The position numbers and the translations under genes are program-made. Below the pieces are notes generated by a model. It was not told where the DNA came from. It did no database searches and saw only the letters and a program-made list of their open reading frames with translations. From Vitrella brassicaformis CCMP3155 (taxonomy: Eukaryota; Protista; Chromerida), in NCBI GenBank assembly GCA_001179505.1, contig CDMY01000305.1, forward strand, positions 186,028-250,000: a DNA stretch of 63,973 nucleotides, in the 5' to 3' direction. This document shows, piece after piece, positions 1 through 63,973 of the stretch (the stretch's first letter is position 1; every line of letters begins with the position of its first letter).

Positions 1-63
1 CCCCCCCCCCCCCCCACACACACCATGTCGTGTGTGTGCACCCACCCACCCGAACACACACAG

Positions 64-3000
64 GGCCCCAAGGGCGTGTTCCTCATCCTCTCGGCTCCGT
101 CTTTCGCCGAGACGGCGCCGCACGAGGTCTACTCGTACCACCCAGTGCAGTGGACGGCCGTGTCGAAGGTCAGCAAGAGGGATGGCGGCAAGGACCACCG
201 GAGGGAGCACCACCGGCCAGCCAATGACCCCCGATTCGAGGCGGCGCAGGGCGGGGGCATGTTCAAGTGGAAGGGCCATGTCAGGTTCGGCACTTTTGTG
301 AGGTGCGGCTTCTACGACTGGCGGGTCGTCAAGGCCAATGTCAACCAGGGCAGCTGGATTGTAAGCCCAGCCCGACACGGAGAGGAGAGAGGGAAACACA
401 CACATCCATCGCCATCGCATGCATCGCTCCATGTGTGTCTTCGGCAGGCCCTCCAAACGACTCTGTCCAACATCAAGCGCATGGGCTCGCAGACGTCGCT
501 CAACTTTGACGCGACGGCTCTGGACATCCTGGGCCAGCACTCGCCCAGCTCCTTCGACACCCACCGCACCTTCCCCCTGCAGGGGAGGTTCATCGTTCAA
601 AGCAACAACATTGGAGACGAACAGGTAGGTGGTCTCTCTCTGTGTGCGTGTGTGGGGTGGGCTTGTGGGAGGGAGGGGATAGCCATGTTGTGTGTGTGTG
701 TGTGTGTGTGGTGCAGATTCACGAGGTCTTCATCGACCAGCATGACGCTGCCTGGGACAAGGACACTGGGGAGCTCACCAAGAGGGGCTCCTTCGCGTCG
801 GTCGCTGCATCCTTCCAGCAGCTCAAGTACCTTACCAGAACACAGACAGACAGACAGACAGAAGGACAGGCAAAAGTGTGTCTGTGTGTCTGTGTCTGTG
901 TCTGTGTGGCAGGGAGTGTGGGGTCACCACCGTCTACCTGATGGGCGCATTGGCGCGGGACAACGGCGAAACGCTCTACACAAACTTCGGCGAAATGACA
1001 TTCGAGAGGCCAGGTGACATGGGGAGAACGACACACACAGAAGCGGTGAATGAACATGGTTCTCTCTCTCCCCCTCTCTCTCTCCATCTGTCTGTCTTGA
1101 TGTGCCTGATCTGCAGATGCCTCCCCGTTCGCCGTGACCTGCCGCGCCTCGCCCAACGAGATGCTCGGGGGCGCCACGGGCTTCCAGGACCTCATGAGAG
1201 AGGCCAAACGAGTCGGCATCAAGGTACGTACGTCTCTGCCCTCCCTCCGCCTTGGCCCGCCCATCAGAGCCAACACGCACTTGTTGCGTTGCTCGAATCA
1301 TATCAGGTGTTGGTCGATTCCGTCGCTCGCGTGTCGTCGAGCCGGCCGCACCGCAAGTACTGGCCGCTGGTGCTGCACACCCTCGACCAGAGCGGCAAAC
1401 GAATCATGCTCTACGGCTCAGACGGAAGGCACGCACTACCCCTCCACACACACACATAGCACACCAAATTCCCACCCACCCAGTGGCCCTCTCTCGGACT
1501 TATGTCGCGGGTTGTTTCCTGCCTGACAGGTCTGTGTCATACGAGGACAGTGCGACGCTCAACTACCGCAATGTGAGCGCGTGGGACCTGCTGGTGGCCG
1601 ACATCAAGTCATGGGCCAACCGGTACTGCGTCGACGGCGTCAGGCTCGACAACGCGCAGGTCTGGCCGCAGATACTCAGGGCCCACCAGAACGAACTCAA
1701 CAGGTCCGCCAAGCCCCCCCCCCCCCCNNNNNNNNNNNNNNNNNNNNNNNNNNNNNNNNNNNNNNNNNNNNNNNNNNNNNNNNNNNNNNNNNNNNNNNNN
1801 NNNNNNNNNNNNNNNNNNNNNNNNNNNNNNNNNNNNNNNNNNNNNNNNNNNNNNNNNNNNNNNNNNNNNNNNNNNNNNNNNNNNNNNNNNNNNNNNNNNN
1901 NNNNNNNNNNNNNNNNNNNNNNNNNNNNNNNNNNNNNNNNNNNNNNNNNNNNNNNNNNNNNNNNNNNNNNNNNNNNNNNNNNNNNNNNNNNNNNNNNNNN
2001 NNNNNNNNNNNNNNNNNNNNNNNNNNNCCCCCAAGCCCCCCCCCCCCCCTCTCTCTCCTCACCCACCCTCACAGAGAGAGAGTGTCGGTGTGTGTGCCTG
2101 CACTGCAGGATGGACCCCGACGGCCAGTATCACTTCGGCCCCGAGCAACGTCTGCTGGGCGAGGTGGTGGTGCCGTTCACCGAGGGCAGGAGCGGCTTCT
2201 GGGACACCAAAGCTGCCAAAGGATACGCCAACCCACTCTTCGTCAAGCTCTGCCGGGTAGGGGGCTGGGTAGGGTGGCCAGCGCCCACACAGAGGAGGGC
2301 TATATGTGTGTGGTTGGTTGGTTGCAGGAGGTGTGGCGGGATCGCAAGGATTTCCTGATCGTTGGGGAGTGCTGGGGCGGTGACAGCTACGAGTGGCGGC
2401 CGTCGGTGCTGGCCAAGAGCGGCATCGTGCCGCAGCTGCAGCAGCTGCCCTACAAGCTCTGCCAGCTCTTCGGCAAACAAATCACCGAAGACGCGTTAGC
2501 AACGAGCTTAGCTTGCCCCCCTCCTCCATGCCATGCACACCATAGAGAAGTGTGTGTGGTGTGTGTGTCATCCATCAGTCACGTTGTATCCAGCGGCGGT
2601 CCCTCGTCCATTCTGGTGCTGAAGGAGTGGTTCGAAGGCGAACACGCCAAGCTGCCCGACGGGGCCTTCGTCATACAGAGCTCCTGCTCGCACTCGTCCC
2701 CCTTGCCAGGTCTGCTGTACGGCCGTGGTGCCTGGCCGGCAGTCGATCTGCTCTTCCTCCTCCCCGACATCCCGTCGACCTTCATGGGCGAGATGGAGGG
2801 CCGCTCCTTCAGGCTCGACATCACCAACGTCTTCCAGACGCCGGAGGGCGGCGGCGAACACATGCATGCCGGGGTGAGTGAGAGTGAGGGTGAGGGTGAG
2901 CATGATGAGGGCCCCTGGAGCTCTCACTGTGTGTGCGTGTGTGTTGTGTTCTAGTCCCCCGAGGCGGCGAATGCCTCTGCTGGCGGGCGGTGGAGCGCGG

Positions 3001-4728
3001 CGGCGGAGGTGAAGCTCTCCCGGAGTCTGGTCAACCTCGCCGACAGGGGCTCGCCACAGCCGTCCTTCCACTCTCATGACAGCGCACAGACACAGAAGAC
3101 CGGCCTCCTCTCAAAGGTCAGCCAGAAGCCCCCCCGCAGCCCCGAGTGTGGATGTGTGTGTGTGTGTGTGTGTGTCTTTGTGTCGGTGTGGATCAGGTGC
3201 GTTCTCTGCATGCCTTTGAGAACGTGACGGAGCTCCCTGTGTTGGAGGAGCGGCACGTGCAGGCCGTGGGGCCTCAGTTCGGGTTTGACCTCAAGCAGAT
3301 CAAGTCACACTATGACCACAGGTGCACACACACGCACACACGCACACACGCACAGAGAGAGAGAGAGAGAGAGAGGACAGCCATCCATCCATGTGTGTGT
3401 GTGTGTGTGTGTGCGTGTGTCAGGCGGTCGTTGCGGCACAAGTACAAGCTGTTCCGTCAGGGCGCTTTGCTGCCGCTCAAGGCACAAGTCGGCGACTCGT
3501 GGCACCAGCAAATCCTCGCATTCGCAAGGTATCTGACGCACCTTCCCCACCCCCCCACACACACCTGTTTGTGGGGGTGTGTAGGTATGACGTCGACACG
3601 GGAGAGTTCGCCTTGGTCGTCATCAACTTCACCGACCAGCGTCTCGACAACGTGGCGGTCTCGCTCAAGATCCTCTGGCCGCAGTTTCAGAACCTCGAGG
3701 ACTCCACGCCTTTCCTCTGCATCGACACGCTCGCCGTCCCCGAGACCCAGGGGCTCATCCTGGCTCTCCACGAGCTCATCCACGAGCCACACATCCTCTC
3801 CATCCAGCCCTTTGCGACCGTCTGCCGCACCTTCAGGGAGATCCCCCCGCAGGACCGGCTCGGCGAGGACATCCAGCGTCAGCTCTATCTCTCGTCGTTG
3901 CTGCGTCTGGAGACCCTGATCGCACAGATGAAGTCGGCTTCTGCGTCGGGGAAGGCCAAAGCGGCGCAGGCGAGCTCGAACCTGATCATCACGAAGCTGG
4001 TGGCGGGGCTGCAGAACTTCGAGTCTTTGGACCCTTTGGCCACGACGTTCGACCGCATTTGGGAGGCCATGATGAGCCACCCCACCAAGAGCCCGCCCAC
4101 CCTTTACGACATCTGTGTCGACTCGGGCATCTTCACAGAGGTCGGCCCAGTCCATTCCGGGGATGCATGGCATGGATGGCATGGCGCATGCAGAGAACAA
4201 ACCTCTCTCTCTCCTTAACATAGCATGCCATCCGTCTGTCTGATTGTACGTATCATGTCATGCAGAGCGATGATTTGGCGTGTCAGCTGGTGGCCTGTCT
4301 GCAGAAACTGGTGGACGGGGCGGTGAGGCCGACCGATGGAGGCGAGACGTCTGAGGCGGCGAGCGGTGCGATCAAGCTGGCGCACCAGTTCCTGGACCAC
4401 AACAAGATCGGCCCCATTGTGTTCATCACGCCCGAGCTCGGCAAGTGGTCGACCGTCGGCGGGCTGGGCGTCATGGTCGATGAGCTGGCAACCACTCTTG
4501 CCGAAGTCCTGGGACAGGTACGTGTTGCCTGTAGAGGGCGTGCCATGCGACTCGGAGAGTGCGTGTGTTTGTGTGTGGCCTGGGTGGACTGGATTGGTGC
4601 GGTGCAGGAGGTGTGGGTGATATCGCCCTACTACGACCGCAACCGCAAGGGAGAGACCGGCTACCTCCAAAAGTGACCCAGCCAGCCAGCCACCACCAGC
4701 ACTCGCAGACCAGACGCGCACACGCACA

Positions 4729-4764
<36 letters not shown>

Positions 4765-5985
4765 TGCCTGTGTGACCTGACCCACACAGGGATGAGATCC
4801 CGTGGTCCTTCTCGATGCACGTCCAAGTGGGCCACGACAAGATCGGCTTCGGCGTGTACGAGAAGGTCATCAAGGGCGTCAGGCTGTTCTTCATCCACAA
4901 CGGGCAGGTCTTCCCGCAACCTTACCCAGACTTCAACGCCGTGGACGGGGTCAAGTTCCTCTCGGCACTCGCAAAGGTCGGTCGGTTCGTGTGTGTGTCC
5001 TTCACTCACACACTTCTGAGTACGCACAGACGTGTGTGTGGATGGATGGATGGATGGATGTCAGGCGTCTCTCGAGCTGATGTGTCAAGTGCGCGGCATT
5101 CCCAAGATGGTCGTCACAAACGACTGGCCGACCGGACTTGTCCCGGCATATGCTCGAATGGTGACTAACACACACATCAAAACGACACCCATCATCCCCA
5201 ACCACACACACGCATCTGCGTCTGTCTGTCTGTGTGTGTGTGTATGGTGGTTTCAGGGTCACTTCGGCGACGCCTTCAAGGACACGACCTTCTTCCACAT
5301 CATCCACAACCTGGACCCCTCGTACGAGGGCCGCATCCACGCCAACAGAGGCGAAGATCTCGCATGGGTCCACTCCCTGCCGGCATGGATACTCGTCGAC
5401 GAGAACTGGGCTCAATACGTCCTCAACCCTTCTCGGTGAGTGAACCCTGACACATGACATGGCGGATGGCATGGCGGGTGATGGAGGGAAACACTCACTC
5501 ACTCCCACCCTCACCCACCCACCCACATGCATGGCATGGTGTGTGTGGCGTGTGGTTCCTTCCCTAGGGCTGCGCTGCTCAAGTGCGACAACTGGGGGAC
5601 GGTGTCGCGGTCCTACCTGGACGACCTCTGCGGCCGTGGGAGCGGCCAGACATCCGCCCTCTGTCCGCTGCTCAACAACTTTCCCACGCCCTTCGCCTTT
5701 CCCAACGGCGTGCCCGTCGAGGCGCGCGTGTCGCGGCTGCTCAGGCTGGGTTTCAAGGACCACTGGGAGGCTAAGGGGGCCATCCAGACCAAGTACTTCG
5801 GGTTCCAGCAGCCTGACTTGGACATACCTCTCTTCGCATTCATCGGCCGGATCACCTCGCAGAAGGGCGTGCACCTCATTCTAGACGCCGCTGAGAACAT
5901 CATCAAGAGGCAAGCCAAGCAAACAGGACAAACAGCCCAGACGGAACACGCCTGCAACACGCCCACACTCTTCCCATATCTGCGA

Positions 5986-6021
<36 letters not shown>

Positions 6022-7958
6022 GTACAACTACCGGATTCAGATATTGGTGGGCGGTATGGCCAACCAGCGTGACCCCTACAGCGGCCGGTGTGCGCAGAAG
6101 ATGTGGCAGCTCCGCAACCAGTTCCACTTCGCCTTCTGGGCCGACCCCAACGAGTTCTTCTCAGACGGGCCGCTCATCAACATCGGCGCCGACTTCGGCC
6201 TCATGCCCTCGGCCTTCGAGCCAGGCGGCATCGTGCAGCACGAGTTCTTCGTCGGGGGGACACCTGTCATCGGTGCGTGGCGGGGAGAGGGAGAGGGAGA
6301 AGGTCGCCCGAGTGGGTCCACTCCACTCTCTCTGTGGGTGTGGTGTGTGTTCCTTCCTGTCTGTGCACATACTGTCCAGCGTTCCGGACGGGCGGGTTGA
6401 AGGACACGGTGAGCGAGTTCAATATCGAGACGCAGAAGGGCAACGGCTTCACGTTCGAGGCCTACAATGTGGGCGACCTCCTGTACGCCATGGAGAGGGC
6501 ACTCAGAGTGTTCAGGTGCGCCATGCACACGCTGGCAGACGGGGGCTGGGGGGCTGGNNNNNNNNNNNNNNNNNNNNNNNNNNNNNNNNNNNNNNNNNNN
6601 NNNNNNNNNNNNNNNNNNNNNNNNNNNNNNNNNNNNNNNNNNNNNNNNNNNNNNNNNNNNNNNNNNNNNNNNNNNNNNNNNNNNNNNNNNNNNNNNNNNN
6701 NNNNNNNNNNNNNNNNNNNNNNNNNNNNNNNNNNNNNNNNNNNNNNNNNNNNNNNNNNNNNNNNNNNNNNNNNNNNNNNNNNNNNNNNNNNNNNNNNNNN
6801 NNNNNNNNNNNNNNNNNNNNNNNNNNNNNNNNNNNNNNNNNNNNNNNNNNNNNNNNNGGGGGGGGGGGGGTATGACTGCGTGCGTCTGCATTCGTGCCGT
6901 GTGTGTGTTGTCCGTCCGTCTTGTCAGCGATAAGTCTAAGTATGAGCATCTCCGCAAGAACGCCCGGGCGAGCGTCATCACCTGCGAACAGGTGGGCAGG
7001 CACATGCACACACCACACTGGGATGAAGGCCTCCCGCATTCATTCATTGGCCGACTGCTTGATACATACTAGGTTGGCCGTGCGTGGCTGGGCGAGTTCT
7101 GTCGCCTGAGGAGGAAGATCGCCGTCACGAAAGAAAAGGTCCGTCCGCAGCCAGCCATGCATGACACAAACCCTTTATTCATTTCTGACTCTCTTCTTTC
7201 TCCCCTCTCTCTCTCAGATGGAGTCACTGCTCTCGGCGTTGCCCGACTGGTCAGAGAAGGAGTGGCGGCAGAAGCAAGAAGAAGGCCCCATCTCACCCCC
7301 ACCCACACCCCTCCCCGGCACACAACAGCAACAGCCCACACCCAAGCCCTCACCCAAGACAGCCGCCGAGCAGCTCTCGCCCCCAACTCTACCCGTCGGG
7401 GCGTCTCTGCCAGAAGACAAGCCGCCCACTGCGTCGTCAGCGAGCGATCTGGCCTCCACGCCCATGTCGGCAGTCCAGATGGAAGCTCCGGGCGCCGAGG
7501 AGAAGCCAACCAGGGGGTGGGTGGCGCGCTCGAGCGTGGTGCCCGAGGGGCCGGGGCTGGTGCCCTCGCAGTCCAATCTTGCGGCCGACACAATGGCCGA
7601 GAGGGGATCCAGCGCGATGGCTGCCGAGGGCGTCACTGCGCCGGGTGCCCCCGGGCTACTACCTCTGAAGAAGAGCGTCAGCCGGCTGAACCTCAACGCC
7701 GTCCGGTTCCAGTATGTGCATCCGCAGGGGAACCGGAAGCCGCGGCTGGTGTCTTTGAGCGGTTCCTTCGACGACTGGATGGTGCGGCGGCCGATGATTT
7801 GGGACAACGCCCTGCAGGCCTTCTCTTTGTCGATGGCGCTTGAGCCCGGCAAGTACACGTACAAGCTGATCATTGACGGGGACTGGATTTGCAACCCTCA
7901 GGAGCAGACGGAGAAGGACTCGAATGGCAATGTCAACAACGTCATCGTGGTCACCTGA
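64..7958 (+). CDS. Alpha-glucan (starch/glycogen) synthase: N-terminal GH13/debranching-enzyme-like domain + GT5 glycosyltransferase + C-terminal CBM48 (AMPK-beta type); 5' truncated, multi-exon
   Basis: Spliced exons carry YEDSATLNY..DGVRLDNAQ and IVGECW (GH13), FITPELGKWSTVGGLGVM, FIGRITSQKG and LMPSAFEPGGIVQ..AFRTGGLKDTV (GT5). Exons near 6930-6991, 7073-7138 and 7219-7958 join in phase and add a CBM48 (PRLVSLSGSFDDW..LEPGKYTYKLIIDGDW..NGNVNNVIVV*). Confidence 0.88.
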
Positions 7959-8801
7959 TCGATGTGTGTCGTGTGAGTGAGTGGGTGGTGTGCGTGGCAG
8001 GGGAGGGGGGGGAGCGGTGTCAGTCACGATGGTGGGTGTCGATTTTTCAACCAACCACCGTATCTCGCCTTGACTTGCCTTATCGCTGGCTGCCTGTTTG
8101 TGTGTCTGCTGGTGGTGTGTGCGTACACTGTGTCTGACGATGTCTGTCTGTCTGTCTGTCTGTCTGCTGTCTGTCTGTCCTGATCGCTCCGTCCACTGGG
8201 GGTTAGCAGCAGAGAGATGAGCAGTGAGGCGCACACGCGCGGAGAGAGGGAGGGAGGGAGGGAGACTGGGGGGTATTTGTCCTACCTGTCTGTTTGCTGT
8301 CTGTGCGACACGAGGGGGCGTTTGAAAGGCCAGGCCACGCCGATTTTCGCTTTCTGGGCGTCTGCTTGCTTGGGTGCAGCATGTAATGGCGATGGATGAG
8401 GGAGGAGAGGACAAGACAGCTAGGGCGCTGAGTGGCGTTAAGTAGGGTGGGTGGGGATGTGGGTGGATGGATGGCGGCCTTTTTTCGTTTCGTTTTCCGT
8501 GTGGGACGTTTGATTTCTCCGACACACATACACGACATGCGAACGTGGAGCGCAGTTGGCCATAGATGGTTGTATGTGTGTGTGTGTCTGCCTTTTCGTG
8601 CCAGCGGGCAGACTGACGGACGGGGTATTAATCGCTCGAGCTCAAACACCGTGGATGGATGGATGGATGTTGGTTGGCAGAGACTTTCTCTTGCATTGAT
8701 TGTTGAGACTCGGACGTGCCTGCGAGAATGGCTAGGCCATTAAATATCCTCGCCACAAGCTGGGGGTAGGCTGGGGGCCACTGAGGCGCAAGACGGCCAC
8801 G

Positions 8802-9814
8802 ATGAAGACCGCTGCCTCCGTGCTTCTCATCATCAGCGCCTGCTCTGCTGCAGGTAAGGCTCACGTGAATCCTGACGGACTGTTCCGTGACCCGACCGCA
8901 TTAATTACAGCCGGGGCGATGACTGGAGCGCTGGACGTGACGGAGCCCCTGGCAGCCGGACTGGAGGATGAGCGCCCCAAGTGCAGGGTCATGTTCGAGG
9001 TGAGACGGAAAGAAGCAAAAAGCTCGACGAAGCTCAGCTGCACGCAGGCTTCATGTTTGTTCAGGCGTCGGACGCGTCATCAGAAAAGGACGGTGCACAT
9101 GTGTACCAAATGGTTGGCTTCAGATGGTCGATTACAAAAGGCGTCTCGTGCGACGCCCAGGAGGAGACATGCGTCATCAGTACTGTGACGATGTCGCATG
9201 GGACGACAAGGTGACAGGAGACACACACACATCACGCCTTTCTTCGTGCTGTGCTCTCCAGTGATTGATCGACAGCACGGAATGATGCTCTTAATCGGCA
9301 GAGGTCAATCAGTTGCATCTGTCTGTCTGTCTGTCTGTCTGTAGACCCGCTCTGAATAACGAACCGAGCAGACCTGGAGACCTGTTCAGCAGGTCGTGGT
9401 TGATGGACGAGTACGTCGAGACGGCTCCCAAAGACGTCACAGGTAAGCGCATGCACATATCGGAGCTATCAGTGGCTATCACAATTATCATCCTTCTGTC
9501 GAACAGGCAAGGGCCACTGCTACAAGAATGCGGTCACACCGGTCGTGTGCAAAACCCAAACGAAGCGAACGTTCAAGTGGATGTTGCAGGACGGAGGCAA
9601 GTACTGCATGGACCCTGACACGGTGAGAAAGATACCAACACAGGGTACTTCTCCACACCCTCTGCTGTGTCTTCTCCAGAAGGTTGAGGTCAAAACTGCA
9701 GGATTGACGCGGCCTCGAACTTCAGACACGCCTCTCTTTGCCCAATACGGCGAGCACAAGCACGTTGTCTATTTCCCAGGCCACAAAAGTGAGGATCGGC
9801 TCTTTGATGGATAA
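8802..9814 (+). CDS. Secreted hypothetical protein, about 211 aa, six Cys in the mature part
   Basis: Six exons (8802-8853, 8911-8999, 9065-9210, 9345-9442, 9507-9622, 9680-9814) join in phase through GT-AG introns. The N-terminus MKTAASVLLIISACSAA looks like a signal peptide. Confidence 0.7.
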
Positions 9815-10333
9815 AGTACCATGCTTGTTACTGTCCTGTGAATGTCCTTCCCTGCAGACTGGATGCCACCCTCTAACGAATGAGCCCATGCAGGCTGACT
9901 GACAGCAACCTTGAGAGAGACACGATCCTCATTCGACGATTCATGCCCAGAATGACAGTTCCGTCTGTGATACATGATGCCCAGTCACCGAGACTGTCCG
10001 TTGGTTCGTTTGCCCTGATGGTGTGCCGGTGATGAGCAGTGATAGATCTGCCACACTTGGGGCTGGTGGGATGCAAAGGAAGGAAAGGACTGAGACACAG
10101 AAATGAAAGACACGCTACACGCAGAGGCCTATGCGTGTTTGAACAGCTAGCACAGCGACACAGAGACGATCTTGCAGTATCTCGGATGAAAGCACGGAAA
10201 GAGGCCATGTCTCTCGAGGCAGATGACACAAATCAGAGCGTATCAACTATGTATACCACTCTAGCAGCCCAAAACAGAGACATTTTCAGACCGATCTCAA
10301 AGGCCAAATCCTATGTATATCACCACAACGAGG

Positions 10334-13216
10334 CTAACGACCGAAATACGTCCCAAGTCCTCCAATGAATGTCCCTTCGGCGCTCTCTGACGATGCAGAA
10401 CTTTCTGACGGTACTCGTGGTGGTGGAGGCGGGGGCGGCGGGCTCTTCCCTCCCTTCTTCAGTACTAGAGATGGCAGTGCCTTTCTCGTGGCTGATGATG
10501 GGACAGGAGGAGGGGCTGCGGGGGCTGGCTGCGATGGCTGTGCAGGGCCGACAAGTCCTTCGATCTGTGAAGGCTGTGTTGGGCCAAGGAGTCCCTCTAG
10601 CCGCGACGGCTGCTTCAGGCCGACAAGTCCCTCGAGCTGCGATGGCTGTGTTGGTGGTTTTTGCGTCCCGAGCAGTCCCTCCAGGAAAGCAAATGCTGAT
10701 GGCCCAGGCCCAGGGGTCGACGTCTCTGACTCACTCGGGCTTGGACTGGCTGCCGCTGCCGGCACCGCTGTCGGTGCCTCCTTCGCGGGGGGCGCTTTTG
10801 GCGCTTCTGCCGGGGCCGATGGCGCGGTGAATGGTGACACAACCGCCTGAAGCGCCCCAAAGATGCCTGAAGGCTCTACTTTTTCCTCCTCTGGGGCAGC
10901 AACAGCAGGAGCGGCTGGAACCGTCGGTGGGGGAGGGGATTTGGATACTGGTAGAGACTGAATAGGGGTAGTCAGAGGCATTTTGGACGGAGGCGGGTGC
11001 ACGTGAAGGGTTACATGGCCTGCAGGGATATACATGCACCCACACAAAGAGAGTGAGCCGGTCAATACGGAACTTGTTTATTTGTGGGTAGAGCTCCGCT
11101 CTCACCTATGGTGCGAAATCGTTCGTCCATCACCTGATGGGCCGCTTCGTGACGCATGTCTCCTGTCTCATCCTCCAGTGGCATGAAGCCCGTAGAGCCA
11201 ATGTACACCGGCTCTATCGACGAGTCCTCACCTGCACACCATGGAGCAATCGAAGTCTCCTCTGTACGTCCCTTTGAGATGCAGTATTACCCTCGGCGAA
11301 GAGAGCCAAGAAAAATGCAGGATTCTTCCCCTTCTGCATGGAACGTAAGCTGACCTGACGACCACCATGATACGTCATTTGATGGGTACAGACCCAGAAG
11401 CGGGTGCATGCTTACTGTGTCTCGAAGGTCGATGGACACCGGCATGCTCTCCACCAAATGCACGACCCTCGACCGCCGCGTGCGCCTCGGTTTGTGTTTG
11501 CGAAGAAAGTCTGGCGGCTCCCCCTCCCGGCAGACAACGACAGACACGCGAAATGGCACTTCAACTCGGTCTAGAGGAGCCCAACTGGTAAGCGTGAAAG
11601 CCTTCAAAGCCACTGTGAACTTCGGCCGAGGTATCCCTTCCTCTGCTGACACCGAGGAGCTCCTCGCCTCTGATGCTGCCTCCTCTGCTGCTTGGATGAT
11701 GTCACTCCTCGGCTCCTGCTCATCCCCCATATACTCGCTGTCCGGCAGCTCTCCCCTCTCGTCCTCTTCGATCGCCCGGCGCAGCTCGTCCGTGGCGTCA
11801 GGAGGGCCCGACGGGTCTCTCTCCTTTTCTTCTGCACGCGGGGGGACATCCGCCTCCTCGGTGCTGATGACTGTGACGAAGGATGAGACAGCGGCTGCCC
11901 GGTCGTGCGCAGATGGGGCGGGTCTTGCCTTGGCAAGAGAGGGAACAGAATCTGGGAGAGCCACGGGTGCAGGCGCTTGTTCTGCTGCTGGTGGTGGTGC
12001 TACTGCAGCTGCTGCTTTCGGCGGTGGTGTCACGGTCGGAGTTGCGCTTTCTTTCCCCCTTCCGACTGCCGTCTTGATATCGATTTTCTTCACCAACCGC
12101 CTCTTCCCCTGAACCGCCTTTTCTCGCTGAGCATCGGTCTTCTGCAGTGGCGGCGGCGGCATGCTCGTCACTTGTGGGGGCGGGAGGGAGGGGGCAGGGG
12201 TGGGAAGGAGAAGCGAGGCGTCCTTGACGATCTGTAAGATGCGCTCGACGGGGGCGGCGGCAGCGGCAGCGGCAGCGGCAGCAACAGGGGGCGAGACCGG
12301 TGGAGGGGAGGGCAGCGGAGGGGGCGATGAGGGCGGTGGCGGGCTGACAGGTGTCTCGGTCTGCGTGCCGCTCTCCTCGACTTTTGGTGAGGCTGCCCAT
12401 GTCGTGCACTCAGCAATGGACTGGTAGACATCCTCGATGCGTGAGTCCAGAGGTCGGAGGGTGGAGAGACACCTGCAGAAGCACCCATCCAACAGGGATC
12501 GCAAAAGGGTGCATTGAAAGCGATTGGACGTCTCCAGACCTGAGGAGCAGCTGAGCGGTGTCATTTGGGTCAACGAGCCACCCAGTGGTGATGGCAGGGA
12601 CCAGGACCTCATGCGCTATCCTCTCAATCGCCTCCAGCATGGCATCCTGGTGGTCGCGGTGACGACTGATGCGATGCAACAAGGTCTGGGGAGGGACCCA
12701 TACATGCAGCAAAAAGGTCGCCGCTATGTGCTGCTTCTCTTGGCTCGTGTGTGTGTCTGTCGTCTCACGTGTATGTTGGATTCGTTGTCGGTCTGTCGCT
12801 CCCTCTGCAGCCGAGAAAACTGCTCCCGAAGATGGGACTCTGAGACCTGGTGACGGTGGCACTCTAGAACACATATGGAAATGCTGGGTGAAGCCACGGA
12901 ACGAATGAATGTGTTGGTGCGTGAACTCACCTGATTTAGAAACCGACAGCTCATGTGCCTGAAAGCAGACGTACAGACAGACACCTTCATGCCAAACATT
13001 TCTCGTGAGCATGGCTCAGCTCACCAGGGCTTCGCTTTGCCTCCTCTGATCCTTGAGCAGCAGCAGCGTCTCGAAAAAGGCTGATGCCGTGACGCGTCCG
13101 CATTCAGCATCCGTCGGCAAGCCACTGGTCGGCATGGCCAGCCACGACGCGTTGGCGTACATGCTATGGCGCTCTTCCGGATCCAAGGCTCGAGAGCCCC
13201 ATTGCATGGCATGCAT
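10334..13216 (-). CDS. Pro/Ala-rich hypothetical protein with a probable C2-like beta-sandwich segment
   Basis: Long minus-strand exons (ORFs 11287-12612 and 10334-11065) are linked by small exons giving KFTVALKAF..VPFRVSVVVC..SIDLRDTVSL..FFLALFAE..YIGSTGFMPL..HVTLHV. Start is at 13207 or 13216. Confidence 0.55.
10528..10682. repeat. Coding 36-bp tandem repeat, about 4 degenerate units
   Basis: Units such as gctgcgatggctgtgcagggccgacaagtccttcga encode PSQLEGLVGLKQ / PSRLEGLLGPTQ / PSQIEGLVGPAQ on the minus strand. Confidence 0.8.
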
Positions 13217-13321
13217 TTGCGATCGCGAGCTCGCAAATGGTCCGCTTTCCTCTTCTCCTTTCCCCTTCTCCCCCCTCTCCGCTCGACATGTAGAGATCAT
13301 CTCTTTTTCCCGAGATCGTCG

Positions 13322-15888
13322 ATGACTGATCTCAAGGCGTCTGATCTCGTCTGGGCAACGGCAAAGTGCGCCGTGGTCATCGGCGCCGGCAGTGTGTCGG
13401 CATGTGTGGTCGGCCAGTGCGTCTGCTCCGTCACCCGCTACTTGATGCGCAACAGAGAGTACAAAGACCTGCCGCCCAGGAAGGGGCTCATGCCGTTCGT
13501 GCGGGCGTTTGCGTCGGGAGAGAGCAAGGGCCAGTCCATAGATGGGCTGCTCGATGACTGGCGGTAAGTGAGAAAACGAACGGGGGCAGAAGACGCAAGG
13601 CAATGAATAAATCTCTGTCTGTCTGTCTGTCTGTCTGTCTGGCTGTGCCAGGGATCCCGACCATCCGGATCAGTTCCTGGAGGTACGCACATGTGTGGTG
13701 CACACGCGCAATGGCAGCTAGGCAGAAAAGAGTCGACACCCGGCATAGTGACCCTTGTCGGTCTGTGTTGTGTTTTGTATCGGTCTGTCTGGCAGGTGGT
13801 GGACATCGGTCCTGACTTCGCGGGCCGGCGATTGGTGGGCCTCAACCAGCCGGCCGCCATCGCCGAGGTGCTCGCAGATCAGGACAAATACCCCAAGGCA
13901 CCATTGATCGAGACGCTCGTGGAGATAGCGGGATATGGGTGAGGGAATGAGCAAAGGACGGGAAGCAGGCTTGCCTGTCTGCTTGCGGACTCATGAGTTG
14001 TGCTGGTGCTGGTGATGGTGTTTGTTTCTGTCAGGCTGGCGACGTCTAGTGGTGCGCTGTGGCATCGCCAGAGGAAGCTGCTATCGCCGCTGTTCCACTT
14101 CGGCGCACTCAGGGTGGCGCACAAGTTCATGGCGAGGAATGCCGACAGGCTGGTGCAGCAGCTGCTGGATGATGCCGCCAAGAGCGCCGACGGCACGGCA
14201 ACCATAAACAGACATCAAATCAGGTGAGAGCATCGGTGGGGGATGGATGGATGGATGGATGGATGGATGACGTGCAGACACGCTGGATTGTCCTCTGTGC
14301 TTTTGGCCATGCAGCGACCTCATGCTGCGCATTGTCGTGGACGCGGCCTTCTCCAGATGTGACTTCGATGTCGAGTGGTTCTCGTGGGCGTGCCAGAAGA
14401 TCGACAACCCCATGTACTGGCTCGGCAGACAAGTGCTGGGTAGGTCGGCAGACAGACAGGCAGGCAGCAGACAGACCATACACACACATAAGCAAGCCTT
14501 CATGGGTATTGGTCTCTTTATGCGCCTCGTCAGGTCACGCGTGGATGTACGTGCCCCTGCCGTCCGGCCTGGGTATTCAGATCCTCGTCAAGTAAACACA
14601 CACGGGGACACCGACAGAGGGAGGAGGGATACATGCGTGTGTGTGTGTGCCATCCGTCCGTCAGGCGTATGCGTCGTCGGATCATGTGCGAAATAGCCCA
14701 CCGGCGCGGCGCTGGTGCAGCGGCCGGACTGTCGGTTGACACGAAGGACCTGCTGGACGAGCTCATGGCTGTGGGCGACATGCCCGACCGACAAATCGTC
14801 GACGAGGCGCTCATCTTCCTCATCGCAGGTCGGTGGGCTGGGTAGCCAGGGCGCGGACAGAGTCATGCGCATGATGATTGTTGTCTAGGCCACGACACGA
14901 CAAGCAACTTGGTCGCGTGGACGCTGTACTTCCTCTCAAAACACCAAGACGTCCAGGTGGGTCATCCGACAGCACACTTGATTGAAGTCACTGTGCAGAT
15001 GGCGGCACACACCTGGCCATTCATGTGTGTCCGGGAGTGTGTGTGTGTGTGTGTGTAGGGTAAGGTCCAGAGTGAGATTGATGATTTGGGTGGGCGGCCC
15101 ATCACGTTCGACGATTTGCCCAAACTGGAATACCTCAGATGCGTCCTCAAAGAAGTCTCGAGGTCAGTCAATTGCAGAGCGAGATACACGCACACACAAA
15201 CATGTCACTGGTGCCACCGACTGTGGGTGCCCTTCCCCTGCCTCCCTGCCTCCTTCCCTCTCTGTGTGTGTGTGGTGGTGCGTCCAGGGTGCGTCCGGTG
15301 GTGCCCTTCCTCGAGCGTCTTCTGAAAGTGCCACTCGAAGTCAACGGCATCACTCTGCCCAAAGGTAGGTACCCCTTGGCTTGGCGCAGCGCACCCATTC
15401 CGACAGACACGTGGATGCGGCAATTGAGGCAGACAGTGCGCGTCTCTCTCCTTGGTGCAGGCACGATTGTCTGGCTGAACTTCATGGCAGTGCACCACGA
15501 CGCTCGCTACTGGCCGGCGCCCTCTGTGTTTCGCCCGGAGCGGTGGATGGAGGGCACTGAGGGCACATCGCAGCCAATGGCACACTCACACGCATTCCTA
15601 CCATTCGGCGCGGGCCCCAGGAACTGCATCGGACAGAAGTTCGCCATGTGAGCTGAGCGATGAGAACCGAAACATAGAAAAGGCATGGATGTCACGCAGC
15701 CGCTGTCTGTTGTGTCTTCTGCTGCGTCGTGGTGTGTGTGTGTCAGGCAAGAGGCGCAGGTGGTCATCGCGTCTGTGTTGCGATCCTTCTCGGTCAGCCT
15801 TGACGGCGAAGATCGGGTGGTGCCGGTGCTCGCCCTCAACATAGCACCGGCCAACCTCGCCCTGCGTGTCAGAAAGAGACGCACATGA
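13322..15888 (+). CDS. Cytochrome P450, membrane anchored
   Basis: I-helix DEALIFLIAGHDTT, K-helix ExxR (KEVSR), PERW and heme motif AFLPFGAGPRNCIG. Hydrophobic N-terminal anchor; multi-exon. Confidence 0.95.
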
Positions 15889-16412
15889 GCTGCTGACTGA
15901 ACGGGGCAGCTCTCATACATACCAGCTGAGAGGGAGGGAGGGATGATGGGCAGCTGAGGAGGGAATGAGGGGCACACACTGCCCATATCATATGTGGATG
16001 GATGGATCTGTCTGTTGCTGTTCTTGGGTCTGTGACACTTTGTCGGTTTTTGGGTACTGTACGTGCATCTCAGACCTCTTTTTTGGTGCTCGTTAGCTCG
16101 TTCGTCTATCCGGACACTGCATGTCTGCATGTCGTTTCTGTGTGTTTATCCTCGCCTGCCTCCTTTCTGGTGTGGTGTGGTTCTGTCTTGTCTTTGTGGA
16201 CACGGGGACGGTCCGGGTTGACAACTGGCGGCTGCCTGTCTTTTCGTGTCTCTGTCTGGCTCTTTGTCGTTTTTCCAGTCGCGTGCAGCTCGGTGACCTT
16301 TTTTCGTGCATGAGGCTCATACTGTTGACGTCAGGATGGATGTCAATCAGCGATATGTACCATGTACCGAGACACATACCCAATTTGAAACATTCATTCA
16401 GCTGGATGCCGT

Positions 16413-16501
16413 TCAGGCACCACACACTATAAGTACACGTGCTGTCCATGAAGAGCCAGCTACAGAGAATCGGTGCGCACACGAACACACACACAGACAG
16501 A

Positions 16502-16536
<35 letters not shown>

Positions 16537-18290
16537 GTAGGTTTGGCTGGTTGGTCAAAAATGTATGCAAATGTGCAATGTAACAGTCGCAGCAGATATA
16601 AAATGTAGGCAGCGATAAGTAAGAGAGCCCCACTGATGAATACCAGTGTGTACAATGTGGCCACGTCCAGACGCGCCCGAGGCACCACCTCACGCACGCC
16701 GAGGCGCCTGTGCCGGCCACCCTCTCTCACCCACCGCCTGCCCGCCTTGCCCAGCCCCGGTCACTTCCACCACACTCTTCCACCACTGCACCAGCACTGC
16801 CACCATCCGTCCGCCCTTGCCAATCTCGGCGTTGCCCACCACCTCTCGATTGCTGGCCGTCCTGGTGGCTGCCTGCTTGACGAAATGGTCGACGGCAGCA
16901 CTCACGCGGCGTTTGAGAAGCGAATCGGCACGGGCAGCCGACGGGTCGTGGAGGAACGAGCCGACCTTGCATGCGATTGCCATCGCCTCCTGTGGGCCGA
17001 ATGTGAAGCTGGACGGGGAGGGATGAGGGTGAGCGCCATCGTGGTGGGGCACCGCGGGCAGCAGGCAGCCGAGGCCTGAACCTGCAGCCCGCACAGACAG
17101 GCACACAGGGAGAGCGAGACGATGCCCTGACGATCAATAGCAAAGGTTGCTGACCATGGATGCTGAAGTACGGCGGCGGTGGTTGGCCTCTGCAGTGGGT
17201 CGTTGGCCGTCATCCATCCGATGAGGGCCTTCATGTCGGCGGATATGTCACGATAAAATGGCCCGGCCTGAATGCACGGCGCAATGGCATGGATACACAT
17301 GCTCACATTTATAGTTGGCTGCCCACTAACCGGCTCTACGGTGTTTGCCTCCCTGTCTTGCACTGATACCCCCATATCTCCGTCACTCGGCCGTCGTCAC
17401 ATATGAAGATGAAGAGGTCATGCAAGGGGGAAGCTGCTGACGGCGGGCTAGTTCGAGGTCCATTGTGGCCATAGTCCATGAGCAAACGAAGCATCCGCCC
17501 CAATGAGAAGACCGTCGCCTTTTCCGCCGCGAACACGCGATAGCAGCATAATGTCTGCACGCACAATAGAGGATGCGCATGGATGTATGTCCTCTAGATT
17601 TCTGCTAGCTGACCTCGGGCGCCATGAAAAACCTCACACCCCGAGCCTCCTCGCCGCCGTACACGAGCCCACCCTGTTTGTGTCAGTCAAGACACACATC
17701 CACATATCCGACATACACGTATTTCATCATTTAGACATTAAGTACGTGTTTTGGATCGAAGAAAGGTGCGTTGTCGAAGTCGATCAGCTTTGGCATGTTC
17801 TTGGCGTCGAACAGAATCTTATCAAGGTGCTGATCTCTGAATGATACCACGACACACGCCACATGCGACACACGAATGCATGATGCGTACGTGTGCCTGC
17901 CAACGTACCCGTGGTAAATGCCCTTCTGGATGACAGGCGTCATCCACTGGCGTGCCACGTCCTCACTGATGCAGGACTTGTAGGCCTCGTCTCGATGGCG
18001 CTCCTCAAGTCTGTACAGCAGGCTCCCGCCTGGCAGCATGTCGGTCTCCAGGTAGCTGACCTCGGCGAAGTGATCAACCTACAGCATTCATCCACCCATG
18101 CATTGAGTGTGTGTGTGTGTCTAAATGGTTGCTTACCGCATACAACTCGGCCACCCCCGGTATGTCCTTGGCAGCCTCCATGATGGAGATCTCACGCTGG
18201 ACATCACCCATAAAGTCGGCCTCGTGCATCATGCGCAGGGCCACCACCTTGTCGTCCTTGTCGTGCTTCACCCCACTCCGTGGGCTTCTT
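16413..18290 (-). CDS. Protein kinase-like protein (probable pseudokinase) with a C-terminal hydrophobic segment; boundaries uncertain, 5' exons may reach about 19340
   Basis: Exons give VVALR (beta3), QREISIM (alphaC), PGGSLL, IYHGDQHLDKIL (catalytic loop), LIDFDNA, TVFSLG and DPLQRPTTAAVLQHPW. A TM-like LYTLVFISGALLLIAAYILYL follows downstream. Confidence 0.55.
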
Positions 18291-19573
18291 CCTGAGTGCT
18301 GTGGTTACTTTTGCGATCGTATTCCACGTGTCAGGGAGGCCACGCTGCAGGGCAAATGCCACGACACCCAGCGCCTTGAAAAAAGCCGCGAGGCCCTCCT
18401 GCAGCGGGGCGGCCTACTGCACAAAGAGTACGGAAGCATCAGAATGCACGTAAACGCGTCGATGGGTCACTCACCACATCTCCATGTCGTCTCCCATCAG
18501 CGATGCGTGAGATGAGGACACTCAGGAATCGCTCATGGCCATAGTCAGCATTCTGAATGCACACAACACACAAATACGCATCCAATCGTGGCTGCCTATT
18601 GGGAGTACTGCACGTTGTTGTACTATCGTATCAGATTGTCGAGCTCGATCCCAGGCGCCCCACGTCGCGTCAAGAGGCCAGGGGAGACCGGCACGCAGCA
18701 CTCGGGTCCACGGCGAAGAGAAGGGCGATGAGACGCGGCAGCTGAAGGGAACAAAACATGCAGAGAAGGATTTCTTTTGTGTACTTTTGTGCCTGTTTGT
18801 GCGTCTGTCTGTCTGTTATCACTGACCGGTATGCGTACCTGGCACAACAGTGAGGCCTCGAGAAAGCATCTCCCTCGTTGCCACCAGCCGCCGCTCTCTG
18901 CAGAGCTCGCGGGCGGCGAGGTCTTCGAGTACGCCCGGCGACGAATTGATCAGCACACGCAACAACCTGAAACAGAACTCCTCCGTTGTCAACTTCGACC
19001 CCACTCATTGATTCACTTAGAGGGGGGAGGTGCTGATTGCTGGAAGGCGTGGAAACAACTTGAGGAGTGAGTCCATCTTGCACACCGCGGAGCGGAGTCG
19101 CGGTGAAATCAACCGAAGAACGAAATTAGCCGTCCTGTACAGGCCCTACGATTTCCTCATCCTCGTCGCGCCCGCTCCGGCGGCCGGGCAAGCCCTTCAC
19201 GTACTTGTTGCAGCGAAGAGCGCCATCATCGACCCGCTCGCCCTGGTCTTTGTGTCGTCGCTGCAATTGTGGGACAAAACCGTCTCCTGTCTGCACCTCG
19301 GGCGAGAATTCCTGTCATCGAGATTTCTCGCCGCCTTCATGCGGCCTCCTCACTATCCACGGTTGGAGGAAGCTATGAATGCGATCCATCCCTTGCGAGC
19401 TTGAAATCGCAAGAATCGGCTCTTCCCCGGCAGCGCTTCTTCAGGCGCAGACCTGCCTCACTGAGCCTTCTCCATCCGTTTCTCTCTGACTGATCTGCGC
19501 AGAATGGCGAGATCTTGTTTGTGGATGCGGCTATTCGGTTGAGCCTTATCTTTCCTCGACGCAGGCTGTGGAG

Positions 19574-22500
19574 ATGACCACAGGCGGCAGCACGTCCGAG
19601 CCTCGACAGCAGAAGAAGAATATATGGCGACGAATGGTGACAAAGAGCACACGCGAGCACACAGCAGTCTTCATTCTCCCTGTGTGTGTCCATTGTGTGT
19701 CCTGCATTTCACTGCAGGTGCGTCGCAAGCCGTCGCATCTCATCCGCGAGGAGCTCCATCTTGACGCTGATGAACCACCCTCTGCCTCACTGACCGTCAG
19801 CGCACCACTCCCAACAGACTCACCGGTCGGGCTGCGCAAGTGCATCACCTTTGCCGACCTCGTGCTCTTCGGCATCGGGGCCACTGTCGGTACCTGACAA
19901 CCACACACACGACAAGAAGAGGAAGACGATCATAGCAGAGGTGGGCGTCGGTCTGGCTGCTTGTTGCAGGTGCGGGTATCTTTGTGGTGACTGGTGAGGG
20001 CGGCCGCATGGCTGGGCCGGGCCTCGTCTTGTCGTTTGTGACGGCCTGCGGCGGCTGCCTGCTCTCGGCGCTCGCCTACGCCGAGTTCGCCAGCGACATT
20101 CCCAGCGCGGGATCGGCCTACACATTCGTCTACAGCAGCCTCGGGGAGCTGTTTGCTTTTCTCAACGGTCTTTTCCTCGTCATGGAGTACGGCCTCTCAG
20201 GTAGAGATGAACACACTCATTGATTGGGGCGAGAAGAATCGTGGCTGCCTTTGTGTGTGTCCATCCATCCATCCATCCGTTAGGTGCTGCTATTGCTAAG
20301 GGCTGGACGGCCTACGTGACGAGCCTGTTGTCATACAAGAATGCCGATGGCGAGGTCATCAACTACCTGCCACCATTCCTCAGAGATTACCAGGTGCACA
20401 GCACAGCACACCGATCACACGGACACACAGGGATCGATGCGGTGCACGTGGTCTCTTTGCCGGCCAGGTAAACGACTGGCTGAGTTGGTCTCCCCTGTCT
20501 GGGCTGCTGGTGCTCTTCCTGACGGCGATATCGGTGTTGGGCATCAGCAGCACCAAGGCCTTCAACGGATGCATCACTTTCCTGAACATCGCTCTCATAC
20601 TCATCTTCGTCGCGACCGGGCTCAGATACACCAGCGCCAGCAACTGGGTAAAACAGAAAGACAACTGATGCATCCAGGCGGCTGACCATGGCATGTGTCA
20701 GGATCCCTTCTTCCCCGGCCACTTTAGCGGCGTCATGCAGGCCGCTGGCGTGGTCTTCTTTTCCTACATCGGCTTCGACTCAGGTAGGTGGGTGGTGCGT
20801 GTGGCTGGATGTTTCCATTCCCTCGGGAGTGTGTGTGTGTCATCCTCTACTCAGTGACGACGTTGAGTGAGGAGGTTGCGGACAAGCGCATCATCCCGCT
20901 GGCCATCTTTGCGTCCCTCTTCATCGTCACCACCCTATACTGCCTCACCAGCATTGTACTCACAGGCAAGACATGTCAAGCGGCACCACACCACACCACA
21001 CACACCGACATGGCGCCTCTTGATGAATGAATGGTTTTTACCGTTTGGTTAGGTATGGTGGCCTCCCCCGAGTTGGATCTCGGCACGCCCCTCGCGTCAG
21101 CATTCAAAAAACACGGAGCAAACGCACTCGCATTCCTCGTGAGCAAGCGTGACACCGGCAGTCGATCCATGGATGGATGGATGGATGTGTTTGTATCCGT
21201 GTGTCCATGTGTGTGTCAGGTGTCCTTGGGCGCTGTGACGAGCACCATGGCCACGAGCCTGGCGAGTCTGGTGGGGCAGCCGCGGATATTCTATCGCATG
21301 AGCTGCGACGGCCTGCTCTGGCCAATATTCGGTCAGCGTCCACACACCTGTGGCTGTGACACATCCATCCTTTCTCACGTGTGTATGTGGATTGTGCGTG
21401 AGGATTGGATGCAGCCAAGGTTGACCGTCAGCGGCAGATCCCCTTCTATGGCGCCCTCATCAGCGGCATCTCGTGTGCGCTGCTCAGCGCCCTTGTCAAC
21501 TTCGGTTGGATAAGAAGAGACACACAGCACGCCCTCCACCTCCCCCCATCAATCGTCGCCCTGCTCTTCTCCAGGTGCTTTGGTTGACGTTATATCTGCC
21601 GGGACGTTGCTGGCATTCACCTCGGTGTGTGCGGGTCTCATCATCAGGCGGGCCGACAGCCCCACCGACCAGCATCAGCAGGTGCCGAGATACGAGGCCG
21701 TTCCCACAGAGGAGGACCCCTCCACAGCCCCGCCCCTATCCACCATCGACAGCAGCATTGACAACATGTCATCGTCGCCGGATCTCTCCGTCAGTGAGCC
21801 ATCCAGCCCCCAGGCGGCCAACGACACGCCATCTGCAGCAGCATCGCCGCAGCCAAGGAGAGCAAGTGATGGGTCGAGCGGGAGGGTGGGGCATGTGCGA
21901 GACATGGGTGCCGAAGGGGCGACGGCAGCGAGGGTGCGGTGGAAGGCGCGGCTTGGGTGGGCGGTGGGTGGGTACTTCTCATCGTGCATTGCGTTTGGCT
22001 ACGCTGTGGTAGGAAGGAGACCAAAAGTCTGCCACGACTGTCTCTATGCATCAGTGTGTCTATATCGATGTATGCAGGCCAGCACCACCTCGTCTCTCCT
22101 TGTCTTCGCAGCCGTCTTCCTTCTCATTTCGACCGCCGCGGCCGTCGCCTACTCCTACCGCATGACCCTCAGGAGCCCCCCCGCTCCCCCACCTCACCCA
22201 CCAGTACCGCCACCAGCCGCCCTCAGCGGCACCGCAGACCCATCAGTCGTGGGCCGGCCGTCCTCGCCCACATATCGTCCCAAACAGCGGCACTCGCTCG
22301 ATGAGGAGGGAGAGAGCGGCGGCATTGAGATGACCGCCATGCCGTCGCGAGAGAGGGAAAGCGATGAGGGCGGGGTGGGACATGGCGGTGAGGGTGAGAA
22401 GTACATGAGGGGTGGTGGTGGTGGTGATGGTGATAACGGGTTTCGGTGTCCCTGTGTGCCGCTGCTGCCGATGGTTGGGATGCTCATCAACTGCTACCTT

Positions 22501-22680
22501 GTCTGCAGCTTAAAGGTACGCACACAGACAGACATGCCCACATATGTGTGTCAGGCAAAGAGCGTGTGTGTGTCTCAGGTGGATGCCTTTTATCGCTGTG
22601 TGGCGACTGTGGTCCTGGGTTTGGTCATCTACCTGGCATATGGCGTGCACCATAGCACAATGGAGCGGCAATACAATTAA
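19574..22680 (+). CDS. Cationic amino-acid transporter (APC superfamily, CAT/SLC7-like)
   Basis: DLVLFGIGATVG(A)GIFV, AYAEFASDIPSAGSAYTF, VFFSYIGFD, GQPRIFYRMSCDGL and C-terminal FRCPCVPLLP..YLAYGVHHS. Confidence 0.93.
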
Positions 22681-23029
22681 GGAGGCCACTCACTGAGGGA
22701 TGGAGGGAGGGCTATTTGCAATTTGGTCAATGAAGGCTGCACAGTGCACTCTTCGTCTCTTGCCGCTCAAGTGCATGAGCGACTGGTGGTGGTGTATAGC
22801 AGCGGTCGACGATGACACGTGCCATCGTGTGTATAGCTTGACTTGACCGACACACACAATTGAATGATCTTTTCAAGCCTCAAAACATCACAATACTGAT
22901 CGAACGGGCAAGAAAAGTCGCAGGCGCACATGCGAAATGCAACAACACGCTCCCACTACTAAGCAGACCAAGAACTTGCATATCAGCCACCGATTCCCTT
23001 GGCTGTCCGTCCGTCCGTCTCGAGGTCGC

Positions 23030-24355
23030 TCAATTCGCTTTCAGGAATGCCTCAAATCTGTCGACCTCCTCGGCAGTGCCGCAGCACATCGGCAGCCGAT
23101 GCTCCATCTTCTCTATCGCCTGTATGAACGCACCCATTCACACCCACCCACACACACAGCCAGCGTGAGTGAATGGTATGGGCGTCGCGTCCACTCATCA
23201 TCAACTGACCACATCGAGGACGGATTTCTCCCCTCCCACAGTGGTCTTGCCGCCGGCCGCCTCGATCAGAAATGCGATGGGCGCACACTCGAAGACCAGC
23301 CGCAGCTTGGCCGGCGCCTTGTCGGAGGCAGGGTTGCAGAAGACACCCTGCCCCTGCACACACATACACACGCATACGTGCGCGCGTGTGTGTGTTGTGT
23401 GGATGGATGGATGGATGTGTGTGTGTGTGTGGACGCACGTACCTTGACGAACAGCTGGTACACGTCGGGCACCAGGCCACCTGTGTACCGCAGCGTGTAG
23501 CGCTTCTCGAGCCAGTACTCGATTAGCTTCCGATAGGCCACACTGTCCTGGTTGGCCCGCAGGTTGGCCGGGGCGAAGATCTTGGCGCCTGAGGGTGCGA
23601 TGGAGGTGGTGGGGCGGCTGAGGATCCACTGATCGGCGGCCTGCAGGGTGTACTCCTGAGGGGCTATGTTGTTGCCGGTGACGAGGAGGGTGGCGCGAGG
23701 GCCATACACAGCCAACATGCTCGCCACCTGCTGACGACCTGCAACACACAAGAGAGAGAGAGAGAGAGAGAACGTGCACCACACGGGAGCATAGCATGTG
23801 TTTGGATGGGTCTGAAAGCTGACTGACCTGTGACGCCGATGAGTGAGTCCTTTCCCTTCCATTCGAACCCGTTGGCGCCGATCTTCCATATGGCGATGAT
23901 GGTGCCAACGGTCCAGTTGCAGTCGACAATGGAGCTGCCGTCCAGCGGGTCCCAACACACCACATACCTCCCGCCCTCAACCAACTCCTGAATGACACAC
24001 CAACCAGCCAACCAGCCAATATGAAGACAACAGAACCATACACGCCTGCACCTGCATCACAGATCTGACTGATGTATCTGCTCACCTTGAGCTCGGGCTC
24101 CTCTTCACTCGCAGCCGCCTTGACGAGGCCGCATTTTTCGGCCTCGGCGAACATGATCTTGTCGGCGATGACGTCCACCGTCAGCTGCACGTCGCCGAAC
24201 TTGTTGGAGGTGCCCACAGAGGTCACCAGGGAGGTGCTCAGCGCCCTCGCGATGTCCTTGCATGCCTTCGCGAAAGTGCCGAGAAGGCTCTCGAGCTCGG
24301 GATCTTTGACCACCTTGAGGCCGTCCTCCAGCGCAGGGCCGCCAGCCGACGCCAT
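23030..24355 (-). CDS. SBP: Sedoheptulose-1,7-bisphosphatase (FBPase class I family), no obvious targeting peptide
   Basis: [39 protein letters not shown] (SBPase-type) and [20 protein letters not shown]. Last exon [29 protein letters not shown] ends at 23030. Confidence 0.9.
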
Positions 24356-25081
24356 TCCGCTCCCTTTCTCCTCCCTACCTTTCTAAGCTCGCAAATGGGA
24401 GATGACTGATCTGACTGCATTAGCTGTCTGTCGGCGTGAGTGAGAGATGTAGGGCTCGTCATTGAAGCAGCATTCAACCGCACTCATTGCTTCGCGAGAT
24501 GAGCCCCTTCACCGGTTCTCAGAGTCTCTGAGGAGGCCTCGGGCTGGTGCGGGTCGGTGCGGACAGACATCGCACAGCCCCTTCAGTCATTCTGCATCAG
24601 GTCCGTGCCGATCACTCGTTTGTGCAGCGGGATGATGAAAGAACACTCACTGGATGGATGGACGGATGGATGGGGTGGCAGATGGTGCAGATTGACGGCG
24701 ATTTGGTATCAATCAATTGATCTTTGATCATCTGGTAAGCATGAAACACGAGCTGACGGCTGTGGCACATCCATTGCCTCGGTTCGCTGCTGTGCAGGTG
24801 TTTCCTTGTCGTGAATGAGTGAGTATGGATACCATCATGACGAGCACACAGGCGGCAGCCGCAGGTGGGCTGGAGGCGGGCACCACCACACACGCATACA
24901 CATGACGGCTCATGCAATCATGAGTGTGTAACATTCGTGTGTGTCAGCCGCCGGAGCTGGCAATTCGAGTAGCAGCGACACCCAAACGGAGCAGTCGGTG
25001 AGCCATCGCAATGAAGGCAGGCCTCCAATCAAGACACTCGTCACCGCATGATATCGATGATGTCGCGTCTTGTATGCAGAG

Positions 25082-27636
25082 TCTTTTCGGCGACATCTAC
25101 AGTACTTTCACTGGCCTGAGACGACTGCATTCGCAGTCAGATCTCGTGCTCCACAAACACATCAGCCAGCACCCATTTCTCGTTTGTGTGTGTGCAGGGG
25201 CCGCCGGAAGGACTCAATTACCTGTCGACCAAGACCAAGGTGAGAGGGAGAGGGGCACACGGAGGGGTGCGTGTGTGCGTTGTCTGACGTGTGTGTGTGT
25301 ATGGTGTGTGCGTGTGTGTGCAGGAGTCGCCGATGAGCACATCTCGTGTGGAGATAGCCAAGGCGGCTCTGTCGGACCTCACTGCATCGATGCAGACGTA
25401 CAACTCCGCCATATCGCGTCTGAAGGGCCTGGCACTGGTACGCAACGATGGACGAAGTTGCAGGTGTGGTGCACGCCGTGAACTTATCTAGGATGTGTGT
25501 GTGTGTGTGTGTGTGGTTTATGCACGCAGCTGGAGGGCAACGCCAAGTTGTTTGCACTGGTCCCCAAGAAGACCACCACGCCAAATGAGAAGCCGGTACA
25601 CACTGCACGTGGGCCTGTTGAGCCTTGCCCCCACCATGTGGCTGGTGTGTGGTGGTGTCTGCAGGCCGATGTCGGTGCCGAGAGCTCCCGTAACGATGCC
25701 ACGTCATCGTCGCCGTCCGCTGCTGCTGCTGCTGGTGGTGGTGGTCCTGCCGCTTGCCCCGACCCACAGCTGTTCGTGCAGCGGCTGTACAGGCTGCCAA
25801 CCGAGCTCCACCACACCCTCGCCAAATGGATCGGGTCAGAGGGCAAGGAGGCCGCCACCCTCAAGCTCAGCACCACCATGGCCAACACATCACATGCCGG
25901 CAGCAGTGCCGTGGAGACCGCCGTGACGGCCGCCATCGACGGCCTCATCAACGATGAGCACAAGCGACTGACGGACATCATCGACTACCAACCACTCCGT
26001 CAGTCGGCCAGTCGCCGTCGCGTGTCCCGGCTCATTCGGCTGCGGTATGTCCTCGAGATGGGGGGCGACTGGTCGGGCAGTGTGCCGCTGCTTCGACTGG
26101 CCAAGAACTGCAAGCGCATCCAGCAGTTGCCCCTCCAGCTGAACGAGGGCGATGTGGGGCGTGCGGGCAGCAGGGCGGACATTGACAGCCGGCCGGCGAG
26201 TATGCGGCAGTATGGCCTGATTGGCCATCGTCTGGGCTTGGAGATGACACGACGGGCGGGGTGGGAGTGGCTGGGATGGCTCTGGGTGAGCATGCACACG
26301 CGTGAGACGGTCCCGGCCCGCTACAGAGATGCCTTCAATCCTGCCGACCCTCCCTGCGACGGTAAGATAAGCGATTACGTGGGAAATCTGACACGTTTAC
26401 CTGTGTCGTGTTCTCCTTTGGCTGTCTGCAGGCTCTGTGTATCGTATAGCAGATGGATATCATGTGTATCGTAGCTTCCACGAATTGGCGACAGACAGGT
26501 ACGCAACCAACAGCTGCGAACACAGCATGGCAGCGTTTTGCCTTCCCTGCCTTCTCCCAGGATCGTCGCCCCCCCTGCCACCTGGAGGATTGAGCTACCG
26601 GCGCGGCGTCGTGTGGGACCGCCCTACCATCCTGCGTCGTCTGCTGCATCTGTTCGCATCGCTGAGCTCATGGCCCAGCCGACGCGAATTTGGGGCGGCC
26701 ACACCATCGACCGCGACTGCAACTACTCCAACGGCACCAACTACCGCATCGTCATCCTGTGCGGCGACCACGCAGCCGATGACTTCGCGGCATACATCAC
26801 GATGGGCAAGGAGGAACATGGAGAGACATACATCGACCTCTTCAGCAACGAGGGGCCCCAGGGCGACGGCAAAGGTGTTGCGGACAGTCCCCAGGCGGCG
26901 GTGCTGGCTCGCACGAGGATGGGCGGCGATGCATGGCTGATCCCGCAGCTCAGCGAGGCGATACCTACAGGTGTGAACGAGCATACAGGGGAGGACAGGA
27001 AGAACAGACCTATTTGTGGGTTGTATTGTGTCCAGGTGGTCGTGGTGAGAGTGGAGGCCGCTCTGCAGACGACCCACCCGCACCCGCGCAGCCCTCGTCA
27101 GACATGGTAAACCCAATGAAGCCCTTGCTGCGTTTGTTTGGTATCGCTATCTGCTCTGGGTGCGTGTCTCTGTGGGCGTGTCAGGGGTACACCGTCCCTG
27201 ATGCTGCCGCTGCTGGTGATGTTGGTGTCGGTGATGGTGTTAGTGGCGGGTCCAACGAGGGCGACATGCAGATGGGCAATTGGGAACTCGGTGAGTGCGC
27301 GTGGGGCAATCAATCGACACACAGGGTGACCTGCACACACTGGGGGGGGACAATGAGTGTGTCTTGTGTCAGATTCGGTGGCTGACGGTGCGGCGGGAGG
27401 CCCTCGAGGGCAGAAGCGCGGACGGTCCGATGAGGAGGCAACACTCCAGGGCAGCCCTCAGCCACACAACAGGTCACACACAGTCACAACAGACAACGGA
27501 AGCGACTGTTGATGTCTGTGTCTGTCTGTCCTGTGTGCAGCAAGCGGTTCGCTGCGAAGAGGCCCGACAAGTAGAGAAGATGCCCATCAAGCCGACACTC
27601 GCTCAATGCCATGTGTGCAGTAGCTGTAGCCCGTAG
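25082..27636 (+). CDS. Hypothetical protein, probably from a lineage-expanded family; ends uncertain
   Basis: Long protein-like exons (ORFs 25497-26474 and 26538-27110) with in-phase small exons upstream (GPPEGLNYLSTKTK / ESPMSTSRVEIAK) and downstream. No recognised domain. Confidence 0.5.
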
Positions 27637-28065
27637 ACGACGCTTCTTGCCTTCTGGATGTCTGGTGGTGCATGGTCACGTCATTGCAACGAGTGGCAAT
27701 GAGTGTACGTGGTGTGTGGAAAGGTCGAATGCCAATCATCAGCCAGTCGCTGACCATAGTCAACATTGATTCATGCTCCATTCCCGCATTTGTCCGCACC
27801 AAGACAGGAGAGAGCGTAGATGCAGGCATACCACATCGACGGTTGGTCTGGTGCGGGGTCCAAATTTGCCTACAGCATGCTCCATTGCTCATTTCTCATT
27901 GCTCATACCTCACCAACACACATGTACTAAAGGGTCGTACACACGAAACACCCACGAAAAACACAAAAAAACAAAACCCGGCCTCGGCTGCATAGAGCTA
28001 GACATCACACACACACAACATACGCCCACACCCAACGCGCTAAACCCGCCAACACATTTACCATC

Positions 28066-30651
28066 TCACTCAGCCGGCCCCTGTGTGGCTAACTCGGTCG
28101 CTGCGTCATCAGGAAACATGTCGACATCAAACCTATACGCATATCGGTGCAGCTGCCTGCCCGAACGCAGCGCCTCACTGGCCCTCTCTGCCTCCTCTTG
28201 GTTCAGCTCCTGCCGTCCATCCCACATCAGACGGATGCCGTGGCACAGAGAGAGCTCTCTCACTCTCATCTCGTACCCCGGCAGCCTATCGCGGAGCTCC
28301 CCGCGCAGCCCGGCCCTCCGCACGGCGTGGGTGTGGTCGTACATCTGCGCGAATGTCTGCTTGACAGCGTCCGTGTCTCGGGGCTGCCTGAAGTGGTCTG
28401 CCGATATGAGCACGTTCGTCAGGTGGGCCTCGGCGGGAGCGACGCACCGGATGAAGCGACAGATGGACGTGAGCTCCTCGCGCACCTGATGACACAGATA
28501 CAACCCAGCAACACGTGTGCGGCCATTTTGGGCGCTTTTCCCCTCTTCTCACCTGCACATCATCTTGTGCGATGTCCGCAAAGACGTTGGTCTTGACGGC
28601 CACAGTGAAGCGAGTGATCCTTCCGTAGTCACGCGCGAGGGCGGGAGGAGGCACAATGACGACTGGCAGTTCGTAATGGCCCAACCTGTATCCCAGCTGC
28701 CCCGTCACCTGCATCTCGACCTCCTGCAGTGGCTGGTCATCTGGCCCCCTTCCGGCGGACACATAGGCCAGCAGCTCAGACGCCATGATGCCTTCGATGG
28801 AACGCATGGTGACGCGCTCGACGGACGGCAGTCTCGACAAAAGGCTGCTCAGCGGGTTCGGTGTGGAAGGGACGAAGAGGCTGCCTGGCGGCTGGTTCGC
28901 GTAGCCGACACTGCAGAGCTCGAGGTCCGTGACGGCCGCCAGGGCACCGTCCTCGCCGAGCCAGTCAGGGAGTGACGCAAATGAGAGCTCGTCAGTGTCG
29001 GAGTCGGGGTTCTGGTATGCCACCTCGAGGCGCTTGACGTCGCCAAAGGCCACATCGCGGAAAAGGGGGCTGATTGCTGGTGCGTTGTCGCCGTTGTCAT
29101 AGAAGACCTTCACCTCACTCCCACCTCTGCTGTGCCGCTTGATGCTCTCCACCAACGCCTCTTGGGCAGCCGACGGCACGGGTGCGCCGGGCGGGGGGTC
29201 GGGCAGCCCGTGTTCCCGATAGGTGGACGTGCAGTCCAAGATGGCTTGCCTCCGTCCCTGACGACATCCCAGCCCCTCTTCTCTGCCGTCTGGATGAGAT
29301 GCAGGGTTGTGGTGCGCCCCGGGGCCGATATGCTGTACGGCAGACTGGGGTCGACTTTGATCGGACAGAAGAGACGAAGCTGCCGCCTGTTTGGTGGCTG
29401 TCTGGTGTACGGGGCCGTGCTGCTGCTGCTGCTGTTGCTGCTGCTGGTCTGTGGGTGAGATGGGGGGTGCGGAGAGAGGTGTCGCAGGAGGGCCTCGGCC
29501 ACTGCTGCCGGTCGGCGCTGCCAAAAGACATCGGCCGTCATGACGTTGCCCGCGTTCTGCAGGTAGGACGAGAGATGATCCGACGATATGTCATCATGGT
29601 ACATCAGCAGATGGCCGAGATGCTGCAGCTTCGTTCCGGTGTTGCGCAGGGCACCCACAGTCCGGCGCATGTCGATGGTCGGCGTGGCGCGGTTGGATGG
29701 GTGCCCTCCCCCGCTGTACGCCGAGGGATGGCCCTCGTCGATCACCAGGGGAAAGACGTTGAGATGCCTCAAATCGGGAGAGGAGCCGATGATGTGCGCC
29801 AGGCCGACATCGAGAGCCGTGATGTTGAGGGAGTCATGGAGATGCAGCCGCATCTGTGTCTCAAACAGGCCCATGAACGACTCAGTGGTGAGCAGCCGGC
29901 CAGACAGACGACGGAGGGCCGGGAAGACGCACCGGTGCCGGTAGAGCATCAGCAGTGCCTCCACGCTGTTGACCTTCAATGACGTGACGGCGGGGAACAC
30001 GACATAGTCATCCCCTTCGAGCTGCGAAACATCAGCCCCACCAGCCTGGCGCTCGCTGACAGTCTCCTTCCCCCCGTCACGCCCGAGCTGGATAATCTTG
30101 ATCTCCTTGAGAGTCTCGCGGTGCTGCAGCAGACTGCCTATGGAACGCTCAAACACCGACTCTCGCACACTCGTCATCTTGGCCGGCATGACCACAAGTG
30201 CCCGCTGCCCGCCACCTGCTGCACCGTCACCATCACTGCCGCCACCAGCTGAGCTGCTACACAACGCGTCGGCATTCTGTCCGCTGACCGCATTGTTGAC
30301 GACACAGATGAGGCCACGGATAGCATGGTTGACGGCGCGGCAGACGGCCGTCAACGACAGACGCTCCCTCGTAGCGAAGAAGGCGCAGATCTGCCACAAG
30401 AGGGTCCGGCAATCCAGCACAGAGATCAGGCCGGGCGGCGGTGCTGCTTGGTCTGCTTCGCCAGTCACGTCAGGCCTCTGCATGCTGGGAATCTTCCACC
30501 AACTAGCGACGACAGAGAAAAAACGCAAAACCGCAGGGTTCATGGGGCCTAGGGTTTCCTCTGAACCCTGCTCCCGAGAAAAGGGAAAGATCTTGGCGTT
30601 TGAGGCCTCAGGCAGTTCCGTAGCGGAGAGGAGGCGTACGTTGATTTGCAT
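28066..30651 (-). CDS. F-box-like / degenerate LRR-like hypothetical protein; needs a frame change near 29260; true start may be ATG 30483
   Basis: ORF 29110-30651 (LLWQICAFFATRERLSLTAVCR; VFPAVTSLKV; VFPALRRL) overlaps ORF 28286-29524, followed by terminal exon 28066-~28490. Confidence 0.5.
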
Positions 30652-30662
30652 CGTCCACCGAT

Positions 30663-31171
30663 ATGAGGACGGTGCTGCAGCGCATCATCCCTGCGGCCTC
30701 GACGCCCCGTTCGGTGTGTGTGCGCAACCTGGGCAACGCCGCACGCGGCCCCCCTCTCACGCCATACAACGTACACTCCCAATCAAGACACGACGGAAGA
30801 GGCGAAAGAGGCTGCGCTCATCTCGTGTGCCTGTCTGTCTGTGTGGGGATGGTATGTGCCTGCAGGTGCCAGCCCACTTCCAGAATGCGTGTGATCTGTT
30901 CGTGAACCCGTCGAGCAGCTACAGCGGTTGGGTGCAGCAGTGCGAGTCGCTCCGGATGTTTGTCTTCTGGGGCGTGGTGGCCGGGGTGACCATCGACCTC
31001 ATCACCAACCCACCCAAGTCGTCCTACTGGCTGCGCTACTCGCCTCGCAGATGGGGCCCCGCACTCATGGGGATGTTCTCGGGCGGCAGGGGGGAGGGGC
31101 TGTTCCTAGAGGGACCGCTGCCCTTCTCGGTGGACGTGGGGCAGCTCTACAAGACAGAGATGAACAAGTGA
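30663..31171 (+). CDS. Small single-TM protein with a mitochondrial-type presequence, about 137 aa
   Basis: Exons 30663-30770 and 30866-31171 join in phase. The N-terminus is Arg-rich and acid-free (MRTVLQRIIPAASTPRSVCVRNL). One TM (MFVFWGVVAGVTIDLI) is followed by NPPKSSYW. Confidence 0.7.
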
Positions 31172-31894
31172 TCAGGCAGAGAGAGAGGGAAGGGAGAGAG
31201 AGAGAGGCGAAAGAAACTCTTCGTGTATCTGGTTTGATCGTGTGTTTGTGTTTGTGCCGTGGCTGCTCGTTCCCGTCGGGTCGTTGAAGGAGGGCACAAT
31301 CGGGTCCAAACGATTGATGCCCTTCTCAACGAGTGGGATGGAACGGGCAGTCTCGGCACACCACGACACACAAAGGAACTCAGGAAAGACTGCGTGTCCC
31401 ATTTGGTTGTCTGTCCGGGTTAGGCAAGAGAGGGTGCTGTGTGCAAGATGAGATGTTGATTTGCGTGTGGCGGCTGTTGTTCGATCGGCGTCCGTCTCTC
31501 GGCAGTGGCTCAGACACACAGCGCTCATCTCTGCTGGGCGTCGTGTGGTCTAGTCCTTAGTCGGGCGACGGCCGCCGATCGAGCTCAGCTGCTGGACGGG
31601 AAATGTGAAAGAGATCATGCCATAATTTGGTGGCAGAGTGGACGGCCAAATGGGATGAAACATAACATGGGTATTTCTTTCTTCGCTTACTTCCTCGTGC
31701 ATCAGTCAATCAATGCGAGTCCCAGTCGACAAAAAAAACCCCTGGCTGGCTGATGATTGTCCTAATCCACGACGCCCCATCCACCAACTTCTGCCAGCCA
31801 GCTAGACTCACAGCCAAATAGACAGAAAGCCCTCACGAGCCAGTCAATCCATCCACGACATCCGCCCTCATCCCTTTCCCTCCTCCCTCCCTCT

Positions 31895-33586
31895 CTATCT
31901 GCTAGTCAAGGCCGCCTCCGGCTCCAGCAGCCGACTACCCACATGTGTGTTATCCCCCAATCTGCCCCTGGCCGTGCGGCACTCGCTCCACGGCTCGCCG
32001 AAGCAGCACTGGCCCAGCTGGTGCGGCGGCGACACGGCAGCAGCTGCCATGCTGCGAGACAGCGGCGGAACAACCTGCTGAGGCGGTGGGGGTGGTGGTG
32101 GTGTTGCTGGCACTGTCTGGGGGCCATAGCAGCATTTGCCCGACATGGCTGCCTTGGGTGCAGGGGGCGGAGGGGGCGCCAGAGGCATGATTGGGGGGAA
32201 GCGTTGATGCGGGCCGGTCTTGAGCAGTGGAATGTCCTCCGGGCGGGCGTAGAGGGACATGTGGTGGATGGCGAATGGCTGCTGCTGCTGCTGGTTGTGG
32301 CGGGCCCCCTCTCCTCTGAAGAGGTCGCTGAGGCGCTGTCCGCCTTTCTGCTGCTGCTGCTGCTGCTGTTCCGACAGGACCTGCTGCATTCTGTCGCTCA
32401 TCTGCCGCTGGTACTTCTTGCCCTTCGTGGCCGCCTGCTCCAATACCTCGTGCGCCTTGGCCAGACTCTGCACACAACGCAAGCAGGGCAGGCAGGCAGA
32501 CAGACAGCCGACAGAAGACACAGACAGAGAAGCCATGTCTATCTGGATGAATGCGTGTCGGAGCGGTGGGTGTCTTGGTTGCCTCGTTGGTGAGATTTCT
32601 TTCCAAGGTGATCCGGCCGATTTGACCGGTTATGGCCTTCTGAGTCTCCATCAGCCTATGCACAAGAGACACACACACATATCCGTCATGTGCAGAGAAG
32701 GAAATGGTCCGATCGGCCGGTTGGCTGACCGGCGTTTGTCGTTGGTGAGGTGCTCGATGGTCGATTTGGCCTCATCCAGTGCCACCTTCTGCTCATGCAC
32801 CAAACGACGCAGCCGCTGGATTTCTGTCCACACGCAGTACACACAAAGAAGGACTGCCAACCCTCCCTTCTCCCTCTCGCTGCTGGTTCACCTTCCTGTG
32901 CCTTCTGCAAAGGCGAAAGTGTCTCTCCTGTTCCTTCGTCCCACAGCTCCACGTCGAGGTCGATTTTCTTGCCGGTGTCCTTCTCGTACTTCGCCTGCAG
33001 GCCATTGCAGAGAGAGAGAGAGAGAGAGAGGGAGCACACGGCTCGATGACCAGGTCGCGGAGTGAATCGGGCCTCTTCTTGGCGCGTTTGATTTTACCTG
33101 AAGGTATGCTACGTGCTGCCGCAGGATGTCGCTCTCACGCTCGGCCTCCATCTTGGCGCTGATGTGATCCTGCAGCGAATGGGCAAACGCCTCCTCATCT
33201 GACAGACAGACAGACAGAGGAGAGAAACGTCTCACTCGGCAAGAGGGACTGCTGGTGCCTGGTGCTTTAATCACCTTGTGAGTGTCTCTTCTCCAGTTCC
33301 CTGAGCACACACAACCACAGAGAAAAAGACAGGAGTGCCGTGTCGGAGCCCCGGCCGCCGTGGCCTCCCGGGATCTGCACCGCGTGCTCGTCGCTCACGC
33401 ATATTTCTTTTTCAGATTCTCAGGCGCCTCTCCCGGAGCAGGGGCCGGGTCGTTCTTTGGTCGAGGAGTGGCTTTGCTCTTGGGGCTGCTGGCCTTGCCG
33501 CCAGACCCGGTGTGCTTTGATGCGGGCGATGCTTTCTTTGGGGCTATGGCTTTCGAGGCGGGCAGCCCTCGCTCTTTCGTGGCCAT
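31895..33586 (-). CDS. Coiled-coil protein with a basic N-terminus and Q/P-rich C-terminus (5' end abuts a gap)
   Basis: In-phase exons MATKERG..KKKYA / ELEKRHSQ / DEEAFAHSLQ.. / AKYEKDTG.. / EIQRLRRLVHEQK.. / SLAKAHEVLEQ..LTSR*. Confidence 0.55.
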
Positions 33587-34286
33587 CGTGAGACCGGAAA
33601 GAGGAGGGAAAGGGAGGAGGGGGGGNNNNNNNNNNNNNNNNNNNNNNNNNNNNNNNNNNNNNNNNNNNNNNNNNNNNNNNNNNNNNNNNNNNNNNNNNNN
33701 NNNNNNNNNNNNNNNNNNNNNNNNNNNNNNNNNNNNNNNNNNNNNNNNNNNNNNNNNNNNNNNNNNNNNNNNNNNNNNNNNNNNNNNNNNNNNNNNNNNN
33801 NNNNNNNNNNNNNNNNNNNNNNNNNNNNNNNNNNNNNNNNNNNNNNNNNNNNNNNNNNNNNNNNNNNNNNNNNNNNNNNNNNNNNNNNNNNNNNNNNNNN
33901 NNNNNNNNNNNNNNNNNNNNNNNNNCCCACCCACTCGACACGCACGTGCCACCCTATGATGGTCAGAAAAATCGCTGTCGACACCGGTTGCAGATATACG
34001 AGAATGACAGCCAGACATAGGCACGACACCCAGAGGCTAGTCAGAGAGCTCGACGTCGAGCGCCCACTGATCTAAGACATGCTGTTCGTACAGCAGCTCG
34101 TCGTCTTCCCCTGTCTGACTGTCTGGCAAGAATGGGTTGAGGGCAAGCCACTCAGTGCGTGTTGCCTGTGCTGACAGAAGAAAGTCGGCCGCTGCAGAAA
34201 GCACCGGCAGTTTGTCCGATGGGGGGGGAGGGAGGAAGTCGAAGACCGAACCCTGGACCCTCAAACCCTAGCGCAGAGGTGGGGAG

Positions 34287-34631
34287 ATGGCTCAAGGGCA
34301 GACAAAGCAGCGCAAGGGCGACAAGGCCTCCTCATCCAAACGGAAGAACGCGCCCATAAAGAGCATCGGCAAGAAAGCCACGCCAAAGCCGTCCGGCAAG
34401 CTCAGAAAGGTAAGTGCGGACGAGCAGGATGGCAGGCACCAACACCCATCCACTGCTGTCATGTGTGTGGGTCATGTGTGCGACTGTCTGCAGGGCAAGA
34501 AGGTGGTCGGGACAAAACAGATCGAGAGCAAGATTGCTGGTCTTGCTGGCACGGCACACGACGCCCTCAAGTTTGTGAAGACGGGCACGCCACAGAAGCA
34601 GAAGCAGAAGAAGGCCAAGGGGAAGAAGTAG
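34287..34631 (+). CDS. Small Lys-rich protein, C19orf53/DUF2462-like
   Basis: Exons 34287-34409 and 34494-34631. MAQG start, basic composition and KQIESKIAGLAG..LKFVK resemble the Leydig-cell-tumor 10 kDa family. Confidence 0.6.
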   Translation: MAQGQTKQRKGDKASSSKRKNAPIKSIGKKATPKPSGKLRKVSADEQDGRHQHPSTAVMCVGHVCDCLQGKKVVGTKQIESKIAGLAGTAHDALKFVKTGTPQKQKQKKAKGKK

Positions 34632-34971
34632 AGAGTTGTGAGGAGATGTTTGAGTCTTTCTGTCTAGCGGTCTGTCTGTCTGTCTGAGTGGTACTTGTAC
34701 AGCTGATGACTTGCGCGTCTGACTGTTCGCTCAGTCGTCTCTGAGAGCTGTAGTGTACAGTCCCACACAACACGATTGCAATCGCATAATGGGGGTTCCA
34801 TCCAGTCTACCTGCACACACAAGGGCTGCACGCCACCATTCATCGCCATCTCACCGACACACACACACATCACATAACAACAGCCAGCCGACATGTGCCC
34901 ACCCCGTGCAAGACAGAAAAAGAGCTTCAGCACGCAATCAATACAGACGAGCGACAAACGGGCCAGTAAGC

Positions 34972-35919
34972 TCAGCCGCTCTGTTGCCTCACGTCGGTGC
35001 TCTCGAATATCTTGTCAGCCGACGCCGCGATGAACCCGCTGTACAGCTCACCACTCGCCGTCGGATACCGCCTGGCGAACTCATAGTAGCACGACGGTAT
35101 CTCGTAGGTGCCCTCAGCAAAGGCCACATTCTTCTTCTCAGCGAGTGTTGACGACTGCTGGAGCAGCTCGGCCGGCGTCCCCTTGATGAGCCCCCCGGAG
35201 GCGTTGAGGGCGAAGCCCTTGTCCTGCAGGAATGTGTTGAGGGCCTGGAGGGAGTCGAAGGTCGAGAGGGCGTTGACATTGACGGTGAAGTGGTTGGCGC
35301 AGTAGCCGTAGACATACAGCCAGGCCGCGTACTCGGACTCAGCCAGCAGCCGATTGTAGGCGGCGTAGTGCAGAGGCGCCCAATGGTGGCTCCCACACGT
35401 CAGCAGCTCCTCTGTGCCGAGAAGCGACGGGGGCAGGGCGTCCACACACTTGCGCATCGTCTGCTGCAGGTCGCTAGAGAACTCCTCCATCAGCAGCTGA
35501 ATGCAGGCAGACACAAAGAGATAAGCTGTCACTCCCACGAATGGCTGCAGCGCCGCACCTCTGATATGAAGACCTTCGGCGCTTTGTCTTCTTCGGCATG
35601 CTCGAAGTGCTTTGCGTAGAGTTTCTTCACTGGGAATGTGTAAGTGCCCTTCTCAACGTACCCCATCCTGACGAACGGCCTTGCAAGCACATCGATGGAC
35701 ACGCGCGGGTCGTTGAGTGTGCGGAAGGCCACGTGGTCGTTGAGCACGACATTCTCGCCGCGCTGCCGCAGCAGCTGGTGGATCTCACCGGCCTGCAGGC
35801 ACAGACAACCAAGAGGGAGAGGAAGGAGTAAGGAGATGGCATGCATCGTGTTCAAGATCTGTGACCTTTGGGGTGAGGAGAAGATACTGATCCCACAGGC
35901 GAGAGAAGACCTTCGCCAT
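34972..35919 (-). CDS. DUF1338 family protein (HglS/YdcJ-like 2-oxoadipate dioxygenase/decarboxylase), three exons
   Basis: NDHVAFRT, PKVFISEL, ESEYAAW..ANHFTVNVN, GGLIKG, LLQQSST, IPSCYYEFARRY and FIAASADKIFEST. The His/His/Glu metal-ligand motifs are present. Confidence 0.9.
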
Positions 35920-36023
35920 CGGAATTCCCCCTCTCGGTGCGAGCCAAGACGCCCCCCCGCCCCCAGGCTCAGGAAAAGTGTGATTTGCTGAGTGGTTTGA
36001 CGCACTCTGACAGGCAGGTGCAT

Positions 36024-39000
36024 ATGGTGACTGGCTACGGTGGAGAGGACCAGCACGGACCATCAATGGAGGGCAGCAGCAGCACCAGTCCGGCTGCCAT
36101 TCGTGCAGAGAACGAGCGACTGCGTCAGGAGCTGGCCATGTGGCAGCAGCAGGCCTCGATCAACCAGCAGAGCAAGGTGACCGACCCAGGGCCTCACTCA
36201 CCCCTCATTCATCGACAGCAATGAAGATAATCATTCGGGAACGGCCTGGCCTGTCTGTCATGTGTGTGCATCGCGTGTGTGTAGGCGGAGATGAAGGAGC
36301 TGCGCGACCGGCTGGACAAGGAGCGGCACATTGCAAGCGTGCAGAAGTCTGCCTTGTTTGAGAAGCAGAGGGAGGTGGACGTGCTCAAGAACAAGATGAT
36401 CAGGCTGCAGAGGGAAATGACCGGCGAGAAGGGCGCAATGGCCAAAGTCACAACAGAGAACATGCTGCTGGTACACATGTGTACAACCAATACACAAGTT
36501 CCACGTCATCTTCTCTCTCCTTGCCTTGCGCCGCGCCCAGGAGAAGAAGCTCCTCGAAGCGGCCGGGAGCAAGCTGGCGGCCGAGATGCTCCGTGCCGTC
36601 AAGCAAAGTGCGGCTGCCGGCCCTCCTCCCACATCATCGACAGAGAAGGAGAGGTCTCCCGGCGGCAAGAAGGCGACGATGGCTGCAGAGGGGGGTGCGG
36701 GTGGCGGGAGTGGGGTGGTGAGGACCTTCGAGGAGTTTCTGCGGCGGAAGGACTTGTCGAGGGTGTCGTTGGCTGAGGGCGGGGTGGACGACTACTGCGT
36801 GTCGGTGCTCTGCAATCTGTTCAAGCAGTGAGCGCTGTGGGCCGGGCTGTGGGGATGGGGATGTTTTCGTGGCGTCTCTGTAGGTGTAAGACGCTGTCCG
36901 TGATCGATCTGTCCCGCAATGCCCTCACCAACACTGCTGCCAAAGGTATGTATGCGATGCACACGAGGGAGGGGAGATTCGTACGGGAATCCACCAACGA
37001 GGGCCTGGTGATCATATCAATGGATGTAGACCTCGCCCCCTTGTTGAGCTCTCTGCCCACCCTTTCCTACCTCTCCCTCGCCGCCAACAACATGTCTCCA
37101 GGAGCAGTCGGACCAATCGCCGTCGCACTCATGGAGGTAACACAGAGAGAGAGAGAGAGACATCGAACCATCCCGACCATTCAACCTCCTTCCCTCCCCT
37201 GGCTGTCTCGCTGGCTGTGTCTGCAGCGTCTGTCGTCCAAAGGTCAGAAGATGGCTGTCATCGAGATGATCGACATGCAGGGCCAGCGGCACCCCTCATG
37301 GCGGGGCAGCATCAGTGCCTCGGAGAAACAGAGAGAGGGCAGTGGTGAGGAGGCGGAGATCAGGGGGGCGGTGGGGGGGCTGCTCGATGCTGTGGGCAAG
37401 GAGGTGTGGGCCCACGTCGTCATGATGTGCAAAGTAAGATCGGGCTAGATGATGGGCAGAGAGGATGGCATGGCGAGATGTCGTGGTTGGGAGGGTTCAG
37501 GTGAGCAAGAACCTGTCATCGATGAGCATGTCGTCGAAGCTCGATCCCAAGAGAGTGGAGTTCCAACACATCAACCATGACGAACTCACCGTAAGACAGA
37601 CACCCATTGGCCGACCAGCCCACCCATTACACACCGCCCCTTTGTCTGTCGTCCATCAGGCCCTCCGTGAGGCGATGAGCAAGATCGTGCTTGCCGAGCT
37701 GCCCACGTCTGCTCCCGCAGACACAGAGGATGAGTCAGAGGGACCCCCATGCAGAGTGGTCACAGCCGACTGGGCCTGCCGCACCGACGCCGCTGCTGCC
37801 GGTGGTGCCACCGAGGGCAGGCTGCCTGAGATACAGCCAAAGTATTGAAGAGGGAAGAAGAGCAGACCAGGAGATGTGATGTGTGTGCGTGGCATGGGTG
37901 TGTCGTGTGCTGCCCATTAGGGTGGGGGCGGAAGCCCAGCCACAGAGGCCTCAGAAGGCGTCAGACGCACAGGTGAGAGACGTCGGATGGATAGGGTATC
38001 CATTGATGGCCCTGGTGGGTTCTGTGTGCAGGGTTACGGGACCACAGTGAGTCCGGCTCCCCAGGGCACGACAATGCAGCGCATGGCTCCCGGCACAAAG
38101 GAGAAGGCAAAGACATTCAGAATAAGGCAAATCGTCAACAAAGCCGGACATGTAGGCCAACAAAGAAGACAACAACGCACTCCACACACGCAGACGAGCG
38201 GAAACCTCCTCTCCACGCAGGTGAATCTTGCAGCTCTCGACAAGTCCATGGAGACTACTTCCATCGAGGCCCGCGACGTCGACACAGGCGAAACACTCCT
38301 CGAGTCCGCTTGCCGCACGGGCAACCTCGCCCTCGCCAAGCTGTGCTACCGTCGAGGCGCAGCACTGCAGCCCAGAGCCCCTTCTGTCAACGCGCCCTTC
38401 ACTGTGGCGGCCAAATACAGGTTGGCGGGGTGAGACGTGATGTGACGGTGGGGTGGCATTGTGTGTTGCACGTTGCAGGCACTATTCAATAATGGAGTTT
38501 CTGCATCACTATGGCGTCAAGGTGAACGCGCAGGACGGCGAAGGCAAGACGGCCCTACACGTGGCCACTTCCAACAACGACCTCGACGCCATCTGCAGGT
38601 CGGGGCGGGGAGTGGAGGGAGGGACAAGAGACACATACGATGGTAATGGTGCTTGGCGCAGGTTGATGGAGTGGGGGGCAGAGGTGAACGTGCGAGACAA
38701 GAGGAAGCGCACCCCTCTCCACTTCGCTGCCATTGCCGGCCATCCAGAGGTGTGCCGATCCATATCCCCCTCTCTCTTCTCTTTGTATTGTATTGGTGTC
38801 CCGCGCCTGTGTAAATGGATGCAGGCGGCACTGCTGCTGCTGGAGCTCGGTGCAGATCTGAACGCCAAGGACGAGAAGGAGTGCACTGCCGTGGCGCACG
38901 CAGAGGCACACGACCACTTCGCACTCATGGACAGGCACGTCTCTGTCAACACACACAATCATGCAGGCATCCGATTCCTACCCACCGATATCCAATTTGA

Positions 39001-39277
39001 CTGCAGATTGATCCAGCTGGGCGGCAAGGACCTGCGGCCCTACGCCCCAGGTGCCCCCCAGCACCAGCAGGGGATGTCTCACTCCCCTTCCCGCCCAGCT
39101 CTGGCCACAGCCACTACCAGCCAGAACCTGTCAGCCGGCCCGACGTCCAGCATGGGCAGTGCACCGCGTGTTGCCGAGCCCCTAGTGCTCAAGACGCTCG
39201 TGCCGGACAGGAGAAAGGGGGGGCAGCTGGGATCTTCTGCTTCCATGCCCAAACTGCTGCATAGACTGAGAATGTAA
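36024..39277 (+). CDS. Coiled-coil + RI-type LRR + ankyrin-repeat protein
   Basis: N-terminal heptads; LSVIDLSRNALT and LSYLSLAANNMS (LRR); GETLLESACRTG, GKTALHVATSNN and KRTPLHFAAIAGH (ankyrin). One gene is assumed from in-phase junctions. Confidence 0.72.
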
Positions 39278-39500
39278 TGTGAGCTTGTGTCGAGGGAGGG
39301 GAGGGGGATCTGGTGGCATTTGGTGAGTGCATTGTGGCGTGGAAGTGAGGCCATTGTACATATTCGTTTGCGGTGGGAACTTCGGATCTGCTGCGAAGTG
39401 TTGTCAACGGAAAGTCTCGAAAGAAAGATTTTGGGGGCAGCGGCTTTCCCTTCTGCCCACACTCACTGCGACACTGTCAGCCTCTCATTCTGCCCCTGCC

Positions 39501-41773
39501 ATGGTCTCCCGGAGCGTGAAAGTCTCGCTGGCTGTGTTCTCGTGCCTCGCTGCCATGTTGCTGTCGGGTCAGTAGTCGTCCGTTCCTTCCTATGCCGTCC
39601 ATGACCTTCGCTTATTCTGCATGTGTCTGTGCTGTCGGAAATAGGCATGATCTATGGGTGGGCGCCGATTCAACTGTTCCTCATCCAGGTGAGTCCATCG
39701 AAGCAATGCCCAGAGAAGAGAAAGCGGCCCATCCGAGTTCCATCCTGTGGCTGGCATTCAGGAACATCAGTACGAGGAGCTATGCGACCAGCACGAGAAG
39801 GCCCCCTGCCCTGCCCAGCTTCGGAAGCTCTCCAACATGTTGAGCCTTCACATTGCACTTTCAGACCACAAGCCCCACGCGCGTCTGCTCTCCTCAATTG
39901 TGTGCAGCTACACGGTCGGGTCGTTCGTTATCATCCTGATGGCGCTGCCTGGTGGGTTCTTCCTGGACCAAGTGGGCCCACAGGCGACCGTGGCGCTTTC
40001 TGCCATTCTGAATGTCATCGGCTTGGTGCTCTTCGGAGGTGAATTCATGGGCCTCGTTAAGGCTGGATATGGGCACAAGTGCATTTCTTGTCTTTGGTCG
40101 CTGTTTGTTTCCTGCACGCAGCCTCTGATTCCAAGACCTTTGACTACTTCGCCTTCTCGTACGCAGTTATGGCGGCTGCGGGCGCCTTGGCGATGTTTGC
40201 AGGATTCCCTGTGTCGTTTGTCCTGCCGGAGTATCAAACCCTCATTCTGAGTGGCGTCTCGTGCTGTTTTGACGGTGAGTGGCGCAGCAGCCATCCAGCC
40301 GATTCCTTGCTATGATATCCCTGTTCTGTCCATGGATGGCAGCGTCGTGCATTATCTTTCAGATCTTCTACACGCTGAATCAGTGGACGGGCGTCTCCCG
40401 AAAGGGCCTCTTCTGGGGCTACTCCGTGGTGGCCATCCTCGTCATGGGCCCTATCTTCTACTTCTGGTCACTCATCAAGGCCGAGGAACGAAGGCAGGCC
40501 GAGATGGAGGGCGGCAAGGACATCTACGTCAGCATGTCCGATGAGTCTACCCACATCGCCTCATCCGAGCTGGAACCTTCAGATATGCCCTTGGCCATGC
40601 CAGGTGCATCCGAAGTGATAGCCACGGGGCAGGGGCGGACGGCGGGCGAGGACACCGCCCCAGAGAAAGATGAGGAGGACCTGACCCACCTGAAGCTTAG
40701 CCGGCAGATGCAGTCGTTAGCCTTTGCGACCAACCTCGGCTTCACCATTGTCGGCATCCTCCGGGCCACCTTGTATATCGGTATCAACGGCATATTGCTG
40801 GGACTCTATGGCGACGCTGACACGGGATACGCTTACAACAACACCTTCGGCGGTCAGAAATCTCATTCATACTCTTTCTCAAATCAGCTCTTCTTTCTCT
40901 CGTGTATCACTTCCTCAGTCATCCTGCCTCTGGGGGTGCTGCTCGCCCCCATGATCTCCCGGACTGTGGACGCTGTGGGGATGTTGAACACCATGCAGGT
41001 ACGTTGGATGCTCATTCGCACGCACATCGATGCAAGCAGAGCAGAGCAGGTGAGTGCATGTCTCTGTGTCTCTGGCAGGCCACGAATCTGTTCTCTGTGG
41101 CGAACTTCGCTCTCGCGATGATACCCAATCTGCAGGCAGGCTCGGAGACGGAAACGCGACCACGTTTCTGGCGGGTCTGTTGCCTACAGGTCCAGGTCGT
41201 GAACTTCATCATCTTCGCCATGTTCCGCGCGTACCTCTACTCATGCATCGCAGCTTTCAACGCAAAGGTATTTCGCTTTCTTTCCCACCTGTGTGTGGAT
41301 CGCATAGATGGGTGTATGCAGACGTTTGGCGTCGAGACGATGGGTCGATTCATGGGTATGTGCAACAGCATCGGTGCGTTCGGGATTCTCCTGCAGCCCT
41401 TTATCATCGACGCCATCTTTGGCGTCTTCCACGGACGCCCAACCGTTATGTGCATCATATTTATTCTCATTGGACTCGCACTTACGGCCGCCATCGAACT
41501 ATACCGCAGGCACATCAGACGGTGGCCAGCTGCACCACAGAGAGAGAGAGAGAGGGAGAGACACACCTATGTGTCTGTGTTTCTGTGTTGTGTGTGGTGT
41601 TCATCAGTTCGTATGGCGCCATGCTGGGTGACACCCTCACGAGTGTGTCGTCCGTCGGCCTGAGGGAGTCTGTTGCCAGCCGCGAGTCGCGAAGAAGCTC
41701 CAAGGGCATTGTCTTCTCCGGTACATTGTATGCGACACACGCGCACGACGGCATAAGAGGGCCGGCCACTTGA
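39501..41773 (+). CDS. MFS transporter, SLC43/LAT3 (FMP42/ApiAT-related)-like
   Basis: About 12 hydrophobic segments. YGWAPIQ..LC..C..Q..L..YTVG in the TM1-TM2 loop and GFFLDQVGP are typical of SLC43-type MFS proteins. Confidence 0.8.
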
Positions 41774-43118
41774 GTGCACGTGTGGACTGTGCAGGTCGGT
41801 TCCCAAGCAGCTTCCGCACTCAGTCGTTCGACGACACCTTCGGCCCGCCCCCCACAGTGCGCACCAGGGCGGACTGAATGACTTCATTGTTTGTATGCTG
41901 CTGCATGGGTGGATGCGCGCAGACAGCCAGAGGGAAAGGGGGGAGGGGGGGAGGTCAGGTGGGCTGCCAAACGAAGCTGTTAGTCTTCTTACATGGTGGG
42001 TGGATGGATGGATGGATGGATGGGACAACCTTCAGCTGAGAGACATGGCGTCAAGGAGACAGAGAGACACGCACTTGTACATTTCTGGTAGTGAGATGCG
42101 CACGGTGGGAGGAGAGGTGGATGCGTGATGGGGGGGGGGGGGNNNNNNNNNNNNNNNNNNNNNNNNNNNNNNNNNNNNNNNNNNNNNNNNNNNNNNNNNN
42201 NNNNNNNNNNNNNNNNNNNNNNNNNNNNNNNNNNNNNNNNNNNNNNNNNNNNNNNNNNNNNNNNNNNNNNNNNNNNNNNNNNNNNNNNNNNNNNNNNNNN
42301 NNNNNNNNNNNNNNNNNNNNNNNNNNNNNNNNNNNNNNNNNNNNNNNNNNNNNNNNNNNNNNNNNNNNNNNNNNNNNNNNNNNNNNNNNNNNNNNNNNNN
42401 NNNNNNNNNNNNNNNNNNNNNNNNNNNNNNNNNNNNNNNNNNGGGCGGGGATTTTTCTCTCTTGGGGCTGGCTCATGGGTGTGTGACACTCTTCACCAAA
42501 CTTCGACGACAAAACAGTCCTCGGTGTTGTTTATGCCTTACATATTTGTTCTACTCACAGGTCTGTCTCCACAGCCGTGAATGCACTCACGTCTCCACAG
42601 CGTACAAGATGGCCATATAGTACATCCATCACACAGTCAGTCTGCAACACTTCAAAAACCAGACAGACAGACAGACGCAAAAGAAAGGCGAAAACCAGGT
42701 AGGTGCGCAGATCGATCGTCAGAGCTTCAATAAAGCGGCACTCACGCAGACACGCAAATACAGCCACGCGGCTGCAGCTATGCACAATACGCACACACAC
42801 ACACACACACACACACAGAGGGAATGGAGCCTTCCTATGTGTAGCAGTATGTAGTAGAGGACGTACGGACTTGCGCGCATGAGCATCCCTTCGTCACTCG
42901 GTGGGTGGCGGAAATGACCCCCCCCAAAAAACATCACGAAAGACAAAGGAATGGACGGATAAGTATTAATGCCAGACAGACAGACAGACAGACAGGGGAG
43001 GGCAGTCTGACGCCCACACCACATGGCCCGTCCATATACACATACACACAAATAGATATACATACACACAGCACACACAGCACACACAGCACACACACAC
43101 ACACACACACACGCTCTG

Positions 43119-46100
43119 TCAGGACCGCTTCCCCCCTCTCCGCCCTCCTCTGGCCGTGCTCAACAGCTGTGGAAGAGGCAGACACGCAATGCACGAAGAA
43201 GTAGACGGACGGTCCTCTTGCTCATCGGACGCCAGCTCCGCCCCCACAGCCTCTACAGCAGCATCGTCATCGGCCGCACCCTCCTTGACAGCACCGCTCT
43301 CGACAGCCGGCTGCTTCGACTGCACCGACTGCTCCACTGGACGCTCGACCGCCGACACATACTGCTCTATGGCACGGTCCAGATCCCCTGTTGCTGAAGC
43401 GATGTCACCACCACCGGCCCTGATACGAGAGAACGGGAAGGGCAGAGAGCATGCACACGCAGTGGTTGGGGTAGGAGGTAGGCAGGCAGGCAGGCCCACC
43501 GGGCCACTAAGCGCTGCTCGACGGGGAGCAGTTCGGCAAGGGCAGGAGGCTCCGCGTCCGTTGTTGGTCGGACGAGCACACCATACACCACATTCTTGCC
43601 GCACTGCTTCGACTTCCACTCCAAAACCTATCGATGGATAGATGGACGGATGGATGGATCAGTCAATCAATCAAGGAGAGGAGTGCTGTCTGTCTGTCTG
43701 TCTGTCAGTCTGTGTGTTTGTGTGTGTGTGTGTGTGTTTGTGTTTGTGTGGACCGACAGTCCAGTCGGGCGGCCAGTTGGACCGGTTGTGGACGGTTCTC
43801 GCGTGCACCGAGTCCTTGGCTGAGGAGGAGGGCCAGGAGCAAACACCAACAGACAGCGGCGTGACCAGGCTGACTGACCAGGCGGCTGCAGGTATCCGCT
43901 CTCTCATCTCATCTCATCTCATGTCACCTCTGCTGGCGACAGTCGGAAATTGTTGAGCGGAATCGTTGACCATATAGGCCTCCGGGTCGATGCGCACCTG
44001 CAGCACCACGTAACACCACCGGCCACGATCAACCTAGGGAGGGAGGGATGCACACGCAAACGAACCAGCAGACATCACATCGAGTACCGACTTGACTGAC
44101 TCGGGGGATGGATGGGAATTGTCCGTCCGTCCGTCCACTCACGATGAGTGCCTCGGAGTATGCTTTTGCGTAGTCGAGGGATGGGGTGCAGAAGGTGAAG
44201 AACTGCCCGGGGATGTGGCCCGGCAAAATGCGGATCTGGATGTTGTCGGGGATCTTGAGCAGCCGGTCCTTCACGATGACCGGCACCGTCCTGCGCCGGG
44301 TGCCGTGGTAGGCAGGTAANNNNNNNNNNNNNNNNNNNNNNNNNNNNNNNNNNNNNNNNNNNNNNNNNNNNNNNNNNNNNNNNNNNNNNNNNNNNNNNNN
44401 NNNNNNNNNNNNNNNNNNNNNNNNNNNNNNNNNNNNNNNNNNNNNNNNNNNNNNNNNNNNNNNNNNNNNNNNNNNNNNNNNNNNNNNNNNNNNNNNNNNN
44501 NNNNNNNNNNNNNNNNNNNNNNNNNNNNNNNNNNNNNNNNNNNNNNNNNNNNNNNNNNNNNNNNNNNNNNNNNNNNNNNNNNNNNNNNNNNNNNNNNNNN
44601 NNNNNNNNNNNNNNNNNNNTGAGGAGGAGGGCCAGGAGCAAACACCAACAGACAGCGGCGTGACCAGGCTGACTGACCAGGCGGCTGCAGGTATCCGCTC
44701 TCTCATCTCATCTCATCTCATGTCACCTCTGCTGGCGACAGTCGGAAATTGTTGAGCGGAATCGTTGACCATATAGGCCTCCGGGTCGATGCGCACCTGC
44801 AGCACCACGTAACACCACCGGCCACGATCAACCTAGGGAGGGAGGGATGCACACGCAAACGAACCAGCAGACATCACATCGAGTACCGACTTGACTGACT
44901 CGGGGGATGGATGGGAATTGTCCGTCCGTCCGTCCACTCACGATGAGTGCCTCGGAGTATGCTTTTGCGTAGTCGAGGGATGGGGTGCAGAAGGTGAAGA
45001 ACTGCCCGGGGATGTGGCCCGGCAAAATGCGGATCTGGATGTTGTCGGGGATCTTGAGCAGCCGGTCCTTCACGATGACCGGCACCGTCCTGCGCCGGGT
45101 GCCGTGGTAGGCAGGTAACCTACACACAACCAACCAAAAGCAGCCAAAAGAACCGAACGATCCATCCATCCATCCACCGATGTATCGGTGGTCAGTGAGT
45201 ACCATTCCTCTGACATTTCCTTCTCATCGGGCTGCAGCTTGATGCCGACCCGGTACCAGCCTACCGGCGGCATGTAGCACACCGACGATGGGCCTCTGAC
45301 GACGGACGGACGGATGGGACGGGCGAACCACACACACACAAAAACAAACACATCCATACAGAAGAACAGACAGAGCGCGTGTGTGTGTGTTTGTCTGTGT
45401 GGCTGAGTGGTTCCTCCCTCCCTCCCTCTGGATTGCCTGCCTCGCGTAATATTGGTTGGCAGGCTCCGTGTAGCACTTGGGGCAGAAGCACTTGTCGTAT
45501 CTGCAGATTTATCAAGGAAGCAGCGCACTCATTGCAAACACACATTCACTCATCGATCTCCATCCACTGTGAGAGCAGTGAGCCGCCCACCTCTCGTCGA
45601 GCAACTCAGGGGAAACACCGAGCTGCCGCATCGCCTTGAAGCAAACACACACACACACAGACAGCCACGCACCCTCCCGCCCCACCAGTGTGTGTGTGTG
45701 CAGATACTCGACAGCCACGCACCCTCCCGCCCCACCAATGCGTGTGGGTGCAGATACTCGACAGCCACGCACCCTCCCGCCCCACCTGTGTGTGTGGGTG
45801 CAGATACTCGACAGCCACGCACCCTCCCGCCCCACCAATGCGTGTGGGTGCAGATACTCGACAGCCACGCACCCTCCCGCCCGCACCCTCCCGCCCCACC
45901 AGTGTGTGTGTGTGCAGATACTCGACAGCCACGCACCCTCCCGCCCCACCAGTGTGTGTGTGTGTGCAGATACTCGACAGCCACGCACCCTCCATGTGTG
46001 TGACCGGCAAGCGTCACACCCACCACCAGCAGGCCAGAAAAAGACCGGCAAGCATCACAGCCACCACCAGCAGGCCAGAAAAAGACCGGCAAGCGTCACA

Positions 46101-46378
46101 GCCACCACCAGCAGGCCAGAAAAAGACCGGCAAGCGTCACACCCACCACCAGCAGGCCAGAAAAAGACCGGCAAGCATCACAGCAACCACCAGCAGGCCA
46201 GAAAAAGACCGGCAAGCGTCACAGCTACCACCAGCAGGCCAGAAAAAGACCGGCAAGCGTCACAGCTACCACCAGCAGGCCAGAAAAAGACCGGCAAGCG
46301 TCACACCCACCACCAGCAGGCCAGAAAAAGACCGGCAAGCATCACGACGGTCTTCCTGGCGCCTGACAAAGGCTCCAT
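43119..46378 (-). CDS. Stand-alone NEURL4-type ADP-ribosyltransferase (PARP-like) domain protein, copy 1
   Basis: Spliced product: (MEPLSGARKTV)AMRQLGVSPELLDERYDKCFCPKCY..YYARGPSSVCYMPPVGWYRVGIKL..WLPAYHGT..FCTPSLDYAKAY..YVVLQVRIDPEAY..LEWKSKQCGKNVVYGVLVRP plus an acidic tail. One junction before LEW is ambiguous. Confidence 0.72.
45660..45993. repeat. Intronic minisatellite, about 50-bp unit x about 7
   Basis: Core gcagatactcgacagccacgcaccctcccgccccacc plus a variable (tg)n-type spacer. Confidence 0.9.
46003..46345. repeat. Intronic minisatellite, 41-bp unit x 8.4
   Basis: accggcaagc(g/a)tcaca(g/c)c(c/a/t)accaccagcaggccagaaaaag starts at 46003, 46044, 46085, 46126, 46167, 46208, 46249, 46290 and 46331. 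Confidence 0.95.
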
Positions 46379-48250
46379 TCTGCACACACACGCACAGACA
46401 CACAGAGCCTCTTGCAGTTACTGCCTGGGATGAATCCCTCCCTCCCTCCCTCTGTGTCTGTCTGTGTGTCCGTCCGGTTGTCGCCAACCAACTGAGTGCA
46501 TTCCTTTCGCTCACGCTGCTGGAGAGGGAGGGAGGGAGAGGAGCGCTTGGCCTGCCTGCGTGAAGTCCTCCCAAACGCCCTACTGACTGACTGAATGGCA
46601 GCAATTAGGCAGCCAGCGTAGCCTGCACACATACGCACACATACGCACACAAACATCGAAGGGTTCAGTAGCGCCTGAGTTAATTGTGTGTGTGGCTGTC
46701 AGTTGAAATGGAAAGGGGAGCTCGGTATATATAAGCTCGCATCGATCGTCGATCGGTTTCCTTTGGGGTTTTTCCCATTGCAGGGGTGTAAAGGGGCGAC
46801 TGGCGTGCTCAGCTACACCCTACTGATGCGTGGGATATACGACTGTGACAAATTGGCGTGTGTGACAGCAGTGGGAGACGCTGAATGTGCGCATTCAGAG
46901 AGAGGACGGGCCGCCCGTCTGTGTGTGCACACCCACTTTATTTGCCCCTGCACAAAGGCGACACGTGTCGGCCGGCCGCTGACCGTCCTGTTGATGTGCG
47001 AAACAGCCCCGTGTGTGCAATCGACGCTGAGTAACACATGGGCAAGTGTGTCGGTCAGGCGCACACAGACGCACGCACAGGTGAATGACCATTAAGGCTG
47101 ACCACAGACAGCGTCACTGTAGATGCCCGTGTCAGGCATGCTCTTGCCGTAATTCTCACGCCCCAGTCGCCCCCCTCCGCCCTCTCACCGCTGAGGCCGA
47201 TATGGGTGAGTGTTTGTGGTGACAACAACCTGGGTGTGGACGCATCGACAAGGGCACTCCAGCCAGTTGATTAGACCTTTCCCTATACCTTTGTCCTACC
47301 AGGAATATTTCCGGTCGTTGTTGGACCAATACCCACCTCCACTCCTCAGGCCTCCACTCACCCATCTCGGCAAACACCAGACACCCACACACAATCCGCC
47401 AACAAAAAGACCGGCACGCCTCTACAAAAGACCGGCACGCCTGTTACCTTGTCAGGCACTCACCGGCCGTCATTTTGCTGCCCCAAACACCCACACACGG
47501 CCACTCCACGCTGAGAAACACATGGGCAAGTGTGTGGGCAATTTCGTGAATCCACGTGTGCCCGCCTGCAAGCCCTCATCGCTCTCGTCGTCGAGGCGCT
47601 CGAGGAGAAGGGAGTCATTGTAGACCCCTGCAATGTCGGAATGATGACACTCTGCACCAAACTTCGACGACAAAACAGTCCTCGGTGTTGTTTATGCCTT
47701 ATATATTTCTTCTACTCACAGGTCTGTCTCCACAGCCGTGAATGCACTCACGTCTCCACAGCATACAAGATGGCCATATAGTACATCCATCACACAGTCA
47801 GTCTGCAACACTTCAATAACCAGACAGACAGACAGACGCAAAAGAAAGGCGAAAACCAGGTAGGTGCGCGGATCGATCGTCAGAGCTTCAATAAAGCGGC
47901 ACTCACGCAGACACGCAAACACAGCCACGCGGCTGCAGCTATGCACAATACACACACACACACAGAGGGAATGGAGCCTTCCTATGTGTAGCAGTATGTA
48001 GTAGAGGACGTACGGACTTGCGCGCATGAGCATCCCTTCGTCACTCGGTGGGTGGCGGAAATGACCCAAAAAAAAAGTCACGAAAGACAAAGGAATGGAC
48101 GGATAAGTATTAATGCCAGCCAGCCAGCCAGACAGACAGACAGACAGGGGAGGGCAGTCTGACGCCCACACCACATGGCCCGTCCATATACACATACACA
48201 CAAATAGATATACACACACACAGCACACACACACACACACACACACACAG

Positions 48251-49275
48251 TCAGGACCGCTTCCCCCCTCTCCGCCCTCCTCTGGCCGTGCTCAACAGCT
48301 GTGGAAGAGGCAGACACGCAATGCACGAAGAAGTAGATGGATGCTCCCCTTGCTCATCGGACGCCAGCTCCGCCCCCACAGCCTCTACAGCAGCATCGTC
48401 ATCCGCCGCACCCTCCTTGACAGCACCGCTCTCGACAGCCGGCTGCTTCGACTGCACCGACTGCTCCACTGGACGCTCGACCGCCGACACATACTGCTCT
48501 ATGGCATGGTCCAGATTCCCATCGAGCTCTGCCGCCTCTCCTGTTGCTGAAGCGATGTCACCACCACCGGCCCTGAAACGAGATAAAGGGAAGGACAGAG
48601 AGCATGCACACGCAGTTGTTTGGGTAGGAGGTAGGCAGGCAGGCCCACCGGGCCACTAAGCGCTGCTCGACGGGGAGCAGTTCGGCAAGGGCAGGAGGCT
48701 CCGCGTCCGTTGTTGGTCGGACGAGCACACCATACACCACATTCTTGCCGCACTGCTTCGACTTCCACTCCAAAACCTATCGATGGATAGATGGACGGAT
48801 GGATGGATCAGTCAATCAATCAAGGAGAGGAGTGCTGTCTGTCTGTCTGTCTGTCAGTCTGTGTGTTTGTGTGTGTGTGTGTGTGTTTGTGTTTGTGTGG
48901 ACCGACAGTCCAGTCGGGCGGCCAGTTGGACCGGTTGTGGACGGTTCTCGCGTGCACCGAGTCCTTGGCTGAGGAGGAGGGCCAGGAGCAAACACCAACA
49001 GACAGCGGCGTGACCAGGCTGACTGACCAGGCGGCTGCAGGTATCCGCTCTCTCATCTCATCTCATCTCATGTCACCTCTGCTGGCGACAGTCGGAAATT
49101 GTTGAGCGGAATCGTTGACCATATAGGCCTCCGGGTCGATGCGCACCTGCAGCACCACGTAACACCACCGGCCACGATCAACCTAGGGAGGGAGGGATGC
49201 ACACGCAAACGAACCAGCAGACATCACATCGAGTACCGACTTGACTGACTCGGGGGATGGATGGGAATTGTCCGT
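48251..49275 (-). CDS. NEURL4-type ART-like gene, copy 2 (3' half; rest in gap)
   Basis: Same exons as copy 1 (VDRGRWCYVVLQVRIDPEAY; LEWKSKQCGKNVVYGVLVR; acidic tail), with a 7-aa insertion relative to copy 1. Confidence 0.65.
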
Positions 49276-49575
49276 NNNNNNNNNNNNNNNNNNNNNNNNN
49301 NNNNNNNNNNNNNNNNNNNNNNNNNNNNNNNNNNNNNNNNNNNNNNNNNNNNNNNNNNNNNNNNNNNNNNNNNNNNNNNNNNNNNNNNNNNNNNNNNNNN
49401 NNNNNNNNNNNNNNNNNNNNNNNNNNNNNNNNNNNNNNNNNNNNNNNNNNNNNNNNNNNNNNNNNNNNNNNNNNNNNNNNNNNNNNNNNNNNNNNNNNNN
49501 NNNNNNNNNNNNNNNNNNNNNNNNNNNNNNNNNNNNNNNNNNNNNNNNNNNNNNNNNNNNNNNNNNNNNNNNNNN

Positions 49576-51066
49576 CGCCGACACATACTGCTCTATGGCA
49601 TGGTCCAGATTCCCATCGAGCTCTGCCGCCTCTCCTGTTGCTGAAGCGATGTCACCACCACCGGCCCTGAAACGAGATAAAGGGAAGGACAGAGAGCATG
49701 CACACGCAGTTGTTTGGGTAGGAGGTAGGCAGGCAGGCCCACCGGGCCACTAAGCGCTGCTCGACGGGGAGCAGTTCGGCAAGGGCAGGAGGCTCCGCGT
49801 CCGTTGTTGGTCGGACGAGCACACCATACACCACATTCTTGCCGCACTGCTTCGACTTCCACTCCAAAACCTATCGATGGATAGATGGACGGATGGATGG
49901 ATCAGTCAATCAATCAAGGAGAGGAGTGCTGTCTGTCTGTCTGTCTGTCAGTCTGTGTGTTTGTGTGTGTGTGTGTGTGTTTGTGTTTGTGTGGACCGAC
50001 AGTCCAGTCGGGCGGCCAGTTGGACCGATTGTGGACGGTTCTCGCGTACACCGAGTCCTTGGCTGAGGAGGAGGGCCGGGAGCAAACACCAACAGACAGC
50101 GGCGTGACCAGGCTGACTGACCAGGCGGCTGCAGGTATCCGCTCTCTCATCTCATCTCATCTCATGTCACCTCTGCTGGCGACAGTCGGAAATTGTTGAG
50201 CGGAATCGTTGACCATATAGGCCTCCGGGTCGATGCGCACCTGCAGCACCACGTAACACCACCGGCCACGATCAACCTAGGGAGGGAGGGAGGCACACGC
50301 AAACGAACCAGCAGACATTGAGTACCGACTTGACTCGGGGGATGGATGGGAATTGTCCGTCCGTCCGTCCACTCACTCACTCACGATGAGTGCCTCGGAG
50401 TATGCTTTTGCGTAGTCGAGGGATGGGGTGCAGAAGGTGAAGAACTGCCCGGGGATGTGGCCCGGCAAAATGCGGATCTGGATGTTGTCGGGGATCTTGA
50501 GCAGCCGGTCCTTCACGATGACCGGCACCGTCCTGCGCCGGGTGCCGTGGTAGGCAGGTAACCTACACACAACCAACCAAAAGCAGCCAAAAGAACCGAA
50601 CGATCCATCCATCCATCCACCGATGTATCGGTGGTCAGTGAGTACCATTCCCCTGACATTTCCTTCTCATCGGGCTGCAGCTTGATGCCGACCCGGTACC
50701 AGCCTACCGGCGGCATGTAGCACACCGACGATGGGCCTCTGACGACGGATGGGGATGGGACGGGCGAACCACACACAAACAAACACACACATCCATGCAG
50801 AAAAACAGACAGAGCGTGTGTGTGTGTGTGTGTGTGGCTGAGTGGTTCCTCCCTCCCTCCCTCTGGATTGCCTGCCTCGCGTAATATTGGTTGGCAGGCT
50901 CCGTGTAGCACTTGGGGCAGAAGCACTTGTCGTATCTGCAGATTTATCAAGGAAGCAGCGCACTCATTGCAAACACACATTCACTCATCGATCTCCATCC
51001 ACTGTGAGAGCAGTGAGCCGCCCACCTCTCGTCGAGCAACTCAGGGGAAACACCGAGCTGCCGCAT
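49576..51066 (-). CDS. NEURL4-type ART-like gene, copy 3 (3' end in gap); candidate start MRQLG at 51066
   Basis: The full ART core exons are present and carry substitutions relative to copies 1 and 2 (e.g. EMSGEW vs EMSEEW). Confidence 0.68.
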
Positions 51067-51156
51067 CGCCTTGAACCAAACAGACACACAGACACACACA
51101 CACACACAGACATACACGCCGTGCTGCAGTGTGTTGAAGGCAGATGGTGATTGGTT

Positions 51157-51935
51157 CAGAATCAATCATGGCGATGCCTGCCTGCTTCCATGCTGTGTGC
51201 GCGTGTGTGCTGTATGATGTGCGTACATACCTTATCGGCGAGATCCTTCATGCGACAGGGACCGCCATCCATAGCACTGGATGCAGCGCAGCCCATCGAT
51301 GGTCGCCGTCACAGTGTCATGCATTCACGTGTGTACTGCTTCCCACAGACGGTAGTGCGTTGCCTGGGCGTACCATCTGCCGATTTCTCAGTGCAAGCTT
51401 GCGACAAAACGGCCTGTGCCCAGTTGGGGAGCCTCTGTGGTGCAGAAACCTACTACTTCACTCACTGCCAAGTAAGATATCAACCAGAGGACACACCAGG
51501 GCCTGTGGCTATCTATCGTAGCTGTGCAGGTGTGGAGCGCTTGTACGGGGCTGGTTGCCAAAGAGCATTCATTCACGGAAGTAAGACAGAGATGCATATA
51601 CATACAGACCAATGCACAGCCTCGTCCACACACGACGAAAAAGATAAAAAGAACGTCAGATAAAAAGAACGTCATCGCGCGCACACGCAGACAGACACAG
51701 GAAGGGAATACCTGCACTGTCTGTCAGTCTACAGTCCCTGTGCAGGGAGCTTGCAAGCACCCTACCCTACATTCCCTTTCGTGTGAGTCCTGCCTGCGCA
51801 ATGTTGCGTCTGCTCGTCTGTCACCAACAAATCGTGTTTGTGGCTCTTGGTCGATCATGGTGTCTGAACATGGCATGGCTGCCTGGACATCTGAAGCATT
51901 CAAGCACTCTTCTCAGAACTGACACAACAGACAGG

Positions 51936-51966
<31 letters not shown>

Positions 51967-52843
51967 CCTCAGCCTTGTCTGCGTGTGTCTGCGCTCTTGC
52001 TCACCCGTTCGGTCGTCTGTCAACGATGTCATAGAACGACCGCACCCAGTCGCGCCATGAGTGCTCACCTGACAGACAGACACACGGACACACGGCTTGG
52101 CCAGTCCATCAACGTCAGCTGACTGCTGCAAGCTCTGTCTAACCTGCGACAAACACGTGAATGGGGTTCTCCTTGGTCGTGCCTTCTGTCGTGAACACGT
52201 CGACTATCCGCTCCTGTCTGTCCCGCTCTGCCCCTTCTCCCCAAAACTCCAGACGCGCCGCATCCACGCCTTTCAGGGTGACGCTGTAGCCCCGAAGAAT
52301 ACGCCCGCACAGGCCTTCCAGGGTCTCTTCGGGATAGAAGCAGATCGCAGCAGGGGGCTTAATCTCCAGACCTCGATGTACACACACGTACTTGGCAATC
52401 GCGCGGGGTCTGACCTCTTCGCTCGTCATTTGGTTGCTTTGACCAGCGAGCCAAGCTCTGCGCACCCGGGTCTGCGCTTTCACCGACGAAGATTTCGTCA
52501 CTTGCTGCCGTCTGAGAATCGGCGCCACCCAACACCCAACAGCTGGACCCCTATTGCGACCACCTTCTCCGCTGCGGCACAGAATCAATCATGGCGGTGC
52601 TTGCCTGCTTCCTTGCTGTGCGCGTGTGTGCTGTATGGCGTGCGAACCTTATCGGCGAGATCCTTCATGCGACAGGGACCGCCATCCATGGCACTGGATG
52701 CAGCGCAGCCCATCGATGGTCGCCGTCACAGTGTCATGCATTCGCGTACTGCTTCCCACAGACGGTAGTGCGTTGCCAGATCTGCTGCTTTGAGAGAGCG
52801 TTTTCACGCCTTTAAGTCAATGCAAGCTTGCGACAGAACGGCC
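51157..52843. repeat. Direct repeat pair of about 260 bp: 51157-51414 and 52580-52843
   Basis: Both start cagaatcaatcatggcg, share accttatcggcgagatccttcatgcgacagggaccgccatcc..cagacggtagtgcgttgcc and end tgcaagcttgcgaca(a/g)aacggcc. Confidence 0.9.
51900..52429 (-). CDS. Small protein (about 122 aa) resembling a Crinkler-type N-terminal ubiquitin-like header
   Basis: Exons 52429-52144, 52068-52005 and 51918-51900 join in phase: MTSEEVRPRAIAKYVCVHRG..ETLEGLCGRILRGYSVTLKGVDAARLEFW..IVDVF..NPIHVFVAGEHSWRDW..SEKSA*. Confidence 0.6.
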
Positions 52844-52866
52844 CGGTGAACAGATGAGCGCAGTGT

Positions 52867-53416
52867 ATGCGCTTGTGTAGCCTAGGCGCCACCCTTCGAC
52901 GCCTTGTAGACAAGCCAGCAGCCAGAGACCCGCTCCCTCCCCCGCTTCGACCGCTACCGCCACCCCACCACCGCTTCTCGTCGACAACGACCATGGCGCG
53001 GCGTGCTGAGGCAGGCACCGCCCACGCTCTCGGCGGCGAGGGCAGCAACCGGCTGGGAGGACCCTTCACGCCCACCAAGCAGCCGGAGTACGTTCCGCAT
53101 CGCATCGCCCTGTTTGAGCAGTGCTTCAAGGACCAGGAAGATGCCAGAAGGGGTACCCCACGCTGCCGTCAACACACATCTGCCTCGTCATCTCACCATT
53201 TTCATGTGTGTGTGTGTGTGTCAGCGAAAGCTGGGCGTCCCATCAATATCGAGCTGCCCGACGGGACGGTCAAGACGGGCACGGCATTCGAGACGACCCC
53301 CCACACCATCGCCGCAGAGATCTCGAAAGGACTCGCCAACGCTGTCATCGTCGCCAAGGTGAGGGAACCATCACAGTCCATTCGCACACACGGAGGGGTG
53401 CCTTACATCTCTCTCC

Positions 53417-53451
<35 letters not shown>

Positions 53452-56400
53452 TCTGTAGGTGTTCTACACCGAGACCATGTCGGGTGAGGAGGGCCTGGTG
53501 GCCGCCGACGATGACGAAGAGGACGAGGCGGAGGAGATCGGTAAGGGGGAGAGAGAGAGACGGAGGACCAACCGCATTTCTTTCCTTCTCTCATTGCCTG
53601 CCTGTCTGTGCCTGGATGTCTGTGTGTGTTCAGCGGAGTCAAAGATCTGCCAGGAGTATGCGTCGAAGTTAGAGACGGACAAGGGGGAGCTATGGGACCT
53701 GCATCGGCCCCTGGAGGGCAGCTGCCGGATGAAGCTGCTCAAGTTCGACGACCCTGAGGGCCAGCACTGCTTCTGGCACTCATCAGCGCATATCCTCGGT
53801 AGGTACACACACACGGCACCCCCACAGCCGCAGAGCACACAGATGTTGTGGTGTGTGGTGTTATGTTATTGTCTGTCGTGTGCAGGTCAGTGTCTGGAGG
53901 CAGAGTACGGATCTCATCTCACGGTCGGCCCGGCGCTCACATCCGGCTTCTACTACGACTGCTACATGGGCGACACGGTCAGTCAGCTGGCAGCCAGCCC
54001 AGGCAACACACCACCAACACGACACAGAGAGAGGATGCTTTGTCTGATATGTCTGATTTGTGTGTGTTGTGTGTGTGTGTGCAGCCACTGACCCAGGAGG
54101 CCTTCCCGGTGCTCAACAAGCATGCTGAGCGGATAGCCAAGGAGGACCAGAAGTTCCACCGCCTCGTCATCGCCAAGGAGCAGGCTCTCGAGATGTTCAA
54201 GGTGAGCAGCACACACACACAAACATGGTATGTCCATGTGTGTGTGTGTGTGTGTGACATACCATGTTTGTGTGTGTGTGTGTCGCTGTGTGTGTTTGTG
54301 TGTTGTGTGTTGTGTGTCGTTAGCACAACCCGTTCAAGGTGGCGCTGATCAGCAACAAAATCCCCGACGGCGGCAAGACCACCTGCTATAGGTACGCACA
54401 GGCTCACACACATTCTCCCTCCCACCCACACACACACACAGGGGTGCCCTTATCTGAAGTCACGTGGATTGGTGTGTGTTATGATGCCAGGTGTGGTCCA
54501 CTGATCGACCTGTGTAAGGGCCCCCATCTGCCGTCGACTGGCAAGGTCAAGGCGTTCGAGGCCTTCAAGAACTCCTCCGCCTACTGGCTGGGCAAAAGCG
54601 ACAACGGTGCGGTGGTCACACTCACACCCACATCAACACACAGATGGATGCCATGCACTCATCTCTCTCTGTGTGTGTGTGTGTGTGTGTGTCCATCTGC
54701 AGATTCGCTGCAGCGCGTGTACGCGATTTCGTTCCCCGACAAGAAACAGCTCACCGAACACAAAAGGTGAGCGTCGCTACACACACACACACATGGATGG
54801 ATGGATGGATGGCCTACATGCGCCGACCCTGTGTGTTTGTATGTGTGGGTGCAGGCTGATAGCGAAGGCCGAGGAGCTTGATCACCGCAAGGTCGGGGCC
54901 AAGCAGGACCTCTACTTCTTCGACTCAAACGTCTCACCTGGTACCCACAGAGACAGACAGACAGACAGCCAGACAGACAGAGGATGGGGCGATCGGGGGT
55001 GGTGGCCTTGGCCTTCTTGTGTGTGTGTGGGTTTGTGGGTTTGCAGGCTCGTGTTTCTGGCTGCCCATGGGCACGCGGATCTACAACAAACTCATAGACT
55101 TCATGAAGGTCCGCAGACGCACAGACACCCACACCCACCGGGCCACACACTCACATTCTCTCCTCCCTCCCTCTCTCTCTGTCTCTCTCTCCGTGTGTGT
55201 GTGTGTGTGTGCTCAGAGCGAGTACCGGCTGCGAGGTTTCCACGAGGTCATCTCCCCCAACATCTACAGCTGCGACCTGTGGAAGACCAGCGGGCACTAC
55301 CAGAACTACAAAGAGAATATGTACACGTTCGACGTCGAGAAGCAGGAGTGGGGGCTCAAACCCATGAACTGCCCCGGTCCGAACGAATGCACCCACACAG
55401 AGAGACCCATGGGTGGAGGGATGGAGAGATGTGTGTGTGTGTGTGTGCTTGGTGGCGGATGGTGCGTGCGGCAGGCCACTGCATCATGTTCCAGAAGATG
55501 GCCCCGTCATACAAACAGCTGCCAGTCAGGTAAACAAACGCTGCTGCCTCAACAACACACACCATCACACCCGTCAGTCACATCAATCACACGCCACCAC
55601 CCATTCATTGATGTGTTGTGTTGTGTGTCGTTTCTGTCTGCGTCAGGTTGGCTGATTTCGGTGTGTTGCATCGCAACGAGGTGAGCGGTTCCCTGACGGG
55701 CCTCACGCGGGTCCGCCGCTTCCAGCAGGACGACGCACATATCTTCTGCAGACCAGACCAAATCACAGTACGGACACACTCACACACACACAGACAGAGA
55801 GAGAGAGAGACGGTTGTGTGTGTGTGTGTGTGTGTTTGGTAGGACGAGGTGATGGCGGCGCTGGACTTTCTGTTCTTCGTCTACAAGAGCTTCGGCTTCG
55901 AGTTCGAGCTCAAGCTCTCCACCAGACCCAAGAAGGCGCTCGGTAGGACAACGTGCCACCAGACTGAGACTGCCACTGCATGGTCTCTCTGTGCGTGTCT
56001 GGGTGGTAGGTGCGGTGGACATGTGGGACGAGGCCGAGAAGGACCTGGCAGAGGCACTCGAGAGCACCGGGCTCCCATGGTACACAGCCACAGCTCCCCA
56101 CCCCCACACAGACCCTATATGTGTGCGGCATACGTCCATTCTCTCTCAGGGAGTTGAACCCCGCCGACGGTGCCTTTTATGGTCCCAAGATCGACATCAA
56201 GCTGTCCGACGCTCTGAAGCGCACCCACCAGTGCGGCACGATCCAGCTGGACTTCCAGCTGCCCATCCGGTTCAACCTCCAGTACAAGACCGAGGAGGTC
56301 ACCACCGGGGCAGCTGGTGGCGGTGGTGGTGGTGGCAAAGGAGGTCAGTCCGCACCCGACGCACCCACGGCGAATGGCGCCGCTGGTGATGCCGCTTCGG

Positions 56401-57995
56401 CTCAGCCGGCGGCCGGCAGCAGCAAGGGCGGCGAGGAGTTCCAGGAGGGCGTGCTCAAGCCCGGACACAAGAGACCCGTCATCATCCACCGAGCCATCCT
56501 CGGTAGGCCATTGGGACACACACACCATCCACCCACACACAACACACCCGGTGTGTTGTGTGGACCTTTTCCCCTGTCAGGCTCTGTTGAGCGCATGGCG
56601 GCCATCCTGGTTGAGCACACGGAAGGCCGGTTCCCCTTCTGGCTGAGCCCTAGACAGGCCATTGTGTGTCCGATATCGGAGAAGAGCCACCACTACGCCC
56701 TGTGGGTCAGGCAGACACTCCAAGACCACGGTGAGATGAGACGGATGGATGTGTGTAGACAGAGAGGGAGGGAGGGAGAGAGGGAGAGAGAGAGAGAGGC
56801 CGGATCCAAGGCATACGCGAGAGCGGAGTTCGCTGTTCGCTGTGTGCAATTTCACCCAGCCGAGAGAGAGATATAGTCGGTTATTATTCGGTCACTCCCC
56901 CCCTGCACATATCAGATGCACACACATGGGAGCCGGCCATGCCCTGATGCGACACAACACTTCTTCCCTTCCCTCTGTGTGTGTGTGTGTGCAGGTTACT
57001 ACGTCGAAGCGGACACTTCGAGTGCCACTGTCAACAAGAAGATCTTGAACGCGCAGCACGCCCAGTGGAACTACATTCTCGTTGTTGGTGCGCAGGCAGT
57101 GATCAATGACACACTGCACTGCAGCTCCCAGACCCCCAGGGAGGCACATAGCAACCATCCATGTGCATGTGTGTGTGGCATACAGGCGAGAAGGAGAGCC
57201 AGAGCGGCACCATCACCGTGCGGCGGAGAGAGGACGGCCCGAAGGACCAGGTGAGCTGACGCACAGCCTTCAACCAAGCCTCTCACCGTTTCCTTCCCTC
57301 TCTGTCAGGTCGAGATGGCCATGCCCCAGCTACTGGAGCTCTTCGCCTCCCTCGGCACGCCCTGCTCCAAGAACTTGAACAGCTTCAAGGCCTACCAGCC
57401 ACCAGGCTCCCACAAGCAGGAACACCAGCAAAACCAGGTGGTCAATGGCACCATCAATGGCACCACCCTGATGCACGCTGACAACCCCGGCCCCCGAGAG
57501 TCGCCCACCAACAACCCTGGCAGCAAGAAGGCCCACCAGTCACTCGGCGATAAGGTGCGCTACACAGCCAGCCGCAGGACACTTGACACTTGATGTATCC
57601 GCGCCTGTGGTGCGTTTGGTTCAGTTGCGGCGGTCTGGTTCGCTCACGGTGGAGATATCCGATGACGGCGACCTCGGTGAGTTAGCGAATGAATGGATGG
57701 CCACTGATCGACCGGCGGCTGGGTACTATTGTGTGCGTGTTGGTGCAGAAGCGGTGTTGGAGCAGCAACCGTTCATCGGGGGTTTCAGGCCGAGCAGGCG
57801 TGATGCGGATCTGTACCAGCAGGTCGTCGCATCCAACGTGCCGCCCAAGACGCCTAACATGATAAGATGGTCAGTCAGTCATCGGCTGAGCCGCGCCCGA
57901 CAGCCAGCAGAGCTGTGTGTGTGTGTGTGTGTGTGTGTGTCAGGTATGAGCAGGTGGCGCACTTCAACGAGGACCAGCGGGCCACCTGGCGATGA
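52867..57995 (+). CDS. TARS: Threonyl-tRNA synthetase (eukaryotic type) with an N-terminal extension and a spliced C-terminal EF1B/GST-like domain
   Basis: TGS domain (IELPDG), [91 protein letters not shown] and PFWLSPRQ. Terminal exons are 57625-57676, 57749-57869 and 57944-57995. Confidence 0.96.
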
Positions 57996-58408
57996 TCTGT
58001 CCATCCACTCGTAAACGAGTGGCTGGCTGTGTGCCGGTCTGTCTGTCTGCCTGTCCGTGTGTGTCTCTGTATGTGTGTGTGTGTGTTGCGTTCCTTCCTT
58101 TCATGGTGATGACGTGTGTATTGTGCCGCGTGTCGATGTTTTGGATTTTTTGTGAGTGTGTCTGTCTGTCTATGGTATGTATGGTGCATTGCATGCCATG
58201 CCCCTCACTCACCTTGTCTGTCGTGCTGTGTGGATGCCTGACAATTCAATCAACAAAGGGATGGATGGAGGGATGGATGTGCACGTGTGGCGAGTGAGTC
58301 TTCATGCATCGCCTTCAATTTTGATATGTATGTGGCCATGGGGTGGCTGGCTATGGGTGGGTGCTTCATGCATGTGCGGTGTGGTGCCTGTCGTGAGCTG
58401 AGCAGTGT

Positions 58409-58800
58409 CTGTCAGTGAGGCTCGGCGCCGCATGACGTCGAGGGGCGTCGGCGTCATGCNNNNNNNNNNNNNNNNNNNNNNNNNNNNNNNNNNNNNNNNN
58501 NNNNNNNNNNNNNNNNNNNNNNNNNNNNNNNNNNNNNNNNNNNNNNNNNNNNNNNNNNNNNNNNNNNNNNNNNNNNNNNNNNNNNNNNNNNNNNNNNNNN
58601 NNNNNNNNNNNNNNNNNNNNNNNNNNNNNNNNNNNNNNNNNNNNNNNNNNNNNNNNNNNNNNNNNNNNNNNNNNNNNNNNNNNNNNNNNNNNNNNNNNNN
58701 NNNNNNNNNNNNNNNNNNNNNNNNNNNNNNNNNNNNNNNNNNNNNNNNNNNNNNNNNNNGAGGGGCGTCGGCGTCATGCGGCGCCGAGCCTCACTGACAG
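58409..58800. repeat. Perfect 29-bp inverted repeat spanning an assembly gap
   Basis: 58409-58437 ctgtcagtgaggctcggcgccgcatgacg is the exact reverse complement of 58772-58800. Confidence 0.95.
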
Positions 58801-58916
58801 CAGCACTCTGACCCAACCATGGTGGATGGATGGATGGAGACAGTCGTGCATCTCTCGAAAGCAGTGCAGTGGTCTTGGTGTGTTCAATGTCCATGCCACA
58901 CAAGTTGACTGTATCG

Positions 58917-59968
58917 TCAGATCTTCTTTGTGGTCCGCGTGTCAGGCCGCCTGACCCCGCGGGAATGCTGGTGGGAAGACTGCGCATTCGCGGCACACAG
59001 TCCATACGCCGACATCTCCGAGGTGGGACACGGACAGTCAGTCTCATGAATGACACACTGGGAGTATTGCTCACTCACGAGTCATTTCATTGTCACGGCT
59101 GCCGTTCAAACAGAAAAACACCTTGAATCCCATCTCATCTCACCTCGTGCCCTCTCGCAACACATCACGCTTGTTGAGTCCTGTTCCCCTCCCCCCCTCT
59201 CCACAGCCCCATCAGCACCGTCCCCTCCCTCTCCCGCCCTCCCCCCGGCCGACACTCGTCGCCCACAGCCCACTTCTCCTCTTTCCCCTCATAAGGCAGC
59301 TTCTCGGGACAGCACTCGTCCTTGTCCTTCGTCCGCCCCTCCACCGTGCACACAATCTCCAGGCAGTCCCGCCAGCATGATGGGTTTAGGTAGTACGTCG
59401 CGGCCTCTTTATCTGACCTGACGCAGTCTCTCTGCGAGAGGACGCCGAACGACGTTTCGAGCACTGCGTCGCCGTATGTGGCCAGGGGGTCGGAGAGGAC
59501 ATCGCAGAGGTGAAAGGGGGCGAGGTATGCGAACCTGTCAGGGGCCACAGACAGGCGAGCCTCACCGTAGGTCTTGCAGGCGCCCCGGTGCTCCTGCAGC
59601 AGACACACGATGAACAAACACTGCAGCTCACGACGATGCACCCAAACGCATCTGAGTGCATGGCTCACCCACGATGGATAGCACTGCCCCGCGTCAAAGT
59701 AGGCGGTCATCCACTCCTCTCTGTATTGAGTGCCGTTGAAGAGTCGCTGCCGCCAGTTGTTGTTGAAGCACCAGAGGCAGAGGCCTGAGTGCCGCTCGCA
59801 CTCGTCTCGTGTGGCCTGCTTGGGGCAGACGTATTTGCTCCGCACCTCGTGCACCAGCCCCATGGGCGAGAGAGGCAGCCGGGCAGCCCCACATGGCCTC
59901 AGCAGCAAAGACACTGACGAAAGGAAGAACGCCATCGCGCCGAGCGAGGGAAGTGACACTGTCAGCAT
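58917..59968 (-). CDS. Secreted Cys-rich hypothetical protein; 3' exon structure uncertain
   Basis: Signal-like MLTVSLPSLGAMAFFLSSVSLLLRPCGAA; CPKQATRDECERHSGLCLWC, CWRDCLEIVC..ECCP and a putative last exon CVIHETDCPCP..KKI*. Confidence 0.55.
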
Positions 59969-60262
59969 TGTCCCTCCCAGGCAATCTTGAAGGCCGCCGA
60001 TGAATCTGTCTGCACAGATAGGTGCCGTGCATTGCTGCTGTGTGTCTTTGAAGCCATCTATGATGCACATCATCGTTGCGTACCACTGTGAGTGTGAATC
60101 AACGGGACGGGCGAAGATGAATGATCTTGAAAGATCAGAGCAGGACGATGGATGCATGGACACTGGGGAGTCAAGTTCCCAGGAAGCAGCAGCGGTTCAC
60201 CCACGGAGGACTGCGAGCTTTTGACTGCGACATTTTTGAGCTCGCAGCACTTCTCCCCTCGA

Positions 60263-60747
60263 ATGTCGCTGAAGACGGACGCTCTGCCGCAGGTGAGTGG
60301 GGAGGAATGACACACATCACATATACACGCAGGAAGAAAGACGGGAAGAAAGATGGATACAGATCTTGATCTTCCCCACACGTGGGTGTGTGATGCCCCT
60401 TGCAGCACTTCCCCCACTTCGCAGCCTGGTACGGCCAGACGCCGTCGTTTCTGTCATGGGCGGACCCTTTAGCGCCGCTGCCTTCCTGCATGGACGAGTG
60501 GCGGACGTGGTACTACGGCATCGGGAGCGCTCTGCACGTTTGGCGCATGAAGCATGCCAACACTGACCTGCGGCAGGTGGTGGCTGAGTCGACCGAGCAG
60601 CTGATGCTGTGCATCAAGATGAGAAACATGTCGGCACACGAGCGGCCCATGGCCATGCGCGAGAGGCACGTCCTGCGGTTCCCGAAGGTCAACGACGTGT
60701 GGACCTACAGGCAGCCGCCCCCCATGCCCGCACAAGTGCTCATGTGA
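60263..60747 (+). CDS. DUF3128 / Emi1 / C22orf39 (UPF0545)-like small protein
   Basis: Exons 60263-60292 and 60406-60747. PSCMDEW..WYY..LMLCIKMR..NDVWTYRQPPP resembles the family's C..W/F..C..C pattern and terminal DVW.R..PP motif. Confidence 0.6.
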
Positions 60748-60751
60748 TCTG

Positions 60752-61453
60752 ATGGCTCCCAAGAGAAAAGGGAAGAAATCGATTGCGGCTTCGTCAGCCT
60801 CATCGGCATCAGCTGCAACAGTCACTTCTATCATTACGAGGGAGGACCTTGAGCGCGCTATGTCGACTGTCGAGGCCTTCCAGACGGTGCGTGGGGTCTT
60901 GTCGCGCTTCCTGCAGGCCGTCACCATACTCGTAGACAAACTGCGGCTCCACCACTCGTCAACACCTGACAATAACGCCGTGCTGCCGGCCGTCCTGTCG
61001 GTGCCCGGTGCGCACGAGCAGTTTGTGGCCATCAACGTCACCAAGATCCACCACATCCTTGACGATATGCTCGAGCAGCTCAGGCGCTTTTCCAAGCAGC
61101 ACCCACATGACAAGTTCCAGCGACTGGCCGAGCGAATCGAGACAACGGCGAACCGGGCGCTGCTGTTGGGCACTGGTGCCGCCCCATTGTCGGATGATAC
61201 TGTGGCCGGTGACCCCTGTGTGCTGCTGCGTGTGTCGCGAGCGGCGTTTGGTGTACTGGATGTGTGTGAGGGGGCAAATGAGGCCATCAGCAGCATCCGT
61301 GCCGGCCTGCCGAGCGACCTGGGCGCTGTTGATGCGGCGAATGGTCGACTGAGCGGGTTAATTGGCGAGGGGGGACAGCAGGACAGGATAGTCGATGAGG
61401 CCAGGAAGGCTTTGATGGGGGAGAAGGAGCGGACGGCAGGCACACAAGGGTAG
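60752..61453 (+). CDS. Intronless 233-aa helical hypothetical protein with a basic NLS-like start (MAPKRKGKK)
   Basis: Uninterrupted ORF with coding-like composition and no microsatellites. Confidence 0.6.
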   Translation: MAPKRKGKKSIAASSASSASAATVTSIITREDLERAMSTVEAFQTVRGVLSRFLQAVTILVDKLRLHHSSTPDNNAVLPAVLSVPGAHEQFVAINVTKIHHILDDMLEQLRRFSKQHPHDKFQRLAERIETTANRALLLGTGAAPLSDDTVAGDPCVLLRVSRAAFGVLDVCEGANEAISSIRAGLPSDLGAVDAANGRLSGLIGEGGQQDRIVDEARKALMGEKERTAGTQG

Positions 61454-61568
61454 AGAGAGAGCGATGCACACGAGTGGGTTAGGGCAGACGGGGGAAAAGG
61501 GCGAGGTCGTCCAAAAGCCCTGAATTGATAAGTCAGCGCTTGCGAACCTATCTTTCTGCCCGTCGAAG

Positions 61569-62313
61569 ATGATTCAAGCCAACAAGGCGAACTTGGTGAC
61601 AGATCTGTCCCTCCGGACGCTCGACATCCGTCAGTACGAGATGGACTACTGGATGGGCGTCTTCAACAAGCTGGGCACCATCGCCTCCACCCTGGGCGGC
61701 TTCGCATCCACCAACATGCTCATCGACACCGGCTTCGAGGGCAAGCGCCGCAACCAGCTCCTGTTGCTGTCCTACATTCTGGCGGCCGGCAGTGCGCTGG
61801 GCTTCAACCTGGTGCTGTTTACCATCTCGACGCTCGTCGGTATCTGGGCGCCCGGCAAGGCGCTGCGCGGAGAGGGGCACGAGAGCATGGAAGAGGTGAG
61901 TGAGTATCAGACAGAGGGTGGGAGGGAGGGAGGGAGATTCACTCAGTGCTCTTTTGGTCTTGTACTACGTTCCTTCCTGGTGGGTGCAGGCGATTCGGAT
62001 CATGGAGGACCTGTTTGATCGGAGTCTGTTCTTCTTCCTGGCGGGTCTGCTGTCTTACTTCCTCTCGTCCATCCTGGCGGTCTTCTGGCTGTTCGATTCC
62101 GCCGGGGCCTTCATCATCTTCGCCGGTCTGGTGGGCTTCCTGCTCGTCATGGGCCGGCAGCTCGTCAAGATCTACCAGGCCTTCGTGCCTTCGTCATTCC
62201 GCCACGGCGGCCTCAAGGGCAACCCCGCACCCAACATCGGCCAAACTATGAACCCACAAGACCCGAGGCTGCGCGGCCAGCAGTTCCAGGCGTCGTTTGT
62301 CGAGGCGCTGTGA
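61569..62313 (+). CDS. 4-TM membrane protein, Orai/CRAC-like
   Basis: Exons 61569-61895 and 61990-62313. TM1 TIASTLGGFASTNML and TM2 NLVLFTISTLV resemble Orai TSALLSGFAMVAM and HLFALMISTCI; a GKALRG..SM loop follows TM2. Confidence 0.55.
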
Positions 62314-62898
62314 TTGCAGCGGGTGGGTGGGGCCGTGCCGCTGTTGGTAGAAGACAGAAGAGAACAAGATAATAGGAGAGTGTGTGTATTGTACAGTGGG
62401 GCGCATCGCATGGGTGGCGGGAGAGATGCATGGCTCGTGATACAGACGAGATGAGATATGTGGCTGGAGGGTGGATGGATGGGCAGAGGGATTGTGTGAA
62501 CCGCGCTCGACGAGGCGCCGGGGATGTGTCTTATCTACATCTGTGAGGGGCGTGTGTGCAATTGATTGCTCAGAGGGAGGGAGAGGGGTCGAGCCAGATC
62601 TGACACGAACGAGAAGAGTCACGTATCTGCGCATCCTTTGTGTCGTGTCTGTCATCCTGTTGCTGCGCCCATGTCGGTCTATGGACTGTGTCGGTTGAGA
62701 GCACAGTCTTCACACCGGCGTGGGTGCGGTGGCAGGCAGGCAGACAGACAGACTGACCGACCGACCGACCGACCGTGCATGCCTTGAGTACTACCACACG
62801 CAACGCTTAAAGCCTACACAGACACAACTCGGGACCCTCACCCTAAGGCTTCCGTTTACAACTCTCTCTTTTCTCTTCATGTCGCCTTTCTCTTCACG

Positions 62899-63973
62899 AT
62901 GAGTCAACTACGGTGGCTATCCGTCCTTATCTCATGCAGATCTCTTGTTTGTGGGGGCCAGACACCGTTTTCGAACGGTTCCCATCCCTCCCCACCGATA
63001 TGGCACCAGCGAGATGCCGTCAGGAGGAGAACGAGGAGCCTCCAATTCATGGACCCGATGAGCGAGGTGGAGTACAGACGAAACTGGAAGCCCTGCGCCA
63101 AGTGCCTCATCAAGACGCCCGAGGAGATGCCGGGCATGGAGAAACTCTACTGGAACCTGAAGGAGCTCTTCGTGACGCACTCTGCTCTGATCTCTCCTGT
63201 CTATTACGCCTTCCCAAAGGACACTGACGAAGTGGCTGAAGTGGTCAAGGTGAGGAGAGCGGGGATGAGCCGCCCATCCACGGCAGGGACGGTCCCTTTG
63301 CTTTGTGCGTTTCCTGCTGCTTTCAGAAAGTCCACCAGGCGCGTGGGGTGGTTCGTGTGCGGTCTGGTGGCCTCTCCTACGGGCCCTACTCAGCCTGCAG
63401 GAGAGGGGACATCCACTACCTCTTTCCCTTCACCCCGTGTGTCGTTATGGACCTCACACGCATCAACCACACACAATTCAGGCCGCCAGACCGAGGCCTT
63501 CATGAGATTACCATTGGCGGCGGGGCGCTGATGGAGCAGCTACTGCAGCCATTCATCTCCCGCAAGATCGCCATCCCATTCGGCGGAAGTGGAAAGGTGG
63601 GCGTTGCCGCCTATATCATGGGCGGTGGCCTGGGGTTCATGAGCAGGGAGCTGGGGCTGCTGAGCGACCTGGTGTTCAGGATGACTGTGGTGTTGGCCGA
63701 CGGTAGTGTGATGGAGGGGGTCAGCAAGGAGGAAGAGTCCGATCTCTTCTGGGCATTACGTGGGGGAGGCGGGGGCAACCTCGCCGTGGTCACGGAGATC
63801 ACTCTCCACCTGCCTGCAAACTTTGCCGTGTGAGCGAGCCGAGCGAGAGACGCATAGATGCGCGACGATCTGTTGTTTTGGTCAGGTCGGCTTGTGAGGC
63901 GGGCTCACGTGTGTATGAGATGAAGTATGCCGAGCAGGCCTACCAATTCTGGTTCGACAAGGCCATCGACACG
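62899..63973 (+). CDS. FAD-binding (PCMH/berberine-bridge-enzyme-like) oxidoreductase, probably secreted; 3' truncated
   Basis: PVYYAFPKDTDEVAEVVK, RVRSGGLSY, VVMDLTRIN, TIGGGA, GVAAYIMGGGLG..GLLSD, VVLADG and DLFWALRGGGGGNLAVVTE. Confidence 0.85.

Follow-up and report, generated by a model that had tools for sequence, protein, structure and literature searches.

A window of 63,973 nucleotides (the whole stretch of DNA that was analyzed) from Vitrella brassicaformis, a culturable single-celled alga related to the apicomplexans (malaria parasites), contains what is probably one recently duplicated, intron-rich nuclear gene for a free-standing ADP-ribosyltransferase (ART) of the NEURL4 type (PARP-like, H-Y-E clade). 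Transcripts show that one of the two copies, copy B, is expressed and that splicing yields a protein of 352 amino acids. The gene is real, though it adds a fairly ordinary member to a family already known and little studied. Few ADP-ribosyltransferases have received less study than the NEURL4-type ARTs, and a transcribed free-standing member of this size, with a core of about 200 residues, would be a convenient subject for structural and enzymological studies of the family. The Vitrella gene and its Cryptosporidium relatives together show the family to be present in the apicomplexan lineage.

Gene structure and transcripts of copy B

Copy B extends over positions 47645-51098, with its first exon lying in addition to this unit, and its product is spliced from nine short minus-strand exons whose phases are consistent. 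The splice sites are AG acceptors and GT donors, with a single GC donor after exon 3, and the in-frame exons amount to 352 codons in copy B and to 323 codons in copy A when counted from exon 2. The original prediction had described a series of motifs that no single open reading frame contains; YDKCFCPKC, RGPSSVCYMPPVGWYRVGIKL, W/LPAYHGT, TPSLDYA, VVLQVRIDPEAY, LEW, and VVYGVLVR were read exactly in the minus-strand exons, and splicing is indeed needed to join them. The hand-joined spliced model was used solely for exon phases and for comparison of the copies, while database searches were run first with single exons and then with P0153, a database protein equal to the copy B model.

Exons 2 to 9 were placed by the exon model and by cDNA mapping. 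Exon 2 (AMRQLGVSPELLDE-) lies at 51026-51069, and exon 3 (50876-50935; YDKCFCPKC to YYA) carries the CxCxxC motif and the GC donor. Exon 4 (50646-50738) runs from RGPSSVCYMPPVGWYRVGIKL to GEW, and exon 5 (50385-50562) runs from LPAYHGT through GHIPGQ to FCTPSLDYAKAY and contributes His93, His123, Phe131, Tyr138, and Tyr142. Downstream of these are the pre-gap versions of exon 6 (49077-49182; VDRGRWCYVVLQVRIDPEAY) and exon 7 (48907-48968), the latter encoding H188 and matching the cDNA at 100%, followed by exon 8 (48649-48776; VLEWKSKQCGKNVVYGVLVRP) with the putative catalytic Glu206 and by exon 9 (48251-48572), which encodes an acidic Ala/Gly-rich tail and the stop codon. The 3' untranslated region continues to about position 47651 (nucleotides 830-1752 of cDNA contig L007 correspond to 48573-47651 with 99.9% identity).

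Spliced transcripts of copy B were found in three forms. P0153 (352 amino acids, derived from transcript contigs) is identical to the model except at residue 188, where the choice lies between the His of pre-gap exon 7 and the Tyr of its post-gap counterpart. The intronless cDNA contigs L006 and L007 align exon by exon to the window, and contigs of the RNA-like run X11 contain GT..AG joints between exons 4 and 5 (50560>50644), 5 and 6 (50274>50383), 6 and 7, and 8 and 9. The public annotation of the locus is wrong in having three fragment models (CEM01494-6) together with two apparently false gaps, and the gene model given here corrects it. A search for contigs encoding the annotated fragment P0001 returned no record, and a scan of the locus for bacterial promoters and terminators gave nothing and is irrelevant to a eukaryote.

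Two versions of the first coding exon are present on the minus strand. The distal version (52648-52806) comprises the 5' untranslated region and the first 22 codons (MGCAASSAMDGGPCRMKDLADK; coding part 52648-52713), and it is with this version that the ART cDNA contigs begin (nucleotides 1-160 of L006/L007, 100% identity). The proximal version (51231-51296, with a GTATGT donor), placed by the exon model and by comparison with the cDNA, encodes the same 22 amino acids and has 95.6% identity to the cDNA, untranslated region included; annotated protein CEM01496.1 begins inside the exon of this proximal sequence, at Met9. Copy B could use the distal exon, as the cDNA carries that version, yet a swap by the transcript assembler is possible because the 42 nucleotides before the junction are identical. 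The distal exon is also spliced to an exon of the neighboring gene at 52571 (joint 52571>52648 in run X13). An in-frame fusion of this neighboring "header" open reading frame to the ART exons was ruled out, since the exon phases do not fit. Use of the proximal first exon by copy A, across copy B, was likewise considered, and no evidence for it was found.

Duplication and copy number

Self-comparison of the window revealed one direct duplication, of 42484-45663 with 47645-51098, with a period of 5161 bp and 98.2% identity between the two units after de-duplication. The exons of copy A, all on the minus strand, were placed by the exon model, with the self-comparison for exon 2 and the cDNA comparison for exon 4: exon 2 at 45591-45634, exon 3 at 45441-45500, exon 4 at 45203-45295, exon 5 at 44942-45119, exon 6 at 43928-44033, exon 7 at 43758-43819, exon 8 at 43500-43627, and exon 9 at 43119-43419. 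Exon 4 contains a diagnostic site, where E replaces G before W88, and exon 9 is 7 codons shorter than that of copy B. Copy A has no exon 1 because the duplication stops at 45663, 29 nucleotides upstream of exon 2; a minisatellite block with units of about 50 and 41 bp (45660-46345), seen in the self-comparison, adjoins this 5' break. The reading frame is intact from exon 2 onward, and no transcript of copy A was seen among the transcript contigs examined. Copy A is probably a 98%-identical duplicate that begins in intron 1 and would lack a promoter of its own as well as the first exon.

Each copy is interrupted by a run of N (44320-44619 in copy A and 49276-49575 in copy B), and in both cases the flanks of the gap repeat each other. 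At gap A the repeat is exact (43821-44319 and 44620-45118; 499 bp, 100% identity), and the second block, in which exon 6 appears again together with most of exon 5, probably stems from overlapping contig ends. At gap B the flanks (48482-49275 and 49576-50360; 794 bp) are 98.4% identical, and the post-gap block contains a second exon 6 (50171-50276), exon 7 (50001-50062, with Y188), exon 8 (49743-49870), and part of exon 9. This block is assembly redundancy and not an extra gene: a DNA contig of run X1 links 49245 straight to 50331, and the cDNA crosses the gap unbroken, from the post-gap exon 5 through exons 6 to 8 to the pre-gap exon 9. Gap B is therefore spurious, its flanks being overlapping sequence; for gap A the same overlap is suggested by the exact 499-bp duplicate and the twofold depth, the bridging reads being for gap B alone.

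As a rough proxy for copy number, contig k-mer depth was 20 to 23 in the gene against 11 to 12 in the unique flank in run X1, and 11.5 to 15 against 7.7 to 9 in run X4. The locus had been predicted to hold a recently amplified tandem array. The recent duplication stands, whereas the array of at least three head-to-tail genes does not: there are two units, one of them without exon 1, and the extra partial copies are assembly artifacts, because the gap flanks are duplicated, gap B is crossed, and the depth over the gene is roughly double the flank value. The four apparent partial copies thus collapse to two genes and not to one. A true array of three or more genes, collapsed by the assembler, with the gap-flank repeats as real additional copies, would explain why copy B has unlike sequences before and after its gap (H188Y included) and why DNA contigs of X1 and X4 carry further variants (e.g., at 50556, 50559, and 50145), and these differences mean that the public data contain more than two versions of the sequence. 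However, the depth in both DNA runs falls short of the 3- to 4-fold excess over the flank that such an array implies, one contig spans gap B, the flanks of gap A are identical, and the additional variants lie mostly in microsatellite-rich introns, where they may be strain or allele differences. We regard such an array as very unlikely and retain a single duplication.

Family membership and relatives

P0153 is a stand-alone member of the family of ART domains found at the C terminus of NEURL4, a family reportedly defined by de Souza and Aravind in 2012. The NEURL4-type match that had been proposed was recovered by two methods: residues 14-223 of P0153 aligned by BLASTP (E value of 2e-14) to residues 787-1003 of a Saccoglossus "neuralized-like protein 4" (P0182), and hhalign matched profile A2 to residues 770-1005 of P0182 with a probability of 100% (E value of 4.7e-65). 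P0182 itself carries the Pfam Neuralized domain (E value of 3.7e-33). A profile built from the exon pieces found 333 representative relatives at an E value of ≤1e-3, often short free-standing proteins of 200 to 500 amino acids, in rotifers, amphioxus, and Cryptosporidium, among others. Among the best 150 matches, 137 contain HG[TS] and most contain CxCxxC, with a recurrent spacing of CxCxxC, about 52 residues, [FY]HGT, about 100 to 130 residues, and E[LIV]EW. C41, C46, H93, and E206 are invariant in A2, partly by construction, because its rows were chosen for those motifs.

Within this family, the window protein groups with two Vitrella paralogues only, CEL99314.1 (44% identity) and CEM03997.1 (51% over 106 amino acids), and its identity to all other relatives is at most 35%. 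The conserved alveolate type, represented by another Vitrella locus (C557) and by Cryptosporidium, has a different C-terminal extension. Pfam domain PF00644 found no match in P0153 at an E value of ≤1, and Pfam scans of each exon and of the paralogue pieces gave nothing relevant. Searches of PDB sequences with profiles A1 and A2 returned chance matches only (e.g., Cas7 and USP18) and no PARP, and a word-index protein search with region 1-88 of the read-through open reading frame of the C557 paralogue found none, within a length window that excludes most relatives.

The relatives also bear on a possible role in conflict or defense, suggested in the original prediction, in which a toxin-like ART would act against viruses, bacteria, or competitors and would be functionally tied to the adjacent gene, a putative Crinkler-like ubiquitin header. 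Related domains stand behind LRR and ZU5 modules in amphioxus and in a PARP14-like Macro/WWE protein, they are expanded in rotifers, and Aravind and colleagues trace the family to bacterial effectors (PMC3417536); in Vitrella, the duplication is recent and lineage specific, and the neighboring gene shares the first exon in transcripts. On the other hand, the protein lacks both a secretion signal and an immunity-like partner, the family has just some 5 to 6 loci in the genome, the exon phases forbid a header-ART fusion, and the animal architectures say nothing direct about Vitrella. An effector role therefore seems improbable to us, and we favor an ordinary duplicated member of the family.

Protein layout, predicted fold, and putative active site

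The protein begins with MGCAASS in an N-terminal segment of residues 1-22, followed by an ART-fold core at about residues 30-230 and an acidic, disordered tail at about residues 230-352. As predicted, neither Neuralized repeats nor a signal peptide is present: P0153 as a whole and its single exons gave no match to Neuralized, SPRY, or any other Pfam domain, just 22 plus 15 residues precede the domain, and no hydrophobic N terminus or mitochondrial presequence is evident. The start looks like an acylation motif; if it is myristoylated and palmitoylated, as it may be, the enzyme would sit on a membrane. A more elaborate scenario builds on this motif: copies A and B, CEL99314.1, and CEM03997.1 would form a private chromerid subfamily whose transcribed member is anchored by a myristoyl/palmitoyl switch, and alternative splicing of the first exon, to the ART exons or to the small, putatively ubiquitin-like header gene beside them, would make a two-output locus for stress or conflict signaling at the cell cortex. 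We consider this scenario speculative and give it little weight.

The fold is predicted to be that of an ART, nearest to the PARPs. The core of the AlphaFold2 (AF2) model has a pLDDT above 90, every one of the top 50 Foldseek matches is a PARP catalytic domain (best E value of 1e-4), and VIA matches of the model, exclusively to PARP/ART folds, have Z scores of 11.2 to 9.5 over 125 to 176 aligned residues. When 48,161 chains were searched without bias, PARPs or pseudo-PARPs filled ranks 1 to 17, and what followed was almost exclusively other ART-superfamily folds (e.g., Tpt1, diphtheria toxin, and Rhs ART toxins). Additionally, language-model features of a paralogue piece pointed to PARP (score of 0.93).

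The His and Glu of the predicted motifs are retained as His93 (YHGT, residues 92-95) and Glu206 (LEW, residues 205-207), with the spacing seen in relatives, nearly all of which keep both. By motif spacing, the middle position of the triad would be Phe131 and not Tyr (F or Y in 54 of 56 aligned relatives), and Tyr142 lies 11 residues beyond it, a spacing like that of PARP1 Y907. By analogy with the PARPs and with mutagenesis of human NEURL4, the core would bind NAD+, with His93 holding its ribose, Phe131 and Tyr142 stacking on the nicotinamide, and Glu206 catalyzing transfer of ADP-ribose to a target. A structural zinc site would probably be formed by the conserved His123 and the family-specific CxCxxC element (C41-x-C43-x2-C46), which precedes His93 by about 50 residues.

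To our knowledge, biochemistry for the family comes from a single paper on human NEURL4, and we know of no protist member with enzymology, of no experimental structure of a NEURL4-type ART, and of no Pfam entry for the family. The original prediction had suggested a mono-ART family; that paper, by Cardamone et al. in 2022, reported poly-ADP-ribosylation in one published assay and its loss upon the changes HGS>AGA and ELEW>ALAA (PMC8932523). The confinement of the demonstration to human NEURL4, the Phe at the putative Tyr position of the triad, and the presence of TASOR, PARP13, and RCD1 domains among the structural matches (Z scores of 8.7 to 6.9; TASOR, 7.7) would all suit a catalytically dead pseudo-ART that keeps the PARP-like fold as an NAD+/ADP-ribose-binding or protein interaction module, as in TASOR, PARP13, and plant RCD1/SRO. 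We think this unlikely, since the mutation-sensitive His and Glu are kept here, whereas known pseudo-PARPs usually lack one or both (PMC7955679), and a Phe can still stack on nicotinamide. An active NEURL4-type ART is the reading that we prefer.

Comparison with known systems

Over the full length of the domain, some 210 residues, the window protein is homologous to the C-terminal ART domain of NEURL4, with the same order of motifs (CxCxxC, Y.xP.GW.R, [FY]HG[ST], SPS..Y, P.(S)Y, E[LIV]EW, and YG(L/V)L), a common PARP-like fold, and the His and Glu on which NEURL4 activity depended in mutagenesis. However, it is not a NEURL4 orthologue: it has no Neuralized (NHR/SPRY) repeats, it is 352 rather than 1562 amino acids long, it has HGT for HGS and, at the putative middle position of the triad, Phe for the Leu of human NEURL4 (PMC7955679), and it starts with an MGC peptide of its own and ends in an acidic disordered tail. 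The stand-alone or fused NEURL4-like proteins of rotifers, amphioxus, Cryptosporidium, and Salpingoeca (F2TYZ7, a family seed [PMC7955679]) contain the same domain. PARP catalytic domains (PARP16, PARP4, PARP1, and PARP10/12/14/15) are the best structural matches (Z scores of 11.2 to 9.4, rmsd of 3.2 to 4.3 Å, and 128 to 170 aligned residues) and have His and Glu in equivalent motifs, and the two aromatic residues 11 apart are spaced like PARP1 Y896/Y907; the likeness is structural only, with about 10 to 15% identity, and the window protein has an extra N-terminal CxCxxC element and lacks the PARP regulatory helical domain. The pseudo-PARP domains of TASOR, PARP13, and RCD1 share the fold, but they are without the catalytic His and/or Glu (table in PMC7955679), both of which the window protein keeps.

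Gene model and transcription

The proteins of the locus are recorded under Vitrella brassicaformis CCMP3155, a chromerid alga (assembly size, 72.7 Mb in 1064 contigs). The region has a high GC content, abundant microsatellites, and short exons, and the ADP-ribosyltransferase (ART) gene lies on the minus strand. Every motif in the series originally predicted was visible in the minus-strand three-frame translation, scattered across short exons. Exon limits were set by AG acceptors, GT donors, and the joints in RNA-like contigs. The resulting model of copy B (47645-51098 plus a first exon) has 9 exons and 1059 nt, corresponding to 352 codons and a stop, with all phases consistent, and the model of copy A (42484-45663) has 8 exons and 323 codons counted from exon 2.

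The 352-amino-acid protein P0153, derived from public JGI transcript contigs, was identical to the copy B model with the version of exon 7 that precedes the N run in this copy (gap B, 49276-49575), while the version following the gap differed by the single residue change H188Y. Two cDNA contigs encoding P0153 (L006 and L007) contained no introns and matched the window exon by exon, including the DWT/VLEW junction and the junction of a GC-AG intron after exon 3; the donor GAG/GCAGGC of this intron is located at 50876 in copy B and also at 45441 in copy A, and the cDNA contigs confirm its use. Spliced transcripts were also seen in the RNA-like run X11, which showed joints of the form CT..AC (GT..AG on the minus strand) at E4-E5, E5-E6, E6-E7, and E8-E9. 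Exon 4 of copy B was 100% identical to the cDNA, compared with 99.0% for copy A, and for exon 9 plus the 3' untranslated region (3'UTR) the values were 99.9% and 93.2%, respectively. The RNA-like contigs carry the copy B letter at 50652. At the diagnostic sites the cDNA derives from copy B, and no copy A transcript was seen among the public cDNA and RNA-like contigs, which can mask rare variants. The ART gene is real, and copy B is transcribed.

Two genes and two false gaps

The original prediction described a tandem array of recently amplified genes. Self-alignment of the window revealed a single direct duplication, pairing 42484-45663 with 47645-51098 at a period of 5161 bp. Each copy is interrupted by an N run, and the flanks of each run duplicate each other: at gap A (44320-44619), 43821-44319 equals 44620-45118 (499 bp, 100%), and at gap B, 48482-49275 resembles 49576-50360 (794 bp, 98.4%). 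These duplicates look like overlapping contig ends that were left unmerged. A DNA contig from run X1 joins 49245 directly to 50331 across gap B, and the cDNA follows the same region through the post-gap exon 5, exons 6 to 8 once, and the pre-gap exon 9. No bridging reads were available at gap A, and the overlap there is taken from the exact 499-bp duplicate and the depth. Contig k-mer depth was 20.4 to 23.2 over the gene and 11.2 to 12.2 over the unique flank in X1 and 11.5 to 15.3 versus 7.7 to 9.0 in a second DNA run (X4), a ratio of about 2x and not 4x, although contig depth is a rough measure. Thus, the gap-flank repeats, the DNA contig, the cDNA path, and the 2x depth together indicate two genes from one recent duplication. 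Instead of an array, the locus contains a duplicated pair; recent duplication is borne out by the 98.2% identity of the two units over about 2.3 kb, introns included, but amplification stops at two copies. De-duplication did not reduce the pair to a single gene: two units remained. Between their coding sequences there are 10 site differences and one 21-nt indel in exon 9, most of them affecting the tail. Public DNA contigs carry a few additional variants within the microsatellite-rich introns, interpreted as strain or allelic variation.

The two false gaps have left the GenBank annotation of this region (43119-51296) in three fragment models, partly mis-spliced. Copy A is represented by its 5' part (CEM01494.1), and copy B by a 3' fragment (CEM01495.1) and a 5' fragment (CEM01496.1) whose splicing goes wrong after exon 5. 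The correct product is the 352-amino-acid protein represented by P0153. What the analysis concretely adds is a corrected gene model in which both false gaps collapse; compared with the scaffold, the predicted collapse shortens the sequence by 799 bp at gap A and by about 1085 to 1094 bp at gap B.

At its 5' side the duplicated segment begins 29 nt upstream of exon 2, and at its 3' side it stops close to where the 3'UTR does, the copy B unit reaching 47645 and L007 reaching 47651; copy A is therefore without a first exon. In the place where that exon would be stands a minisatellite block (45660-46345). It consists of two adjoining arrays, with repeat units about 50 and 41 bp long and at least 9 copies, and it sits exactly at the end of the A/B homology, at the position of intron 1. 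The duplication breakpoint may lie at these minisatellites. The spacer separating the copies contains two similar short plus-strand stretches, 47030-47060 and 47525-47640, starting ..ACACATGGGCAAGTGTGT.. (MGKCVG..).

The first exon and the N terminus

The first exon of copy B is present in two versions, proximal (51231-51296) and distal (52648-52713), which encode the same 22 residues. In the 5'UTR they differ by one substitution and an indel of 4 nt, and in the coding part by one C/T site; nucleotides 1 to 160 of the cDNA were 100% identical to the distal version and 95.6% identical to the proximal one. In an RNA-like run (X13), the distal exon is spliced to 52571 and so belongs to a neighboring minus-strand gene (51610-52807), transcribed with exons 52648-52807, 52142-52571, 52005-52066, and 51610-51918. 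In this gene, the MGC frame runs for 28 codons before a stop, as an upstream open reading frame (ORF), and the longest ORF, of 122 amino acids, starts from 52429; a Pfam scan of its main exon gave no match. The distal version in the cDNA has two possible explanations: both genes could use the distal exon as their first exon, with splicing continuing in either of two ways, or the transcript assembler could have crossed over between the versions, for which the 42 identical bases preceding the splice site offer room. The protein sequence is the same under either explanation. In the alignment of the cDNA with the first exon, an in-frame stop precedes the ATG by 15 nt; MGCAASS is therefore the predicted N terminus.

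As a candidate acylation motif, MGCAASS has the Gly2 and the small sixth residue typical of N-myristoylation sites, and its Cys3 could be palmitoylated. It is not common to the paralogues, which keep only the downstream D(G)PC.MK stretch. The protein has no hydrophobic segment (maximum Kyte-Doolittle value over 19 residues, 0.81) and, as predicted, no signal peptide; its C-terminal tail is acidic, with abundant Ala and Gly.

Predicted fold and catalytic residues

AlphaFold2, run on P0153 with a 56-row family alignment, gave a mean pLDDT of 70.7, with core residues 11 to 170 and 200 to 235 mostly above 90 and the tail past about residue 245 disordered. The 50 best Foldseek matches in the PDB were all PARP catalytic domains (top E value, 1e-4); the TM-scores were low (0.22 to 0.38), an effect due in part to the model's disordered third. 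Rescoring with VIA-align gave Z values of 11.2 to 9.5 and root mean square deviations of 3.2 to 5.3 Å for 125 to 176 aligned residues within model residues 17 to 229. In a second structure search, independent of Foldseek and covering 48,161 chains, ranks 1 to 17 (Z, 11.0 to 6.9) were held by PARP16, PARP4, PARP1, PARP15, PARP10, PARP2, PARP3, PARP13, tankyrases, TASOR, RCD1, and SRO1, followed almost solely by other ART-superfamily folds (Tpt1, diphtheria toxin, Rhs ART toxins, exotoxin A, Arr, pertussis toxin, and DarT). For one paralogue fragment, a search on language-model features likewise returned PARP (score, 0.93). The ART fold originally proposed is thus predicted.

The predicted catalytic His and Glu are present as His93 (HGT) and Glu206 (LEW). 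Both are invariant in the family alignment, whose rows were selected for these motifs, and a better statistic is the frequency among the unselected 150 best of 333 profile matches, 137 of which contain [FYW]HG[TS]. Mutation of the equivalent motifs abolished the in vitro activity of NEURL4 (PMC8932523). Conservation extends to columns that played no part in row selection: Tyr64, Pro67, Trp70, Trp88, Pro134, Pro164, and Thr178, as well as His123 (46 of the 56 rows), Phe/Tyr131 (54), Tyr138 (55), and Tyr142 (52). Judged by motif spacing, position 131 would be that of the triad Tyr (PARP1 Y896), and Tyr142, 11 residues beyond it, the probable counterpart of PARP1 Y907. Residue 131 is Phe in the window protein; the middle position of the triad is Leu in human NEURL4 (PMC7955679). 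The three Cys residues together with His123 suggest a putative structural zinc site.

The best-supported reading is that the protein is a predicted active, NAD+-using ADP-ribosyltransferase, intracellular and possibly membrane associated. H-Y-E PARPs include both mono- and poly-type enzymes, and whether the product is mono- or poly-ADP-ribose is not deducible from sequence. The sole NEURL4 assay reports poly-ADP-ribosylation (PMC8932523). For a role in defense or as a toxin-like effector the support is circumstantial and at the family level: relatives in animals have immune-type architectures, and a bacterial-effector origin of the family has been proposed (PMC3417536). At the locus, only the possibly shared first exon of the small neighboring gene points the same way, and apart from that exon nothing there favors such a role.

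Paralogues and family membership

Searching the complete assembly by profile identified, besides the window copies, loci on contigs C557, C277, and C347, plus a weakly matching one on C409. The closest relatives of the window protein were CEL99314.1 on C277 (44%) and CEM03997.1 (51% over 106 amino acids); identity with all others compared was at most 35%. The C557 gene (L004, C557:7620-10769) represents a conserved type found in alveolates, with orthologues in Cryptosporidium. Proteins of this type (P0003, P0008, P0010, and L004, from Vitrella C557, an MMETSP transcript, and Cryptosporidium ryanae) have a common C-terminal extension, ..YP.GT.F..WYQP.DG.PPF, and the C557 protein carries an additional proline-rich tail. 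In the CEL99314.1 locus (L005, C277:133265-136345), the pattern W-x-C-x2-C..N..C-x2-C follows in frame 2 at about 2690-2770; it resembles a RanBP2/NZF-type zinc finger, and the annotated model splices through it.

Pfam gave no match for P0153, either exon by exon or whole, and hence no Neuralized repeat, as had been predicted; this agrees with a published listing in which Pfam does not detect the ART domain of NEURL4 (PMC7955679). A profile assembled from pieces of exons in the window gene and in two paralogues matched 333 cluster representatives (E ≤ 1e-3) among 1.84 billion proteins, and the best 150 of these showed a recurring spacing of CxCxxC, about 50 to 60 residues, HGT, about 100 to 130 residues, and [LIV]EW. 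Many matches were free-standing proteins of 200 to 500 amino acids (rotifers, environmental eukaryotes, and Cryptosporidium ryanae); others were amphioxus LRR+ZU5 proteins, several labeled "NEURL4" by NCBI, and a two-module SPRY protein from an annelid. The "PARP14-like" protein P0081 of the hemichordate Glandiceps talaboti has three Macro domains plus WWE, KH, and RRM domains, and its residues 1755 to 1963 form a NEURL4-type domain (CxCxxC, FHGT) at the position of the PARP catalytic domain of PARP14, with no match to PF00644 in P0081 at E ≤ 0.001.

A direct link to NEURL4 is provided by P0182, a Saccoglossus "neuralized-like protein 4" with a Pfam Neuralized match (E, 3.7e-33) and SPRY. Its C-terminal 217 residues matched residues 14 to 223 of P0153 by BLASTP (E, 2e-14), and hhalign matched this domain to the family profile with a probability of 100% (E, 4.7e-65), so the NEURL4-type ART family had been correctly named. 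The published human NEURL4 motifs HGS, LLS, and ELEW (PMC8932523, PMC7955679) are consistent with the family alignment, and the window gene is an additional member of this known but poorly characterized family.

What the first reader, a model, noticed from the sequence alone, without database searches (positions are those of the whole stretch)
57555..57995. ThrRS carries a spliced C-terminal EF1B-beta/GST-like domain
Seen: past the ORF-track stop, three in-phase exons add [74 protein letters not shown]. Known: this pattern (L..Y/FI.G..PS..D..........P....RWY..I) is the GST-C-like N-terminal module of eEF1B-beta. GST-like domains assemble multi-synthetase complexes, typically through MetRS, GluRS or ValRS at their N-termini, and I know of no ThrRS with one at the C-terminus. 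Inference: ThrRS may dock on EF1 or on a lineage-specific multi-synthetase complex.
Basis: partly seen in the sequence, partly recalled or inferred. Interest (0 to 1): 0.75.

Follow-up and report, generated by a model that had tools for sequence, protein, structure and literature searches.

The report
ThrRS with eEF1B-like docking tail
The cytosolic threonyl-tRNA synthetase gene of the alga Vitrella brassicaformis really does end in three extra spliced exons that encode a small helical module of the kind elongation factor eEF1B-alpha uses to bind eEF1B-gamma. The same tail is on many related protist ThrRS, and the same module sits at the front end of arthropod ThrRS, which suggests an undescribed physical link between ThrRS and the elongation-factor complex.

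Summary
Contig arithmetic fits the third junction, 57869/57944.

A profile of 53 ThrRS C-terminal modules finds the human eEF1B N-domain (PDB 5DQS chain D) as best solved relative (E 6.5e-12). It matches Vitrella's own eEF1B N-terminal exon (hhalign 97.7%). The AlphaFold model (pLDDT 85.7) superposes on 5DQS_D (Z 7.2, 1.9 Å over 61 residues).

A control-checked complex prediction with Vitrella eEF1B-gamma's GST-like domain scores 0.64 against 0.00 for the best control. A like complex is solved, so this shows likeness, not binding.

The tail is not unique. At least 54 of the 267 fetched ThrRS carry it, including Amoebophrya. Plasmodium and Perkinsus lack it. Arthropod ThrRS carry the same module at the N-terminus. 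I found no paper that describes this.

Verdict: a real, new variant of the known "synthetase with an appended docking domain" theme. It most likely tethers ThrRS to eEF1B-gamma. Interest is moderate.

The parts
52993..57995 (+). Cytosolic-type threonyl-tRNA synthetase gene: 24 coding exons giving 927 aa (P0200), with TGS, SAD/editing, class II core and HGTP anticodon-binding domains plus the C-terminal module.
   Evidence: P0200 maps 927/927 aa exactly. Pfam finds PF02824, PF07973, PF00587 and PF03129. There are 13 GT..AG joints in cDNA contigs.
57309..57554 (+). Exon 21: the end of the anticodon-binding domain, the short conserved motif (..[14 protein letters not shown]..) and a low-complexity Q/N/P-rich linker ending ..SLGDK.
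   Evidence: Translation. Joints 57247->57306 (cut +3) and 57552->57623 (cut +2). Relatives have the same motif followed by an Ala/Lys-rich linker.
57555..57624 (+). Intron 21 (70 nt, GT..AG). If it were retained, the frame would stop at TGA 57591-57593 and give a ThrRS without the module.
   Evidence: Sequence. The ORF list shows the stop at 57593. Spliced out in all four runs.
57625..57676 (+). Exon 22: [17 protein letters not shown] plus the first base of a Glu codon. It holds the end of the linker and the start of module helix 1.
   Evidence: Translation, joints and AlphaFold helix 14-23 of P0200:854-927.
57677..57748 (+). Intron 22 (72 nt, GT..AG).
   Evidence: Joint 57675->57748, cut +1, in four runs.
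57749..57869 (+). Exon 23: (E)[39 protein letters not shown](W). It forms the core of the module, with the nearly invariant G882 and R910 and the invariant D889.
   Evidence: Translation, alignment A1 and predicted interface residues E875-P878, F883, R884, P906, I909 and R910.
57870..57943 (+). Intron 23 (74 nt, GT..AG) containing a (TG)n run.
   Evidence: Sequence. The joint is masked in read laying, but the contig arithmetic fits exactly (157 nt). The invariant W911 codon is assembled across it.
57944..57995 (+). Coding part of exon 24: (W)[16 protein letters not shown] and the TGA stop. It holds the last two helices of the module. The 3'UTR continues to at least 58398.
   Evidence: Translation. 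cDNA contigs cover 58101-58398 and run on.
57664..57992 (+). The eEF1B-N-like (GST-C-type) module itself, P0200 residues about 867-927, encoded across exons 22-24.
   Evidence: AlphaFold gives pLDDT above 90 from residue 14 of the 74-aa piece, with four helices. The profile finds 5DQS_D at E 6.5e-12. VIA-align gives Z 7.2 and 1.9 Å over 61 residues.

Best explanation
The gene is the eukaryotic-type (cytosolic) ThrRS of Vitrella brassicaformis. After its anticodon-binding domain come a flexible low-complexity linker of about 60 residues and a four-helix module of about 60 residues. This module is a homologue of the N-terminal domain of eEF1B-alpha, a GST-C-type half-domain.

In eEF1B-alpha that domain has one known job: it plugs into the GST-like N-domain of eEF1B-gamma. 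The most likely function of the ThrRS tail is therefore to occupy the same site on eEF1B-gamma. That would tether the dimeric ThrRS to the eEF1B/eEF1A machinery, as metazoan ValRS is tethered to eEF1H, so that Thr-tRNA can be handed directly to eEF1A.

What is shown: the exons are spliced into the ThrRS mRNA, the module is homologous to and folds like the eEF1B N-domain, and it is conserved in many ThrRS.

What is inferred: binding to eEF1B-gamma (supported only by a structure-prediction test) and channelling (by analogy).

My confidence that the domain identity is right is about 0.95. The figure given below is for the eEF1B-gamma docking mechanism.
For: - Splicing and the single transcript are shown, and the exact public protein.
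- Homology: the profile of 53 ThrRS tails has 5DQS_D as its best PDB match (E 6.5e-12, 48 bits). Delta-class GST C-domains follow (3e-9), then AIMP3 (4e-7), EPRS and AIMP2.
- The Vitrella tail alone also has 5DQS_D as top hit (E 0.035), and its relative P0007 reaches E 2.3e-4.
- hhalign against Vitrella's own eEF1B N-terminal exon gives 97.7%, E 1.9e-12. That exon itself hits 5DQS_D at 5e-6.
- Fold: AlphaFold pLDDT 85.7 with four helices. The top Foldseek hit is 5DQS_D, probability 0.98. VIA-align gives Z 7.2 and rmsd 1.9 Å over 61 aa.
- Partner: the Vitrella eEF1B-gamma gene exists. Residues 63-362 of the transcriptome protein P0268 map exactly onto that gene's exons in locus L004.
- Complex prediction with gamma 1-205 and the module scored 0.64 (three runs, 0.63-0.64) against a best control of 0.00. 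That mark was reached by 51 of 78 solved complexes and 2 of 108 mismatched pairs. The runs agree in at least 96% of contacts and the partner pLDDT is at least 84.
- The predicted interface uses the most conserved residues of both sides. On the module these are R910 and the flanking helix. On gamma they are T146, R185, N192 and Q193, which are invariant or nearly so.
- Literature: the eEF1B-alpha N-domain binds the eEF1B-gamma GST-like domain (5DQS plus HDX-MS), and the ValRS-eEF1B complex channels Val-tRNA (PMC9458455).
- Arthropod ThrRS carry the same module at the opposite end. This argues for selection on a ThrRS-eEF1 link.
Against: - No experiment shows binding.
- A like complex (5DQS) is solved, so the complex score may reflect memory of that structure, as the tool warns.
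- The module would compete with eEF1B-alpha for the same gamma site, and the stoichiometry is unknown.
- The same profile also matches MSC scaffold GST domains (AIMP3, EPRS, AIMP2), and 11 of 53 tails hit Pfam Arc1p_N_like. Other GST-fold partners are therefore possible.
- Plasmodium and Perkinsus ThrRS lack the tail, so it is dispensable in some relatives.
- The Vitrella tail alone reaches no Pfam threshold.
Confidence: 0.6

Rival explanations
1. The module docks ThrRS on a different GST-fold protein, such as a lineage-specific multi-synthetase complex scaffold (a p43/Arc1p-like protein, or the MetRS or GluRS GST-like domains), and not on eEF1B-gamma.
For: The profile of the tails also matches AIMP3, EPRS and AIMP2 GST domains (E 4e-7 to 0.01). 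Eleven of 53 tails hit Pfam PF21972 Arc1p_N_like. Apicomplexan MSCs are assembled through GST-like domains (PMC10813123, PMC9136112). GST-C domains pair promiscuously within the family.
Against: The best match by sequence and by fold is the eEF1B-alpha N-domain, clearly ahead of the MSC proteins (48 bits against 33 or less; Z 7.2 with rmsd 1.9 Å). The predicted complex with eEF1B-gamma passes its controls. No MSC partner was tested here, so this rival is not excluded.
Confidence: 0.25
2. The tail has a role other than docking to the translation machinery. It could aid folding or solubility, help bind tRNA, or serve localisation or a moonlighting function. It could also be a decaying remnant in Vitrella.
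For: Some related ThrRS have lost it (Plasmodium and Perkinsus). The Vitrella copy is among the more divergent ones (20-42% identity to other tails). A chromerid aaRS study predicted a 'nuclear' location for the eukaryotic-type Vitrella ThrRS (PMC6723311).
Against: The invariant and near-invariant residues (L874, G882, D889, R910, W911) are all kept in Vitrella. The fold is predicted with high confidence. The module is retained across a deep clade and was gained separately in arthropods. This is not what a decaying remnant looks like.
Confidence: 0.12
3. The three exons are not part of ThrRS. They belong to a separate downstream gene, or they are an annotation or assembly artefact.
For: An in-frame stop lies at 57591-57593 if intron 21 is not removed. 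The runs are labelled only 'RNA?'.
Against: Single contigs in four runs carry the ThrRS core exons, the three tail exons and the 3'UTR, with canonical joints. In P0197 and P0011 the core and the tail are called as one intron-less gene on metagenome contigs. The tail is at the end of at least 54 ThrRS.
Confidence: 0.02

Closest known systems
N-terminal domain of eEF1B-alpha (human EEF1B2 residues 1-90, PDB 5DQS chain D; CDD calls this type GST_C_eEF1b_like, from memory)
   Same: It has the same size and the same four-helix GST-C-type half-fold. It shares the motif L..L....Y(I/L).G..PS..D......L......P...RW(Y/F).HI..(F/Y). It is the best sequence and fold match. The predicted contact with eEF1B-gamma uses the conserved RW helix.
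   Different: Here the module sits at the C-terminus of an aminoacyl-tRNA synthetase, behind a long linker. In eEF1B-alpha it sits at the N-terminus of a guanine-nucleotide exchange factor. No acidic region or GEF domain follows it.
Metazoan ValRS-eEF1H complex (ValRS N-terminal GST-like domain bound to eEF1B)
   Same: A synthetase is tied to the elongation factor 1 complex through a GST-family appendage, with proposed channelling of the charged tRNA to eEF1A (PMC9458455).
   Different: ValRS carries a full GST-like domain at its N-terminus and binds the eEF1B-delta (beta) subunit. The ThrRS tail is a half-domain copied from the eEF1B-alpha type and is predicted to bind gamma.
GST-like domains of MetRS, GluRS/EPRS, CysRS, AIMP2, AIMP3 and Arc1p (multi-synthetase complex assembly)
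   Same: They belong to the same superfamily and follow the same logic of appended protein-protein docking domains. There are weak profile matches and some Pfam Arc1p_N_like hits.
   Different: Those are complete or near-complete GST folds. ThrRS is not among the synthetases listed with a GST domain in AARS Online (CysRS, GluRS-E, MetRS, ValRS; PMC11580382).
Mammalian TARSL2 and TARS1 N-terminal extensions
   Same: They are ThrRS-family proteins whose appended termini mediate protein-protein contacts with the translation machinery: the MSC for TARSL2 (PMC6794377) and 4EHP for TARS1 UNE-T (PMC6430810).
   Different: Their sequences and folds are unrelated to the module. They are N-terminal, not GST-like, and have different partners.
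Arthropod cytosolic ThrRS with an N-terminal eEF1B-like module
   Same: It is the same module family (hhalign 99.6%, E 1.8e-23; 5DQS_D E 2.7e-22) fused to the same enzyme.
   Different: It is at the opposite end of the protein and in a separate clade of the ThrRS tree, so it is an independent fusion.

Membership tests
Class II threonyl-tRNA synthetase (eukaryotic cytosolic type) | TGS, second additional (editing-associated) domain, class II core (tRNA-synt_2b) and HGTP anticodon-binding domain, in that order | tested here: met
   Pfam on P0200 finds PF02824 (5.9e-5), PF07973 (5e-10), PF00587 (4.9e-39) and PF03129 (2.8e-17), all above the curated cut-offs. P0200 groups with eukaryotic ThrRS in the tree.
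eEF1B-alpha N-terminal domain type (GST_C_eEF1b_like) | Significant sequence similarity to eEF1B N-domains, better than to other GST-C families | tested here: met
   The family profile A1 hits 5DQS_D at E 6.5e-12 as best of the PDB. A1 against Vitrella's own eEF1B N-exon gives 97.7%, E 1.9e-12. The Vitrella tail alone is only marginal (E 0.035, top hit).
eEF1B-alpha N-terminal domain type (GST_C_eEF1b_like) | Four-helix GST-C-type half-fold of about 60-70 residues | tested here: met
   AlphaFold pLDDT 85.7 with helices 14-23, 34-46, 53-63 and 67-71. 5DQS_D is the top match at Z 7.2, rmsd 1.9 Å over 61 aa. The Foldseek E-value is weak (0.12), as expected for so small a domain.
eEF1B-alpha N-terminal domain type (GST_C_eEF1b_like) | Binds the GST-like N-domain of eEF1B-gamma | tested here: inconclusive
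   The predicted complex scores 0.64 against a best control of 0.00. That mark was reached by 51 of 78 solved complexes and 2 of 108 mismatched pairs. It is a prediction only and may be memory of 5DQS. There are no binding data.
eEF1B-alpha/beta subunit (guanine-nucleotide exchange factor) | Central acidic region and C-terminal EF1_GNE exchange domain (PF00736) | tested here: not met
   P0200 ends 4 residues after the module, and Pfam finds no PF00736. The genome's true eEF1B genes lie elsewhere, at C249 and C325. The tail is a borrowed domain and not an eEF1B subunit.
Full GST-like domain as in MetRS, ValRS, GluRS and eEF1B-gamma | Thioredoxin-like N-terminal half plus an all-helical C-terminal half of about 200 residues | tested here: not met
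   Only about 60 ordered residues follow a low-complexity linker. GST structures align only over their C-terminal helices.
Pfam PF21972 Arc1p_N_like | Score above the curated cut-off (27 bits) | tested here: not met
   The Vitrella tail has no hit. Eleven of 53 homologous tails match PF21972 at E 0.01 or better (best 1.1e-7). P0227's tail (33.4 bits) and an arthropod N-terminal module (28.8 bits) exceed the 27-bit cut-off.

The most novel reading that the evidence does not exclude
ThrRS is a recurrent, previously unrecognised partner of the eEF1B complex. A deep protist clade (chromerids, Syndiniales, probable dinoflagellates and others) at the C-terminus, and arthropods at the N-terminus, independently copied eEF1B-alpha's own gamma-binding domain onto ThrRS. 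This would create a ThrRS-eEF1H assembly analogous to the metazoan ValRS-eEF1H complex, in which ThrRS takes an eEF1B-alpha slot on gamma and hands Thr-tRNA directly to eEF1A.
Probability: 0.4. Interest if true: 0.7.

Novelty: new variant of a known kind. Interest (0 to 1): 0.55.

Why it matters
Appended GST-family domains are how eukaryotic synthetases are wired into multi-synthetase complexes and into the elongation-factor complex. The accepted list is MetRS, GluRS/EPRS, ValRS and CysRS, and it does not include ThrRS.

A ThrRS that carries eEF1B-alpha's own gamma-binding domain, kept across a deep protist clade and reinvented at the other end of the enzyme in arthropods, points to a second synthetase-eEF1 assembly besides ValRS-eEF1H. 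It also gives a simple, testable handle on tRNA channelling in alveolates.

The result flags an unannotated domain in dozens of database proteins, and it provides two alignments (A1, A2) from which an annotation model could be built.

It does not change any major concept. The kind of system is known, and the gene model itself is already public.

Tried and rejected
- Exon 23 alone (39 aa) found nothing in Pfam or the PDB, and BLASTP against Vitrella's eEF1B exon gave nothing. The RWY motif is split by intron 23.
- ESM Atlas features of that exon pointed only to GST_C/Arc1p-like clusters at 0.79-0.89, which is lead level.
The public protein P0200, which equals the spliced product, was used by reference instead.

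**Searches that gave little**
- The exhaustive representative search with the ThrRS core did not return Vitrella's own protein, but it did reveal the first tail-bearing relatives.
- The word search on P0007's tail alone found only 3 proteins.
- The look-up of encoding contigs on P0197 and P0011 gave metagenome contigs without taxonomy.
- The roughly 400 aa that follow the internal module of P0162 have no Pfam family.

**Readings considered and rejected**
- A separate downstream gene or a transcript ending at 57593: rejected.
- A full GST-like domain: rejected by size and fold.
- The tail being an eEF1B subunit: rejected because there is no GEF domain.
- A Vitrella-specific novelty: rejected.

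**Literature**
Searches found no description of a ThrRS with an eEF1B-like or GST-like module. The library covers open-access papers only.

Full report
**What is in the sequence**

The window holds a many-exon gene on the + strand with short GT..AG introns rich in (TG)n. The last exon visible as an ORF ends ..SLGDK at 57554, and reading on into the intron meets TGA at 57591-57593.
- 57625-57676 gives [17 protein letters not shown].
- 57749-57869 gives (E)[39 protein letters not shown](W).
- 57944-57995 gives [16 protein letters not shown] and the stop.

**Transcript evidence**

One search for public runs found eight holders in four studies. Five of them held only about 0.5-0.6 of the sampled words, as expected for spliced copies. 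I laid four of these on 52850-58440. All four contain intron-less contigs with 13 GT..AG joints from 53539 to 57748. They lie on the same contigs as the ThrRS core exons 55223-55375, 56149-56501 and 56580-56732.

The third junction lies in a masked (TG)n stretch and is not listed. In contig X1-3, however, 57871 is record position 1942 and 58101 is 2098. That leaves 157 nt after 57869, which is exactly 57944..58100. The runs are labelled only 'RNA?', but contigs without 13 canonical introns are spliced mRNA. Contigs cannot exclude a rare intron-retaining isoform.

**Organism and public annotation**

The assembly has 72.7 Mb in 1064 contigs. I confirmed this. P0200 is named by NCBI 'unnamed protein product [Vitrella brassicaformis CCMP3155]' and by UniRef 'threonine--tRNA ligase'.

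The spliced model is therefore already public. What is not annotated is the tail. The precomputed and fresh Pfam hits cover only TGS, SAD, the class II core and the HGTP anticodon domain.

From then on I used the database protein P0200 by reference.

A second, more distant ThrRS-like gene lies on contig C402. This agrees with the two Vitrella ThrRS genes, one eukaryotic-type and one organellar, listed in PMC6723311. That paper does not mention a GST-like domain.

**What the tail is**

Exon 23 alone is too short and lacks the RWY motif, which intron 23 splits, so it found nothing. ESM features gave only GST_C-type leads.

An exhaustive search with the ThrRS core returned long ThrRS whose C-termini carry the same motif. 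A word search on the C-terminal part of one of them returned many more, including Vitrella's protein.

A local HMM scan of all 267 fetched ThrRS found the module at the C-terminus of 54, at the N-terminus of 31 and internally in one. I aligned 53 C-terminal modules as A1. D889 and W911 are invariant, and L874, G882 and R910 are nearly so. The evidence from A1 is:
- The A1 profile has human 'Elongation factor 1-beta' residues 1-90 (5DQS chain D) as its best PDB match, E 6.5e-12. Delta-class GST C-domains, AIMP3, EPRS and AIMP2 follow.
- Vitrella's tail alone also ranks 5DQS_D first, but only marginally, at E 0.035.
- Vitrella's own eEF1B gene on C249 has an N-terminal exon, LEKCSYITGFIPTQNDV...RWYRHIAHY, that hits 5DQS_D at 5e-6. 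It aligns to A1 at 97.7% probability, E 1.9e-12.
- AlphaFold with A1 gives a confident four-helix model, pLDDT 85.7.
- Foldseek ranks 5DQS_D first (probability 0.98, E 0.12), and nearly all the next best hits are GST C-domains.
- VIA-align gives Z 7.2 and rmsd 1.9 Å over 61 residues.

The module is a GST-C-type half-domain of the eEF1B-alpha N-terminal kind. It is not a full GST-like domain and it is not an eEF1B subunit, because no GEF domain follows it.

**Distribution**

I built a tree of 103 ThrRS with the module columns removed (quick method, LG+G4). It puts every C-terminal-module ThrRS in one supported clade: SH-aLRT 96, 61 rows, 41 with the module. That clade holds Vitrella and Amoebophrya, which have the module, and also Plasmodium and Perkinsus, which lack it. 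I checked their tails by eye, and found one divergent tail (P0246) that the HMM had missed.

At least five to seven changes of state are needed. This means either an old gain with several losses or several gains. The root and most taxa are unknown, because most members come from unnamed marine transcriptomes and metagenomes.

In P0197 and P0011 the whole enzyme, tail included, is called as a single intron-less gene on metagenome contigs. There the fusion does not depend on splicing.

The 31 N-terminal cases include named insects and crustaceans. The 24 of them kept in the tree form one separate clade with support 100. Their module is the same family: A1 against A2 gives 99.6%, E 1.8e-23, and A2 against 5DQS_D gives E 2.7e-22. 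The same domain has therefore been fused to the same enzyme at opposite ends at least twice.

**How it most likely works**

The only established role of the eEF1B-alpha N-domain is to bind the GST-like N-domain of eEF1B-gamma (5DQS and HDX-MS, PMC9458455). The same paper summarises the ValRS-eEF1B complex and its channelling of Val-tRNA to eEF1A.

Vitrella has an eEF1B-gamma gene. Residues 63-362 of its transcriptome protein P0268 map exactly onto the gene's exons in locus L004.

I ran the control-checked complex prediction with gamma 1-205 and the module:
- The score was 0.64 (runs 0.63-0.64), and the best of three controls was 0.00.
- The mark was reached by 51 of 78 solved complexes and 2 of 108 mismatched pairs.
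- The runs agree in at least 96% of contacts, and the partner pLDDT is at least 84.
- The interface joins the module's E875-P878, F883-R884, P906, I909-R910, E913-Q914 and H917 to gamma's 143-146, 151-152 and 181-193.
- These include residues that are invariant or nearly so in the two families.

The tool's caveat applies. A like complex is solved, so the pass shows likeness and does not show that this copy binds.

I infer that ThrRS, a dimer with two tails on linkers of about 60 residues, occupies eEF1B-alpha-type sites on gamma and is thereby held next to eEF1A. Channelling is an analogy and was not tested.

**Rivals**

Docking on another GST-fold scaffold of a multi-synthetase complex remains possible (weaker matches, Arc1p_N_like hits). 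I give it 0.25. A non-docking or vestigial role gets 0.12 and is disfavoured by conservation. A separate gene or artefact gets 0.02 and is refuted.

**Novelty**

I found no paper that describes an eEF1B-like or GST-like module on ThrRS. AARS Online (2024) lists the GST domain only for CysRS, GluRS-E, MetRS and ValRS. A trypanosomatid survey says the same of eukaryotic aaRS in general. The known ThrRS appendages, TARS1 UNE-T and the TARSL2 N-extension, are unrelated to it. The library holds open-access papers only, and domain databases such as InterPro or CDD could not be queried, so an existing automatic annotation cannot be excluded.

The finding is a new variant of a known kind: a real, conserved, unannotated docking module on an unexpected synthetase. 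Its mechanism is plausible and readily testable.

Noticed in passing
P0207:1-65, P0203:2-69, P0244:2-69, P0254:2-63, P0237:10-76, P0265:11-69 and others (alignment A2): Cytosolic ThrRS of insects (Homalodisca, Nilaparvata, Nesidiocoris, Gryllus) and crustaceans (Procambarus, Panulirus, Armadillidium, Tigriopus, Eurytemora) carry the same eEF1B-N-like module at the N-terminus (5DQS_D E 2.7e-22). Those kept in the tree form one separate clade. I found no paper on this.
   Followed up: partly
window 58399-58789 (N run 58461-58760): The N gap in the ThrRS 3'UTR is flanked by an inverted duplication. cDNA contigs pass from 58398 straight to letters at about 58790 (loose ends). This is probably a palindromic assembly artefact and not real sequence.
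   Followed up: partly
window 56290-56460 (P0200 about 598-655): There is a Gly/Ala-rich low-complexity insert in the class II core between motifs 2 and 3. Relatives have Lys/Glu-rich inserts at the same site, and trypanosomatid ThrRS also have inserts there (PMC8319005).
   Followed up: no
G000:C402:24713-25634 (own genome, outside the window): A second ThrRS-like gene, 43-59% identical to P0200 over the core exons. It is presumably the organellar enzyme (vbra_14881 in PMC6723311).
   Followed up: no
P0042 (885 aa) and P0100 (836 aa): These ThrRS representatives from metagenomes have large intein-like insertions inside conserved catalytic-core motifs (after ..KPMNC and after ..RRHQC).
   Followed up: no
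P0162:827-881 of 1288 aa: This ThrRS has the module internally. A further 400 aa or so follow it without any Pfam family (weak WHEP-like signal only). It may be a longer fusion or a chimeric transcript.
   Followed up: partly
L003 (G000:C325:20780-23887): Vitrella's second EF1_GNE-containing gene shows no recognisable GST-C-like N-terminal module in the exons upstream of its acidic region, unlike the C249 copy. It may be the delta/beta-type subunit.
   Followed up: no
window 57327-57400 and the tails of P0007, P0194, P0256: A short conserved motif directly follows the anticodon-binding domain (S.K/N..N.F..(F/Y)..) in all members of the alveolate-type clade, with or without the module. Its function is unknown.
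   Followed up: no
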